In this document: piece by piece, positions 1 through 64,000 of the stretch
How the letters are laid out: each line of letters opens with the position of its first letter
Position numbering within the stretch: the first letter of the stretch is position 1
Assembly: GCA_043228905.1 (NCBI GenBank)
Contig: JBHGNT010000003.1
Location: forward strand, 2,790,001 to 2,854,000
From: Azolla caroliniana
Taxonomy: Eukaryota > Plantae > Polypodiophyta
Length of the DNA stretch: 64,000 nt
Reading direction: 5' to 3'
Notes under the pieces: generated by a model
What the model was told of the DNA's origin: nothing
Seen by the model: the letters and a program-made list of their open reading frames with translations, nothing else
Databases searched by the model: none
Position numbers and translations under genes: made by a program

Positions 1-2189
1 CATTTTCGGGAGAAAAATCCGCATTCGGGCAACCGGAGATCTTGGTGGTAGGTCACTTGTGTGGAGCATACGGCCGGAAGCCCTCGCCATCCAAAGTGAA
101 CGCAATCCAAGACATGAAAGAAGAATGCGAAAACCAAACGGAGGTTCGAAGGTTCCTTGGAGCGTGCGCGTTTTATCATATATGGATTCCTCACTACGCT
201 CATGTCGCCGAACCGTTATATGGACTACTAAAGAAAAGAATAAAGTTCGAATGGCGAGACGAGCACACAGAGGCGATGCGAAGATTAAAGAAACTGCTTC
301 TTGAAGCTCCGGCACTAAGGAAGGCCGACTATGCCGAAGGGAAACCAATTTATGTGACCGTAGATACGAGCCCAACCGGAATCGGGTGGGTCATCAATCA
401 AGAAGGTGAAGATAATGCGTGATATGCCGTCCGGTTCGGAGCAAAGGTTCTCAGCGAACGACAACAAAGATATGCCCAAGTCAAGCGGGAACTTTGGGGT
501 ATTGTGTCGGCAGTGAAGACGGACAAAGATTACCTGATCGGATCAGAAGTGATAATAGAGACAGATTGTCTCCCAATTCTCGGAATGGTCTCGGGATGTG
601 CGACCCTAGATCTTGCTATGCTAAGGTGGATCGCCTACATCAAGTCTTTAAACCCAGAGATCCATCACATCGCCGGGAAGAAGAACGCCATGGCTGACAT
701 GCTGTCGAGGGCAAGATTTTCAAATGGAAGTAACATGGTTTCGGAAGATGAAGATGTCGCCCTCGACTTCTTCAAGATGGCTCGATTGTCGGCGGAAGAC
801 CAGGACACGCAAACCCTCCACGCCTTCAACGAGAATGAGTACGAAGGAGAATGGTTACTCATCGGTAGATTCCTAAGAACATTGACGACAGATGCTTCGT
901 TGACAAAGGAGGAGGCCCTACGAATCCGAAAGAAAGCTTACCGATACTTCTTGAAGGGAGGATTCCTTTGGCGACATCCAAAAAGAAGGAAAGGAATACC
1001 ACGTCGAGTGGTGGTAAAGAAAGAAGAGCAAGAGACGCTGATGACCGAATTCCACGAGAGTGCTTGGGCAGGTCATAGAGGAACATGGGCGACGTTCGAA
1101 AAGTTGAAGGAGAAGTACTAGTGGCCAAGCATGTACAAAGATGTACTCCATTTCGTGTCCACATGCGAAACTTGCCAAGTATATTCAAATATACGTCATC
1201 GTGATGAGTTAAAGCCGACATACCCACTCACCATTCACTTCAAATGGATGGTGGATCTGGTCTCGATGCCAATGGGAGTGGGACAAATGAAGTACTTAGC
1301 GCTCGCAAGGGAAGACTTGACAAATCAAGTGGAAGGACGAGCCTTGACAAATAAGACGACTTCAGCTGTTTGTAAATTTTTACTTGAAGATGTTGTTTGC
1401 CGATATGGATGTGTAGGGAAGATAGTGGCCGACCGAGGGGAGTTGGACGCGCACGAAGCGACGGAGCTCTTCGAAAGACTAGGCGTGAAGCTCTCCCTCA
1501 CGACTACCTACAATCCGGAAGCAAATGGGAAGATCGAGCGAGGGCATGGACCTATCGTTAAAGCCATCGTACGGGCATGCAACGGTCGAGTCGGGAATTG
1601 GCCACGACTATTACCCTATGCCTTGTGGGCCGATAGAACGACACATAGCTCGGTAACAGGGTATATGCCGACGGAGCTTATGTATGGACAAAAGCCGATT
1701 ATGCCCATCGAAAGGACGATCGCCTCATGGGTAGCGATACCGTGGGAGAACGAGATGAGCCGAGAAGAGTTATTAGCGGCGCGGATAAGGCAACTTGAAA
1801 GAAGACCTGAAGATTTAGAAAAAGCGCGAAAGATGATGAAGGCAGCCCGAGTAAAGAACAAAGTTCGGTTCGACAACACGCATCGACTTCGTCCCAAGAA
1901 GATTGAAGAAGGGGATTGGGTTTTGGTTTACGACAGCACCCTTGACAATCAACATAGTACAACAAGGAAGTTCGCAAGAAAATGGTTCGGGCCGTATGTG
2001 GTGACAAGTGCCAACGATAATGCCACATACCACCTTGCGGAACTAGACGGATCAAGGTTGGCCGTACCCATTGCGGGAAAAAGAGTAAAGCTTTTTAAGA
2101 AAATACAAGACAAGGATCCTGACCTCGATTACCTCGACGATGAACATAATAGGCCGGATGAAAATGAAGACATGGAGGAATCTAATTGA
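1..2189 (+). mobile_element. Ty3/gypsy element A, 3' part of pol (RT end, RNase H, integrase), disrupted by premature stops
   Basis: ORFs 42-422, 504-1121 and 1131-2189 give VRRFLG, RNase H (VDTSPTGIG, TDCLPIL), integrase zinc finger (H..GH...C..CQ), core VDLV/VADRG/YNPEANGKIER and W.GPY; RT-RH-INT order is gypsy. Stops at 420-422 (TGA) and 1119-1121 (TAG). Confidence 0.95.
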
Positions 2190-2261
2190 TCATCATAGCC
2201 GAAATCTCACTTCTTCTCTTCTTGGCACGTACCGGAGGACGTGCGGTTTGGTGGGGGTGGA

Positions 2262-3257
2262 TGTCGTGAAGATTTTCGGCAATAGTGTGAAAATCCCATA
2301 AAACGTACAAAATCGAGTATGAATCATGTAGTACAATAATTGTGAAGATAACATTTTTAATATCTAAGTACAAAATGATGGAGGTTTCGAATGCACTTTA
2401 TTACACGAGAAATGGACAACTAAATGTCAAGATATGAGGGTATAAAGTTTGTGAAAAGAAAAGAGAAAATTGTGAGATATCCCACATAGGCACGACAAAT
2501 ACGGCTCTCATCATATATAAGGTGGAGCAAAAGATATTATCTTTGTGTCTATGTGTGGAGCATTGAGAGTTCAAGGTAACTTGAACTTAGAGTGGAGGTG
2601 GCTAGCTACTCGAAAAGGGTTTTGGCCAACCAAAACCAAACCGGCGATGGAGCCGGTGATCCAACCGCAATCCGGCGGCGGCATGCGGCACCAGTTTCCG
2701 GCGTCGACGGCGGCACCGGTATCCGGCGTCGGCATCCGGCGACTAGATAAAATAAATATATAAAAATATATACATATTTTACATATACAAGGAGGGCAAG
2801 TATAGATTCGAACCTTGCACCTCCAAGTTAGGAGTCAAATGGCTTACCATTAAGCCATAGTATTTAGTTGAAATTATATTTCTATCATTGTAGTTTTACA
2901 TGTAAATTCTCATCCATGAGTGCTAAAATGAGTGACATGGTTAGCATGCACCACATGTAATACTTAAGCGCCAAATGGCAAACATGGAATTTATGCATGT
3001 CTTGTACCCTCACATGCATCATATGCATGAGAGCATCTATAAAAGAGGGAAGGGGGAGGAGAAAAACACGGTTTTTTTTATGAAAATTAAGAAGAAGAAA
3101 TTCGTTATCAAATCAATCGTGTAATCTCATCTTCTCTCTTTCCCAATCTATCTTAAGTACTTTCTCGCCAAAGCTTGTATCGACTCTAAATCCTTCTGGT
3201 CCAGAACCCCGGCGGTTCCGCCTCACGATCCGCGCATAGTGACGGATCTTCACGACA
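2262..3257 (+). repeat. 3' LTR of gypsy A (~996 bp)
   Basis: TG...CA ends with a perfect 12-bp terminal inverted repeat (TGTCGTGAAGAT ... ATCTTCACGACA); G-rich PPT-like GGTGGGGGTGGA at 2250-2261; gag sequence of another element resumes at 3258. Confidence 0.9.
2792..2867 (-). other. tRNA-derived module (Pol III A box + B box) inside the gypsy A LTR
   Basis: Minus strand reads TGGCTTAATGG (A box) ... CTCCTAA (anticodon-loop-like) ... GGTTCGAATC (B box) at tRNA-like spacing; the acceptor stem does not pair, so it is not a functional tRNA. Confidence 0.65.
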
Positions 3258-6200
3258 CCGCGCACCCCCTGAGGAGGAATTACGGACTATATTCCTAAAT
3301 GCGCTCAGAGAACCCCTACACACGGTTTGCACGGTAATCGACTTCCACACAAGTACCATCGACCAGGTCATTGACCGGGTGAGAGAGATGGAAAAGACAA
3401 GCTTATGGCTCACACTGGGAGCACTTCAACGGGCGTTACCGTCCAATGAAGACCTTCGGTTTCGGCAAGCAATACAATGCATAACCTGCTTGAATTCCGG
3501 GCACTCGGCTCTACAATGCACTATGAGGACGCAATGTGTAATCTGTCAATCCAAGAGCCATACGATGGATAGGTGCGAGTATAATCTGTTAAACCGGCAA
3601 GTACCGCCCGTCCGACAAATTGAGCCACGCAGCAGCCGGGATGAAGACGAATGCAGGCGGCGAATGGACCGTGACCGACCGGCACAGGATGTCCGGTATG
3701 GCGATCGATGGGAAAATGATGTCCGGTATGACGATCAGCGGGATAACTATGACCGGCATGATCGGTACCAGGATTACAATAGACGATACGAACATTACGA
3801 CCGGGAGCACTCCCCCGGGTATCGTCAGCAACGGGAGGAATACGGTAGATATAACGAGCAACCCCGTCAAGAGTACCGTAATAAGAAGAGCTATAACAAA
3901 AAACGACATTTTAAAAAAAGCAGCTCCCCCGGGATCCGGAACAAGGAGCTCCAAGCAGCCAACCGGTACAAAACCCCGCCCGTACCGCAGGACCTGCCCC
4001 GGGTACGACAGACAATGCCGAATCTAGCAATACCCGGAAGGCCTACTGCTACTACTGCCGATAGGAAGGCCATTAAAGTAACCAAGGCCCGGTGAAGAGC
4101 TATGAAAAACGACCGGCAGTAAATATGGTAGTCCCTAAGGTGGCAGATCTGCAGCAGGTAACCACAAGGTCGAAGGGCATGGCCAAAGAATGGGAGACAC
4201 AGGAGACCATCCGGAAACAAGCAACGGAATGGGTAAAGAAAGCAAACGAGCAGAATGTCACAGACTTATAGCGGCAAAAGGAGAACACCGCAAGGCTTGC
4301 CGGTGGTAGTCACTCCGAGAACGAGACATGGCAGGCGTTTCAAGAATGCCAGATTACGTTACCACTAGGAAGACTCCTACAACTCGTGCCAAGATTCACG
4401 GAAGGACTGAAGACGGCCATGACGGCACCGGTACTCTTCTCGAATCCGGAGGAGGGCCCAACGGTGGTGGACACCAGCAGTCCGATAATCACTACCATTG
4501 TAAAAGGGAAAGAACTCCCCGGCATAGTTATAGACGGAGGCTCTGGGGTAAATGTAATAAGCCTCCGGATGTGTGATGCCCTAGGAATCCACGAGTGGGA
4601 GCCGTGTCCGTTCTAGTTGCGGATGGCCGATACAAGCTCAGTGCGGCCGACAGGATTAATACGGAAATTAGAAGTCATCGTGGGCGGTCATACATTTCAC
4701 ATCTCGGCCGTAGTGCTACAATTACAGGCACAAGGCGCATACCCACTATTGTTGGGGCGGCCATGGTTGAAAACGGCACATATCAAACAGAATTGGCGAA
4801 AAAATATAATTACCTTTCGGCGAGGAAAAGCCAAGGTACGGGTACCAACACAGCCAAGGACGAGCAGTGGCAAGGAATGTACACCATTGTATGCGGAATG
4901 CGTCAACATGCTAGAAGAGTTAGCGGATGAAGAAGAAGCTCAGTACCTGCAGGAAAACCCGAAGATCATACCTCTCTTCGAAATTGACATTGCCGAAGCA
5001 GTAGCACCATACTTACCGCAACCGGAAGAGGCTGAAGCAGAACCGGATAAAGACGCAATCCAGGCGTTACGGCAAGCGCAGGAAGCGTTGGAACAGGAAA
5101 TGGCCGTTTCACAGCGCGTAAAAGCATCGCAACTGGAAGAGGTGAATTTAGGGACCACGGAAGAAGCAAAACCGGTGCACATCGCCAAGGAGATGAAGTC
5201 CGAAGACAAAACGGCGATGATCACACTTCTCACGGAATTTCGCGATGTATTCGCCTGGTCATACGAAGACATGCGAGGACTCGACCCTCAATTATACAAA
5301 CATCAAGTGCACTTGAGCAAGGACGCAAAACTAGTGGCACAAAGACGGTACCGGATGAATCCCAATTATGCCGCCAGGGTCAAGGAAGAAATCGACAAAC
5401 TGCTAAGAGTTGGCTTTATCCGTCCGGTAAAAAAAGCGACATGGCTGAGACCGATCGTAGTCGTACCGAAGAAGAACAGAAAAATTCGAGTTTGCGTGGA
5501 CTACCAGAAACTCAATGCGGCTATGGTAACAGATGCGTTTCCACTTCCGTTCACAGATGGAGTGTTGGATGTCGTCGCCGGCCATGAGGTCTATAGCTTC
5601 CTAGACGGATTCAGCGGGTATAATCAGATCCGGATGCACCCCGACGACCAAGAGAAAACGGCATTCGTCACCGAATGGGGGATGTTTGTGGCCGTGGTGA
5701 TGATGTTCAGACTCAAAACGGCACCGGCAACATTTCAACAAATCATCATGGAAATCTTTGGTGAATATATACCGGCTTTTATGCAGGTTTTCCTTGACGA
5801 TTTCGCCGTCTATAGCCGGCAGGAGGACCATTTTCAGCACCTCCGTCTTTGTCTAGAAAAGTGTAGAGCGTACCGGCTAAGCTTGAATCCGGCAAAGTGT
5901 GTATTTAACGTGTCCAGTGGAACTCTATTGGGACATATTGTGAGCCAGGAAGGTATCGCAGTCGACCCAGACAAAGTGAAAGCCATATTAGAAGCACCGG
6001 CGCCAGTAACGGCAAAGGCATTAAGCCGGTTCTTAGGCCAAATCCGGTGGCACAGCCGGATGCTCCGATACTTGGCTGACCTAGCTACACCGTTGCATGC
6101 CGCCGTACATCGGACACCATTCAGTGGACCGACACCGAGAATAGAGCGTATAGGGCCCTCAAGGTACTATTGTCGCAGGCACCGATAGTACAACCTCCGG

Positions 6201-8045
6201 ATTGGAGTAAAGAATTTCACGTGTTCGTGGACGCCTCCGACATCACAATCAGAAGCGTACTGATGCAACTTACGGAACCAAAGTGGTACCGGCCAGTGTA
6301 CTATGCCAGCCGGAAGCTATCCCAAGCAGAACGGAACTACTCTACTACGGAACGCGAAGCTCTAGGGATGATCTACCGTGTGACAAAGTTTCGGCATTAC
6401 TTATTGGGAAGGAAGTTTTCCTTCCATGTAGATCATTCGGCACTCCTTTACCTGGTGTCCAAAGCGTCACTCACCAGCAAATTGGCCCGGTGGACCTTAC
6501 CGTTACAGGAGTTCGAGTTTGAAATATTCCACCGACCCGGTATACAACATGCCGTGGCGGATTACTTAAGCCGATTAGAGTCCGGAGAGACGGGGGACGG
6601 AGTAGCGGATGAGTTTCCGGATGCGGAGCTGTTTCGAGTCACTACGGAGACGGTAGCAGATGAGACGGTGGCACAGGAAGACAAATGGCTGACAAATATG
6701 CACCAGTTTCTGAGCACAGGACTGCCTCCGGAAGAGATGAACCGGGATGAACGGAAATGCCTGGCGGTGCAAAGCCGACATTTCTGCTTACTGCAAGACA
6801 CACTGTACCACAAGGGCGCGGACGGCATCTGGAGACGGGCGGTGCGCAGCGATGAAAAGGAACTGATACTGAGGGAAGCCCACTGCGGAGTTGCCGGAGG
6901 TCACTATGACGGAGATGCGAGGACCAGGAAAATATGGCAAAGTGGCCTATGGTGGCCAACGACACTAAGAGATGCGGTACGATACGCAAAAGAATGTGAC
7001 CTATGCTAGAGAATGCACCAGCCAACGGAGCAGGCTCGTATGCCACACCAGCCGGTACTACCACTCGAGCCATTCCAGAAGTGGGGGCTGGACTTTGTAG
7101 GACCCTTCAAGCCACCGGCAATGACAACGGGTAATCGGTACGTCATCGTTGCTACGGATTATTGCACGAAATTGGTGGAGGCCAAAGAATTAAGGGATAA
7201 CACCGTTGCGTCAACGGCGAAGTTTCTATATGAGTACATCTAGTGCCGTTACGGATGCCCAATTGAATTAATAAGTGACCAAGGGGGGCACTTTCTCGGC
7301 CAAGTAGTGGAAAGCCTGACGACATTCTATGCCGTTGTCCACAAACGAAGCACACCTTATTATTCAGAGGCGAACGGTTTAGCGGAATCAACAAACAAGA
7401 CGCTCCAGAATATCCTCCGGAAGATGTCAACGAAAACCGGATGGATTGGGACACAAAGCTACATACAAAACGAGCATCCGAACAACACCGTTCCGGTTAG
7501 CTTTCGGACTCGAGGCGGTAATGCCGGTAGAATTCCAAGTACCCAGCTTACGGATCCAGCTACGGGAACGGCTGAACGAGAAGGAGTCGGAGGCAATACG
7601 GTTGACAGCGCTGTGTGAGCTCGAGGAACAACGACTGGCCAGCATCCTACATTTAGAATTGGAGCAACGGCGATGGAAAGCATTTGTCGACCGGCACAGG
7701 AAAGGTAACGAAAAAATGTTCGCAATCGGCAAACTGGTGTTAGTATTCGAAACCCGGATTGGCAAGATGCCGGGTAAACTACGGTTTAGATGGACCGGAC
7801 CGTATTGGCTAACACGGTAGTATAATGGGTCCTACCAGTTAGGGACACTTGCCGGCGAAGTGCTAGGCAAATGGGTCAACGGATTCCGGTTGAAGGCATA
7901 TAGAGGACCGATGCCTAAGAACCCATTTGAGCAAAGGACCGACACCAGTGAGGGAAACGGTAACCACCAAGACGGCCGAGAAGGCGAGCCAGTAACTGGG
8001 GAGAATGAGGCCGGTAAGGGTCCGAGAGGACCAACGGACAAGTGA
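3258..8045 (+). mobile_element. Ty3/gypsy element B gag-pol (5' part displaced by insertion of element A), with stops and frameshifts
   Basis: Gag with two CCHC knuckles (CITC..SGH....C, CVIC..KSH....C) and a degenerate third near 4045; protease IDGGSG; RT (DVFAWS, FLDGFSGYNQI, FLDD); RNase H (FVDAS, YYASRKL, NYSTTEREAL); integrase (WGLDFVGP, SDQG, EANGLAE, W.GPY). Confidence 0.95.
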
Positions 8046-9786
8046 CGTCACACTAATAATAATAATAACTAAAAAAAAAAAAAAACAATCATGGAAAAGC
8101 GAGGAATGAATGGATGAAAGAGCGAGGAGCGAAAAGGTACGTAGTGGGCATTTAAAGCGCCACCACAGGACATAATGCTATTTTAGTACACGACATGCAC
8201 ACACTCAAAAAAGGCACCAGAATGCACAGACAAAAACCACTGCGCGTAGAGATCCTCTACTTTCACGAACCCAGGAGCACAGAAGCACCAAGACGCTGCA
8301 AGATCATCAGACGAGAACCTGCGCACAGAGAACCCCCGCCTTCTGAACTCTCTCTTTCTCAACCTCACTGTGTGCATCTTCTTCATGGAATCCTCTCTAT
8401 TCTCCCTTCTCTTTCTCCTTCTACTTCTTCTGTGTCGTTTCCCGCCATGTCTTCCTCCTTCTTTGGTTCTTTTTCTTCCTTTCGTTTTCTTTTGTTCTGT
8501 CTCATTTTCTGCTTTGTACTTCATCTTTCTCTTCTTTCTATCTTCCTCTTTTGTTTTGCATCTCCCTTCTTCCTATGGTTGTTTTTGCTTCCTCTTCTTC
8601 TGATGTTTTGTGTGTTTCCATTTTTGTCTCTGACTTTGGTTCCGGACCCGTCTCCGTCCGTCGTCCTTCGTCTCTTCATTGTCCGTCGGCGTCTCTATCT
8701 CTGTCACTGGCTGCTGATCCGTCGGCGTCGGCGTCGGTGTCACCTCCTCCCGGTCATCCTTCTTTATTGTTGTCTTTGTCTAGCTAGTCCGTCCGCTCTA
8801 GCCACTCCAACCACTCTCCGGCTGTTGTTTGGCCGTCATTCCAGTCGCTACGGTCACTCTTTGGCTACTCTCCGGCCATTTCGACTGTTCCTTGGCCATT
8901 GTTCTTCTATCGTCATCTCTGTCTCGTCGCTTGTCTGTCTATGACCGGCCGCTTTTGTTCATCGGTGGGGACTTTCCTTTAGCACTCTCTGTTCAGCCCT
9001 CTAGCGGCTCCGTTCCCGTATCTGTTGCTTCCCTCTGTCGCTCTGTGTCTATCCGCTGCCACTGTCTATTGTCTTTCGGTTCGTATCGACCGGTTGTCCG
9101 GTAGTCCGGTCCGGAGGTCTCTGTTTTGGCGCCGTTCGGCCACTATGACCGCTCTTAGGTCGCTCTCTGGCCTCGTCCAGCCGCTCCGGTTGCTCCAACT
9201 ATTGTCCGGCTGTTTCCGGTCCTTCCGACTGCTCTTTCCACAGTCTGGCCCATCAGGCCATGTCTGTCCGGTCCATCTCCAGACATCTCTGTCACCGGCC
9301 TTGTCGGCGCTATTCAGCCAATCTGCAGTTGGCCGTCCGTCCTGTGGCCACTCTGTTCAGTCGTCATATGGTTGTTGGCCGTTGATATCTGATGGTTGTC
9401 TCTTTCATCACACGTTCTTGCACACACACGTTGCTAGTTCTCGTACACTTGCACATCTGTATCGCTGCGTCTCATTCTGTGACTTTTCTAGGACATTGTG
9501 ATCACCATTTGCTGCGCAACATCGATTCGATTTATCGTACATTCTTCCACTCCGTCCATTCATTGACTTCTTTGCAGACATCCTCATCACATATCATGCT
9601 TCAACTCCGTCTCGCACTTTGCCACCGTCATTTGTCGCTAATCGCAACCGCACACTCGCGTATCTATGTCGTCGTTACTCACACATGTCCACCATTTCTT
9701 GCACTTGGTCACTATGTCTTGCATCGCCGCGTATCATTCTTCGACTCCGTCTCGAAAGGGGGGTTGCCTTAGTGGTCACCAAAATG
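8046..9786. other. long non-coding 3' region of gypsy B, pyrimidine-rich on + from ~8340
   Basis: A-tract near 8071-8085, A-rich to ~8340, then C/T-rich low-complexity sequence to ~9750; ends GAAAGGGGGG-TTGCCTTA-GTGGTCACCA-AAATG. Confidence 0.6.
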
Positions 9787-10154
9787 TGTTATAGGTTGTT
9801 AGAGTTAGGGTTAGGGTTAAGGATGATGATGGTTAACGATGACGAAGATAGACATGGTGAAATAACAAAGATGATGAAGAGTATGATGGTGAGAGAGATT
9901 GACATGAAGTTGTTGAGAATTATTGAGAAGCATTGCGGGGTAAGGATGACATTGATGAGCATTGCGGGGTGGGGGGTGGTGCCTAGAATGGCTCCACCCC
10001 CCACCCCACAATGCTTCTCAATGCTTGTCTTGTTCTCTATATGATCTCTCTCACCATCATACTCTCCATCACCATGTCTATCTTCATTACCAATTATTAT
10101 AGTTATCATTCATCATCATCGTCGTCCTTAACCCTAACCCTAAAACTTACAACA
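9787..10154. repeat. fold-back (imperfectly palindromic) LTR-like terminus of gypsy B with TTAGGG repeats
   Basis: TGTT...AACA ends; mirrored blocks TTAGGGTTAGGGTTAAGGA / TCCTTAACCCTAACCCTAA, GAAGATAGACATGGTGA / TCACCATGTCTATCTTC and GAGTATGATGGTGAGAGAGAT / ATCTCTCTCACCATCATACTC around a central G-rich/C-rich hairpin; copia coding sequence resumes at 10155. Confidence 0.75.
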
Positions 10155-11883
10155 GAAAGAAATTATGGAGATCACTAAACCATTAGAAGTAGTAATGGGT
10201 GATCTTTCTCCCGAAGTGGATTTTGCACAAGATAATTTAGAAATTCTTGATGATGATGATTTTTCCCTTAGTGCTGAAGAAGACATTCATGGACCGGATA
10301 GTGTCAAGTGGAAAGAAGCAATGCAACTTGAGATTGATGCTTTGCTAAAGAATGACACTTGGAAACTTATTAAACCTCCAGAAAACTGAAATATCATCTC
10401 ACTAGGTTTTGACCAAGAAGTTTGATTCACAGGGAGCTCTACTTCGACACAAGGCACGACTTGTTGCTCGAGGGTTTTCACAAGTTCTAGACCTTGACTT
10501 CACAACCACTTTTGCCCCAACTCCAAAAGCAGTTCAGCTAAGGTTTATGTTTGCTATAAGTGCTGGCTTAAACCTAGAATTATACCATCTTGATGTAGAA
10601 ATGGCTTTCCTTCATGACGACTTGGATCAGGAAATTTATATGGAGGAACCTCCCTTCTTTGTAAATCCAAAGAATCCTCATCATGTGTGCAAACTCAAGA
10701 AATTCTTATATGGTCTCAAACAATCACCTAGAATGTGGCATTTGAAGCTGCATACTTACCTTGAATCTACTGGATTCAAATGTCTTCAAGTAGAACCAAA
10801 TTTATACATCCAAAAGGAAGGTAAAAATTTTATACTTCTTGGTGTCTATGTTGATGACCTCCCTATTGCTTCATATTCAATTAATGCTATGAGGGAGACC
10901 ATCTCCCAACTAAAAATGATGTTTCCAGTCAAAGACTTAAGAACAATGGAGTTTTGCCTTGGTATCAAAGTTACTCGAAACCGAATGGAAGGTACTCTCA
11001 CTCTTTAACAAATGAAGTTCGGAAGATATATTAAAGAAATTGACATGGCTAATTGCAAACCTATTTAAACACCAATGACAATACCATGCAAACTATCTTC
11101 TAATGATACTCCACAAACTATAATGGACGAGAAAATCATGGCATCGCTTCCATATCGCCAAATTTTAGGAAGTGTCCGGTATTTGGTAAGTTGTACACGA
11201 CCAATTTATCTTTTTGTGTTGGTTTTCTATCTAGGTTTATGCAAAATCCTGGAATAGCACATTGGCAAGCCCTAAAGTGGGTTCTCCGCTACCTACAACA
11301 TACCAAATCCATGGTACTTACTTACCGCAGCTTCCAATTCTAGAATTCATCCCAACTGAACAGATGGCTTTATGCTCCCCTACAAGGTTGGATGTATTCT
11401 GATTGGGGAGGGGATATTGACACCTCTCGACCAACCTCTAGTATGCTCTTCACATTTGCTGGAGGTGCTATAGAATGGCGAAGTAAAAGACAAATTTCGG
11501 TGGTGTTGTCAAGTATTGAAGCAGAGTATGTAGCAGAAGCTCTCACAGGCAAAGAAGGAATCTGGATTAAGGCAATTATTGAAGAGCTTGACGTTTTCAA
11601 ACTCTCACAAATGAAAACCTATTGTGACAATCAGTCGTGTATAAAGTTAGTTGAAAACCCAAAGATCATAGATCAAAACAAACACATTAGAGCTCGACAT
11701 CACTTTATAAGAGAATTGGTAGCAACTAAAGAAATGATTTTACAATTCACTTCAACAAGCACCATGTGGGTTGATTTCTTAACAAAACCTGTCTCAAGCC
11801 AAAAGCATTGGTTGTGTTGTTCTAAAATTGGCCTTAGTTTACTAAACCCTAAGAAGAAATAAATTGCTTACCTTAAGGGGGGG
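10155..11883 (+). mobile_element. Ty1/copia remnant (RT, RNase H, PPT), host of the gypsy nest
   Basis: WKEAMQLE..AL.KNDTW, KARLVARGF, LDVEMAFLH, LYGLKQSPRMW, VYVDD, YSDWGG, SSIEAEY, CDNQS, KHIRARHHF; PPT AAGGGGGGG at 11875-11883. Confidence 0.93.
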
Positions 11884-12173
11884 TGTTAGAACATTATTAA
11901 TGTAAGCAATATATATATTAGGATATTAGAAAATACTTACCATGAATAAAGAACCATGAAGCTTCACATGTGACTGTTTTTACTTCAAGAACCGTCAAGG
12001 TTCATATGTAACTGCTTTCCAAGATTGTACCTATATATTTACCATAAATAGGATCTTTGTAATCTCACATACTTATAGTATGAACTGCTCCAAATCTGAT
12101 TGGTTACAATGTCTTGCCATGAAACTCTTCACGCGCAATGCCTTAGAATGATCAATAGTAGAGCTCCCCAACA
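11884..12173 (+). repeat. probable 3' LTR of the copia remnant (right end uncertain)
   Basis: TGTTAG immediately after the PPT; candidate end CCAACA at 12168-12173. Confidence 0.5.
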
Positions 12174-12258
12174 TTTGATACAATGATCCTATGGTTAGGA
12201 TTCGAGGGGAACATGAGAGTGGCTTGATCTCACACAATGCTTAGGGAGGCTTCCAGAT

Positions 12259-13225
12259 CATAGTACGTAAAATTCGTGTTCGTCTGCCATATCATTCGTT
12301 TTCATACGTTGGAAAACGAACACGAATGATATGCAAATATTCGTGTGTTTTTTTTTTTTCATTTTTTTTCATTTTTTTTTCAATTTTTTTCAATTTTTCC
12401 CTCTTTTCTCCCTTTTCCTCTGCACTAACGTTACGCTCTCTTCTCCTCTACAACCTAGCCTCAAACGATTTGCGATTCTGCAGAGTGCATTCAACCTTCA
12501 GGTATATTTAGTGTAGAAATATGGTTTTAATTTCAGTGATAAAATTTCTGTGCTGAAAAATCAGAAATTTCTGTGCTAAAAAATCAGAAATTTCAGTGCT
12601 AAAAAATCAGAAATTTCATCACAGAAATTTCTGTGATGAAATTTCATCAACGAAATTTCAGTGATGATTGAAATTTCTAAAATTTCAATCAAATTTTCTA
12701 AAATTTCAATCATCACTGAAATTTCTAAAATTTCAATGATGAAATTTCTAAAATTTCAATGATGAAATTTCTAAAATTTCAATGATGAAATTTCATCTTT
12801 CAGAAATTGATGAACAAGAAGCACAAGAAGTTGATGAAAATGAGAGCCTCACCAATGTGATGTCTTATCTTGATGATAATGCACAAGATGAGGATGATGA
12901 TTTTGAAGATGATGATATCACCTTGAATGAAGATTAGGAATGCTCGTTTTGATGTAACACCTCATTGAGGATTTTTTTGGAGACTAGGCATTTTGGGTAG
13001 TTGTTATTAGAATTTACGAAAAAAAGCATATTGTTATTAAGAAGGTAATATGTTTTTTTTTTGCAATTTTTTAAAATTTTTTTCCGTGAAAAAATGTTTA
13101 CCTTATAGTAAACCATTTATCCAAAAGTATGGTATTTATCATTCTTCGAGAGTGTTTATCATTCTCGAATGATTGAATCATTCTCGAGCACGAATGCACG
13201 AATGGTACGCATGGTTCATACTATG
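12259..13225. mobile_element. non-autonomous hAT-type DNA transposon (967 bp)
   Basis: Perfect 8-bp TSD TTCCAGAT (12251-12258, 13226-13233); short TIR CATAGTA(C/T)G; subterminal CACGAAT/ATTCGTG motifs; internal GAAATTTC minisatellite (~12540-12800); acidic coding-like remnant (EIDEQEAQEVDENE...EDDDFEDDD) at ~12805-12935. Confidence 0.85.
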
Positions 13226-16200
13226 TTCCAGATCACTGAGCTTTCGTTGGACACATGTCTATTAGTATTAACTCTAGCATTCTTGATCTTGGTATCATGT
13301 AGTCTCTCCATTCGTCTTCTTCCGTGATGTTAAGCTCATGAGTTTCATGTAGTCTCTCCATTTGTCTTCTTTCGGGGAAGCTCTAATCAGTGTACCTTTT
13401 CTTGCAGAAGATAAGAATGGAAAGACAAATGAGAGAGAGCAAGAGATAAGAATGGTAGAATCATATGTATGGGGAGAGACCACAATCATGCCATTTTTTT
13501 CCTAGTAAAGTTAACCCCTTACTATAAAGTTTGTGCATGTGGAAGAACGTTCCTCAGCCCATGCTTCTTGGCATTCTTTAATCTATATGACAATTTGGAT
13601 TCTAATCTCATTTGGGCTAGCTTGATGTTGATCTTGACTTTAGAGATAAAATTCTTTCTTTGCTGATGGGGGGTCCATGCTTTTGAGGCAAAGCTGTTAG
13701 CTGGTAATGTATCGCTCTCCGTAGATTAATGATACATTTGAAAAACACAAATACTAATCACATAAATCGCACAACGTATAGAAAATCATATTAGAACTAG
13801 CTCTCAAATTACCATGAACAATCGCTAAATTCTATTTTGTTATATCCTATGAAATCCATATTCAAGGGTACAACCAAAAATTGATTAGATGCACTACACT
13901 ATTGCTTGGATGTATACACACTATCCCTTGTATCATAAGGGTACACAACCTTATGATCATAGCCAGATATAATTCTAGGCTTTGTATGATGAAATTCATT
14001 TGAGGAGACATGGCATCTTCATTGCTTTAGCAATAGCTACTTCAGCCGAGGCTACTCAAACTTTTGTGTAGCTCCAACCTGCACTCATTACTGATAGTGC
14101 CCTTTTGATTTCATCCACAAATTCTCACTTTTCATGAGGAATTATTGAGCATCCAAAATCAAATATGGCAACGCCTCAAATCCTACTTTTTCTTCCCGAA
14201 TGTGACAAATTATATTTGATGGCCTTTAGAGTTTTTGCCAACATTGTTGTAACAGACTTTGAATATAGACAATTCCCCTGAAATTCCACATTGTATGAAT
14301 GGAGGAGTCAATTAATCCATTTTTACTCAAATAAGTCATCTTCGATTGAGTAATATTACTATTGGCTATGCCTTTGACATCCACTAATGATGCTTTTGGA
14401 GACTTCGAAATCTTCCGAGTTTAGTTGGACGCATGTCTATTAGCATTACTAACCATGTCATTGATCCTTATTATCATATCTGCTCTCCATTTGTCTTCTT
14501 CAGGGGAGGATTCAAAACTGATCTATTTGACGTGTAAGGTTGATTTCTATACTGAATCTACGTGAAATATTCTTACTTTAGGAAACCCTAATCCAATGAT
14601 TTCCGACCTTAGATGATGGCTATCCACCTCAATCTTCGTAGAGACAGAAAATAACATTACTAGAAGACCTATGCAAATGGTCACTTTGGTTGTGATGACC
14701 TTGACTTCATATGGAAAATCGTTAAGCCATGGAAGTTGGAGAAAGGTTAGCCCGGTTTAAATTTTGATTAATTATTGTCAACATGAAAGAAAAGGCCAGA
14801 AAAATTTACTATTATGACTAGGGGTTTTGGCTTATGATGTATGTCTTTCTTTCTCTCAATGAAGTATGCAAAAATAGGAATGAAATGGTTGGAAAGGAAA
14901 ATATAGAGGAAGGAGTGGATATTTTGCTTATTTCAATTGTTTTCTCTTAAAACTCCTTTTGAAATAATATGGGAAATTTGTCCCATTTGTTTGAAGTGTT
15001 TTCATTTCATTATTTCAAGTGGAAAAAGAAATTATTTACCTAAGTTAACTATATGTCTTCATCAAAGTTTCATTGTGCCTAATTGCTTTTCTATATGATA
15101 TCTTTGCACTTTTCTATATGATATCTTTTCTAGTGATGCACTTAAGGTCTTGATTTCTACGTGTTGTAAAGGAAGGAGATTGATAAATAATTGTATGTGT
15201 TGTAATATGGAATGGTTTCCATTACTTTCCTCACGTATAATGAATTATTGTTTTCTTTGAAACATTTTTTGAACCTCAAGTATTTCATTATTATAGCAAG
15301 TTGGTCTTGCATGTATTTGTTTGTTGCAAACTATATAATCTAAGGAAAATGTGTACTAGAAAAAAGATGTTGTATTACCAATAATGTGATTGATATATAT
15401 GTCAAATGTGGCTTGACGCATGTAGCACATATATTGCTTGATAAGCTTTGTATATTTAATTAGTCATATATTAATCTTTTGCTTATTAAATAATGTTGTG
15501 ATGAGAGAAATTATTGAGCATTTGATGATTGTTGATGTAATTTCATAAAGTTTAAATATAGAATATCTATCAAACCAAATAATGAACTCTTGAGTCTTTA
15601 TTAGTAAAAGAATATTTATAATTTAGGTGCAAATGGATGCCTTCTCACTACACACACATACACATAACACGTAGATACATACACACATTCCATACAACTA
15701 GGATATATAACACATATAATAGAATACATACTTACATAAACATGGAATACAATACATACATATGAACTCTCTCTCTCTCTCTATCTCTATCTCACACACA
15801 CACAGATAACACATATATACATACATACACACAACCCATACATAAAATATATACAACATATGCAATACAATATAAAACATATATACACACATGCATAAAA
15901 CATACATGTGTCTTCTATGTAAGGGTAGATAAAATGAGCTATTGTCAAAATATATATTGGCAGTAAGGGGTATTTTTATTAACTGGTTTGTTACAGAAGG
16001 GTATCTAAAATAGTAAAAGACATACGTATAAGGGGTTTATAAAACGTATCATGAACGCACGTCTTACAACCTCTTTAAATATAGTGGAGCCCCCCAGATA
16101 TGATGGTGGCATAACGTCGAGCACCGCACGTGGGATAGACCCGATCACTTTATGTTTTTGGATCTTAGATTTGTTGACCATCTTATCGATCTCATTCTTC

Positions 16201-16234
16201 ATGCAATGTTTCCAGTTTTTTGTGATGCAGTTGA

Positions 16235-17330
16235 TAGCTCTTAGATATGTTGATCATGCATGATCTATTTGTTTATCTTTATTGGGGCTTTAAAGAGTCC
16301 AAAAGAAGTCGTCAAACTTGGTCTTCATTTCCATGTCAGCTGTAGGAAACTCCATGTTTGTGTATGGCTAAAAAGAGAGAAATGCTTTGAAGTGTCCCAT
16401 GATGTTTTATCTTTTTACCACAATACCCTTGGCCAATCCTCATATGAGCGCGCCCACACACACACACACACACACACACATAGGTCACATTTGCGAGCAC
16501 AATAATAAAATTTACCTATCTACCTACCCAATTATAGATAAAGATATAGTTAAGAAAGTAGGTGAGTACACAAGATGTGGGACATGTAACCTCGTGGACC
16601 AAACTTGAGCGTTTCCATGTAGCGTACAGGACAAGAACAAGAGAAAGCGAAAAAGGAGAGGTAATTGACTAAAAATATTTGATAAGAAAAGAAGAACTTT
16701 TGGGATGTCAAGAAAAAGGATAGGTAATTAACTAAAATTATTTGATGATAAGGATGGGATTAAGGAACAGAGAAAGCAAAAAAAGAGGGTTGTTGACTGT
16801 GGATTTTCATAAAACAAAGAAATGAAAAGAACAACTTTTGGAGCGTTAAGAAGAAAAAGGAACGACATTTGATAAAAAAAAGAAGAACTTTTGGGGTGTC
16901 AAGAAAAAGAGGGGGTTGTTCACTAAGAATATTCGATAAAAAAAGGTTAAGAAAAGGAGAAAGTCAAAAACGATGGGAAGTTGACTAATCATACTGCATA
17001 AAAAAAGAAAAGAAAAGAAAAATGTTTGGAGTGTCAAAAAAAGGGAGGGCTAGTTGACTAACAATATTTGATTAAAAAAAGAAAAAAAAAGAAAAAAAAA
17101 GAAAAAAAAAAATGCGTGTCAAGAAGAAAAAGCAGGGTAGTTAACCATATTTGATAAAAAAAAGGAAAGAAAAGAAGAACTTTGGACGTGTCAAGAAGAA
17201 AATGGAGGGGTAGTTGACTTAGGATATTTGATAAATAGAGAAATGAAAAGAAATATTTGGGGTGTCAAGAAAAAAGAGGGGTGGTTGATTAAGGATATTA
17301 ACAGAAAAGAGAAAAGAAAAGATTTTTTTT
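16235..17330 (-). repeat. orphan inverted copy of the upstream module of 'MEQ-type' DUF247 genes, with expanded ~60-bp VNTR
   Basis: Reverse complement matches 28100-29240 and 62280-62970 (e.g. TAGTCATACACAGACATGGAGTTTCCTAC, CTTTAAAGCCCC); no DUF247 coding sequence follows. Confidence 0.85.
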
Positions 17331-17505
17331 TTGCTAGGGAGCGCTTCCATTTGAGTATTCATGATGATCGATGTAGATTTCTTCCTTCTTCTTCTTGCTT
17401 GAACATCAGCTATGTAGCAACACTACGGTAGCAATAAGCCGGTTCTTTTTGAATCGTCGGCATAGATGCAACACACATGGATGGGCTAGATCGAGCTTCC
17501 AAAGC

Positions 17506-17861
17506 GCTCTAATACCATGTAAAGAATCGATGGTGTGATTCTGTGTAGCAGAAGAGATGTGTGTTGTGTGTATGTGTAAGAGGAGAGGAGAGGAGAGAAA
17601 CACAAGATAGATGAAAATAGAATACTCAAGAAGATGTATATTCAAAGGAGATTAACCGACATGTTACAAAGTAGGAGGAGGGTGCTTCATGTAGTCACCT
17701 TCTCTCTTCATTAACTACCGAAGCTCATGGGTCATGAGGAATGTGGAAACTCATTAGTTATGTGTCATAGAATATGATTCTATGACACATAGTGAATAAT
17801 ACAAAAGTAGTGGTGACTTTTGACCTTTGAGTGCACATAGACTCTCAAGGGTGTGTTCACA
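17506..17861 (-). mobile_element. truncated LTR retrotransposon: LTR plus tRNA-iMet PBS
   Basis: GCTCTAATACCA at 17506-17517 is TGGTATTAGAGC on minus (canonical PBS TGGTATCAGAGC), abutting TGTAAA at 17518; candidate other end TTCACA at 17856-17861; internal 15-bp inverted repeat near 17759-17791. Confidence 0.65.
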
Positions 17862-18189
17862 CACTAGAATAGTTTGAGCTTGATTCTCAATAACAATCTT
17901 ACGCCAAGGATCATAGAACTCTTGATTGTGGTGAAGAGAGTAGATGATTGGTTAACCATTACACTAGTAAACCTATGTATACAAGCAAGAACAAATTGAG
18001 TGTAGCAAACTATTGTATCAACCCTCTGTTGCTATCATGCTTAGACACTCTGCTATGTATATAAGCTATGGTGCATCCATTGTAAATCAATATCATTGTC
18101 TACTGGTGCTAAAGCTTTCATGATGCATTCAAATTCCAAAAATGGCCATTTATTAAATAAAGTTTTATTCAAGGAAATGATAAGAGGTA

Positions 18190-19550
18190 ATAGGGGTAAT
18201 TCAAGGTATAAAAATTTGATTCTTAAGTTTTCCTATTCATTTCTCAAACAAAAACCTAGATATTATGCCAAATCTAATTTGAGTCATTGTCTAAAACACG
18301 AAAAAGATAATGTCACGTTCAACATCTCATAAATCTGGATTCCACACCAATTGTCCGACAACATATTTTGATGTTCATCATTGATCTGTTGAGATATTGT
18401 CATAAATGTAGCTTTCATACCATTTGTCCTACAACAAATGATCTATTGTCATAAATATGTATTTGTCCTACTCCAGATTGATGCTCATTATTGAGGTAGT
18501 AAAAATTGGCATGCCATTTTTCTTAACTACAATACTTACGTATTGAACATGCACTCCATTTCCATTACCAAACCTTGTCCTCAAGTCTTATTGGAGAACG
18601 GGGCAAGAGTTCTATTGGCTGACACCCACAAATCAAATTAGTGAATTTCTTGCTCTTTGATCTCTAGTAGAGACATAGTTGTTATGCATGTTTCGGAATC
18701 TAGTAAATTTCATCCTCTTTGATCTAAGATAGATCATAGTTTTTGTGTAGGCTGGTAGAGGTTAATTGCCTTTTTTTCCATACAATCTGAAAAGCAAAGA
18801 AGGTCTTACGGATCATAGCTCCTATGCCTGATTTTAGCTGTAGAGCTTGAGGCAAGTGTAATGAGAAAACTTCTTGTTTCTTTTTTTTATGCAATCTAAA
18901 AATTGAAAAACTATGTTTTAAATGGGCACTTTTTTCCCGGTGTCTACGAGAGTGACAGACATGTTTTGCACAAGCTAGATCCGCTAAGTTAATCCCACTT
19001 TACTTTCAAGTTGTATCTTATATATTTTGTGTGGAAACTCCATGCTCCTGCTAGGTTTACACTATTGAAAACCCTAAGCTTTGCTATGATATTGTTGAGC
19101 TACACACACCATTGCAACATATCCATTCCCTCTGCTTCCTTTTGATAATACAATCCATACCTCCATATCTCTATTAATAGTGATTATAATAGATAGAGTG
19201 GAGAGGTTGACCTTAAATATCACCTCTGTGAAGATCAACCCATTAATGATGTCGATTATGTATGTGAACATTTGTACAAGTGGTGCTAGGAATTGTGTTA
19301 GAAGAGATTTATGGTTGATGCTAAAATAACAAATAGATCTTCAAATGTGCAAATAAGTATTTGTCCCTTGGAATCAGTTTGGCCCAACAAAGTTTATGGG
19401 CATATTTAGTGACATTCAATTTTCCTTGTATCAAATAAATGTAGAGAACAAGAGAGGGGAGACAAAAATATTTATACTTTGTCTAAACTTGTACTTCTTT
19501 TAATGTTAATTTTCATCTAAATGAGGTCTAATGGGGTTAAAATAGCTACT
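18190..19550 (-). repeat. inverted segmental duplicate of the 3' flank of DUF247 gene 3 (50960-51391 + 56844-57614), lacking the hAT
   Basis: Collinear matches, e.g. GGAGGTATGGA(T/C)TGTATTATCAAAAGGAAGCAGAGGGAATGG, AAAGAAGTACAAGTTTAGA, ATACCTTGAATTACCCCT. Confidence 0.9.
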
Positions 19551-20325
19551 TTGGAGAATGTGGACTAGCTAGATTCAAAGAACTTTACCTAGAATCACAT
19601 CCTAGTCTCCCCACATTAGTCTGACAAAGTCCCTCCCTAGAGGGCATGCTTGCTTACATTATGCGTAGGAATTTACCCAACATTGCGGGGAGATAAGAAT
19701 GCAAAAATGCAAAATCTCTTTTGGTGAGCAAGTGGTAGGCGAGCTACTTCATTGGGAACTAAAGTTACATTCGTTAGTGACATATTTGGTCAACAGAGTC
19801 CCTAATGAATGTAAGTTTGCTTTGGACATCCTATAATCAAATTTCTTTGCTAATGTGTTTGAAGGGCTACATTCATATTAGGGAATTAGAATTTTATACA
19901 CCACCTTCTTACAGCTAATTTAGCATACTTATAGAGATAAAGTTTTGGAGTTAGGAGGTATATCGAAGAGGGTTTTTTATGTAGAGTTAAGAAACACGAG
20001 TGGCATAAAAACATGCTCATGACACCATTCATTGAGTTAATATTATTACAACTGTCACTTAAAACCCATTAACAATACTCGTAACAAATAATTACTCAAT
20101 AATGCATTAAGAGAAAATCGCGCTTCAATACTTCATTGCGTCATTACTTAAATTTAACTCCGACAATATCTGTTTCCATTATTACATGAATCATGAAACG
20201 ATTCACCATCAGTACATAATCGTCCACAATTTCATAAAGCCAATGTGGATTATACTTACATAAATACATAAATAACGGGAAACACATTATATTAATAAAC
20301 CAAAATGAAATCCAAAATGAATAAT

Positions 20326-20411
20326 AAACGAAGCTCCACACAATCTAGTATGGAGCTTCGTTTGTGTGGAGCTCCACACAAAATGAATAATAGATTGTGT
20401 GGAGCTTCTTT
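20326..20411. repeat. nested inverted repeats just downstream of gene 1 stop
   Basis: 18-bp arms GAAGCTCCACACAATCTA / TAGATTGTGTGGAGCTTC enclosing the 22-bp palindrome TTTGTGTGGAGCTCCACACAAA (20361-20382). Confidence 0.9.
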
Positions 20412-20443
20412 GTTTTTGAACTAGGGTTTCATGTTAGGTTGTT

Positions 20444-21889
20444 TTAGGTTTTATAGTAATAACCTAAGAGTGTATAGACTGTCTGCACTACTGAAGCTGA
20501 GAGCAGTAGAAATGCGGCAATGACCGAAATCCATAACCATGGCCGAGAAAAGAACTTCTGATAACACTCCGCATACAAGCGAAGCCAATGGGAGGAATGG
20601 TGAGCCTTTACATCATGGATCATATTTCTCCATCTTTCCGATGGCAAACTCAAGAGCACATTGATGCACATGTCGTTCCACATCTTCACCAACCTTTCAT
20701 CACTCCCCAAGTTGTTCTCCAATACTTTGGCCCGACTCAATATTGCAAGATCTTCTTCAGTGTCGATCAGCGAGTCCATGAGGATAGCGTACATCGCGAA
20801 GTCATATCCTTTTCCGGACATTTGTTCATATGCAAGGAGGTTCCTCAACACATCCTCTGTCTTGTCATACACGATAAGGCGTGGAAGATGGAGCTGAAGT
20901 TTCGTCTTGTCGTACTTGATCACCGATATGTTACCTTCACAAGCCTCGAACCGAATGCCGGCTCTGTAGAGTTGGGACGCTGTTGGGAGGCGGCAAGATG
21001 TCTCCTCATGAGCTTCTAGATCCTTGCTCTTTTTGCTCAGAAAAGAGACATATGAATAAAAAGATATTCTTCTGGATTCTCTAGAATTAGATTCTTTGTC
21101 TTCGACAGTGCAACAAAAATAGAGGGAATCAAGTAGATGCTCGCAAATTTCGACCAATTTTATGTTTTTCGATTCAAGGAATCTTAAGAATTTACTCTTT
21201 TCAACGTCGCTTGAGAAGAATGGATTACGGTAGATTATCAAACTGCTCACGGTTTTCTCAAGATCAGCCAATGAGAAGTATTGATTGCTACAAATCTTCT
21301 TTAGAAATGCCATGGGAATTTGGTTGCCGATCAACAGCAAGTCCCTCAGTAATCTCATGGCGAGTGTATAGTCATTAAAGATGAAAGTGGCAAAGTACCT
21401 GCAACTAAACTCCATAGATTGAGGTGATGACAGAATCAGCAAGAATTCATGAATGAAGACGGTGTCGACACAGACCAGAAGTTGGAGCCACTTAAAGTCA
21501 GATTGGGGGAGGTTAAGATTATAAATGTGGCTAAGTTCATGTGGTTGATCAGAGATGAGGTATTGCATGAGATCTTCCACAGCTGATATTCCTTGTCTTT
21601 CCATGAATTTGTTCACACATAGTGCCTTACATTTATCAATGGGGGAAGGCTTAAGTGTTTGATACAATGGACCAATGGTCACTAATTTAGGGTTATATGA
21701 CTGTGGCTGCACTTCGAGTAATGCCTGGGGAGGCTTCAAAATCATCCAACTTTGCTTCAACATAGGTGAATCATCAACATCCAGATTGATCTTCTCATTC
21801 ATGTAAAGTCTCCATTCATCTTTGGTGAAGTTGGGGGGTTGATGATCAGGTTCATCCATTGGAATTGTGATGTTGAATGTGAAACTCAT
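20444..21889 (-). CDS. DUF247 / UPF0481-family protein (gene 1), 481 aa, intronless, C-terminal transmembrane helix
   Basis: Family motifs Y.PKLVTIGPLY, DLLLIGNQIP, HLLD, LPTASQL..AGIRF, LPRL......E..LRNLLAYEQ, MDSLIDTEED...L....V.EN.LGSD, F.SRPW followed by a hydrophobic helix and QTVY. Confidence 0.93.
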   Translation of the reverse strand: MSFTFNITIPMDEPDHQPPNFTKDEWRLYMNEKINLDVDDSPMLKQSWMILKPPQALLEVQPQSYNPKLVTIGPLYQTLKPSPIDKCKALCVNKFMERQGISAVEDLMQYLISDQPHELSHIYNLNLPQSDFKWLQLLVCVDTVFIHEFLLILSSPQSMEFSCRYFATFIFNDYTLAMRLLRDLLLIGNQIPMAFLKKICSNQYFSLADLEKTVSSLIIYRNPFFSSDVEKSKFLRFLESKNIKLVEICEHLLDSLYFCCTVEDKESNSRESRRISFYSYVSFLSKKSKDLEAHEETSCRLPTASQLYRAGIRFEACEGNISVIKYDKTKLQLHLPRLIVYDKTEDVLRNLLAYEQMSGKGYDFAMYAILMDSLIDTEEDLAILSRAKVLENNLGSDERLVKMWNDMCINVLLSLPSERWRNMIHDVKAHHSSHWLRLYAECYQKFFSRPWLWISVIAAFLLLSASVVQTVYTLLGYYYKT

Positions 21890-23705
21890 ACCAATCTCTT
21901 CTTCTTCTTTGACTACTTTGTTTTAGGATTAGATCTTATTATGCATCTCTATGAGTTAATCCTGCCCTCAGACGATACGAAAATCTATATTCTATGAATC
22001 TATTTATCTGTGTATGATAAGGATAGAGAATGAGAGAGAGAAATAAGAATGCGAATGTGTGAAATTCCCTGCATGATTAGCAATATGTGTGGAGCCATGA
22101 ATTAAGCTATTTCCTGATTTGTGAGGTGAACTCTTTCTTTAGTGGGCCCTAAGTTGTTAGTACGTCCCTTTCTGTGGTCCAATCAATGACAGATCACGAC
22201 ACCGATGACAGTTATGTGATTGGTTTTACAAAATACATAACTGTAATTACAGTTATGCCCAACATAGCTCTCGAGATCTGATCAGAACTGGGTCTCGAAC
22301 CAACATTATTAATTTGAAAAGACAAGTCTTCAATTCACAAGTCTTCGATTCATCTTCAATCTTCACAAATTATGGTTATGTAGCAGATAAACTTATGTTT
22401 AAATAATGAGTAATAATGGAATCTTAAATCATGATTGTGTCATTTTCATTATAATTTGAAAATACGTATGTATGTGTATGTATGTATGTATGTACGTATG
22501 TATGTGCAACGCATAGAAAAAAACTACTTAGTATGGAGTAGAGTTAGGACAATGTTGATTTAGAACAGTTGTGTAGGATAATCGTCGAATTATCCAAGAA
22601 ACCATTCGACTTGTTGCTTCTGGATACTACCTCAAGCTTATATATATATATATATACAATAAAGATCTCCACCAAATTGTGGAGAGCATTTTGAATGTAA
22701 AATTACTTCCATAAAGGCAACCTTTCAAACCCGCGCTGGGAGTGTCCCACTCAATACCCCATCCATGAAACAACTATATAACTACTGATAATGACTTTAA
22801 AACTGCATGCGTTATGCTTAATATTGCGAATTTGAGTGATATCACATATAAGAAATATATGTGAATACTTTAAAATATGACTGTGTCAATATAATCTTAT
22901 CCAAATGTTCCAAAGACTAAGGTCTCTATTTCCCCAAAACTATGACTTTAAGACAGGAACAATAAAGTGTAAGCCACCAAACATGAATGAATATCTATTG
23001 ATGATGAATAGTAGGTACTATAGGTAGCATATACATTTCCTCTTTCAATTTCTTCCACAAGTTTCGCCCTGCTCTGATGACCAAATTTCGCATTAAACAG
23101 TTCCGTAGTCTCAGGTGAGTGGATTCGTTTGTCACCGAACGAATTATGCATTTGGAAATTCACAAAATTTGTCCGTCTGGTGATCTGAGGCATCAGAATT
23201 TTGTTTCATTCATTCCTGCGTTTGTCTTCATCATCGCAGATCCTTCTCTGCAGGAGGAGGAGAAGAAGATTTATGAAGGAATTACCTAGGAAAAAAGATT
23301 TTAGGGTCTCGAGGATTTTATGGACGATAGAAGGTCATGGCTGTAGCATGAGATAAGGGTAAAGGAAGAAACACCCCATGAGATCCTTCTCTCCATGATT
23401 GATACAGACATACCATGGCTCTGTAGGAGCAGCTTGAGAGGTTCCACAAACAAGCAGCAGTAGCGCGCTCAAGCCATCCTATGAAGAACAAAACGCATTA
23501 CATGATTCCCAATGTAAGAAAGTAAAGATCATCAATTCCCAATTTCGTAGGAAGGGCTGTAAAATGACACTCGTACAACATATGTATAATCTGATCAGAA
23601 TCATTTCTCAAACGGATATGAATAGTTTGAGACAAGAATGGTACAAGAACTTTGAGGTTTCCCACTACTAATCAAAGTGTTACTAAAAAGAAAAAGGGGA
23701 CAAGA

Positions 23706-23828
23706 ACTTGGATGCAGCATTAAAGAATATTGGTGTCATTAATGCTAATTATTTCTCACGCTACAGGTCGTATTATGAGCTCTAATTAGCACTAATGACA
23801 CCAATATTCTTTAATGCTGCATCCAAGT
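23706..23828. repeat. hairpin with ~46-bp arms (one mismatch) and ~31-nt loop
   Basis: ACTTGGATGCAGCATTAAAGAATATTGGTGTCATTA(A/G)TGCTAATTA and its reverse complement. Confidence 0.92.
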
Positions 23829-24229
23829 GACATTACTACGAATATCAATTAAAACCCAAAAATGCCATTGGGAAACAGTCATAGTCATTGCGTTTATTGC
23901 GGGCCGTATCCCTTAAAAATTCTACTAACATTAAGGCATCATGTTTTGTTAAGCTTTTATGTTTTTCTAAGCTCTATGATAATCCTAGTCTGAACATTTT
24001 TCTTAGACTAATTACGAATATATATTTAGGTAGAATCTTTGCAATAACGAGGCAACGGTGACCAAAATCAATGCTTGTGAATAATACTAATGTAAGCATT
24101 TGTCACAAAATTGTCCATAACAATGACAAAGGATCTCGTAGATGAATAGGAAATCACTTCCTTTGGAGAATGCATTGAAGCAGGAAACGAGCGAAAACCC
24201 GAATTACTTGTACTTGGATTGGTTTTTTG

Positions 24230-24990
<761 letters not shown>

Positions 24991-24999
24991 CAAGAACTA

Positions 25000-25791
25000 T
25001 TAAAGAACGAGATGAAATGCTCAATGTTGCTTACAAGCAAATTATTGGATGTATACGCTACCTTATTAGTTGTACATGTCCCGATTGATGTTTTACCACT
25101 GGAATTCATTTAAGATTTATGTAAGATTCTGGACAGAAACATTGGCAAGCTTTAAAACGACTACTCCGTTACCTACAACGAACAAAAGATATGGTGGTAA
25201 CTTAATCTAGATCACAATCAGAGTCTGTCAACATGAATCTTGAAGGATGGACCAATCCATCAAAATTGTCAGGTTGGACAGATTCAGATTGGGGAGGGAA
25301 TATTGATGGTCGTAAGTCAACAAGTGGTTTCGTATATTGTCTCGTTGGAGTCGCTATAGCATGGACATCTAAGAAGCAAACAACGGTCGCTCTATCTTCA
25401 ACCGAAGCTAAATATGTAGCTGTCGCCCTCGCTGTTAAAGAAGGAATATGAATTCATTCTATACTTGAAGAACTTAACTTGTTTAAGACTTCTAAAGTAA
25501 TCCTTCGTTGTGATAATCAATCTTGTATAAAGTTAGCTTGTAATCCGAAAATGAGTGACAATATTCAACATGTCTCTTTCAAGCATCAGTTAGTTTCTAC
25601 GAGACTTAATTGAAGAGAAGAACCTAGATTTGAAGTATGCGTATAAAACACTAATGTGGGCCGATTTTCTAACAAAGCCAAGTACCTCAAACAAAGCATG
25701 CCGCTTGGTACGAAAGATTGGTCTAACAATGCCAAATTATTCTTCGAACGACAATATTTTTGAATAAAATAATATTTAGCTTAAGGGGGAG
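25000..25791 (+). mobile_element. Ty1/copia remnant (RT end, RNase H, PPT)
   Basis: YKQIIG, HWQALKRLLRYL, TDSDWGG...RKSTSG, SKKQTTVALSSTEAKY, CDNQS; PPT AAGGGGGAG then TGTGG at 25792. Confidence 0.88.
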
Positions 25792-28385
25792 TGTGGAAAT
25801 ATTTTATTTTTATTATTATTAAAAATAAGTAATTACGATGAGTTAATTATTATTAGACTTTAGAGAAACTTGTTCATTGAAGAGAGATAACTTTATGTCC
25901 ATTGACTCTACAATCAAGCCATTTTGGCTAATGTAACATTACACAACCAATATAGAACAAATTTTATGTATGTGTGATCTCTCTCTCTAACAATCATTCT
26001 CTATTTGTATAGTTGTTGAATTCTACACAGAGCACATGGTAGACATAGAGGAACGCACTATCGAATTGGGCTGAGAAACAACTTCGCCTCTCAAAATCAA
26101 CAAGCTTACCTATAAGAGAGTTCACGGCCACTCTCTGAAATTGCACAAGAATGAAATAAATTTTGAATAGAGTATTTGAGCTTCCAATGAAAAATGGCAT
26201 TCATTTTGGTGTCTCTTTCCCCTAATTTTCTCTCTATTCTTATCTCTCAGTTTTTTCTTTACTAGTAAATAGATAGATAAAGAGCAAGAGATAGCAACTG
26301 GCATGAATTGTTGTCAGTTTTACCCATGATGTACCCTACGCTATTACCACAACCTCTACAATACCTCCAATATTGAGCTTAAGATAAATCCGCTAGTGAT
26401 TCATGCATTATTGAGTAATCGATTACAAGTATCAGAGATACATTTAAGCGTTACATGTACACGGTGCTAAAGTAGGTAACAATACTTATGCCAAGTCTCT
26501 TTTTCTCTCTCTCTCTTAATGAGGTGAAAATGACAAAGAAATTCACATGCAAAAAAGAGACATGGAAATCAGTAATTTAAAAGTTAAGTATTAACGGGGA
26601 ATAGAGGAAAGACATATATTGTTGAGATAAATCATCCATTCCTTGCAATTCATTTTGATTGGTACGACTATTCTAAAGATATGGAGCCAAATCTTCTCCA
26701 TTGCAACCATCTACTTTGATTGGTACGATTGTTTTGATTTATAAACAAATCAAGCTTATAATTATGGAAGATGAAGTAGTCGAAGATCAAGTATGAAGGA
26801 ATCATTGTAACCCTAAGCAGTTAGTTAATTGCTTATGAGAACATGGGCGACCATCCTAGCTTTGATCCAAAGTTCCGATCTGATATTTCTCTTAAGACAA
26901 ACCATGTCGTGATTCATGTATTATTCAGTGATTTGTTACAAGTATAAAAAATAGATTTACGCATTACAAGTACAAGACATGTTTGTAGATGAAAATAGCG
27001 TCAATTCCACGTTTAGATTCAATTCAACGTAGAAAAAATTCATGTCATGTCTTAATCTTAGTAGAAATTAATGTCTTAAAGTTTGCAATAACCACAATGA
27101 CTATGAGTGTTTCCCAATGGCATCGGTGTGTTTTAATTTACCTTTGCAATGATGTCACTTGTAAGTAGTGTTCATGAATGCTGGTGTCACTAGTGCTAAT
27201 TAGAGCTCGTAATATGATGAGTAATGACCAATTTAATAACATTTACACCAAACTATCCATCATTTTTATTCGGATTGTTTCCCTCCCAATCAAATTGATC
27301 AAGAGTGGATTTAGCTCCTTTTTTCCTCAAAATATACATGTTAGTTTGAGACTTAGATTTGATCAGATTTTACATGTGTTGTACAAATGTGATCACAGTA
27401 CTAGTATTTTGTTTCAAAATCTCTCATATCAAATTGTCGCAAATTTGTAATGAAATTCTACAATTTCTATTATCGTCCCACTTTTGTTATTCATGGAAAA
27501 TATCCTCCATTGGTATTACAATTACATGTACAAAACAGTCTAATATTACAAATATGACCATAGTCAATCTTTGTAGGTAAAGATAAATAAGAAACACATG
27601 TAACCAATCTTTAGAGACAAAGAAAATACAATGAAGCCATGTCCGTCTCCAAATCAACAATATAAATAGTCCAACTTATACAAAAAAAACTAACAAAGGA
27701 GTCTCAATATATGTGAAGCAATTATTGTCCCATTTTTGTAGGTTATGATACACTTAACTAATACTAAGTTCTTTGGTAATCCTTGAACAAAGGTTCCACA
27801 TACTTTTTGTCCAAGTCTCATAATATCCATAAATCATAACAATACCACAAATGGGGTTACTACCACATTATCATCTCATACCGAACTTGATCACGACATA
27901 TTTAAGTTAGTTAACTATCATTTAGTTTTTAATAATACTCAAGCACAAGGTTGAGCAATTGGATTGAAGGCTCCACACACAACTCTCACGACATAATTTA
28001 TTTGACATGATACACTAACACGATTGTTGGGTCGTTGGACAACCTTCATAGCTCATTGTAGTAGGTTGCATATGCACATATATTGTTTTCCATTGCCCAC
28101 TTTATGTGTGTTACTTCTATTTCAATGGCTTGTTCTTGATACCCCAAAAGTTTTTCTTTTTTAATTAAAATCCTTTTTATTGACACCCCAAAAGGTTATG
28201 TTTTCTTTCTATTGTTTTATCAGATATTGTTACTACTTACTTAACTAGCCCTCCTTTTTCTTGACACCCCAAAAGTTTTTCTTTTCGTTTCTTCTTTTTG
28301 ATCAAATATCCTTAGTCAACTACCCTTCCTTTTTTGCTTTCTCATGTTCCTAACGCCGAGGCTACATGGAAAATGCTCAACTTTG

Positions 28386-28871
28386 TAACAATCGGCAACA
28401 TTTCAGTTTGAACCAAACCAAACCGCAAAACCGTGGATTAATGGCTTAACGGCTTCAATGGTTTGGTTTAGTTCAAGTTTGCGTTTTTAAAAATGATTCG
28501 GTATGTTTTCGATTCGGTTTCATTAGTAAGAAACCGCGGTTTAAACAGTATAACAATTGTTTTTGTTTTTTTTTAAATTTAAAAATTTTTAAAAAATATT
28601 TTTAACAAATTTTCATTTTTAGACCTTATTCTCACGTTTTAGGAACATCTTTAAAATTTTAAAAATTTAAAATAATGAAATATTGTAAATTTAAAAATTT
28701 AACCTAAGTTCAAAACCGAAACTGAACCACGAAACCACGGGTTTTACAATTTAATGGTTTAACGGTTTGAAAAATGTTTAAGGGTTCGGTTCAGGTTTCG
28801 AAAATTTTAAATGGCTCAGTTTGGACCCTCTCAAATCAAACCGAACTGAACTAAATTGTTGCCGATTGTTA
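28386..28871. mobile_element. hAT-type MITE (486 bp)
   Basis: Perfect 15-bp TIR TAACAATCGGCAACA; degenerate 8-bp TSD CAACTTTG / TAATTTTG; multiple AAACCG/CGGTTT subterminal motifs; empty paralogous site near 16595-16615 (minus: GCTCAAGTTTGGTCC). Confidence 0.85.
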
Positions 28872-29304
28872 TAATTTTGGTCCCTGAGGTTATATGTCCC
28901 ACATCTTGGGTACTTACCTACCCAGTTAACTATATCTTTATCTATAATTGGGTACTAGTATATAGGTAAATTTCATTATTGTGCTCACAAAGGTGGCCTA
29001 TGTGCATGTGTGTGTGTGTGTGTGTGTGTGCATGAGGATTGTCCAAGGGTAACTGGCAGAATGATAAAAAATCATGGGATACTTCAATGCATTTCTCTCT
29101 TTTTAGTCATACACAGACATGGAGTTTCCTACGTCTCACATGGAAGCGAAGAACAAGTTTGAAGACTTCTTTTGGACTCTTTACAGCCCCTACAAAGACC
29201 AACAAATAGATCATGAATGATCGACATATCTAAGAACTATCTACTTTCTAAAGAAAACTCCATTTACACACTAGAATATTAATTTTAAAGAAAGTATCAA
29301 GCTT

Positions 29305-29458
29305 ATGGAGCAAAAACAACATGAAGAGCAAAAGAAGAAGAAGAAGAACATGATGATGATGAATAATACTTCACATGGGAAACAAATGGCCCAATATGTA
29401 CATCCATATAACCCCATTCCTACTATCCATAACTTCCCATCGAGTGACTTTACCAACT
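29305..29458 (+). pseudogene. DUF247 5' fragment (MEQ-type N-terminus only)
   Basis: MEQKQHEEQKKKKKNMMMMNNTSHGKQMAQYVHPYNPIPTIHN matches the start of the 63034 gene; similarity ends at ~29458. Confidence 0.85.
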
Positions 29459-30177
29459 ATTCATATAATCGACGACATTGTACTATTCCTACAAATAGTT
29501 ACTATTGTTTGAAACTTTTTCTCTTGTGAAGTAGGTCTACACAATTACCATATGGTGTGAACCCCTTGTGGCTAAGGTGGAAGGGGCTTTATGAAGTGAA
29601 CCTAAAATATGGGTGTTTGGACGAAACATTTCTAGACTGTATCTATTTTTTTATTTGTATATGGTGGACAAATGTTGTTATGGACAAATTTGTGACAAAT
29701 GTTGTCATGGTAACAAACGTCCACATTAGTATTATTCAGATCCGTTGACTTTGGTTATCATTGACTCGTTGTTACAAAGATTCTACCTAAATATACATTC
29801 GTAATTAGTCTAATAAAAATATTCAAATTAGGATTATCCAACACCTTAGAAAAAGATAAATGGTTAACAATACATGATGTGTTAATGTAAGTAGAATTTT
29901 AAAGGTTTATGGCCTTTAATTGATATTTGCAGTAATGTCACTTGAATGTAGCATTAATGAATATTGCTATTATTAGTGCTAATTATAGCTCATAATACGA
30001 CGCTGAGTAGTAACTAATTTAAGAGTGTTTGGCCCAAACAATACTAATTATTTTGTCTCAAATAAATTGGTCAGGTCTCAATTCATCCCCATCTTGTCTC
30101 AAACTAATCATATCAGTTTGACAAATAGTTCTAATCAGATTTTACATCTGTTGTACATGTGTGACCACATTACTATA

Positions 30178-30360
30178 ATGGTCAGATTCCTGATATAATG
30201 GCCCACTATTCCTCCCGTTGCCGTTGCTTGTATGCAGTGTCATGAAAAGTTCTTTTCTCTGCCATGGTTATGGATTTCGGTCATTGCCGCATTTCTACTG
30301 CTCTCAGCTTCAATGTTTCAGACAGTCTATTCAATCGCAGGTTATTACCAAAATACCTAA
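30178..30360 (+). pseudogene. DUF247 3' fragment with homologous 3' flank (to ~30640)
   Basis: DIMAHYSSR...HEKFFSLPWLWISVIAAFLLLSASMFQTVYSIAGYYQNT*; downstream sequence matches the flanks of genes 1 and 2. Confidence 0.88.
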
Positions 30361-33108
30361 ATCAACCGAACTTCCAAACCCTAGGGGAAAAATAAAAACA
30401 CTCCACACAATCAAGTATTGACCTTCATTTATTCATTTGTGAATTCATTTTGGTTCATTGTTTCCCCTTATTTATGTATTTATTGATTTACAAACAACAT
30501 TGGCTTTATGAAATTGTGGAAGATTATGTATTGATGGTGAATCGATTCATGATGCCTGTACATTAATGGAAATAGATATTGTGGGAGTTAAATTTCGTAA
30601 TTATCGCAATGAAGTACTAAAGCACAATATCTTGTTCTTCTTCTTGGTCATCTTCTTGCGACAAGACATGGCATCTTCATTGCTTTATTGCTTTAGCAAC
30701 ATAGAGTTCAGCCTGGCCTACTCACTCTTTTGGCTCACTCCAACTTCTACTCCCTATTGATATAGTGCTCTAATTTCACGTGTATTGACTTCTTTCACAA
30801 ATTCTAGCTTCTCATGAGGAATTATTGAGCATCCAAAACCGAATTTGGCTACGTCCCACTTAGACTTGCTTTCTCTCCGTTTGTTGATTTGTATATAGAC
30901 AAACCCCGATATTCGCATTATTTACAGGCATTGATTTGGGCTCTTATTGGTTTTGTTTTGCAGAGATTCTGCCTTAATATATATTCGTAATTAGTCTAAT
31001 ACAAATGTTCATAGTAATGCCGATCATTTTAACTGAAGTTGTTGAATTTACTATCATTAATATGTCACAGAGAGCGCGACACTTATGTACAAACATGATC
31101 ACATTAGTACGATCGGCATTGTATTTCACGCATGTGTTGTGTTTACTGTCATTAATAGGTCCAGCATGGTCCTCAGAGAGGCACGCACTAGGAAATAGGG
31201 CTGAAAAGCTCCTTATCACAAAAGAAACCTCACCTCTCAATATCAAGAAGCCTACCTAAAAGAGAATTTTCAGCCACTATCTGAAATTGTACAGTAGGTT
31301 ACGAAATTGAACAGATTATAGATAAATAGATTGTAGATTTTCTGAGGAATTGTACTCTACCTAGATTTCAACATTAACTAATTATCACAAAATGTATTTC
31401 CAAAACCATTTCGTTTCCAAAGTTGATTTATGTGAGAACGGCAATTAATTTTACAGCTCTTCTCCTAGCTATAAATCACACCCAGCTTTATATATCATAT
31501 TCAGACTATCCCAAATATCGAACCAACAACTAAGCAAATAACATGTTGACTGAACTTGCCAATGTTCCAAACAAACTAAGAATCAAGGCTTTCTGAGATG
31601 AACTGAAAATCTAAGACATGATCTTTGTAAGTTAACTCTGGCAATACATCCCAACATTTTTGAAAAATGTATGTCCTTTTAAGGTGATCGATATCCAATA
31701 TTTTACTGCTGTAAATAGATTTCCATGGACACATGCGCAAGATTTAATGAATGAACTGAATATTAGTGGTGGTATTGCTCTATCAAAATTAGTAAAGCTT
31801 GAGGAAGTATCTTTAGGATTACGTGTACTGATGAAAAAGTTACATCGTTTAAGCAAAAGGTAAGACACATGGATATCTACCCCATTATCAGCCCATTTTG
31901 TACAATAATCTCCCCCATTATCTGTTCTAATAGTTTTTTATTTGAGATTGACATTAATTACTTCTCCTTTTTGGTAACTTAAGTTTTATAACGAATAATA
32001 CCACAATTATAATGAAATTCTGTTATTGTGCTATTTTTCTTACGTAGCTACATTTACCAATAACAAGTTCTTTGGTAATGCTAAGACAAAGCTATTGGTT
32101 CCTCACACTTTATGTCAAGTCTCAGAATGTCCGTCAATAATAACAATACGACAATGAGATTACTACAACATCATCATATCATGCGAGACTTGGTCACTAC
32201 ATATTGGAATTTGAATATACCTAAGCACAAAATTAACTAATATGATTGTTAAATTCCACTCCAAGCCCTCATGACATAAATAATGTTGGCTCCATAGATA
32301 CCCTTGGAAGACCACATTTTGGCATTATTATCCTTAAGTTTTCTCATTGTCGCAACTTGCATCTGCACATATGTTGTTTTCAATGGACCCCTTTTTTTTA
32401 AGTGTTTTACTTGGATGTCAATGACTTAGTCTTGACACCCCAAACGTTTCTCTTCTGTTTTGTTTTTCTTATTGAATATCCTTAGTCAAATACCCCACCT
32501 TTTTTGCTTTCTCGTGTTCTACTTGAAAATGCACAACTTTGATTTCATAGGTTAAATGTCACATCTTGTGTTCGGACCTACCTATTGAACTATCTCCTTA
32601 TCTATAATTGGGTTAGTACATAGTTAGATTTTATCATTGCGCTATGCAAATGTGACCTTTATATGCGCCCGCATGAGGATTGAGGTTTTGAAAATGCACA
32701 ACTTTGATTTCCTAGGTTAAATGTCACATTTTGTGTTCGGACCTACCTATCTAAATATCTCTTTATCTGTAATTGGGTTGGTACGTAGGTAGATTTTATC
32801 ATTGTGCTCCGCAAATGTAACCTCTGAATGTGTGCACATGAGGATTGTCCAAGGGTATGTTGCAGAAAGATAGAAAATCACAGGATACTTCAACCTATTT
32901 TTGTCTTTTTAGTCAAACCCACAAAGTTTCTACACCTCACATGGACACGAACAACAAATTTGAAGACTTCTTCGGAGTCTTCAAAGCCCCTATAAAGACC
33001 AACGAGTAGATCGTGAATGATCAACATATCTTAGAACTATCTACTCCCTAAAGAAAACTTTCTACTCCATAAAGACAATACTCATTCTAAAGAAAGTAGA
33101 TCAAGCTT

Positions 33109-34501
33109 ATGGAACAACAACTAGAGAAAAAGAAAAAGAAAAAGAAGAAGATGATAATGATGAATTACGCTTCCCATGGGAAACAAATGGCCCAATATGA
33201 GCATCCATATAATCCCATCCCTACTATCCATAACTTTCTTGTCAAGCAGTTTCATCAACTCAACCGCAACATGAAAAATGGAAAGACCGGATGAAGAAAG
33301 AGATTGGTAAGGTAGTTCATCCGAAGGTTGTCACCAAATCTACTTTCCAACAAGACAAAGTGATTAGGTTTGTCCCGTGAGCACTGTTTAACATTAAGCC
33401 GCAATCATGTAGCCCATGGATCTTGACCATTGGCCCACTGTATCAAAACCTCAATCCTTCCCCTATTAATAAATGGAAGGCACTTTGCGTGAAGAAATTC
33501 ATGGAAAGATATGGGATATCAAATGTTGAAGGGCTCATGGAAAAGCTCATCCCTGAGTCCGAGACCGAGGAACTTCGCGACGTCTATTTGGATATGCTGA
33601 CTTACAAGTTTGAGTCCATGAGACTTATGGTCACTGTTGACACTGTCTTCTTTCACGAATTCTTTATGTTCTCAACGGAGAATTACTCCGATTCTGAAGA
33701 GTACACATTTATTAACAATGACATTACGGAATCCCAAATATGGAGGGACTTGCTGCTAATTCGCAACTAGATTCCCATGTCATTCCTAAAGAGAATCATA
33801 AACATCCCAAAGGAATCACCCTGCTTTAATGAGGATGATCTTCTGAAATGCTTGAAATACTTTGTTTTAGTAAACAATCCATTCTTCATCAGTAGGTTGC
33901 ATGAATGGAGGCAAGGATACAAAAATCTTCTTCACCTTAAATGCAAGGATAATGAAACAAAACCAACGCAAGGAGGCAACTGAACTTTGAGCATCTACTC
34001 GATTGCCTATATGTTTGGTACACATGGAAATCAGCTGAACAATCTAGAGAGCCAAATAAATCTATGAATCCAAGTAGATGTTTGCAACTCTTCACAATTC
34101 TATGGGGCTGGAGACTGAGCAAGAAGCAACCTGATTGCCTTCCAACAATATCTAGACGCTCTAAATTCTTTGGCTAGTTTAATCATGGATCGGAAAAGAG
34201 GAAGAAACATAGCGACCGCCCTCTGACTGCATCTAACCTCTCCAAAGCAGGAGTGTAGTTTAACTCTTGTGAAGGTAACACATTAGTGATCAAGTATGAC
34301 AAGAAGAAACATCAGCTCGATCTTCCACGTCTTGTGGTGGAAGATAACACAGAGGCTGTGTTGAGGAACCTCATTGCACATGAACAAATCTCCAAAGAAA
34401 TATTTGACTTCACTATCTATGCCATTATCATGAACCTGCTCATTGCCACGCTAGAAGATATCACAATCTTGACTAAGGCCAAGGTATTAGAGAACTACCT
34501 A
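33109..34501 (+). pseudogene. DUF247 pseudogene (MEQ-type), frameshifts and stops, 3'-truncated next to a LINE
   Basis: ORF pieces 33109-33294, 33423-33770 (TIGPLYQ...WRDLLLI), 33777-33983 and 34286-34516 (LPRLVV...LRNLIAHEQ...KAKVLENYL); NQIP codon mutated CAG>TAG at 33768-33770. Confidence 0.92.
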
Positions 34502-34519
34502 GATTTTGCATGTTAAGGG

Positions 34520-37500
34520 AGACAAGTTGTAAACTTCCAAGGTGGTTGAGTATCAATGCATCTCAATTTTGTCGATTTCTTTTTAAGCTTCAATGGGAAA
34601 CTTTTGTAGGACATTGTTTTAAATGTGGTAAATTGGGGCATTTGATGGCTTAATGCCAATATCACAGTGAACTATCCCTAGAAAATAATGTGAAAAAGGA
34701 AAAATAAGGAAGATGTTGGGAAGGATATTTTCTCAATGGTTGATATGGTCATGGATGAGGGAACATCTCATGGGTTAGAAGGAGATCCTAAAGTTCATGG
34801 TCATGTTAGAGGTGTTGGGGAGGAGAATGGAGTATGTATTAATGGTGGCATAGATATTGGAGATGGAGATCGACATGAAGTAAAGCATAAGATAAAAGGG
34901 AAGGGTGTTGCCATACAAAGAGAATCAAAAAATACTAATGGTAAGGCATTACCAAAAGATAATTTGAGATTGAAGGAGGGGTTTAAGAAAAATCCTTGGT
35001 AGAAACAGGTGCGAAATCAGAGATTGTCCAACCAACTACAATTTGATTCTTCAAGAAAGGTGGTACGACCTCAATTAAATCAAGGACTTCGTTCTCATAG
35101 AACCAAACAACAAATCCTTAATATTGGTGGAGGGGATGGAGTACACACGAATCCTTATGCAGCTCTTAAACAAGTAGTTAGTACATTCATGAATACACTT
35201 GCTCATAAAGAGCAATATCTTACCAAAGGTGTTAAATGAAAGTGGCATCATGGAATGTGAGAGGCGCATCTTCTCTTCATAAGAAATATATATTATGGAA
35301 AACTTTATTTGATAAAGATTGGGATATATCATGTGCAGTTGAACATAAATGTCATGATTTAGCAGGATTTGTGTTACATTTGCGTGGATATTCCACATAT
35401 TATGCAGGATAGTTATCACATCATTATCCAAGGGTTGTCATGATTTAGCAGGATTTGTGTTACATTTGCGTGGATATTCCGCATATTATGCAGGATAGTT
35501 ATCACATCATTATCCAAGGGTTGTTATGATTATTTGTGATTCGTTTTATCCACATATTGTCTATAATGATCCATATGGACGTTTTTTGCTGATGGAAGTC
35601 AAGTATGTTGAGGATTCGTTTTATCCACATATTGTCTATAATGATCCATATGGACGTTTTTTGCTGATGGAAGTCAAGTATTTTGAGGATTTGATGTCAT
35701 TGGTACGAATCTATGCACGTAATAATGCTAATCAACACATTGAGTTATGGGCTTCAATGTATCCATGACGATTAGTGAGCCATGTTGGTTTGTTAATGTG
35801 TGATTTTAATATGTATGTTGATGCTTTACAATCTAATTCACGATTCTCATTGATGGATTCTCCTGAGCAAGCAGTTTGGGACAAATTGCCATCAACGGTT
35901 TTGAAGTTGGATGTGTGGAAATGGTTGCATCAAGATGAGGTTGGGTTTACATTTCAGTCTAGTATGCAATATAGGAAAACATGGAGTACGTTAGATAGAA
36001 TGTATGTTATGCATGATGAGTCCGTTATGCAAGAGGTTGTGACATCATATCATTTTCCCATATGTTTTGAGTTTAAAAAACATGGGTTAGATATGTACAA
36101 AACATTGCTTCATCGAGTTCCTTTGAGGTTTAATTCTTCTTTATTATTACATTACTTATTTGATGCCTATATGCAACAAATTTTTGGCATGTTTTCAGAA
36201 CAAGTTTTTTCAAAAGGATGGGATGCATGGGATACAACACTACAAAACATCAATGATATTAATCGTATGTATGGTATGGCTAATGCTAAGAGACGTAAGA
36301 AATTGAATGATAAGTTTTCATATATTCTTATGTGATGCAATGTACTATTGATGAATAATCCGCATGATGAAGAGCTTTTGGATGTTCAAGTTCAAGTATA
36401 GGGCATTGTGAAGAATTTGCTTGTCAAAGTCATCAATAGATAAGACTACATCAACTAAAGGAGGGATTTATAAATAATCAATCATAACCTCATATGTTTT
36501 GTCAAGGATTAAGACCACCATATGCTTGTTCAAATGTGGTACAAATTAAGATAGGGGATGACATTGTTATGTATTACTCATTTAAGTATTTGATTGGGCC
36601 CGAGTTGATTATTAATGAGGACATCTTGAAAGCACGACAAGAGTTTCACAATGTAATTGGGAATGTCGTCAATACAAATATTTGTCAAGAATTGGATGTT
36701 AATTTTGAAGATGCTGAGGTGGAAAATGTATTGTTATACCTTCCCAATGGTAAAAGCTCTAGCTGGGATGGTGTTACAAATGAAAATCTTAAGAAGTATG
36801 CTAGCATGCTTAAGAGTTCATTCACGCAAACGTTTCAACAATGTTGGGATTTTGGTTTCATGCCTTAGAGCTGGAAGGTGGGCTTAATCAAATTGATACC
36901 AAAGGTACCATCTCTGGAGTCATTTCATCAATGGAGGCCTATTTCATTGATGGGAGGGTTGGACAAAGTGTTCGCAAAGATATGATCCAAATGACTTAAA
37001 AAGTTCTTACCTCAACATATTTATCCATCTCAATATGGTTTTGTTACAAGTAGAAATATATTGCATAATGTTTTGAATGTTCAAATGGCTACCGATTATG
37101 CTCAACATACACATCAAGAAATGATTATGCTGCAATTAGATTTGTAAAAGCATATAATCATGTTAATTGGTCATTCCTCTCAAGTGTGATGTATAATATG
37201 GGGTTTGGTCCTTGTATGTCTCGACTTATCTTTTTGCTAAGGCAAAATGCAACCTCGTGTGTGATGCTTAATGTCGGAGTCACTCCAAAAGTGTTTCTTA
37301 CTAGATCTGTGCAGCAAGAATGTCCACTAAGCCCATTGTTATTTGTTATTGCTACACATCCTTTGTTAGTAATGTTGTCAAATCTTGCGACTAGTGGTGA
37401 TTTTGTAGGTTTGCATCTTCCTTCTGGTGGACAATTGGTAGCACAAGCATCGACTAATTATTCTTTTATGTTTTTACAAGCCTCAAAAGAAAATCTTAAA

Positions 37501-38950
37501 AGGAGTATGCAAGTTTAGGATCAATTTGCTTTGGCTTCAGGGTTGTATCTAAATTGGAGGAAGTCTCGCCTTATTTCTTGTACGGAGAGTGATTTGGAAT
37601 GTTTAGGATGGCGAGGGTTAGTGATTACACGAGGATCAATTTATCGATATTTGGGCTATCCATTGCGCATTGATGCTACAAATGTTTAATTGATTGATTG
37701 GATTGGTAGTAAATTAAAGGACAAATTTATGTATTGGAAGTCTCAATTATGGCCCTTTCATGTACGACTCAAAGTGGTGCAATGTATCTTGATACCCATG
37801 TTGTTATATTTTGTGCCTTTACTTCCTTGGATTAAGAAGGCATTACAAAACATGTTACAACCTATTTGGTTCATGTTGTGGTGGAAGGGAGAAATGATGG
37901 GAGTTACATAGATTTGATGGGACCATTTAGCTACTCCTAAAAGGTTAGGTGGTGCAGTAATATTGGATTTGGAAAGGCATTTGATGGCACGTAGATTTCC
38001 ATTATTATGACATATATTTCAACAAGCTCAACCATGGATATCTATGATGCAATATTTTATTGCGCATGAAGGATTGATGCATGGGAAAACAAACATTCAA
38101 GCATCATGGTGGTCACTACTAAATAGAAGTATTCCTCTAAAGATTTGACATTCTTTGTGGACAACATTTGGTAAGATTGTGACAAGATGCATTATCTGTT
38201 TTTAAATGGGAACCATCAAGTGATTGACAATATTGTAATTCATTACAAAATGAATTACTTGTTTCTTCTCGTGTGTTGTTTTGGCATGGAAAATAGATTT
38301 AGTTGAGATCTCCATTCAATCATTTATTTCAATTAGGGATTGTACATTTAGAAGGTGTGATTGATAATGAATCTCAAAGTATGTCGGATTTTGAAGTCCC
38401 AAATGATGGTTATGTATTCCCCCAAATTATGGATTTATTTGGGAGAAATTACAAGATATACCATTGTTGCAAGAATCTTTGCCATTGCAAACAAATTTTG
38501 CACCTTAGGTACATTGGTGATTACAAGATGGTACACGCTTGTTACAGGTCACTACAAAAATATTGTATCATCATGCGATAGCATCAATATCTTGGCTATC
38601 TCCAAAAACAACAAGGTTGTGGAATATATGTAAGTTAGATACAAGGTGGTGGAAAATATTACAATGTGGTTGGCTTTCCCATCTACCATTTTCTACAAAG
38701 GTATTCATATAGAGATTCATTATTGGTGGGCTCCCATTAGGTTCAGCCTTAAAGAGACGAGGACTAGGGTCTGGCACTTGCTTCTTTCACACCGTTTCAT
38801 TGGAGGATAATACACATAGGTTCATTAAACGTCATATAGAGTGTACCCTTTGGAAGTACTTATCGGACATTTGGCAAGTTTTAACCCGTTGTTTTTTCCA
38901 TAAAAAATATGCTCCATTGGTATTAAAATTAACAATGCCAAAGGCAATCT
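34520..38950 (+). mobile_element. degenerate L1-clade LINE (ORF1 remnant, endonuclease, RT, zinc finger)
   Basis: MKVASWNVR at 35236; DFN; W.TLDRMY; LPNGK..WDG; WRPISLM; QYGF; LD..K; RSVQQECPLSPLLF; RYLGYP; PKRLGG; degenerate C-terminal zinc finger near 38700-38880. Boundaries approximate. Confidence 0.9.
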
Positions 38951-39287
38951 ACAAATTGTACATAATAGTTTCCACTCCATAAGTATATATCGTAAAAACA
39001 GGGACCAAATAAAGATGGCATTTGTTATGGCCTCTAAAAAAACATCATGTTGCAGCCAACGTTGGCTGAATGTGATTCCACATATACTGAAGCTCTTTAG
39101 TATACCCATATTCAACCTATAAACAAATTCCTGGTTGTGCAATAGCTGTTCCCGTTCCTTGGCCTTTAATTTTCCTTTGTGAATGTCCTTTTGTACCACT
39201 TAGGTAATACAAAACTGCTCTCTCCAATCAAGCCATTGAGGTAATCTGCTACTTCTTGGCCGTAGTCTTCTTCAAGCCACTCGTGAT

Positions 39288-40272
39288 GATTGGCTTCGAC
39301 CCTCCCCACCATCTTCACTCATCCTCACCACAAATATTTCTTCCTTTAGTCGACATCAGCCATCTCACCGATTAACCTGGTTCCAATGTCCACGCATATC
39401 CTGTATAATCAACAAAAACTTAGTTTAAAACATGTCCTCACCCACTCCTGCACATTGGCTTCGACCCTCCCCACCATCTTCACTCATCCTTAACACAATA
39501 ATTCTTCATTCAGTCGACATCAGCCATCTCACCAAATACCACGGTAGCAATGTCCACGCATATCCTGTATTGATCAACACAAAATTAATGTAAACATTTC
39601 CTCACCCACTCGTTATAGTCGGCTTCACCCTCCCCACCATCTTCACTCATCCTTAACACAGAAATTCTGCATACAGTCGACATCAGCCATCTCACCAATT
39701 AACACGATGGCAATGTCCACGCATATCCTGTATTGATCAACACAAAATTAGTGTAAACATCTTCTCACCCACTCGTTATAGTCGGCTTCACCCTCCCCAC
39801 CATCTTCACTCAACCTTATCACTTTCACACAGAAAATTTCTTCGTTCAATCCACATCAACCGTGTAGCCAATTATCGTCATGACCAATGTCCACGAAAAA
39901 AACCTGTATCAATAACAAAACAGTTAATCTCAAAGTTTCCTCACTCATGATAGATGGCTTCGACCCCCCCGCCATCTTCCCTCATCCTTATCACAAAACA
40001 AGAAATTCTTCATTCAGTCCACGTCAGCCCTCTTGCCGATTAACATCTTGCACTGTTGACGAAAAACCTGTATTAAAAACAAAAATTAGTGTAAAAATTC
40101 CCCACCCACTCACGATTGTCGACTATGACCCCGCCACCCTACCCCATCCTTTTCTCTTACCATTCTTCCTTCTTTCCACATCAGCCCTCTCGTCGATTAG
40201 CTTGTTGCCAATGTCCGTGGAAAACCTGTATTTACAACACAAAAACAGTTTACACTTTCCTCACGCACTCAT
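39288..40272. repeat. tandem array, ~6 units of ~165 bp
   Basis: Recurring GGCTTC(G)ACCCTCCCCACCATCTTCACTCATCCT ... GTCGACATCAGCCATCTCACC ... CAATGTCCACGCATATCCTGTAT ... CTCACCCACTC at ~39292, 39457, 39621, 39784, 39956 and 40120. Confidence 0.9.
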
Positions 40273-40907
40273 CCTAAACGGCTGTGTTCAATATAAATGG
40301 CGCTGGTGGCGGAAACAACCATCGAGGTGGAACATAATTCCACTTTACATCTTCCCCTGTTGCATCCAACAAAATAGGAATGGTTGACCAGACTCTTCTA
40401 AGTCGCTTTCTTTTCCGGTTAGGCCCATTTCCACAACCCTTATAGCTATCATATTCACCTTTAACTATATTTACCAATAATTCCCAGAAAGTTTTAACCC
40501 GTTGTTGTTTGAGACCGCAACAATGGGTTATTTCTCAATATGTTCAAAATGGATCAAATGATGCGATGGAGATATTGTTCCCATTTTTACGTTATTGGGG
40601 TCTACAACACAGTTGGAATATGAGTAATGCTTTCATGTTTGATAATAGACATGGGGTAAAAGCATGTATAAAGAAGCTCAAAGGTATTCTCATGTGGAAT
40701 TTTTGGATGTTAGAGCATGTGGGTATCATTTCCTCAAATGTTTATTCAGGGTTTTAATAGCATTACAGGTCGTCCTTCTCCCTACATACGCATATGATAG
40801 GTAGAAGAGACTAAGATGTGTTGTACCTAAGTGGATTTTACATACAATTAATATAAAGTGTATGCTTTTACCGAAAAGGGAGAGAGGGAGAAAGTGAGAG
40901 AGCCTAG

Positions 40908-41157
40908 ATGGATGTAGCTCAGTTGGTAAGGTTGCCCAATCGAGACCAGCTGGTCATGGGTTCGACCCTTATATTTGACAATGGCATCTAGTGAAATAGA
41001 GACTTATATGAAGTATATAATAGAGAGATGGTAATGATAATGATAATAATAAATGATATACTATATAAAGAGAATATACAAGAAAGAACAACTTAGAGGC
41101 TTAGGACTGGCTCACCCATGTAACATAAGGTCATGGGTTTGAATCGTATTGGTGCCA
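40908..41157 (+). other. two tandem tRNA-derived (SINE-like) modules
   Basis: A box TAGCTCAGTTGG (40915) and B box GGTTCGACCC (40959); second degenerate copy GGTCATGGGTTTGAATC at ~41129-41145; stems do not fold as a full cloverleaf. Confidence 0.6.
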
Positions 41158-41164
41158 AATCTTG

Positions 41165-41870
41165 CCATATCATAGGCTATATAGATTCTTCTTGAGTAGG
41201 CAAATTAGATGTTCTTGTCTTGATGCCATAAAGCCTTTCGGTTGTTCCATATAAATTTCTTCCTCGAGGTCACCATGGAGGAATGTCGTTTTTACATCTA
41301 GTTGAATCAACTCCAAATTCTCTGTTGGCACAATGCAGAGTAGGAATCAAAGGGTTGTCATTTTCACCCCTGAGGAAAAGATCTCGTCGAAGTAGGCGCC
41401 ACATCAGAAACCCTTCGAGACTAATCTGGCCTTATACTTGGTACATGCAGAATACGACATCTCTTTGACTCGATAGACCCATTTGCACGGAATAGCATGT
41501 TAATTGTGCGGTAGTTCAACTAGGTCCTATGTTTTATTTTGCTGGATGGAGTTAATCTCCAACTCCATCGCTAATTGCCACTTGGCCGAATCGGCGCATG
41601 CCGATGCTTCTTCATATGATGTCAGCTCAACGACGTCCATAAAGAAGATTCTAGGAGAATACCTCTCTAGAGGCTGTGACAGTGTTTCGGCTCTTCTTGG
41701 TAAGACTAGGCTAGCCTGATCGGGTGTTTGGGTCTGATGGTCCAAAGTCGAATCATTCAACAGTGTCGAGTCAGGCAATGCCAAGTCAATGCTAGAGGAT
41801 TCGACTGCCCGTGAAATCGACCTCGAGTTATGGGTTGGGTCGTAAAGGGTTGGTACTTCGAAAAACATTA
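41165..41870 (-). mobile_element. Ty1/copia RT fragment
   Basis: Minus strand: ELTSYEEA...KWQLAMELEINSIQQNKT, ARLVSKGF, LDVK, FLHGDLEEEIYMEQPKGF, LKKNLY. Confidence 0.88.
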
Positions 41871-42049
41871 GTAAGACACTGAGTGAAGAAATTCATAAAT
41901 AAACATTAGATATCTAATGTATTGGGACAACTCGTGAGTCATGACACACCTCATTCCTTAATAGAGAGTCGAGACCCCCATAATCTTAACAACCATAAGT
42001 TAAGCCTCTCCCTAATACAACAATTGAGCATAATGTCTTTATTGATGAA

Positions 42050-42785
42050 TTCTTGCTCCCTTTGACTTTGGGTCTTTTTGGAATGACACTTCTCCGTTTT
42101 TTGAGGATACTTGTCCCTTTTTTAAACATTTAACCTTTAAAATACAAGTATCAAGGCTCTTGTTCTAGATGGGCAACAATCATATGAGAGAAAATGGAAA
42201 AAGGAAAAAGAAAATGGTGCATTGAAAAGTAAGTCACATTAATAAGAATTCAGAAACGTATATTTTTAATGTAGGACCACCAGATTCACTATGCTACTAA
42301 ACTAATTTTTGGTGTAGCAATAGGATGTTTGATTGATGGAAAAACCTTAATCCTCTAATATGAATGCATAGCTTTAGAATCCATACCATAATCAACATCT
42401 CATAGTACTAAGTAGACCCACCCGATCATGACATATTTGTCTTTGTAACATTTACACTAGTTTAATTAGTATCTCTTGGCATGATCATTGACTACTTATA
42501 TACACAAAAACTCAGTCATGATCACGAAATTAAAAAGAAGATGATCCCTTGAGTGGACACGTTACATTGTACGGGAATTGATTAAGACATATCGAAGAGA
42601 CATTTGATCTTTATGGAAAATGAAATGATTACTGGCCCCATACATATGCTTATGTTATTCTTATCTCTGTCTTTCTAAATAGATGAATGGATGCGCCTAT
42701 GTTCATGGGGTTCAGGGATAAGGATATATGGCTTTTGCTCTTCCACATCTGATTACCCATGTCTTTCCATGAATTCCTTCACAAC
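42050..42785 (-). repeat. inverted duplicate of 60606-61490, headed by a short DUF247 internal fragment (KEFMERHG..DVEE)
   Basis: GTGAAGGAATTCATGGAAAGACATGGG on minus near 42755-42782 and on plus at 60608; collinear flanks (CATTTCATTT.CCATAAAGATCAAATG). Confidence 0.8.
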
Positions 42786-42954
42786 ATTATTATTGTTATT
42801 AACAGTGTTTCCATACATTGTTTACGGATTTCAATTGACAGCCTTTTTTTCTGAGATTGTTCGTGTTAATTTGAGACCTACTTCTAATCCGGGCTGTATT
42901 AAGCATGGGTTGAGGAACCTCCTTGCACTAGGACTGATACTTCCACAATAAGGT

Positions 42955-43455
42955 ATCAAGAGAATATCAACAAGGAAATGCCTCCTAGCCATAAAAACCG
43001 TCCGACTGCAGAACATCACCAAAATAATTTCAATGAAGATGAATGGAGCCACTACATGACAATAAAGATCGAGAATGCTTTTCTCGATGCTGATACACAT
43101 AAGCCCACAGAAATTTCGATGATTTCAACACCTCACCAAGCATTGTTGGAGGTGAAGCCACTCTCATATTGCCCTGAGATCCTCACCATTGGACCATTGT
43201 ATATACAAAACCTTGGGGAGTCTCCTTTAGACCACCGCAAGGGACTATGCGTGAAGATATTCATGGAGAGGCATGGGCTATCAGATGTGAAAGTGCTGAT
43301 GCAACGTCTCATCCCCGACTGGAATGACCTAAACTCCATCTATTTCAATCTCCCCAAGTATAGATTTGAGTGCCTCCAACTTATGGTCACCATCGATACC
43401 GTCTTCATTCATGAATTGCTGCTGTTTGTATGGAATGAGTGTAATTCCCAATATT
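42955..43455 (+). pseudogene. DUF247 5' half, truncated and fused to a duplicated module (43455-44735 ~ 31670-33185)
   Basis: ENINKE...LLEVKPLSYCPEILTIGPLY...LCVKIFMERHG...VTIDTVFIHELL, then a switch to TTTTAAGGTGAT(T/C)GATATCC shared with 31677. Confidence 0.88.
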
Positions 43456-44660
43456 TTAAGGTGATTGATATCCAATATTTTACTACTGTAAATGGATTTC
43501 CATAGACACATGCAAAAGATTTAATGAATGAAGGGAATATCAGTAGTGGCATTGTGAACTACCAAATTTAGTAAAGCTGGTGGAAGTATCTTTAGGATTA
43601 CGTGTAATGATAAAAAAGTAACATCGTTTAAGCAAAAGGTAAGAGACATGGATATCTCCCCCATTATCTGCTCATTGTGTACAAAAGGTTCTAATCGTGT
43701 TGATTTGAGATGGACATTACTTACTTCTTCTTTTAGGTAACTTATAACTAATACAATCATAATGAAATGTTGTTATTGTGCTATTTTTCAATAATTTACC
43801 AATAATAAGTTCTTTGATAATGCTACGACAAAGCTATTGGTTGCTCACACTTTATGTCAAGTCTCACAATGCCCATCAATAATAACAATACAACAATGAG
43901 GTTAATACCACATCATCATATCATGCGAGACTTTTAATATACCTAAGCACAAAATTGACTAACATGATTGTCAACTCCACTCACAACCCTCAAGACATAA
44001 GTAATGTTAGCTCCATAGACACCCTTCAAAGACCACATTTCTGCATTATTATCCTTTGCTCATTGTTGCAACTTGCATCTGCACATATGTTGTTTTCAAT
44101 GGACCCCTTTTTTAAGTGTGTTACTTGGATGTCAATGACTTAGTCTTGACACCCCAAAAGTTTCTCTTTTGTTTTGTTTTTCTTATCGAATATCCGTCAT
44201 CAAGTACCCCTCCTTTTTCCCTTTCTCGTGTTCTACTTGAAAATGCACAACTTTGATTTCCTAGGTTAAATGTCACATCTTGTGTTTAGACCTACCTATT
44301 TAACTATCTCTTTATCTATAATTGGGTTGCTACATAGGTAGATGTTATCATTGTGCTCCGCAAATGTGACCTCCGTATGTGCACGCATTAGGATTGTTCA
44401 AGCCTGGTATGTTGTAGAAAGATAAACAATCATGGGATACTTCAATCTATTTTTGTCTTTTTAGTCAAACCACAGAGTTTCTGCACCTAACATGGACAAA
44501 AACAACAAATTTGAATACTTCTTCGGAGTCTTTAAAGCTCCTATAAAGAGCAACAAATAGATTGTGAATGATCAACAGTTCTTGGAACTATCTACTCCCT
44601 AAAGAAAACTATCTACTCCATAAAGAACTATACTCATTCTACAGAGAGTAGATCAAGTTC

Positions 44661-44735
44661 ATGGAACAAGAACAAAAGGAAAAGAAAAAGAAGAAGATGA
44701 TTGATGATGACGATGAATAATGCTTCCCATGGGAA
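44661..44735 (+). pseudogene. DUF247 MEQ-type start fragment
   Basis: ATGGAACAAG...AAGAAGATGA...ATGAATAATGCTTCCCATGGGAA preceded by the MEQ upstream module; frameshifted and truncated. Confidence 0.75.
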
Positions 44736-44898
44736 GCCGATCTTTTCAATCTTAGGCTATTTCCAAAAACCCTAGCCTACCTTCTCTCTTTCCATGTTAA
44801 TTAGTTCACATATACACTATATATATACATATACATATACATAAATATACATGTTAATTAGTCTATATGCATCACAAAAAAGGACACAGTAACAACTT

Positions 44899-44953
44899 GG
44901 GCCCACTAAAAATAGACTTCACCTCTCAAATCAAGAAGCATACTTGGGCCCAC
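44899..44953. promoter_or_regulatory. two GGGCCCAC (TCP-type) motifs upstream of gene 2; one equivalent copy upstream of gene 1 (22142-22149)
   Basis: GGGCCCAC at 44899 and 44946; same AACAACTT..GGGCCCACTAAA context in the gene 1 promoter; GTGGGCCC is a known TCP binding consensus. Confidence 0.45.
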
Positions 44954-45234
44954 TAATTAGAATCGAATTGCTTCCTATGGGAAAATGGCATAGTTCTTGG
45001 CTCCACACAAATGCTGCTCAAGCAGGGGATTCCCCACATTCGCATTCTTATCTCTCACTCTCCTTATCATAGATAGATAAATAGCATATAGAACTTCTTA
45101 TCATCTAAGGGCAGGATTAAGTAATGGCGATGCATAAAAAGAGGGCTGGTATTACTTGACCTAATCCTACAAGAAAGTAGTCAAAATTAGTGCTCCATAA
45201 TAGGAGGAGAAAGAAAAACAACCTTACAGTATCA

Positions 45235-46635
45235 ATGGATGAATGGAGACACTACATGAAGGAGAAGATCAATCATGTTCATGCCCCCGTGTCCAACGAA
45301 AGTTGGATGATTTTGAAGCCTCCCCAACATTTGTTTGAAGTGAAGCCAGACGCATATTACCCTAAATTAGTGACAATTGGTCCATTGTATCAAAATCTTG
45401 GGCCTTCCCCTGTTAATAATTATAAGGCACTATGTGTGAAGGAATTCATGGAAAGACATGGGATATCAGTTGTGGAAGACCTCATACAAGACCTCATCTC
45501 CGCTCAGCCACATGAACTTAGCCACATCTATAATATCAACTCCCCCCAATATAACATTGAATGGCTCCAACTTTTGGTCACTGTAGATACCGTCTTCATT
45601 CATGAATTCTTGTTGTTTATCTGGGTGTGCCGCCCTATGGAAAGATCTGGATACTTTTCCACTTTCTACAATAATGACCATACACTCTGCGTGCGACTAG
45701 AGAGGGATTTGCTGTTGATAGGCAACCAAATTCCCATGTCATTTCTGAAGAAGATTGCTAACAATCAAGACTTCTCATTGGCTGATCTTGAGAAAGCCAT
45801 GAGGGAGTTCATTGTCCAACTTAATCCATTCTTCTCTAGCCAAGCTTCAAGGAGTAGATTCTTAGAATTTCTTGAGTCGAAAAACATAGAATTGATAGAA
45901 ATTTGCGACCATCTACTTCATTCCCTCTATTTTTCGTGCACTGTCAAAGAAGAAGAATCGGCGAGACAAACTAATTCTGAAGAATCCATGAGAATATCTG
46001 TTTACTCATGTTTCTCACCTCTGAGCAAATTGTGTGCGCGCAAAAAGACAAAGAAACTAGAAGCTCACAAAGAGGAATATGTTAGCCTCCCCACAGCGTC
46101 CCAACTCTACAAAGCCCGCATCCGGTTCAAGGCTTGTGAAGGTAACATATCGGTGATCAAGTACGACAAGAGGAAACGTCGGCTCCATCTCCCGCGCCTT
46201 GTAGTGTTTGACGACACCGAGATTCTGATGAGGAACCTCATTGCACACGAAATAACTTCCGCAAATGGATATGTGTTTTCGATGTATGCGAACATCATGG
46301 ACATGCTCATCGACACACCAAAGGATATCGCGATCTTGAAAAAGGCCAAAGTCATAGAGAACCACCTGGGGAACGACGAGAGGTTTGCTAACATGTGGAA
46401 CAGCATGTGCATCAATGTGCCCTATCATGACAACTCCGACAGATGGGTGCAGATGATTCATGATATAGTGGCCCACCATTCATCCCGTCGGCGTCGCTGG
46501 TATGCAGAGTTTCGTAAAAAGTTCTGTTCTCGGCCATGGTTACTGGCCTCATTCCTTGCCGCATTTCTGTTGCTCTCCGCTACGATATACCAGGCAACCT
46601 ATTCAGGCATAGGTTATTACAAACCCAAACATTAA
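45235..46635 (+). CDS. DUF247 / UPF0481-family protein (gene 2), 466 aa from first ATG; closest paralog of gene 1
   Basis: Open frame from 45190 (GTG), first ATG 45235; motifs YYPKLVTIGPLY, DLLLIGNQIP, LPTASQL, MRNLIAHE, LIDTPKD, IENHLGND, SRPW + TM helix. Confidence 0.92.
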   Translation: MDEWRHYMKEKINHVHAPVSNESWMILKPPQHLFEVKPDAYYPKLVTIGPLYQNLGPSPVNNYKALCVKEFMERHGISVVEDLIQDLISAQPHELSHIYNINSPQYNIEWLQLLVTVDTVFIHEFLLFIWVCRPMERSGYFSTFYNNDHTLCVRLERDLLLIGNQIPMSFLKKIANNQDFSLADLEKAMREFIVQLNPFFSSQASRSRFLEFLESKNIELIEICDHLLHSLYFSCTVKEEESARQTNSEESMRISVYSCFSPLSKLCARKKTKKLEAHKEEYVSLPTASQLYKARIRFKACEGNISVIKYDKRKRRLHLPRLVVFDDTEILMRNLIAHEITSANGYVFSMYANIMDMLIDTPKDIAILKKAKVIENHLGNDERFANMWNSMCINVPYHDNSDRWVQMIHDIVAHHSSRRRRWYAEFRKKFCSRPWLLASFLAAFLLLSATIYQATYSGIGYYKPKH

Positions 46636-48659
46636 CCCGACCTTAAACACTATGACAAAAATAAAGAAGCCCGCTGCTCAACACAATCAAGTATATGTTC
46701 ACCTTTGTTTATTCCTTTGGTACTTCCGTTTGATTTATTAATTTAATTATTTCCCATTATTTATGTATTTATAGTCCAGATTGGCTAATGAAATTGTGGA
46801 AGATTATGTACTTATGGTGATTCGTTTTCATGATTCATTGCATTAATGGAAATAGATATTGTGGGAGTTTAAGTGGTCACAATGAAGTACTGACGCACAC
46901 TGTTTTCTTCTTCTTCTTCATTATCTTCTTCCATATCCCATGTTCATCAAATTACCTACAAGTTGAATACGATGGCAATGAAATTGATTGATTCTAGAAT
47001 GTCCAAATCAACCCGAATGCCATTACTAGTTCAGATTCGTGAACATAATTTTTAGAATAATAAATCACTTCCGCCAAATCCATTTAGTTTGTCCTTCATA
47101 TCTCTCGTTTCAAACAATTACTAGAAACTTTGTTCTAATACCCCCCACCACCAAATTGCAACAATTGATTGATGGATGATAGATTTGAAGGATTGGTTAT
47201 CACAATCGACAAGACAGGAGGAATGGCTATTGATCTTAAATTTCCGTTTTGTGATATGCGAACGGCTATTGATTGCCAAATTCCATTTTGTTATATGCTA
47301 TGAAATGGATATTCACGGGTATAACCAAAAATTGTTTAGATACACTAAACTATTGCTTGGATGGATACACACTATCCCTTGAATCATAAGGTTACACAAC
47401 CTTATGATCATAGCCAGATGTAATTAAGGCTTTGTATGAAAAAATTCAATTGACGAGACATGGCATCTTCATTGCTCTACCGACATGTACTTTAGCCTGG
47501 CCTACTCAAAACTTTTGTGTAGCTCCAAACCTCCACTCATTATCAATAGCGCCCTTTAATTTCACGTATTGACTTTGTCCACAAATTCTTGCTTTTCATG
47601 AGGATTTATTGAGCATCCAAAATCGAATCCTGCTTTTTATCCCCTAATGTGACAAATTATATTTGATGGTCTTTAGAGTTTTCCCCGACATTATTTACAG
47701 ACTTTGAATAACACCATTTCTCTTAAATTTCACATTGTATGAAGTGAAGAGTCAATTCCTCCATTTTTACTCAAATTGTTGGCCTTCGATTGAGAACATT
47801 TAGACTCCTTGGATTGGTCTTTTATTTTCAACCAAACTACATGGAGACATCTTAACCGGATATTAATATTTAGAAGAACACTTGGATATTAATATATTGA
47901 TTTGATCATATTTTAATATCTTCAAATATCATGTGATTTCAATCAAATAAATATTAAAGTCAACTAGTCAATAACTTTTTCCAAAAAGGCATAATTTCAT
48001 AAGTGGAAATAATATAGAGGTCAATCGTCAAGGTGACATCAATGTTCCATTTTGCAATCATGAATGTCATAATTATAGTGATTAAGTGTCATTCAAATTG
48101 TTTTATATTCAAAAGACAATGAATCATTCTAATATTTTTATGAGACATAATAGCATAATATTTATTTCTATTAATTGGTTTGGAGTTGTGGAGCTGGCCC
48201 TCCAGAAATGGGGTTCGAGATTTCGATCATGAGCTACCACCAAGTTGCATTACATAATGCCAAAGAGAAAAAATATTGAACATGAAAAATAAGACAACTC
48301 ACCCTTTATCAAAATTATAGAAAATTGAAAGTAGCTCAACATTAACATTGCACCACAAGGAATGAACACTAGTAGAAAAATCTATGACATGGGATAAAAA
48401 CATTATTTGGCATTACATTATTAGTGGTTGTTTAAACATAAAATCTATATCCCACAAAACCCCCATTATTTGGGAAGAAAGAAGTTGAATCGAAGACTTG
48501 TGAATGACTAACAACATGAGTATACAAAAACATGTCTTAAGCTGAAAACTCATATATATGGACTAGATCTGATTTATCTCAATCGTTGGTCATCTTTAAC
48601 TCTAGCCTTGGATATTCCTTTGTCTTAAGGAGCTTATTGAAGAACGTTCTTAGTTGGGT

Positions 48660-49170
48660 ATGGTGGATCCATGAAGACTCTATGGTGGAAAGTTTTCTTT
48701 ATTGATGTATACATCTTTTGGTGATATCCATGAAGATTCAAGGGAGGACATTTTTCTATATTGATGTTAACATGTTTTGGTACGATCCACAAATCCTTGA
48801 GGGCGGAAGTCTTTCTATATTCATGTCGTGACACAGTTTGGTGGGATCCAAGAAGAGTCCAGGTTGGAAGTCTTTCTATATCAATGGCGTAACATGTTTT
48901 GATGGGATCCAAGAAGAGTCAAGGGCAAAAATCCTTCTATATCGATGGCATAATACGTTTTGGTGGGATTCAAGAAGAGTCAAGGGTAGAAGTCTTCCTA
49001 TACCAATGTCGAGACAGTTTGGTGGCGTCTAAGAAGAGACAAGCGTGGAAGTCTTTCTATATTGATGTCAACACATTTTGGTGTCAAAACTTCCATCCCG
49101 GACTCCAAAAATGTCTTGACATCCATACACTTGACTTTTCTTTGATGCCACCAACCAAAATTTGTTCACA
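48660..49170. repeat. minisatellite, 7 direct ~60-bp units plus degenerate inverted remnants, upstream of gene 3
   Basis: Units resembling GGTGGGATCCAAGAAGAGTCAAGGG..GAAGTCTTTCTATAT.GATGTC...ACA.GTTTT at ~48662, 48720, 48779, 48840, 48901, 48962 and 49021. Confidence 0.85.
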
Positions 49171-49379
49171 TCAATACATAAACACTAATAGGCGTATAAA
49201 AAGAGGAGTGCATGGTACTTTGAACATCTACAAGAAATTTATCAGTTTAGAAGAAGAAAAAGAGGAAGAAAGTATAAGTTCAGAAGTAATAGTAGTAGTA
49301 GAAGAAGAAAAACAAAATCAGTTTAGGAGAAGTAGTACTGTTGGTGGTGGTGGTAGTGGTAGTAGTAGTTGTTTAACAG

Positions 49380-50921
49380 ATGGGTGAGAATATCAACAAG
49401 GAAATCGTAGTTACAATCCACCCCAATGGGGCTGCTGTGCATCCATATGAACCCATCCCTCCTAACCACACAAACCACTCCATTGGGCAACTCGGAGCCC
49501 AATCCAAATGGTGGGAAGAAATTACAACAAAAATCAATAAAATTGCTACTGCTCCTGATACATGTCCATCCAACACGAAAAGCGGCCGGGATAATGTGAA
49601 GATTTCGATTCCTCCCAAAAAACTCTTGGAAGCCAAGAAGAAACCATATTGGGATGAAAACCTGACCATCGGACCATTGTATACAAATCTTGTGACCAAA
49701 TCCTGTCTTGATGACTGTAAGGTACTATGTGTGAAGAAATTTATGGAAAGACATAAGAAATCGGATGTGGCACAGCTCATAGAATACCTCATTCCTAACC
49801 CCCTTGATCTTAACAACCATTATTCTAACCTCTCCCAAGATAACATCAAAGATTTCCAACTTCTGGTCACAGTTGATACCGTCTTCATTCATGAATTCTT
49901 ATTCTTTTCGAGCACTGCACGTTCATATTGCCGAGATAAGCAACACGAGTTCTTACAGAGTTTCTTCAGTAACAAAAGTAAATGCAACCAAGAACCTATT
50001 ACAAGTACTGACTACTTATACGATTTCTTCAACAATGACTTTAAATGTAACCCCGTATGGAGGAACTTGTTCTTGATGGGAAACCAAATTCCCATGTCCT
50101 TTCTAAAGAAGATCGCAGAGTTTCCAAACAAAAATGAAGTCAATGTGGAAGATCTCCAGACAGTATTGGTTGATATTGTTGTGAGAAATTGTCCATTCCC
50201 CATGGGCAATAAGGATTGGTTCACAAATATTCCAAATCCGATTTTCTTTAATTGCAAGCATCTGCTTGATTGCCAATATGTTTTGGTCACACAAGGATTA
50301 CATGAGCCCAGGAAATCCCCGCAATTTCAAGACCATTGGTCGACGAATCAAGGAGCCTGCAGGCTACAGTCTAAACATCGTGACCGCCTGCCAACAACGT
50401 CTCAACTCTCGAAAGTCGGCATTTCGTTTCAGGCTTATAAAAGTGGCACATCAGTGATCAAGTATCATAAGAAGAAACTTCAGCTCGATCTTCCACGGCT
50501 TGTGGTGTATGAAGGCACGGAGGATGTGCTGCGGAACCTCATTGCCTACGAACAAACATCCAAAGAAGGAGGTGAGTTTACAATGTATGCTGTCATCATG
50601 GACTCACTCATTGACACAACAGAGGATCTAGCAATCTTGACTAAGGCGCGGGTCATAGTGAACCACCTCGGGAGCGATGACGAGCTGGTAAAGATGTGGA
50701 ACAACATGAGCAAAAATGTCACAATTCGATCATGCAAACGATGGGACAATATGACGCGCAATGTAGTGAAGCACTATCGAGACCCTTTGAGGTCCATGTA
50801 TGTGGAGTTTCATGAGAAGTTTTTCTCTCGCCCATGGCTGACGATATCGGTCATTGGTGCGATCCTCATCCTCATATTGACGTTATTGCAGACTGTCTAC
50901 ACGATCTTAGGCTATTACTAG
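49380..50921 (+). CDS. DUF247 / UPF0481-family protein (gene 3), 513 aa, intronless
   Basis: LTIGPLY, VTVDTVFIHEF, LMGNQIP, KHLLD, RLPTTSQL, LRNLIAYEQ, MDSLIDTTEDL, NHLGSD, FSRPW + TM helix + QTVY. Confidence 0.93.
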   Translation: MGENINKEIVVTIHPNGAAVHPYEPIPPNHTNHSIGQLGAQSKWWEEITTKINKIATAPDTCPSNTKSGRDNVKISIPPKKLLEAKKKPYWDENLTIGPLYTNLVTKSCLDDCKVLCVKKFMERHKKSDVAQLIEYLIPNPLDLNNHYSNLSQDNIKDFQLLVTVDTVFIHEFLFFSSTARSYCRDKQHEFLQSFFSNKSKCNQEPITSTDYLYDFFNNDFKCNPVWRNLFLMGNQIPMSFLKKIAEFPNKNEVNVEDLQTVLVDIVVRNCPFPMGNKDWFTNIPNPIFFNCKHLLDCQYVLVTQGLHEPRKSPQFQDHWSTNQGACRLQSKHRDRLPTTSQLSKVGISFQAYKSGTSVIKYHKKKLQLDLPRLVVYEGTEDVLRNLIAYEQTSKEGGEFTMYAVIMDSLIDTTEDLAILTKARVIVNHLGSDDELVKMWNNMSKNVTIRSCKRWDNMTRNVVKHYRDPLRSMYVEFHEKFFSRPWLTISVIGAILILILTLLQTVYTILGYY

Positions 50922-51391
50922 TGGAATCTATAAATGAACCCTAGAGCATGTGACAAGGAAGCTAGCTATTTTAGCCCCATTAGAGGAAATTTAACATTAA
51001 AAGAAGTACAAGTTTAGAAAAAGTATAAAAAAGGATTTCCCCTCCTCTTGTTCTCTACATTTATTTCATAAAAGTAAAATTGAATGTCACTAAATAGGCC
51101 CATAAACTTTGTTGGGCGAAACCATTTCTAAGGGTCATAATATACTTTGAATACCACAAACTAATAAATACTTATTTGCACATTTGAAGATCTATTTGTC
51201 ATTTTAGCATGAACCATAAATCTCTTCTAACATAATTCTTAGCACCACTTGTACAAATGTTGCACATAGATAATCGACATCATTAATGGGTTGATCTTCC
51301 CAGAGGTGATATTTGAGGTCAAAACGTTCGCCCAACACTTCTCCTCTCTATCCATTTTAATCTCTACTAATAGAAATATGGAGGTATGGAC

Positions 51392-54300
51392 CAGTGTTGG
51401 GCAAAGTCTCTAGGCCCTACCGGAAATTTTCCTGCTTCTTATGAACCTAACCGGAATGTTAAAATCTCAGCCGGCCACGTTCCTATTAGCGACAATGTCA
51501 ACCGGAAATGTTGAAATTTTTTTTAACGCATACCAAATAAATAAATAAAATTCTAGTGCAATACCACATCAAATCAATCACAAAAAATTGGAGCCCAAAA
51601 ACTAAATATATATATTTATCAAAAAATGTACTAACTTTGTAAACAAAATTCACTTTTCGAAACTTTGTAAACTAGCATTAACAACATATTAGATCAAATT
51701 AGAGCTAATATATATAAAGTTCCAAAACAAAATAGATCACATTTACAAAATTTCAATCTATATCTTCTATGAAGTCCTCGATGTCTTCATCATGCTCATG
51801 AGAAGTACTTGTAAAAATATGACGATATGCCTTGCTTTCTCGCCACAACAAAATGCTGGCATTGAAGTCATGTTCTTCTAATTCAGGTCCTTCAATAGAT
51901 ATTCGTATCAATGCATCAACCGCATTGGTTTTTAGCCTATTTCTAAACTTGTTTTTTATTAGATTTAGGCGACTAAAGCCTCTCTCACATGCTGCCGTAG
52001 AAGAACACTGAATTAACCCTATCAATGAAAGCTTTAGAAGCTCGGGTAGCTTTTCTTTCCACACATCATTACAATTTATCATACCCCAAACATCTAAGAA
52101 ATCTCTTCCAAGCCATTCCGTGGTAGCTTGCCTTTTGAAAATTGCATATTCATCATACAATTTATCATTATCAATTATGGGAGAAAACGCTTTCCCATCT
52201 ATCATTTTTTGAATGCCATAAAAATTTCCAAGTGTTTTCAACTCATTAAGACCCATAGTTTTTCGTGCTAAAATGCTTGTAGATCCGGTAGACATGTTCA
52301 TTGGTGATAACATTTTCAATGCGGAAAGAGTCACCGGATCTTGAAGCCTCTTTTTTATTGTCTCTATCAATGCCTTAGAAAACAAAGTTTGGAATTGTAT
52401 GGCTTCAATTAAGTCCTCACCATCAACACTTCTATCGATGAGGATGCTTTTATACATATTACCTTTTGTGGCATCTCGTAAAACTGAAAGCATTCCTTTT
52501 TCTCTACCATATTCTGGAATAATTGGATAATTATCGTTATCCTTCTCAAAACCATTCAGATCCATCATAACATGATGTAAAAATTGTTCTTCTATCTCCC
52601 CAATGGCTATCATAGCCAAACCTCCAATGCATGTCACATCCACATATTCCTTTTGGAATTCCATACTTAATGTAGACATGATCTTAAGTACATCTGCAAG
52701 GAAGTGAAGCATATACACTACTTTAAAGTTTCTTAAACTCAAGAATACATTGTATGCATCACTTTGCGATTGCAAAGTCTTCATCAAGGGTTCATACACA
52801 TCACATACCCTCATGATAGCACCATGCCGACTAAGCCATCGTGTCTTCATAATCCCAAGAATATGCAAATGTGTGTATTCTAATGCATCTTGCATCTTAC
52901 TTAATTCACCTTGGCGCATTGAGCTCCTCGAGAAATGTGCAGCCACCCGATTCACAAGGGCATCTAACTGCTTGCATGTTTCTTTGACTTCGACGTTCTT
53001 TGAAGCCTCTTGCACACACAAGTTTGTTCGATGTGCACAACAATGTAATGAAGTCATAAATGGATTATATGACTTCAATCTTGTAGCAACACCTGTAGAC
53101 ATACCTACCATAACAGATGCTCCATCACTTCCAAATCCCATCATTTTTCTAACATCTAAGTTCCACTTTTTTAACAACGCTAAAATGTTTTCTGTTATTG
53201 TTTTTGCTGTACCATCCTCTACTTCAAGTACCCCTAAATAAGAGGTTCGTACTTGCCTTCCTTCCACAAATGTAGCGTAAAGGATCAAGTTCTTGGTCAC
53301 ACTTACATCGGTAGCTTCATCTACCATAAGCCCAAACCAAGGACTTGTCCTCAACCTTTCATATATCTCGGCTTCAAGAGCCTTGCTAATGTGCAAGATA
53401 AAGCTTGCACAAGGCTTATTATCATTGTACATTCGTGGAAGGCCTTCCACACCACACTCTCTTAATAAACGTAAGAGGTTTTCCAATTTTCTAAATGCCA
53501 AATCCTCTTTAGCTATAAAATATGCACATTTAAACAATTTTTCAACTGCTAAATCCACACTAGCTTTTTTCTTTGATGCACATTTTTCAAGACCATTCTT
53601 GTCTCGTTCTTGTAACAAAATGGCATCTCGATGGGCCACACTTCTTGCATGTTCTTCTAATGCAGAAGTCTTAAAATTTTTTGCACCTGTTTTTCCAAAT
53701 AAGGACTTACAATGTGGGTCATTCCTACAATAACTACACCATAGAAGCCCAGTTTCTAAATCCTCTTGAAGCCACTTAAATTTAGTAGGCCAATCTTCTT
53801 GAAATCTTAGTTTCGCCTTACTAACTCTATTTATCTCATTAATTGACTCTTGAGAGTATTGTTGGTCTTTTATAGGTTCTTCTAGAGACACATCTTCATT
53901 AGAAGATGACATGTTCTTCCTAAAACAAGGCATTGTATGAAGGCTCATTTGTTTTCCCTTGCCTTTGCTATTTTTGTTGTGCGACATACTGTAACAATAA
54001 GGTAGAGTATATTGAACAATCATAATCTATCATTTTCATTTACAAGAAAGGGAAACATACATACACAATCCATGTTTTCCAAAGAGAATAAGAAAATTAA
54101 AATACCTGGAATATATGGAAGATTGCGAGGCTATAAAAGATTGAGTTTCCACTATGGATCTTCCAATCTATAAAAAAATAAAGAAGAAAGAGGAAGCCTC
54201 ACATTAGCTTACACGCACATGCAAATGATAAATAATACATATCTTCACTATTTACTAGTTCATCTCTTTCTTAGCGTGTTCGATGCAAAACGCAATTGAA

Positions 54301-56843
54301 ACTCTTAAATTGAATGTCAAAACCTCAAAATAATTTCACTATCAATGAGACATACATGCATTGTCTTCGTCTCATGCATGCATTGTCTTCGTCTCATGTT
54401 TGGGTCATAAAGTCAAAAGTTTGAGCAATACATTGTACACATCATACATGTGTATCCAAATATGCACAAAGTGGCCTCGTGGTGTTTACACTAATTATGC
54501 TACTCTATCTTGACTTGTCCTAAACTTGTATGCTACTCTTGGATCTTCATACAAATCTATTTACATAGAGACAATATGAAATACATGAGCATATGTAACA
54601 ATTCTTGCTACATCTATATTGAAAGCACCACTTCATCTTAAGGTTTATGGTAAGTTTGTTTAAAGTAATTGAAATTACCATGCAATGTATTGATTATGAA
54701 CCGTCACTACAACATTGGTTAGGGACTCATTGGTTCAAAGCTTAGCAAATCAAGCGATATAAAACCGAGAGAACATGGGTTAGGAATCAGGATGACATGT
54801 TATCAAATCACTTGCTCCAACTCGTTCCTAATGACATCAACATACTCTCTTAGATACGTAGTTCCACATCTTACATGAAAAAAATGAGCAAGACCATTGA
54901 CAAGTACACAATTGTTCGCATTCGGCTCAAACTAGGAGACAAATAGACGGGAGAAAACGACAACTAGTAGCAAGTTATGAAATCTATGTGGGAGGGGAAT
55001 ACAAACAAATGAGCATTTCATTGACATATGCTATGCATGCTATATTGGAGGCAATTACCATTATATATTTCGGGACAAATTCGGACCATTGTACCAAATC
55101 ACGGAGTGCGAAGGCCCAAAAAGTTTATGATATTCTTTCTCATGGTTAAACACACTTGCCACGAATCATGGGCCCATGCACTTCTCTCCTCTTATTTGCC
55201 ACTTCTCTCCTCTTCTTTGCCTTTTTTTGAAAACAAAAAAACAGAGGAAAGCAGAGCCTTTGTTTCCCTCTCTCTTCTTGTTGACTCTGATTGTTTTCTG
55301 TGTATCCAACAACAGCAAGCAAGCCATCTTAAAACTTTATAAGGTTTCACCATTAAATTAGGGTCTCAATCCCAATACAGGCCTAATTCTGAGAGAGTCT
55401 CAGTGTCCTTTTGAAAGCCTCAAACTTTCATACCCTGATTGACAGAAGAGGCACTCTGATGCTCTCAAAACATACAACAATCTCTTTTGATGCCCCTAAA
55501 AAATGATTTAGATATATCTCCAGCTTCTAGCTTCCATCATCGTTCTGAAATCCTAACAGCCATATCCATTGGAGCAGCTAGCTGCAAAGATGTATGAGGT
55601 AAAGCACTTATAGATCCAGCTATGGAGATGAGTTAATCACTTGAAACTTTCTTTCAAGGTCTTTCTTGTTCCTTTGCAAGAATTGTTAGCGAGAAAGAAT
55701 TATGAGGTTTCAAAGAGAATGTGGTCATGTGGATGATGGCAATACCATGATGGTTCATGAAAATGATAATGATGGATGTACCATGGTTCAGGATGATGAT
55801 GATGTGCATATCATATCTCATGATGGTGGTGGTGATGATGATGATGGCAATGGGCACGCCATCATTCATGATAGGCATGCCACTTCTCAACAAACCATGT
55901 TTCATCATGAGTATGTGCATACCATGATTCATGATGATGATGGGCATGCCATGTTTCATGATGAAGAAGAAGAAGAAGAAGAAAATTCTAGTACTCTAAT
56001 TTCTCTCGCCCATGTTCTGAAATAATTACCGTAGTTTACGGACATCCACTGTACTTGCCTCTAGTACAAAAAACACTATTTCTCCAGCGGGAAAATGAAC
56101 GTTGGAAGCAAAGGCAACAATAATTCAGGATTGCAATCATCAGGCATTTGAGCAAATATTCATGGATGTCATTAATTATTGTGATAAAGAAACAAAACCT
56201 TCACAAACATAGCTATTAAAAATGTGCATTTTATGTATAAAATGCATTTTAGAATACTTGAACTATTTAACATACATTCTGCATTTTACAACTGCCATTT
56301 CAAACTGGTCTTGTTCTTATGAACCTAATTGGAAATTTTTAGAAACTATAGTTGTGCACTCACCTTGCAATAGAGAGCGACGAGCGGCGATTGAGCGAGC
56401 GGCGATCAACGAGGAAGGAGGAACGAGTAATGATGAAGTCCGAAGGATGGAGTTGTGAGAAAAAACAGAAATCGACAGAGTGAAATGGAAATTGACAGAG
56501 AGGGAGACAGAAATCGTCGTCAGAGAGGGAGAAAGAAATCGTCGACAGAGAGGGAGACAGAAATGAGAGAGAGAGAGAGAGAGAGAGAAAGAGGAGGGGG
56601 GGAAAAAACACGCAAAGGGGGAAAAAGGGGGAAAAGGCTCAAGAGTAAATGAATATGTTTTTTTTTAACCTTTTTATTTTTACAAACTATATAAATAGCC
56701 GGTTCAAAAAATATGAACCGGCTAGATTCCGGTTGGTAGGAAAACCTAGCCGGAATCAATTCCGGCTGCCCCCCACCTTGGCCGGCAAAAGTCCCAACCC
56801 AACCGGAACGCTGACACTGTTCTTGGGACTTTGCCCAACACTG
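51392..56843 (-). mobile_element. full-length autonomous hAT DNA transposon (5452 bp)
   Basis: Perfect 17-bp TIR CAGTGTTGGGCAAAGTC; perfect 8-bp TSD GTATGGAC (51384-51391, 56844-56851); subterminal CCGG(AA) motifs; intact transposase ORF. Confidence 0.97.
51753..53987 (-). CDS. hAT transposase (ZNF862/DUF4371-like), ~744 aa
   Basis: N-terminal zinc finger (WCSYC...H.....H), MVDEATD, SDGASVM, HCCAH, TRWLSR, C-terminal CERGFS.L..IK...RNRL; likely start ATG at 53987 just after a candidate 5'UTR intron (GT at 54105, AG at 53989). Confidence 0.93.
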   Translation of the reverse strand: MSHNKNSKGKGKQMSLHTMPCFRKNMSSSNEDVSLEEPIKDQQYSQESINEINRVSKAKLRFQEDWPTKFKWLQEDLETGLLWCSYCRNDPHCKSLFGKTGAKNFKTSALEEHARSVAHRDAILLQERDKNGLEKCASKKKASVDLAVEKLFKCAYFIAKEDLAFRKLENLLRLLRECGVEGLPRMYNDNKPCASFILHISKALEAEIYERLRTSPWFGLMVDEATDVSVTKNLILYATFVEGRQVRTSYLGVLEVEDGTAKTITENILALLKKWNLDVRKMMGFGSDGASVMVGMSTGVATRLKSYNPFMTSLHCCAHRTNLCVQEASKNVEVKETCKQLDALVNRVAAHFSRSSMRQGELSKMQDALEYTHLHILGIMKTRWLSRHGAIMRVCDVYEPLMKTLQSQSDAYNVFLSLRNFKVVYMLHFLADVLKIMSTLSMEFQKEYVDVTCIGGLAMIAIGEIEEQFLHHVMMDLNGFEKDNDNYPIIPEYGREKGMLSVLRDATKGNMYKSILIDRSVDGEDLIEAIQFQTLFSKALIETIKKRLQDPVTLSALKMLSPMNMSTGSTSILARKTMGLNELKTLGNFYGIQKMIDGKAFSPIIDNDKLYDEYAIFKRQATTEWLGRDFLDVWGMINCNDVWKEKLPELLKLSLIGLIQCSSTAACERGFSRLNLIKNKFRNRLKTNAVDALIRISIEGPELEEHDFNASILLWRESKAYRHIFTSTSHEHDEDIEDFIEDID

Positions 56844-57614
56844 GTATGGACTGTATTATCAAAAGGAAGCAGAGGGAATGGACATGTTGCAATGGTGTGT
56901 GTAGCTCACTCATATCATGGCAAAGCTTACGGTTTTGAATAGTGTAAACCTAGCAGCAGCCAAGAGTTTCCACACAAAATATATAAGATACAACTTAAAA
57001 GTAACGTGGGATTAAGTTAGCGGATTAAGCTTGTGCCGAGAATGTCTATCACCGTCATCGTCACTGGGAAACAAGAACCCATATAAAACAGAATTTTTCA
57101 ATTTTCATATTGCATAAAAACATAAAACAAGAAGTTTGCTATTACAATTGCCTCAAGCTCTACAGGTATACAGAAAAACGCAATTGACCTCTAACAACCA
57201 ATAGAACTCTTGGTCTGTCCTCCAACAAGACTTGGGGACAAGGTCTGGTGGTGGAATGCATGTTTAATAGGTAAGTAATGCAGTTTAGAAAAATGATATG
57301 CCAATTTTTACTACCTCAATAATGAACATCAATCTGAAGTAGGACAAATACATATTTCTAACAATAGACCATCTGTTGTAGGACAAATGGTATGAAAGCT
57401 AGATTTACGACAATAGCTCAACATATTGATGATGACCATCAATCTGTTGTAGGAAAATTGGTGTGGAAGCCAAATTTATGAGATGTTGATCATCATGTTA
57501 TCTTTTTCGTGGTTTAGACCATGACTCTAATTAGATTTGGCACAATATCTTGGTCTTTGTTTAAGAAATGAATAGGAAAACCCAATGACCAGATTTATAC
57601 CTTGAATTACCCCT

Positions 57615-58915
57615 TGTTGTGTAAGATTGTCCTTCCTTGTGGGGTTGTCAACCGAAAAGCCGAAACGAGAGTCGGCTGGCCGAAATCTGCTGAAAAGCCG
57701 AAATGGGATTCGGTCAAATGGAAGTCGGCCGAATAGAAGTTCGGATTAATACACACATATATAGAAGTTCGGTTTTCTCCTGAAATCAAGTTTTTCCACG
57801 TAAATCGTGTGTTGCTTGTTTTCCGTGTGTCTCGGTATATTTATAGCTTCCGTTTGAGTGTAAATCATATCAAACTGGTATCAAAGCCTAGGGTCTAGAT
57901 GGAAGGGAGTGTAAGTGGCTTTCCGGGGATGATTGTCCTAAACTCACAAAACTACTCAGACTAGAAGTTCAAATTGGAAGATCTTTTGATAGTCAAAGAT
58001 TTGTATGAGCCTATAGATAGGAAGGAAATACTAGTAGGGGTAATAGAATCGGAGTGGAAAACTCTATATAGAAAGGCAGTGGCAACTATAAGACAGTGTG
58101 TAGACATTAGCGTCCTACAACATGTAGCAAGTGATACAAATGCTTTTGAGTTATGGCATAAACTCTCTATCTTGTACGAAAGGAAAAACACCCTAAATAA
58201 AACTTCTCTAATGAAGAAAATAGTGAGACTAAAGTACGTAGATGGGGAGAGCATTGTAGAGCACATTAGTACATTCATGGGATTGGTAAATTAGTTAGCA
58301 TCAGGGAAGTTTCCATTAGATGATGTTATGCAGGCCACACTACTACTATGTACTCTACCAGATAGTTGGGCAAACCTAATAGTAACACTCAGTGCCTCAT
58401 TTAAAGAAGACAACCTATCCTTACAAGTAGTAAAGACAAGTATCCTAAACGAAGAGACAAGAAGAAAGGATAAAAGTGCATTGTCTCAATCGGAAGCCAA
58501 TGTGACACAAGAACTTAGTAGAGGAAGAAACAAACACAGAAGTCCTGAAGGTAGAGATAAGTTTTATGCTAGGCCGAAATCTAGAGGAAGACCTACATGA
58601 TTCTATTGTGTGAAGCCTAGTCACTTCCTAAAGAATTGTCAACACCTTAGGAAGGACAAAGGCATGGTGGATGAGGTCGAACCTAGAAAAATTTCTAATG
58701 ATAAAAACACCTCAATCATTGCAACTAGTGAAGAAGATATGTTATTTATTTGTGAACAAGCTAGTGTGAATCTTGCAAATGGTAAGTGCTCATGGGTAGT
58801 GGATTCCGGTGCATCATTCCACCTAACTTCGAAAAGAGAATGTTTCTCATCTTACACAACCCGTGAGGCTACATAAGGATGGTAAATGACGGTGAATGCA
58901 AGATTGTGGGTATAG
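57615..58915 (+). mobile_element. Ty1/copia 5' portion: LTR (57615-57872), PBS, gag and protease; truncated
   Basis: TG...CA LTR starting where similarity to the 18190 paralog stops; PBS TGGTATCAAAGC at 57876; ATG at 57899; gag motifs (NY..W, LLCTLPDSW), degenerate zinc knuckle, protease WVVDSGASFH; several stops. Confidence 0.9.
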
Positions 58916-59575
58916 CACGCCACTGGTAGCTGTCCGATAGAGTGCAGAAGTGAAAGTCCTCCATTTTTGGGGTAGGCCCATAGCTCTCATCGTGTTTTAC
59001 AAGAAGGGCCATAGTACCCTATCGTAGGCCTTCTCGAAGTCTAGCATCAAAATAGCCGAGCTTGATGTGGAGTGATCTGCCAATGCCATTACTTCCCAGA
59101 GAAGGAGCACATTATCAAAGATACACCGGCTCCTTGATAAACCCTATTTGATTCTCATGTATAATGTCTAGTAAGAAGCTTGCTAACCGCCGAGCGAGGA
59201 CTTTTGCGAGTATCTTGTAAATCGTGTTAAGGATTGTTATTGGATGCCACTAGCGCAACTCCAGGCTTCACTCTTGCTGCTTTGGGAATAAGGTAGACCA
59301 TCCCCTCAGTCAAACCGGTCGGCATTGTTCCTGAGGTCTAGTTCTCCTAAACCCTGGCTTCCAATGATGGGATAACACTTTCCCAATGGATCTCAAAAAT
59401 ATCTCGTGAGAGACCATCGGGGCTGGGGCATGCTCCTCTCTTCAAATCCCTGAGTGCCTCCAAGAGTTCTAATCGAGAAATGGGGCTATCTAGCACAACG
59501 CCATTCTCTTGGGTTACCTTGGGGTGAATGCAAGTCATCACCCTATCGGCCATAACTCTCTTATTCCTTGTCACT
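58916..59575 (-). mobile_element. L1-type LINE RT fragment
   Basis: Minus strand: CPSPDGL, YLIPK, WHPITILNTIYKILAKVLARRL, Q.GF, MLDFEKAYDRV. Confidence 0.9.
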
Positions 59576-59736
59576 TATTTTACTTCTACTACATCATGTT
59601 GCAAGAGTTACAAAAAAAAGAACAGAAATAGCATACAATGAAATCCCAAATGAATCAACAAAGCTCCACACTCCACTATATCTGAGCTTCTTTATTTTTG
59701 GCTTAGGGTGGGTTTTATATATTTAGGTTTGTCTTG

Positions 59737-60446
59737 TCAGTAATAGCCTGCTACAATATAGGCTGTCTGCAATAATGCCAACAGGATCACGAGAATCGCG
59801 GCAAAGAGCGAAATCCTGAGCCATGGCTTAGATAAAAACTTTTGGCGAAACTCCACATACATGAGACGCCCAGGATTCTCATAGTCAGTCCAATATATCG
59901 CGAATCATTGTGCGAAAGACCCATGATCGATCCGAGACATTGATGCACATGTCGTTCCACATCTCCACCACTCTGCCATCATTCCCAAGGTGATTCTCTA
60001 TCACTTCCGCATTTTGGAAATGTATCTGGATTGATGTCTTCTCCATTATGCGGTTGTGATCGTTCTCTGATGACCCAAAGATTACGAGGGTCGTCAAAGA
60101 GGCGTTGCGTGATCTGTTGCACATCTGATATCCCATGTCTTCGCATGAATCTCTTCACACACACTGCCTTACAATGATTAGGAGGAGAGTCTTTATGAAA
60201 CATTTCATACAATGGTCCGATGGTCAGGATCTGAGGGCGATATAGCAGTGGCTTCACATCCACTATTGCTTGGCCAGGCGGCGAAATGATCGGCAAATTC
60301 TTGGGCCGTTCAGTTTCAGCAATAGTATCAGCCTCATTGATCCTTATTCTCCATGTGTCTTGATCCATTTGACTTGTAAGGTTGATTTCCTTGTTGATAT
60401 TCTCTTTAACTTCTTCTTCAGACTTCTTCTTCCTGGGTGGGCACAA
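59737..60446 (-). pseudogene. DUF247 pseudogene with large internal deletion
   Basis: N-part (ENINKE...YRPQILTIGPLY...CVKRFMRRHG) joins near 60020-60075 to C-part (VIENHLGND..V.EMWNDMC ... MYVEFRQKFLSKPW + TM + GYY*); central region missing; no ATG at the ORF start. Confidence 0.9.
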
Positions 60447-63033
60447 ACTTGATGCTTTCTTCTAGTAGTCAAGCAACAGGCCTAGTCTTGCCTTGCAGGA
60501 GATAGGAATAGACAGAGAGAGAGAGAGAGAGGTAGGCGGGGGGGGGGAGATAAGATTGCCAGTCTAATCATAGAAATTCTACTAATTACATTCACAATAA
60601 TCACCTGTGAAGGAATTCATGGAAAGACATGGGATATCAGATGTAGAAGAGCTCATGCATCATATTTCCTGATCCCTGATCTAATGAGATAAGAATGATA
60701 TATAAAGCATGTGTATGGGATCAATAGTCATTTCATTTCCCATAAAGATCAAATGGGCTCTTCAATATTTCTTGATCAATTCTTGTATGATTGAGCTCCA
60801 GAGCTCATCTTCTTGTGATGTTGACTGAGTCTTTGAGTAGGTAGGTAGCTTCTAGGAAAGAGTTATGTACATGAAGTCAACAATCATACTAGTCAATGAT
60901 CATGCCAAAGTAGTGGATATGTTACAGAGACAAATATGTCATTGGGTTTACAGTGAGAGATGTTGAGATCATTATATGGTGTTGTTATCATCGTTGTGGT
61001 GTTACCATTGATGGATTTATGAGACTTCTTAATTTAAGTATGTTGTGTGTGTAATTAACTGGCATCCTTTGAAGAGAATTAGACTCAAAATTGTTAATAC
61101 ATGTGAACGCACTCGCCTATGACTAGGAGGTTGATTTCTATGATCAATTCTTTTTGCTACTTAGATACTAAAGCCCTCCATTTATATGAGGGGACTAAAA
61201 TGTGGTGCTACATTAAAAATTTATTAATTATTAGCATTATCAATCAGCTGATGATGTAGCGCTACACTAAAAATGTAAGTCTCGTATACTTATTAACGCC
61301 ATTTACTTTTCAATGCAGTACTTTTTTCCTCTTTGCCATTTTCTAATTATTGCCCATCAAGAACTTCTCAAACAATACTTGGATATTTTAAAGATTAATG
61401 TTTCAGAAAGCTAACCAAGAATCCCTTTTCCTAATGTTGGGTATCCCAAAAGGAGCAAAGAGTATTCCAAAGTCAAAAAGAGCAAGAACATTTTTGTTAT
61501 TAATTTTTTATCCTCACACATGATTCCATTAGAGAAAGGAGTACATATTAAACGGGGAAATGTGATTCATGTTGGCCTTATGGAGGACATCAACCAGAAC
61601 TACTATATGGAATCTTAGCTGAAGAACTTTTTTTTGGTTTTCCTTAATTGTATTCAGATTCAAACCTTTTCCCTTTTAAAACATGTGACCATGGAACTTG
61701 CAAAATAGGTATACAGATGGATACAATACATAACATTATTTATGTTAAGAAAATATATATGGCTTATTGCAATGATGTGGATGCACATAATTATATTGAT
61801 GGCCTTCAGTGTTTTCCCCAACATTTTTTACAGACTTTCATTAACACCATATCTCTTAAAATTTTACTTTCTATGAATTGAGGAGTGAATTCATCCGTTT
61901 TTACTCGAATCCTTTGTTTTAGTTTGAGCAATTTCAGACCCTGATGGACACCTTGATCTTAGATAGACATCTTCATACCAGACTTCATTGTGACGTATTT
62001 AACTTAGTAAACTAACATTTAGTTTTTAATAATACCCAAGCAAAAGATTGAGCAACTATCAACATGATTGAAGGCTCCACACACAACTCTCACGACATAA
62101 TTGATTTGACATGATACACTAACACGATTGTTGAGTCCATAGACAACCTTCAACGATTACATGTCTGCATTATTATCCTTGGCAATATGCACATTATAGC
62201 TCATATTAGCAACTTGCATATGCAGATATGTAGTTTTCAATTGTCCACTTTAAGTGTATTACTTGGATTTCAATGGCTTGTTCTTTACACCCCAAAAGTT
62301 TTTCTTTTTTCTTTTCTCTTTTTTATCAATATCCTTAATCAACTAACCCTCCTTTTCTTCAAAGTTGACACCCAAAAAAAAGTTTCTTTTCTTTTCTTGT
62401 TTTTATCAAATATCCTTAGTCAACACCTCCTTTTTCTTCACACCCCAAAAGTTTTTCTTTTGTTTTCTCTTTTTTATTAATATCCTTAGTGAACCACTCC
62501 TTTTTCTTGAAGTTTTTCTTTTCTTTTCTCCTTTTTATTAATATCCTTAGACAACTACCCCTCATCGTTAGTCAACTACCCTTTTTCGCTTTCTCCTTTA
62601 CGTTACATGATCCCCGAGGTTACATGTCCCACATCTTGTGTACCGACCTACATACTTCACTATATCTTTATCTATAATTGGGTAGGTAGATAGGTGAATT
62701 TCATTATTGTGCCCGCAAATGTGACTTGTGTATGTGCGCGCGCGCGTGCATGGGGATTGCCCAAGGGTATTGTGGCGGAAACATAAAAAATCAAGGGATA
62801 CTTCAAAGCGTTTCTCTCTTTTTAGTCATACACAGACATGGAGTTTCCTACACCTCACATGGAAACGAAGAACAAGTTTGAAGACTTCTTTTAGACTCTT
62901 TAAAGCCCCTATAAAGACCAACAAATAGATCATAGATCATGAATGATCTGACATATGTAAGAACTATCTACCCCCTAAAGAAAACTCCATTCACATACAT
63001 TAGAATATTGTTTTTGAAGAAAGTATCAAGCTT

Positions 63034-64000
63034 ATGGAGCAACAACAACAACAAGAGCAAAAGAAGAAGAAGAAGAAGAAGATGATGATGATGAATAATG
63101 CTTCCCATGGGGAACAAATGGTCCATTATCTACATCCATATAACCCCATCCCTACTATCCATAACCTCCCCATCGATCGACTTTACCAACTCAACTGCAC
63201 CACAAAAAAATGGAAACACTACATGAAGAAAGAGATTGGTAAGGCTGTCAACAGATATAAGCTTCAAAAACATAAAGTGATCGGGTTTGTCCCTCGCTCG
63301 TTGTTCGACGTAAAGCCACAATCATATTGCCCGTGGATCCTGACCATGGGTCCATTGTATCAAAACCTCAAGCCTTCCCCTATAGATAGATGTAAGCCCC
63401 TTTGCGTGAAGAAATTCATGGAAAGACATGGGATATCAGATGTCGAAGAGTTCATGGAACAGCTCATCCCCGAGCCGCAGGAACTTAGAGATATCTATCT
63501 GGATCTCTCGACTTCTAACTTTGAGTCGCTGAGACTTCTGGTCACTGTTGATACCATCTTCATTCACGAATTCTTTCTGTTCTTGAGCGAGGATTGCCCT
63601 CAGTCTGAAGAGGAGAAGAAGAGTGGGTACTTGTACGCCTTCATGAACAATACAATTACGATATCCCAAATCTGGAGGGACTTGCTGCTCATAGGCAACC
63701 AGATTCCCATGTCACTTCTAATCAAAATTATAAACATCCCACAGGAATTACCTGACTTCACAGAGAATGATCTTCTACAAGTCTTGCACTATTTTGTTTG
63801 GGTACACGGTCCATTCCTCATGACCAGGTTTAAAGAATGGGAGGCTAATCAAATAGAAAGGAAGCAAGTGGAAAAAAAACTTCTTAACTGTGAGCATCTA
63901 CTTGATTGCCTATATGTTTCGTGCACACAAAAATCTTGGGAGCCTAAGAATCCAAGTAGATGCATGCAATTCCTGAACCTTCTATGGGGCTGCAAAAAGA
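63034..64000 (+). CDS. DUF247 protein (gene 4, MEQ-type), open to window end; absent from the ORF track
   Basis: Manual translation from ATG 63034: MEQQQQQEQKKKKKKKMMMMNNASHG...YCPWILTMGPLYQ...VTVDTIFIHEF...DLLLIGNQIP...CEHLLD... with no stop in 322 codons. Confidence 0.88.
   Translation, partial: MEQQQQQEQKKKKKKKMMMMNNASHGEQMVHYLHPYNPIPTIHNLPIDRLYQLNCTTKKWKHYMKKEIGKAVNRYKLQKHKVIGFVPRSLFDVKPQSYCPWILTMGPLYQNLKPSPIDRCKPLCVKKFMERHGISDVEEFMEQLIPEPQELRDIYLDLSTSNFESLRLLVTVDTIFIHEFFLFLSEDCPQSEEEKKSGYLYAFMNNTITISQIWRDLLLIGNQIPMSLLIKIINIPQELPDFTENDLLQVLHYFVWVHGPFLMTRFKEWEANQIERKQVEKKLLNCEHLLDCLYVSCTQKSWEPKNPSRCMQFLNLLWGCKK

Follow-up and report, generated by a model that had tools for sequence, protein, structure and literature searches.

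A clade of Ty3/gypsy retrotransposons from seed-free plants may start both strands of its cDNA with host tRNAs. The textbook rule for LTR retrotransposons and retroviruses assigns the minus strand to a tRNA primer and the plus strand to a polypurine tract (PPT); the 3' junctions described here carry a copy of a tRNA tail where the PPT is expected. Judging from the sequences of these ends, we give slightly better than even weight to the view that a clade comprising the coding element L020, probably Gypsy B, and the non-coding family C primes both strands with host tRNAs and has abandoned the PPT, and, jointly with this, that the priming sites in the clade are mirror images and the cDNA ends mechanistically symmetric. 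The starting point was a window of Azolla caroliniana DNA (the whole 64,000-nt stretch analyzed), for which an initial annotation proposed that a tRNA-end copy replaces the PPT of Gypsy B. That idea finds support at the 3' end of C (L002, L004, L007, L008 and L009) and in L020, but fails for the 10 nt originally flagged, which lie in the wrong element (C, not B) and at the wrong end (a 5' primer-binding site, PBS).

The first 12 kb of the window are a nest of broken elements, namely Gypsy A, Gypsy B, the questioned region and a Copia reverse transcriptase (RT) (Table 1). All motifs that had been reported between 9754 and 10159 match the sequence letters: GAAAGGGGGG at 9754-9763, TG at 9765, GTGGTCACCA at 9772-9781, AAATG at 9782-9786, and a 368-bp unit, TGTT..AACA, at 9787-10154 with GAAAG directly after it. 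The gag-pol part of Gypsy B spans 3247-8046, and B's own 3' LTR and 5' end lie outside the window. In B's high-depth tail (8197-8360), a reading frame opens after the integrase (INT) and is cut at the junction. Elsewhere in the window, 23-nt-period repeats at 12517-12808 form a second fold-back, and ~20400-64000 holds a tandem gene family, that is, several related open frames of 330-510 aa in both orientations with common flanks.

Table 1. Coordinates of features in the window, with the strand and the basis of each assignment.
Feature	Position	Strand	Basis or remark
Gypsy A RH-INT	1-2189		unrelated element
Control: G-rich PPT-like tract of Gypsy A	2250..2261	+	adjoins TG 2262 (sequence)
Gypsy B, broken gag-pol (gag, RT, RH, INT) and 3' tail	3247..8360	+	Pfam, tblastn to P0002, tree
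Junction of B tail and C	8361..8371	.	depth step; B-type loose end behind 8360; contig with unlike left flank
Purine-rich internal region of C, without gag-pol match	8372..9753	-	tblastn against 120 Gypsy proteins
Conserved C-run leader just behind the PBS	9754..9771	-	alignment of 13 5' junctions
Putative PBS of C (minus-strand DNA priming, 5' LTR side)	9772..9781	-	10-mer at 14/17 LTR ends
5-nt spacer, LTR end to PBS	9782..9786	-	C(C/A/T)TTT at 14/14 PBS junctions
U5 and internal hairpin of C's 5' LTR, left arm of fold-back	9787..10002	-	matches 3' part of the 489-512-bp LTRs
CCACCCCCC, common to both hairpin arms, inferred crossover point	9994..10002	.	family copies diverge from the window here
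U5 end of second C-family LTR copy, right arm of fold-back	10003..10154	+	ends CA on Copia sequence
Copia RT/RH fragment, right flank	10155..11862	+	RVT_2 E 8e-48, ORFs

We placed contigs of four runs (X1, X5, X13, X14) on 7000-9790, where placed depth is not copy number. In X1, depth was 43,000-113,000 over the B integrase and stayed high until 8400. From bin 8316-8409 to bin 8410-8503, it dropped from 40254 to 363 (X1), from 9800 to 98 (X5), from 3469 to 48 (X13) and from 2486 to 0 (X14), a fall of 70-110-fold or to zero in each run. B-type contigs diverge from the window behind 8360. The first 397 letters of a 528-nt contig of depth 180 match 8372-8768, and to the left this contig runs on into 131 unlike letters. 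Because depth collapses near 8400 in all four runs, 8372-10154 is not the 3' end of Gypsy B in most copies. The depth step and the unlike flank at 8372 contradict the proposal that the 368-bp unit ends Gypsy B, and a check suggested with that proposal, whether 8340-10154 occurs unlinked to this gag-pol, found 8372-10154 mostly unlinked to it. The best fit to the depth step and to the contigs of family C is an alternative that the initial annotation had itself mentioned, the 5' LTR and PBS of a separate minus-strand element. The window most likely holds a truncated C copy (U5, PBS and 1.4 kb of internal sequence) abutting the cut tail of B, an element whose RT has its nearest named relatives in Riccia and Adiantum.

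A terminus scan yielded 16 metagenome contigs of family C from 8 assemblies, probably of one campaign, which we read in the window's minus sense. The LTR of the family, TGTTA...TAACA, is 489-512 bp long and occurs as direct repeats with TG...CA ends; its start, TGTTAC, is set by host junctions in L016 and L007, and its end, TAACA, by those in L007, L012 and L014. GTGGTCGCCA was found at 14 of the 17 LTR ends, which continue with 5 nt and then TGGCGACCAC, the other three running into flanking DNA. The PBS slot at 9772..9781 reads TGGTGACCAC in the window and TGGCGACCAC in other C copies. The earlier guess that the single mismatch to the tRNA reflects a CpG is borne out by G in 14/14 PBS-bearing LTR ends (16 contigs) versus A at 9778 in the window. 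The internal part, 1.8-2.3 kb and purine-rich, gave no tblastn match to 120 Gypsy proteins in the 16 contigs (E 1e-3), nor was there a convincing match to these proteins at 8372..9753 in the window; a gag ORF on C's minus strand was rejected after tblastn with Gypsy proteins. Window positions 8394-8458 correspond to 2163-2229 of L009 (element sense), in which the LTR start is at 2922, and the window's C copy is cut ~700 bp before the tRNA-end copy and the 3' LTR.

In each of the four LTRs checked, TAT(T/A)TAA at 177-230, a CT-rich tract and a telo-box follow one another in the window's minus sense, and a TATA-like box with a CT-rich tract and telo-box behind it reads as promoter and leader. 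This order, the LTR anatomy and L020 (see below) together point to the window's minus strand as the sense of C. Given the box order and the position of the PBS at LTR ends, GTGGTCACCA is most likely the ordinary PBS of C, a separate, non-coding LTR element on the minus strand. Another alternative on record, a PPT at 9754-9763 with the LTR starting at TG 9765, disagrees with base 9754, which is C in 90-99% of depth in each of four runs and in 13/13 PBS-bearing contigs; GAAAGGGGGG is the reverse complement of the leader behind the PBS and was rejected as a PPT, and the LTR boundary is 9787, supported by the host junctions in L007, L012 and L014. At the 5' junctions of L001-L016, the 10-nt PBS is followed after ~5 nt by CGA(A/C)CCCCC, complementary to the tRNA T-arm. 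The leader at 9754..9771 may act as a second segment that pairs with the T-arm of the primer, and the 5' PBS of C may be bipartite too.

No C copy was intact with both flanks (those of L007 are unlike and its 5' LTR is rearranged), and no clean target site duplication (TSD) was seen among the copies examined. LTR-internal-LTR-internal runs occur in L009 (1-5306) and also in L002, L004 and L008; within them the tRNA-end copy precedes, and the PBS follows, one and the same LTR, and neighboring LTRs are only 84% alike. These runs may be genuine tandem arrays or cycles introduced by assembly. When the window was compared with itself by BLAST, the C LTR appeared just once, and viral contigs contained neither a match to the LTR pattern nor a relative of P0001. 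The ratio of LTR to PBS depth was too noisy for use.

The fold-back noticed in the 368-bp unit (9787-10154) is far beyond chance: as RNA, 9740-10170 folds at -212.8 kcal/mol (z = -18.8), with none of 100 shuffles as low. It had been described as a whole palindromic LTR, a description that the family does not bear out. The C LTR is not palindromic and carries a small hairpin only; 11 of 11 hairpin-bearing LTR copies show a normal R region at the hairpin and no mirror arm (only 8 nt in L005), so that none folds back, and the window's arms come from different copies. The left arm (9787..10002) matches the 3' part of LTRs in L002, L004, L009, L013 and L016, and the right arm (10003..10154) is 94-96% alike, in aligned columns, to the L005/L002/L007/L009b type; between the two arms, likeness is 88% in aligned columns and 58.5% with gaps. 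Loose ends behind 10006 were found in 21, 15 and 22 contigs of X1, X2 and X3, respectively. We infer that two U5 halves of different copies were joined head to head through the LTR hairpin by a one-off crossover of oppositely oriented LTRs, for example, an inversion between two LTRs, making the palindrome a likely local rearrangement. A read fold-back artefact was rejected because the arms differ too much, and a palindromic LTR or MITE was rejected given its lack of recurrence as a unit (0/11 copies) and the loose ends behind 10006.

Two further observations concern the LTR hairpin. At 9950-10023, its depth in X1 (296,015) is 10-30 times that of the remaining LTR, which suggests that it is also present in a far more abundant family, possibly B. 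In L004 (1-162) and L008 (1-86, both in element sense), an inverted U3 start lies inside the loop of the hairpin in an LTR variant with a short U5 and the other PBS; the first 131 nt of L004 are an inverted U3 piece, which we interpret as a nested element.

At the 3' end of C, the eight LTR starts with preceding sequence comprise two host junctions and six internal ones (L002, L004, L007, L008 and L009 twice). The six represent about four distinct sequences from two subfamilies (8 assemblies, probably one campaign), and those in L004 and L008 were located via the motif rather than a host junction. All six internal/LTR-start junctions read hairpin-split ...CCCACGGGCGTGCCA, 2-5 nt, TGTTA, and a PPT is present at none of them: over the last 25 nt, purine runs reach at most 3 nt and the purine share is 0.40-0.48. 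Upstream of CCCACGGGCGTGCCA are a small hairpin, GTGC-AAG-GCAC, and a T-arm-like TGTGGG. Between L004 and L009b, the 45-nt site is 85% alike, compared with 51-53% for the 200 nt on either side (the second stretch being the start of the LTR). The 3' 10-mer recurs as its exact reverse complement, TGGCACGCCC, in the PBS slot of L004 and L008, 2 nt after a U5-type end and with a homologous leader downstream; because it occupies this slot within the same family, the 3' 10-mer of C is PBS-like. All 8 occurrences of the 10-mer in 137.8 kb are at LTR junctions, and the window has none; the 3' motif pattern had no match in the prokaryote genomes searched. Since 3' ends without a purine tract carry a tRNA-tail copy, a tRNA likely starts both strands, and for C itself we put priming of the second strand by a host tRNA just on the probable side of even. 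Separately, L011 contains, at ~2247-2275 (element sense) in flanking DNA, GGTCGCCA, 6 nt and TGTTTA, possibly the junction of another family with a different tRNA end.

The initial annotation likened the 10-mer flagged in the window to the 3' end of tRNA-Arg(UCG), a candidate label. The 3' motif of C is matched, apart from one extra base, by the end of a phage tRNA-Arg(UCU), L017, which was retrieved with a pattern built from the motif; only its isotype is therefore informative, and the match and the duplex energies are partly circular. With L017 as a proxy, the predicted pairing in L002 and L009b flanks the looped-out hairpin left and right (-23 to -25 kcal/mol), and the duplexes with C sites reach -23 to -26 kcal/mol versus about -7 for shuffles, a partly circular comparison; the L020 site reaches only -13.2 kcal/mol, with 1 of 200 shuffles as good. 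When the 5' site was used for searching, 40 of 55 stretches were phage tRNAs (28 Arg-UCU, 5 Trp and 7 others). No tRNA gene was found in the window or in L001-L016, one further tRNA-end pattern had no matches, and L018 was not called a tRNA. In the accessible part of one source, the 10-mer TGGCGACCAC is labelled R or W for HERV9 (PMC4724089).

The same layout is present in L020, a 13.8-kb coding element with LTRs 93% alike and an imperfect TSD. Its 5' junction reads AACA, CT and the TGG-starting TGGCGACTCCGCTGGGGA, presumably a PBS of the Arg type; its 3' junction reads AGGGGATCG, a hairpin, CTCCACCAGGTGTGCCA, AG and TGTT (also written ..CCACCAGGTGTGCCA, AG, TGTT) and has no PPT. The sense of L020 is known from its gag-pol, which makes the hairpin-split site the 3' one. 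The spacers, CT and AG, are mirror images of 2 nt each, as would be expected if both strands start after CCA and integrase trims two bases. The leaders of C and L020 align poorly.

B and L020 both have the domain order RT-RH-INT, as in Ty3/gypsy. Pfam found no chromodomain in B or L020 and no archaeal-type RNase H (aRH) in B, the L020 pol, P0002 or P0003, and tree rows with PF13456 form a separate clade; after INT, L020 has a 1051-aa stop-to-stop frame with no Pfam match. In a FastTree phylogeny of 41 rows (37 of the 120 proteins, chosen by hand, plus B, L020, L022 and L025; no lineage references), L020 and B fall into one 11-row clade (SH 100), with RT 59% and RH-INT 54% alike. Of the 16 loci in the set that includes L020, nine were checked for repeats, and L020 alone was both a close relative and full-length: L022 breaks off within RH, and others, such as L034 and L027, are more remote. 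By way of L020, B probably belongs to the group with this layout. L020, like L019, L021 and L022, is a plant-type retrotransposon contig filed in a bacterial MAG; the L020 contig is presumably plant DNA, and its filing probably reflects contamination.

The reading we favor, with modest confidence, is that the flagged PBS is ordinary and that the tRNA-end copy at the 3' end of C takes the place of the PPT, a second host tRNA priming the plus strand there. Under this scheme, a tRNA would prime the minus strand at the 5' PBS, and RNase H would clear the RNA. The minus-strand DNA before U3 would then loop out the small hairpin and pair with ~25 nt of the second tRNA, spanning the acceptor strand, CCA and T-arm; extension from CCA would copy the 2-5-nt spacer and the LTR. 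Finally, RNase H would remove the tRNA primer, and integrase would trim the spacer in the same way as on the opposite side. The enzymes for C would come from a coding relative, possibly the B family.

The plus-strand primer could instead be supplied in cis, if the element's own RNA, ending in CCA, survives RNase H or is cut behind the CCA in the manner of a tRNA-DNA junction, and no second tRNA takes part. The motif does lie within a stem that the sense strand can form (-19 to -22 kcal/mol), and a primer end 2-5 nt before TG corresponds to PPT geometry as given in the available text of PMC5371799. We nevertheless hold this to be unlikely: the site resembles the acceptor strand as well as the T-arm, and the insert between these two parts could loop out; the tRNA-like ends differ between C and L020, each site following its own; and the identical 10-mer serves in a PBS slot. 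A relic, or a copy with another job (packaging, dimerization, integrase end recognition or antisense-RNA priming) in an element whose plus strand is primed elsewhere, appears more doubtful still. C is non-coding and could carry relics, but the 45-nt site is conserved while both flanks are at background, its distance to the LTR is fixed at a junction without a PPT, and the same layout recurs in the coding L020 despite an RT only 59% alike.

Transcription of C in the opposite direction, with the flagged site as its 3' anti-PBS and TGGCACGCCCGTGGGA as its PBS, would make that site a plus-strand site after all, albeit of C rather than B. C has no gag-pol match to set its sense, the hairpin-split site pairs longer with the tRNA than the 10-nt site does, and both ends may be bipartite. 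The order of TATA-like box, CT-rich tract and telo-box contradicts this orientation, and in L020 gag-pol places the hairpin-split site at the 3' end; we consider it very improbable. The least credible account is the original model taken literally, in which the 3' end of B is a palindromic LTR of 368 bp with an anti-PBS in front. What this single window shows agrees with it; the depth step and unlike flank at 8372, the 0/11 LTR copies that fold back and the origin of the arms from different copies do not.

If a second tRNA does prime the plus strand, this natural lineage, having tRNA sites at its two ends, would depart from the rule at the core of the replication cycle. One would then have to ask how a tRNA paired with DNA escapes RNase H, and tRNA fragments would gain a second target on such elements. 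The ends of these elements would be missed or misplaced by annotation tools that rely on finding a PPT. The coordinates flagged in the window are themselves ordinary, a PBS and a one-off rearrangement. Searches by title or abstract start found no description of a tRNA-primed plus strand, of a second PBS or of a tRNA site replacing the PPT, in a coverage that excluded subscription journals and Repbase.

Family C combines features of several known element types. Like TRIM and LARD elements, it is bounded by two direct LTRs, with a PBS and 1.8-2.3 kb of internal sequence that gave no gag-pol match; non-autonomous elements of that type keep a PPT, whereas C has none. The 368-bp unit resembles Foldback elements and MITEs in having inverted ends over its whole length, but it was seen once, has no TSD, and both of its arms are pieces of LTR U5. 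Among the coding lineages, Athila is recognized by its clade position and a tRNA-Asp PBS, and B lacks the aRH of Tat (Pfam). Lineage criteria for Phygy are its clade position, a tRNA-Trp PBS and a 4-bp NCGN TSD, according to the part of PMC6317226 available. As in the plant non-chromovirus lineages Phygy, Selgy, Athila and Tat covered in that part, B and L020 have the order RT-RH-INT and no chromodomain or aRH match, and the long extra 3' ORF of L020 is a feature of many OTA elements (PMC6317226). The same portion reports that tRNA-Arg PBSs are common in TatIII/Ogre/Retand; in it, Neumann et al. 2019 place a PPT ahead of the 3' LTR, their table covers the 5' PBS only, and no 3' tRNA copy of the kind seen in C and L020 is mentioned (PMC6317226).

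The closest mechanistic comparison is with Ty3, in which, according to the accessible text of PMC5371799, a tRNA at a PBS that is bipartite in Ty1/Ty3 primes the minus strand and the plus-strand primer ends before U3. C likewise has a tRNA-type PBS for the minus strand and a putative plus-strand primer that would end near U3. In that text, the plus-strand primer of Ty3 is a purine tract of its own RNA, whereas C is without one, and the second PBS segment of Ty3, located in U3, is complementary to the same minus-strand primer (PMC5371799). The 3' site of C, by contrast, reads in the sense of the tRNA itself, is located outside the LTR and would replace the PPT.
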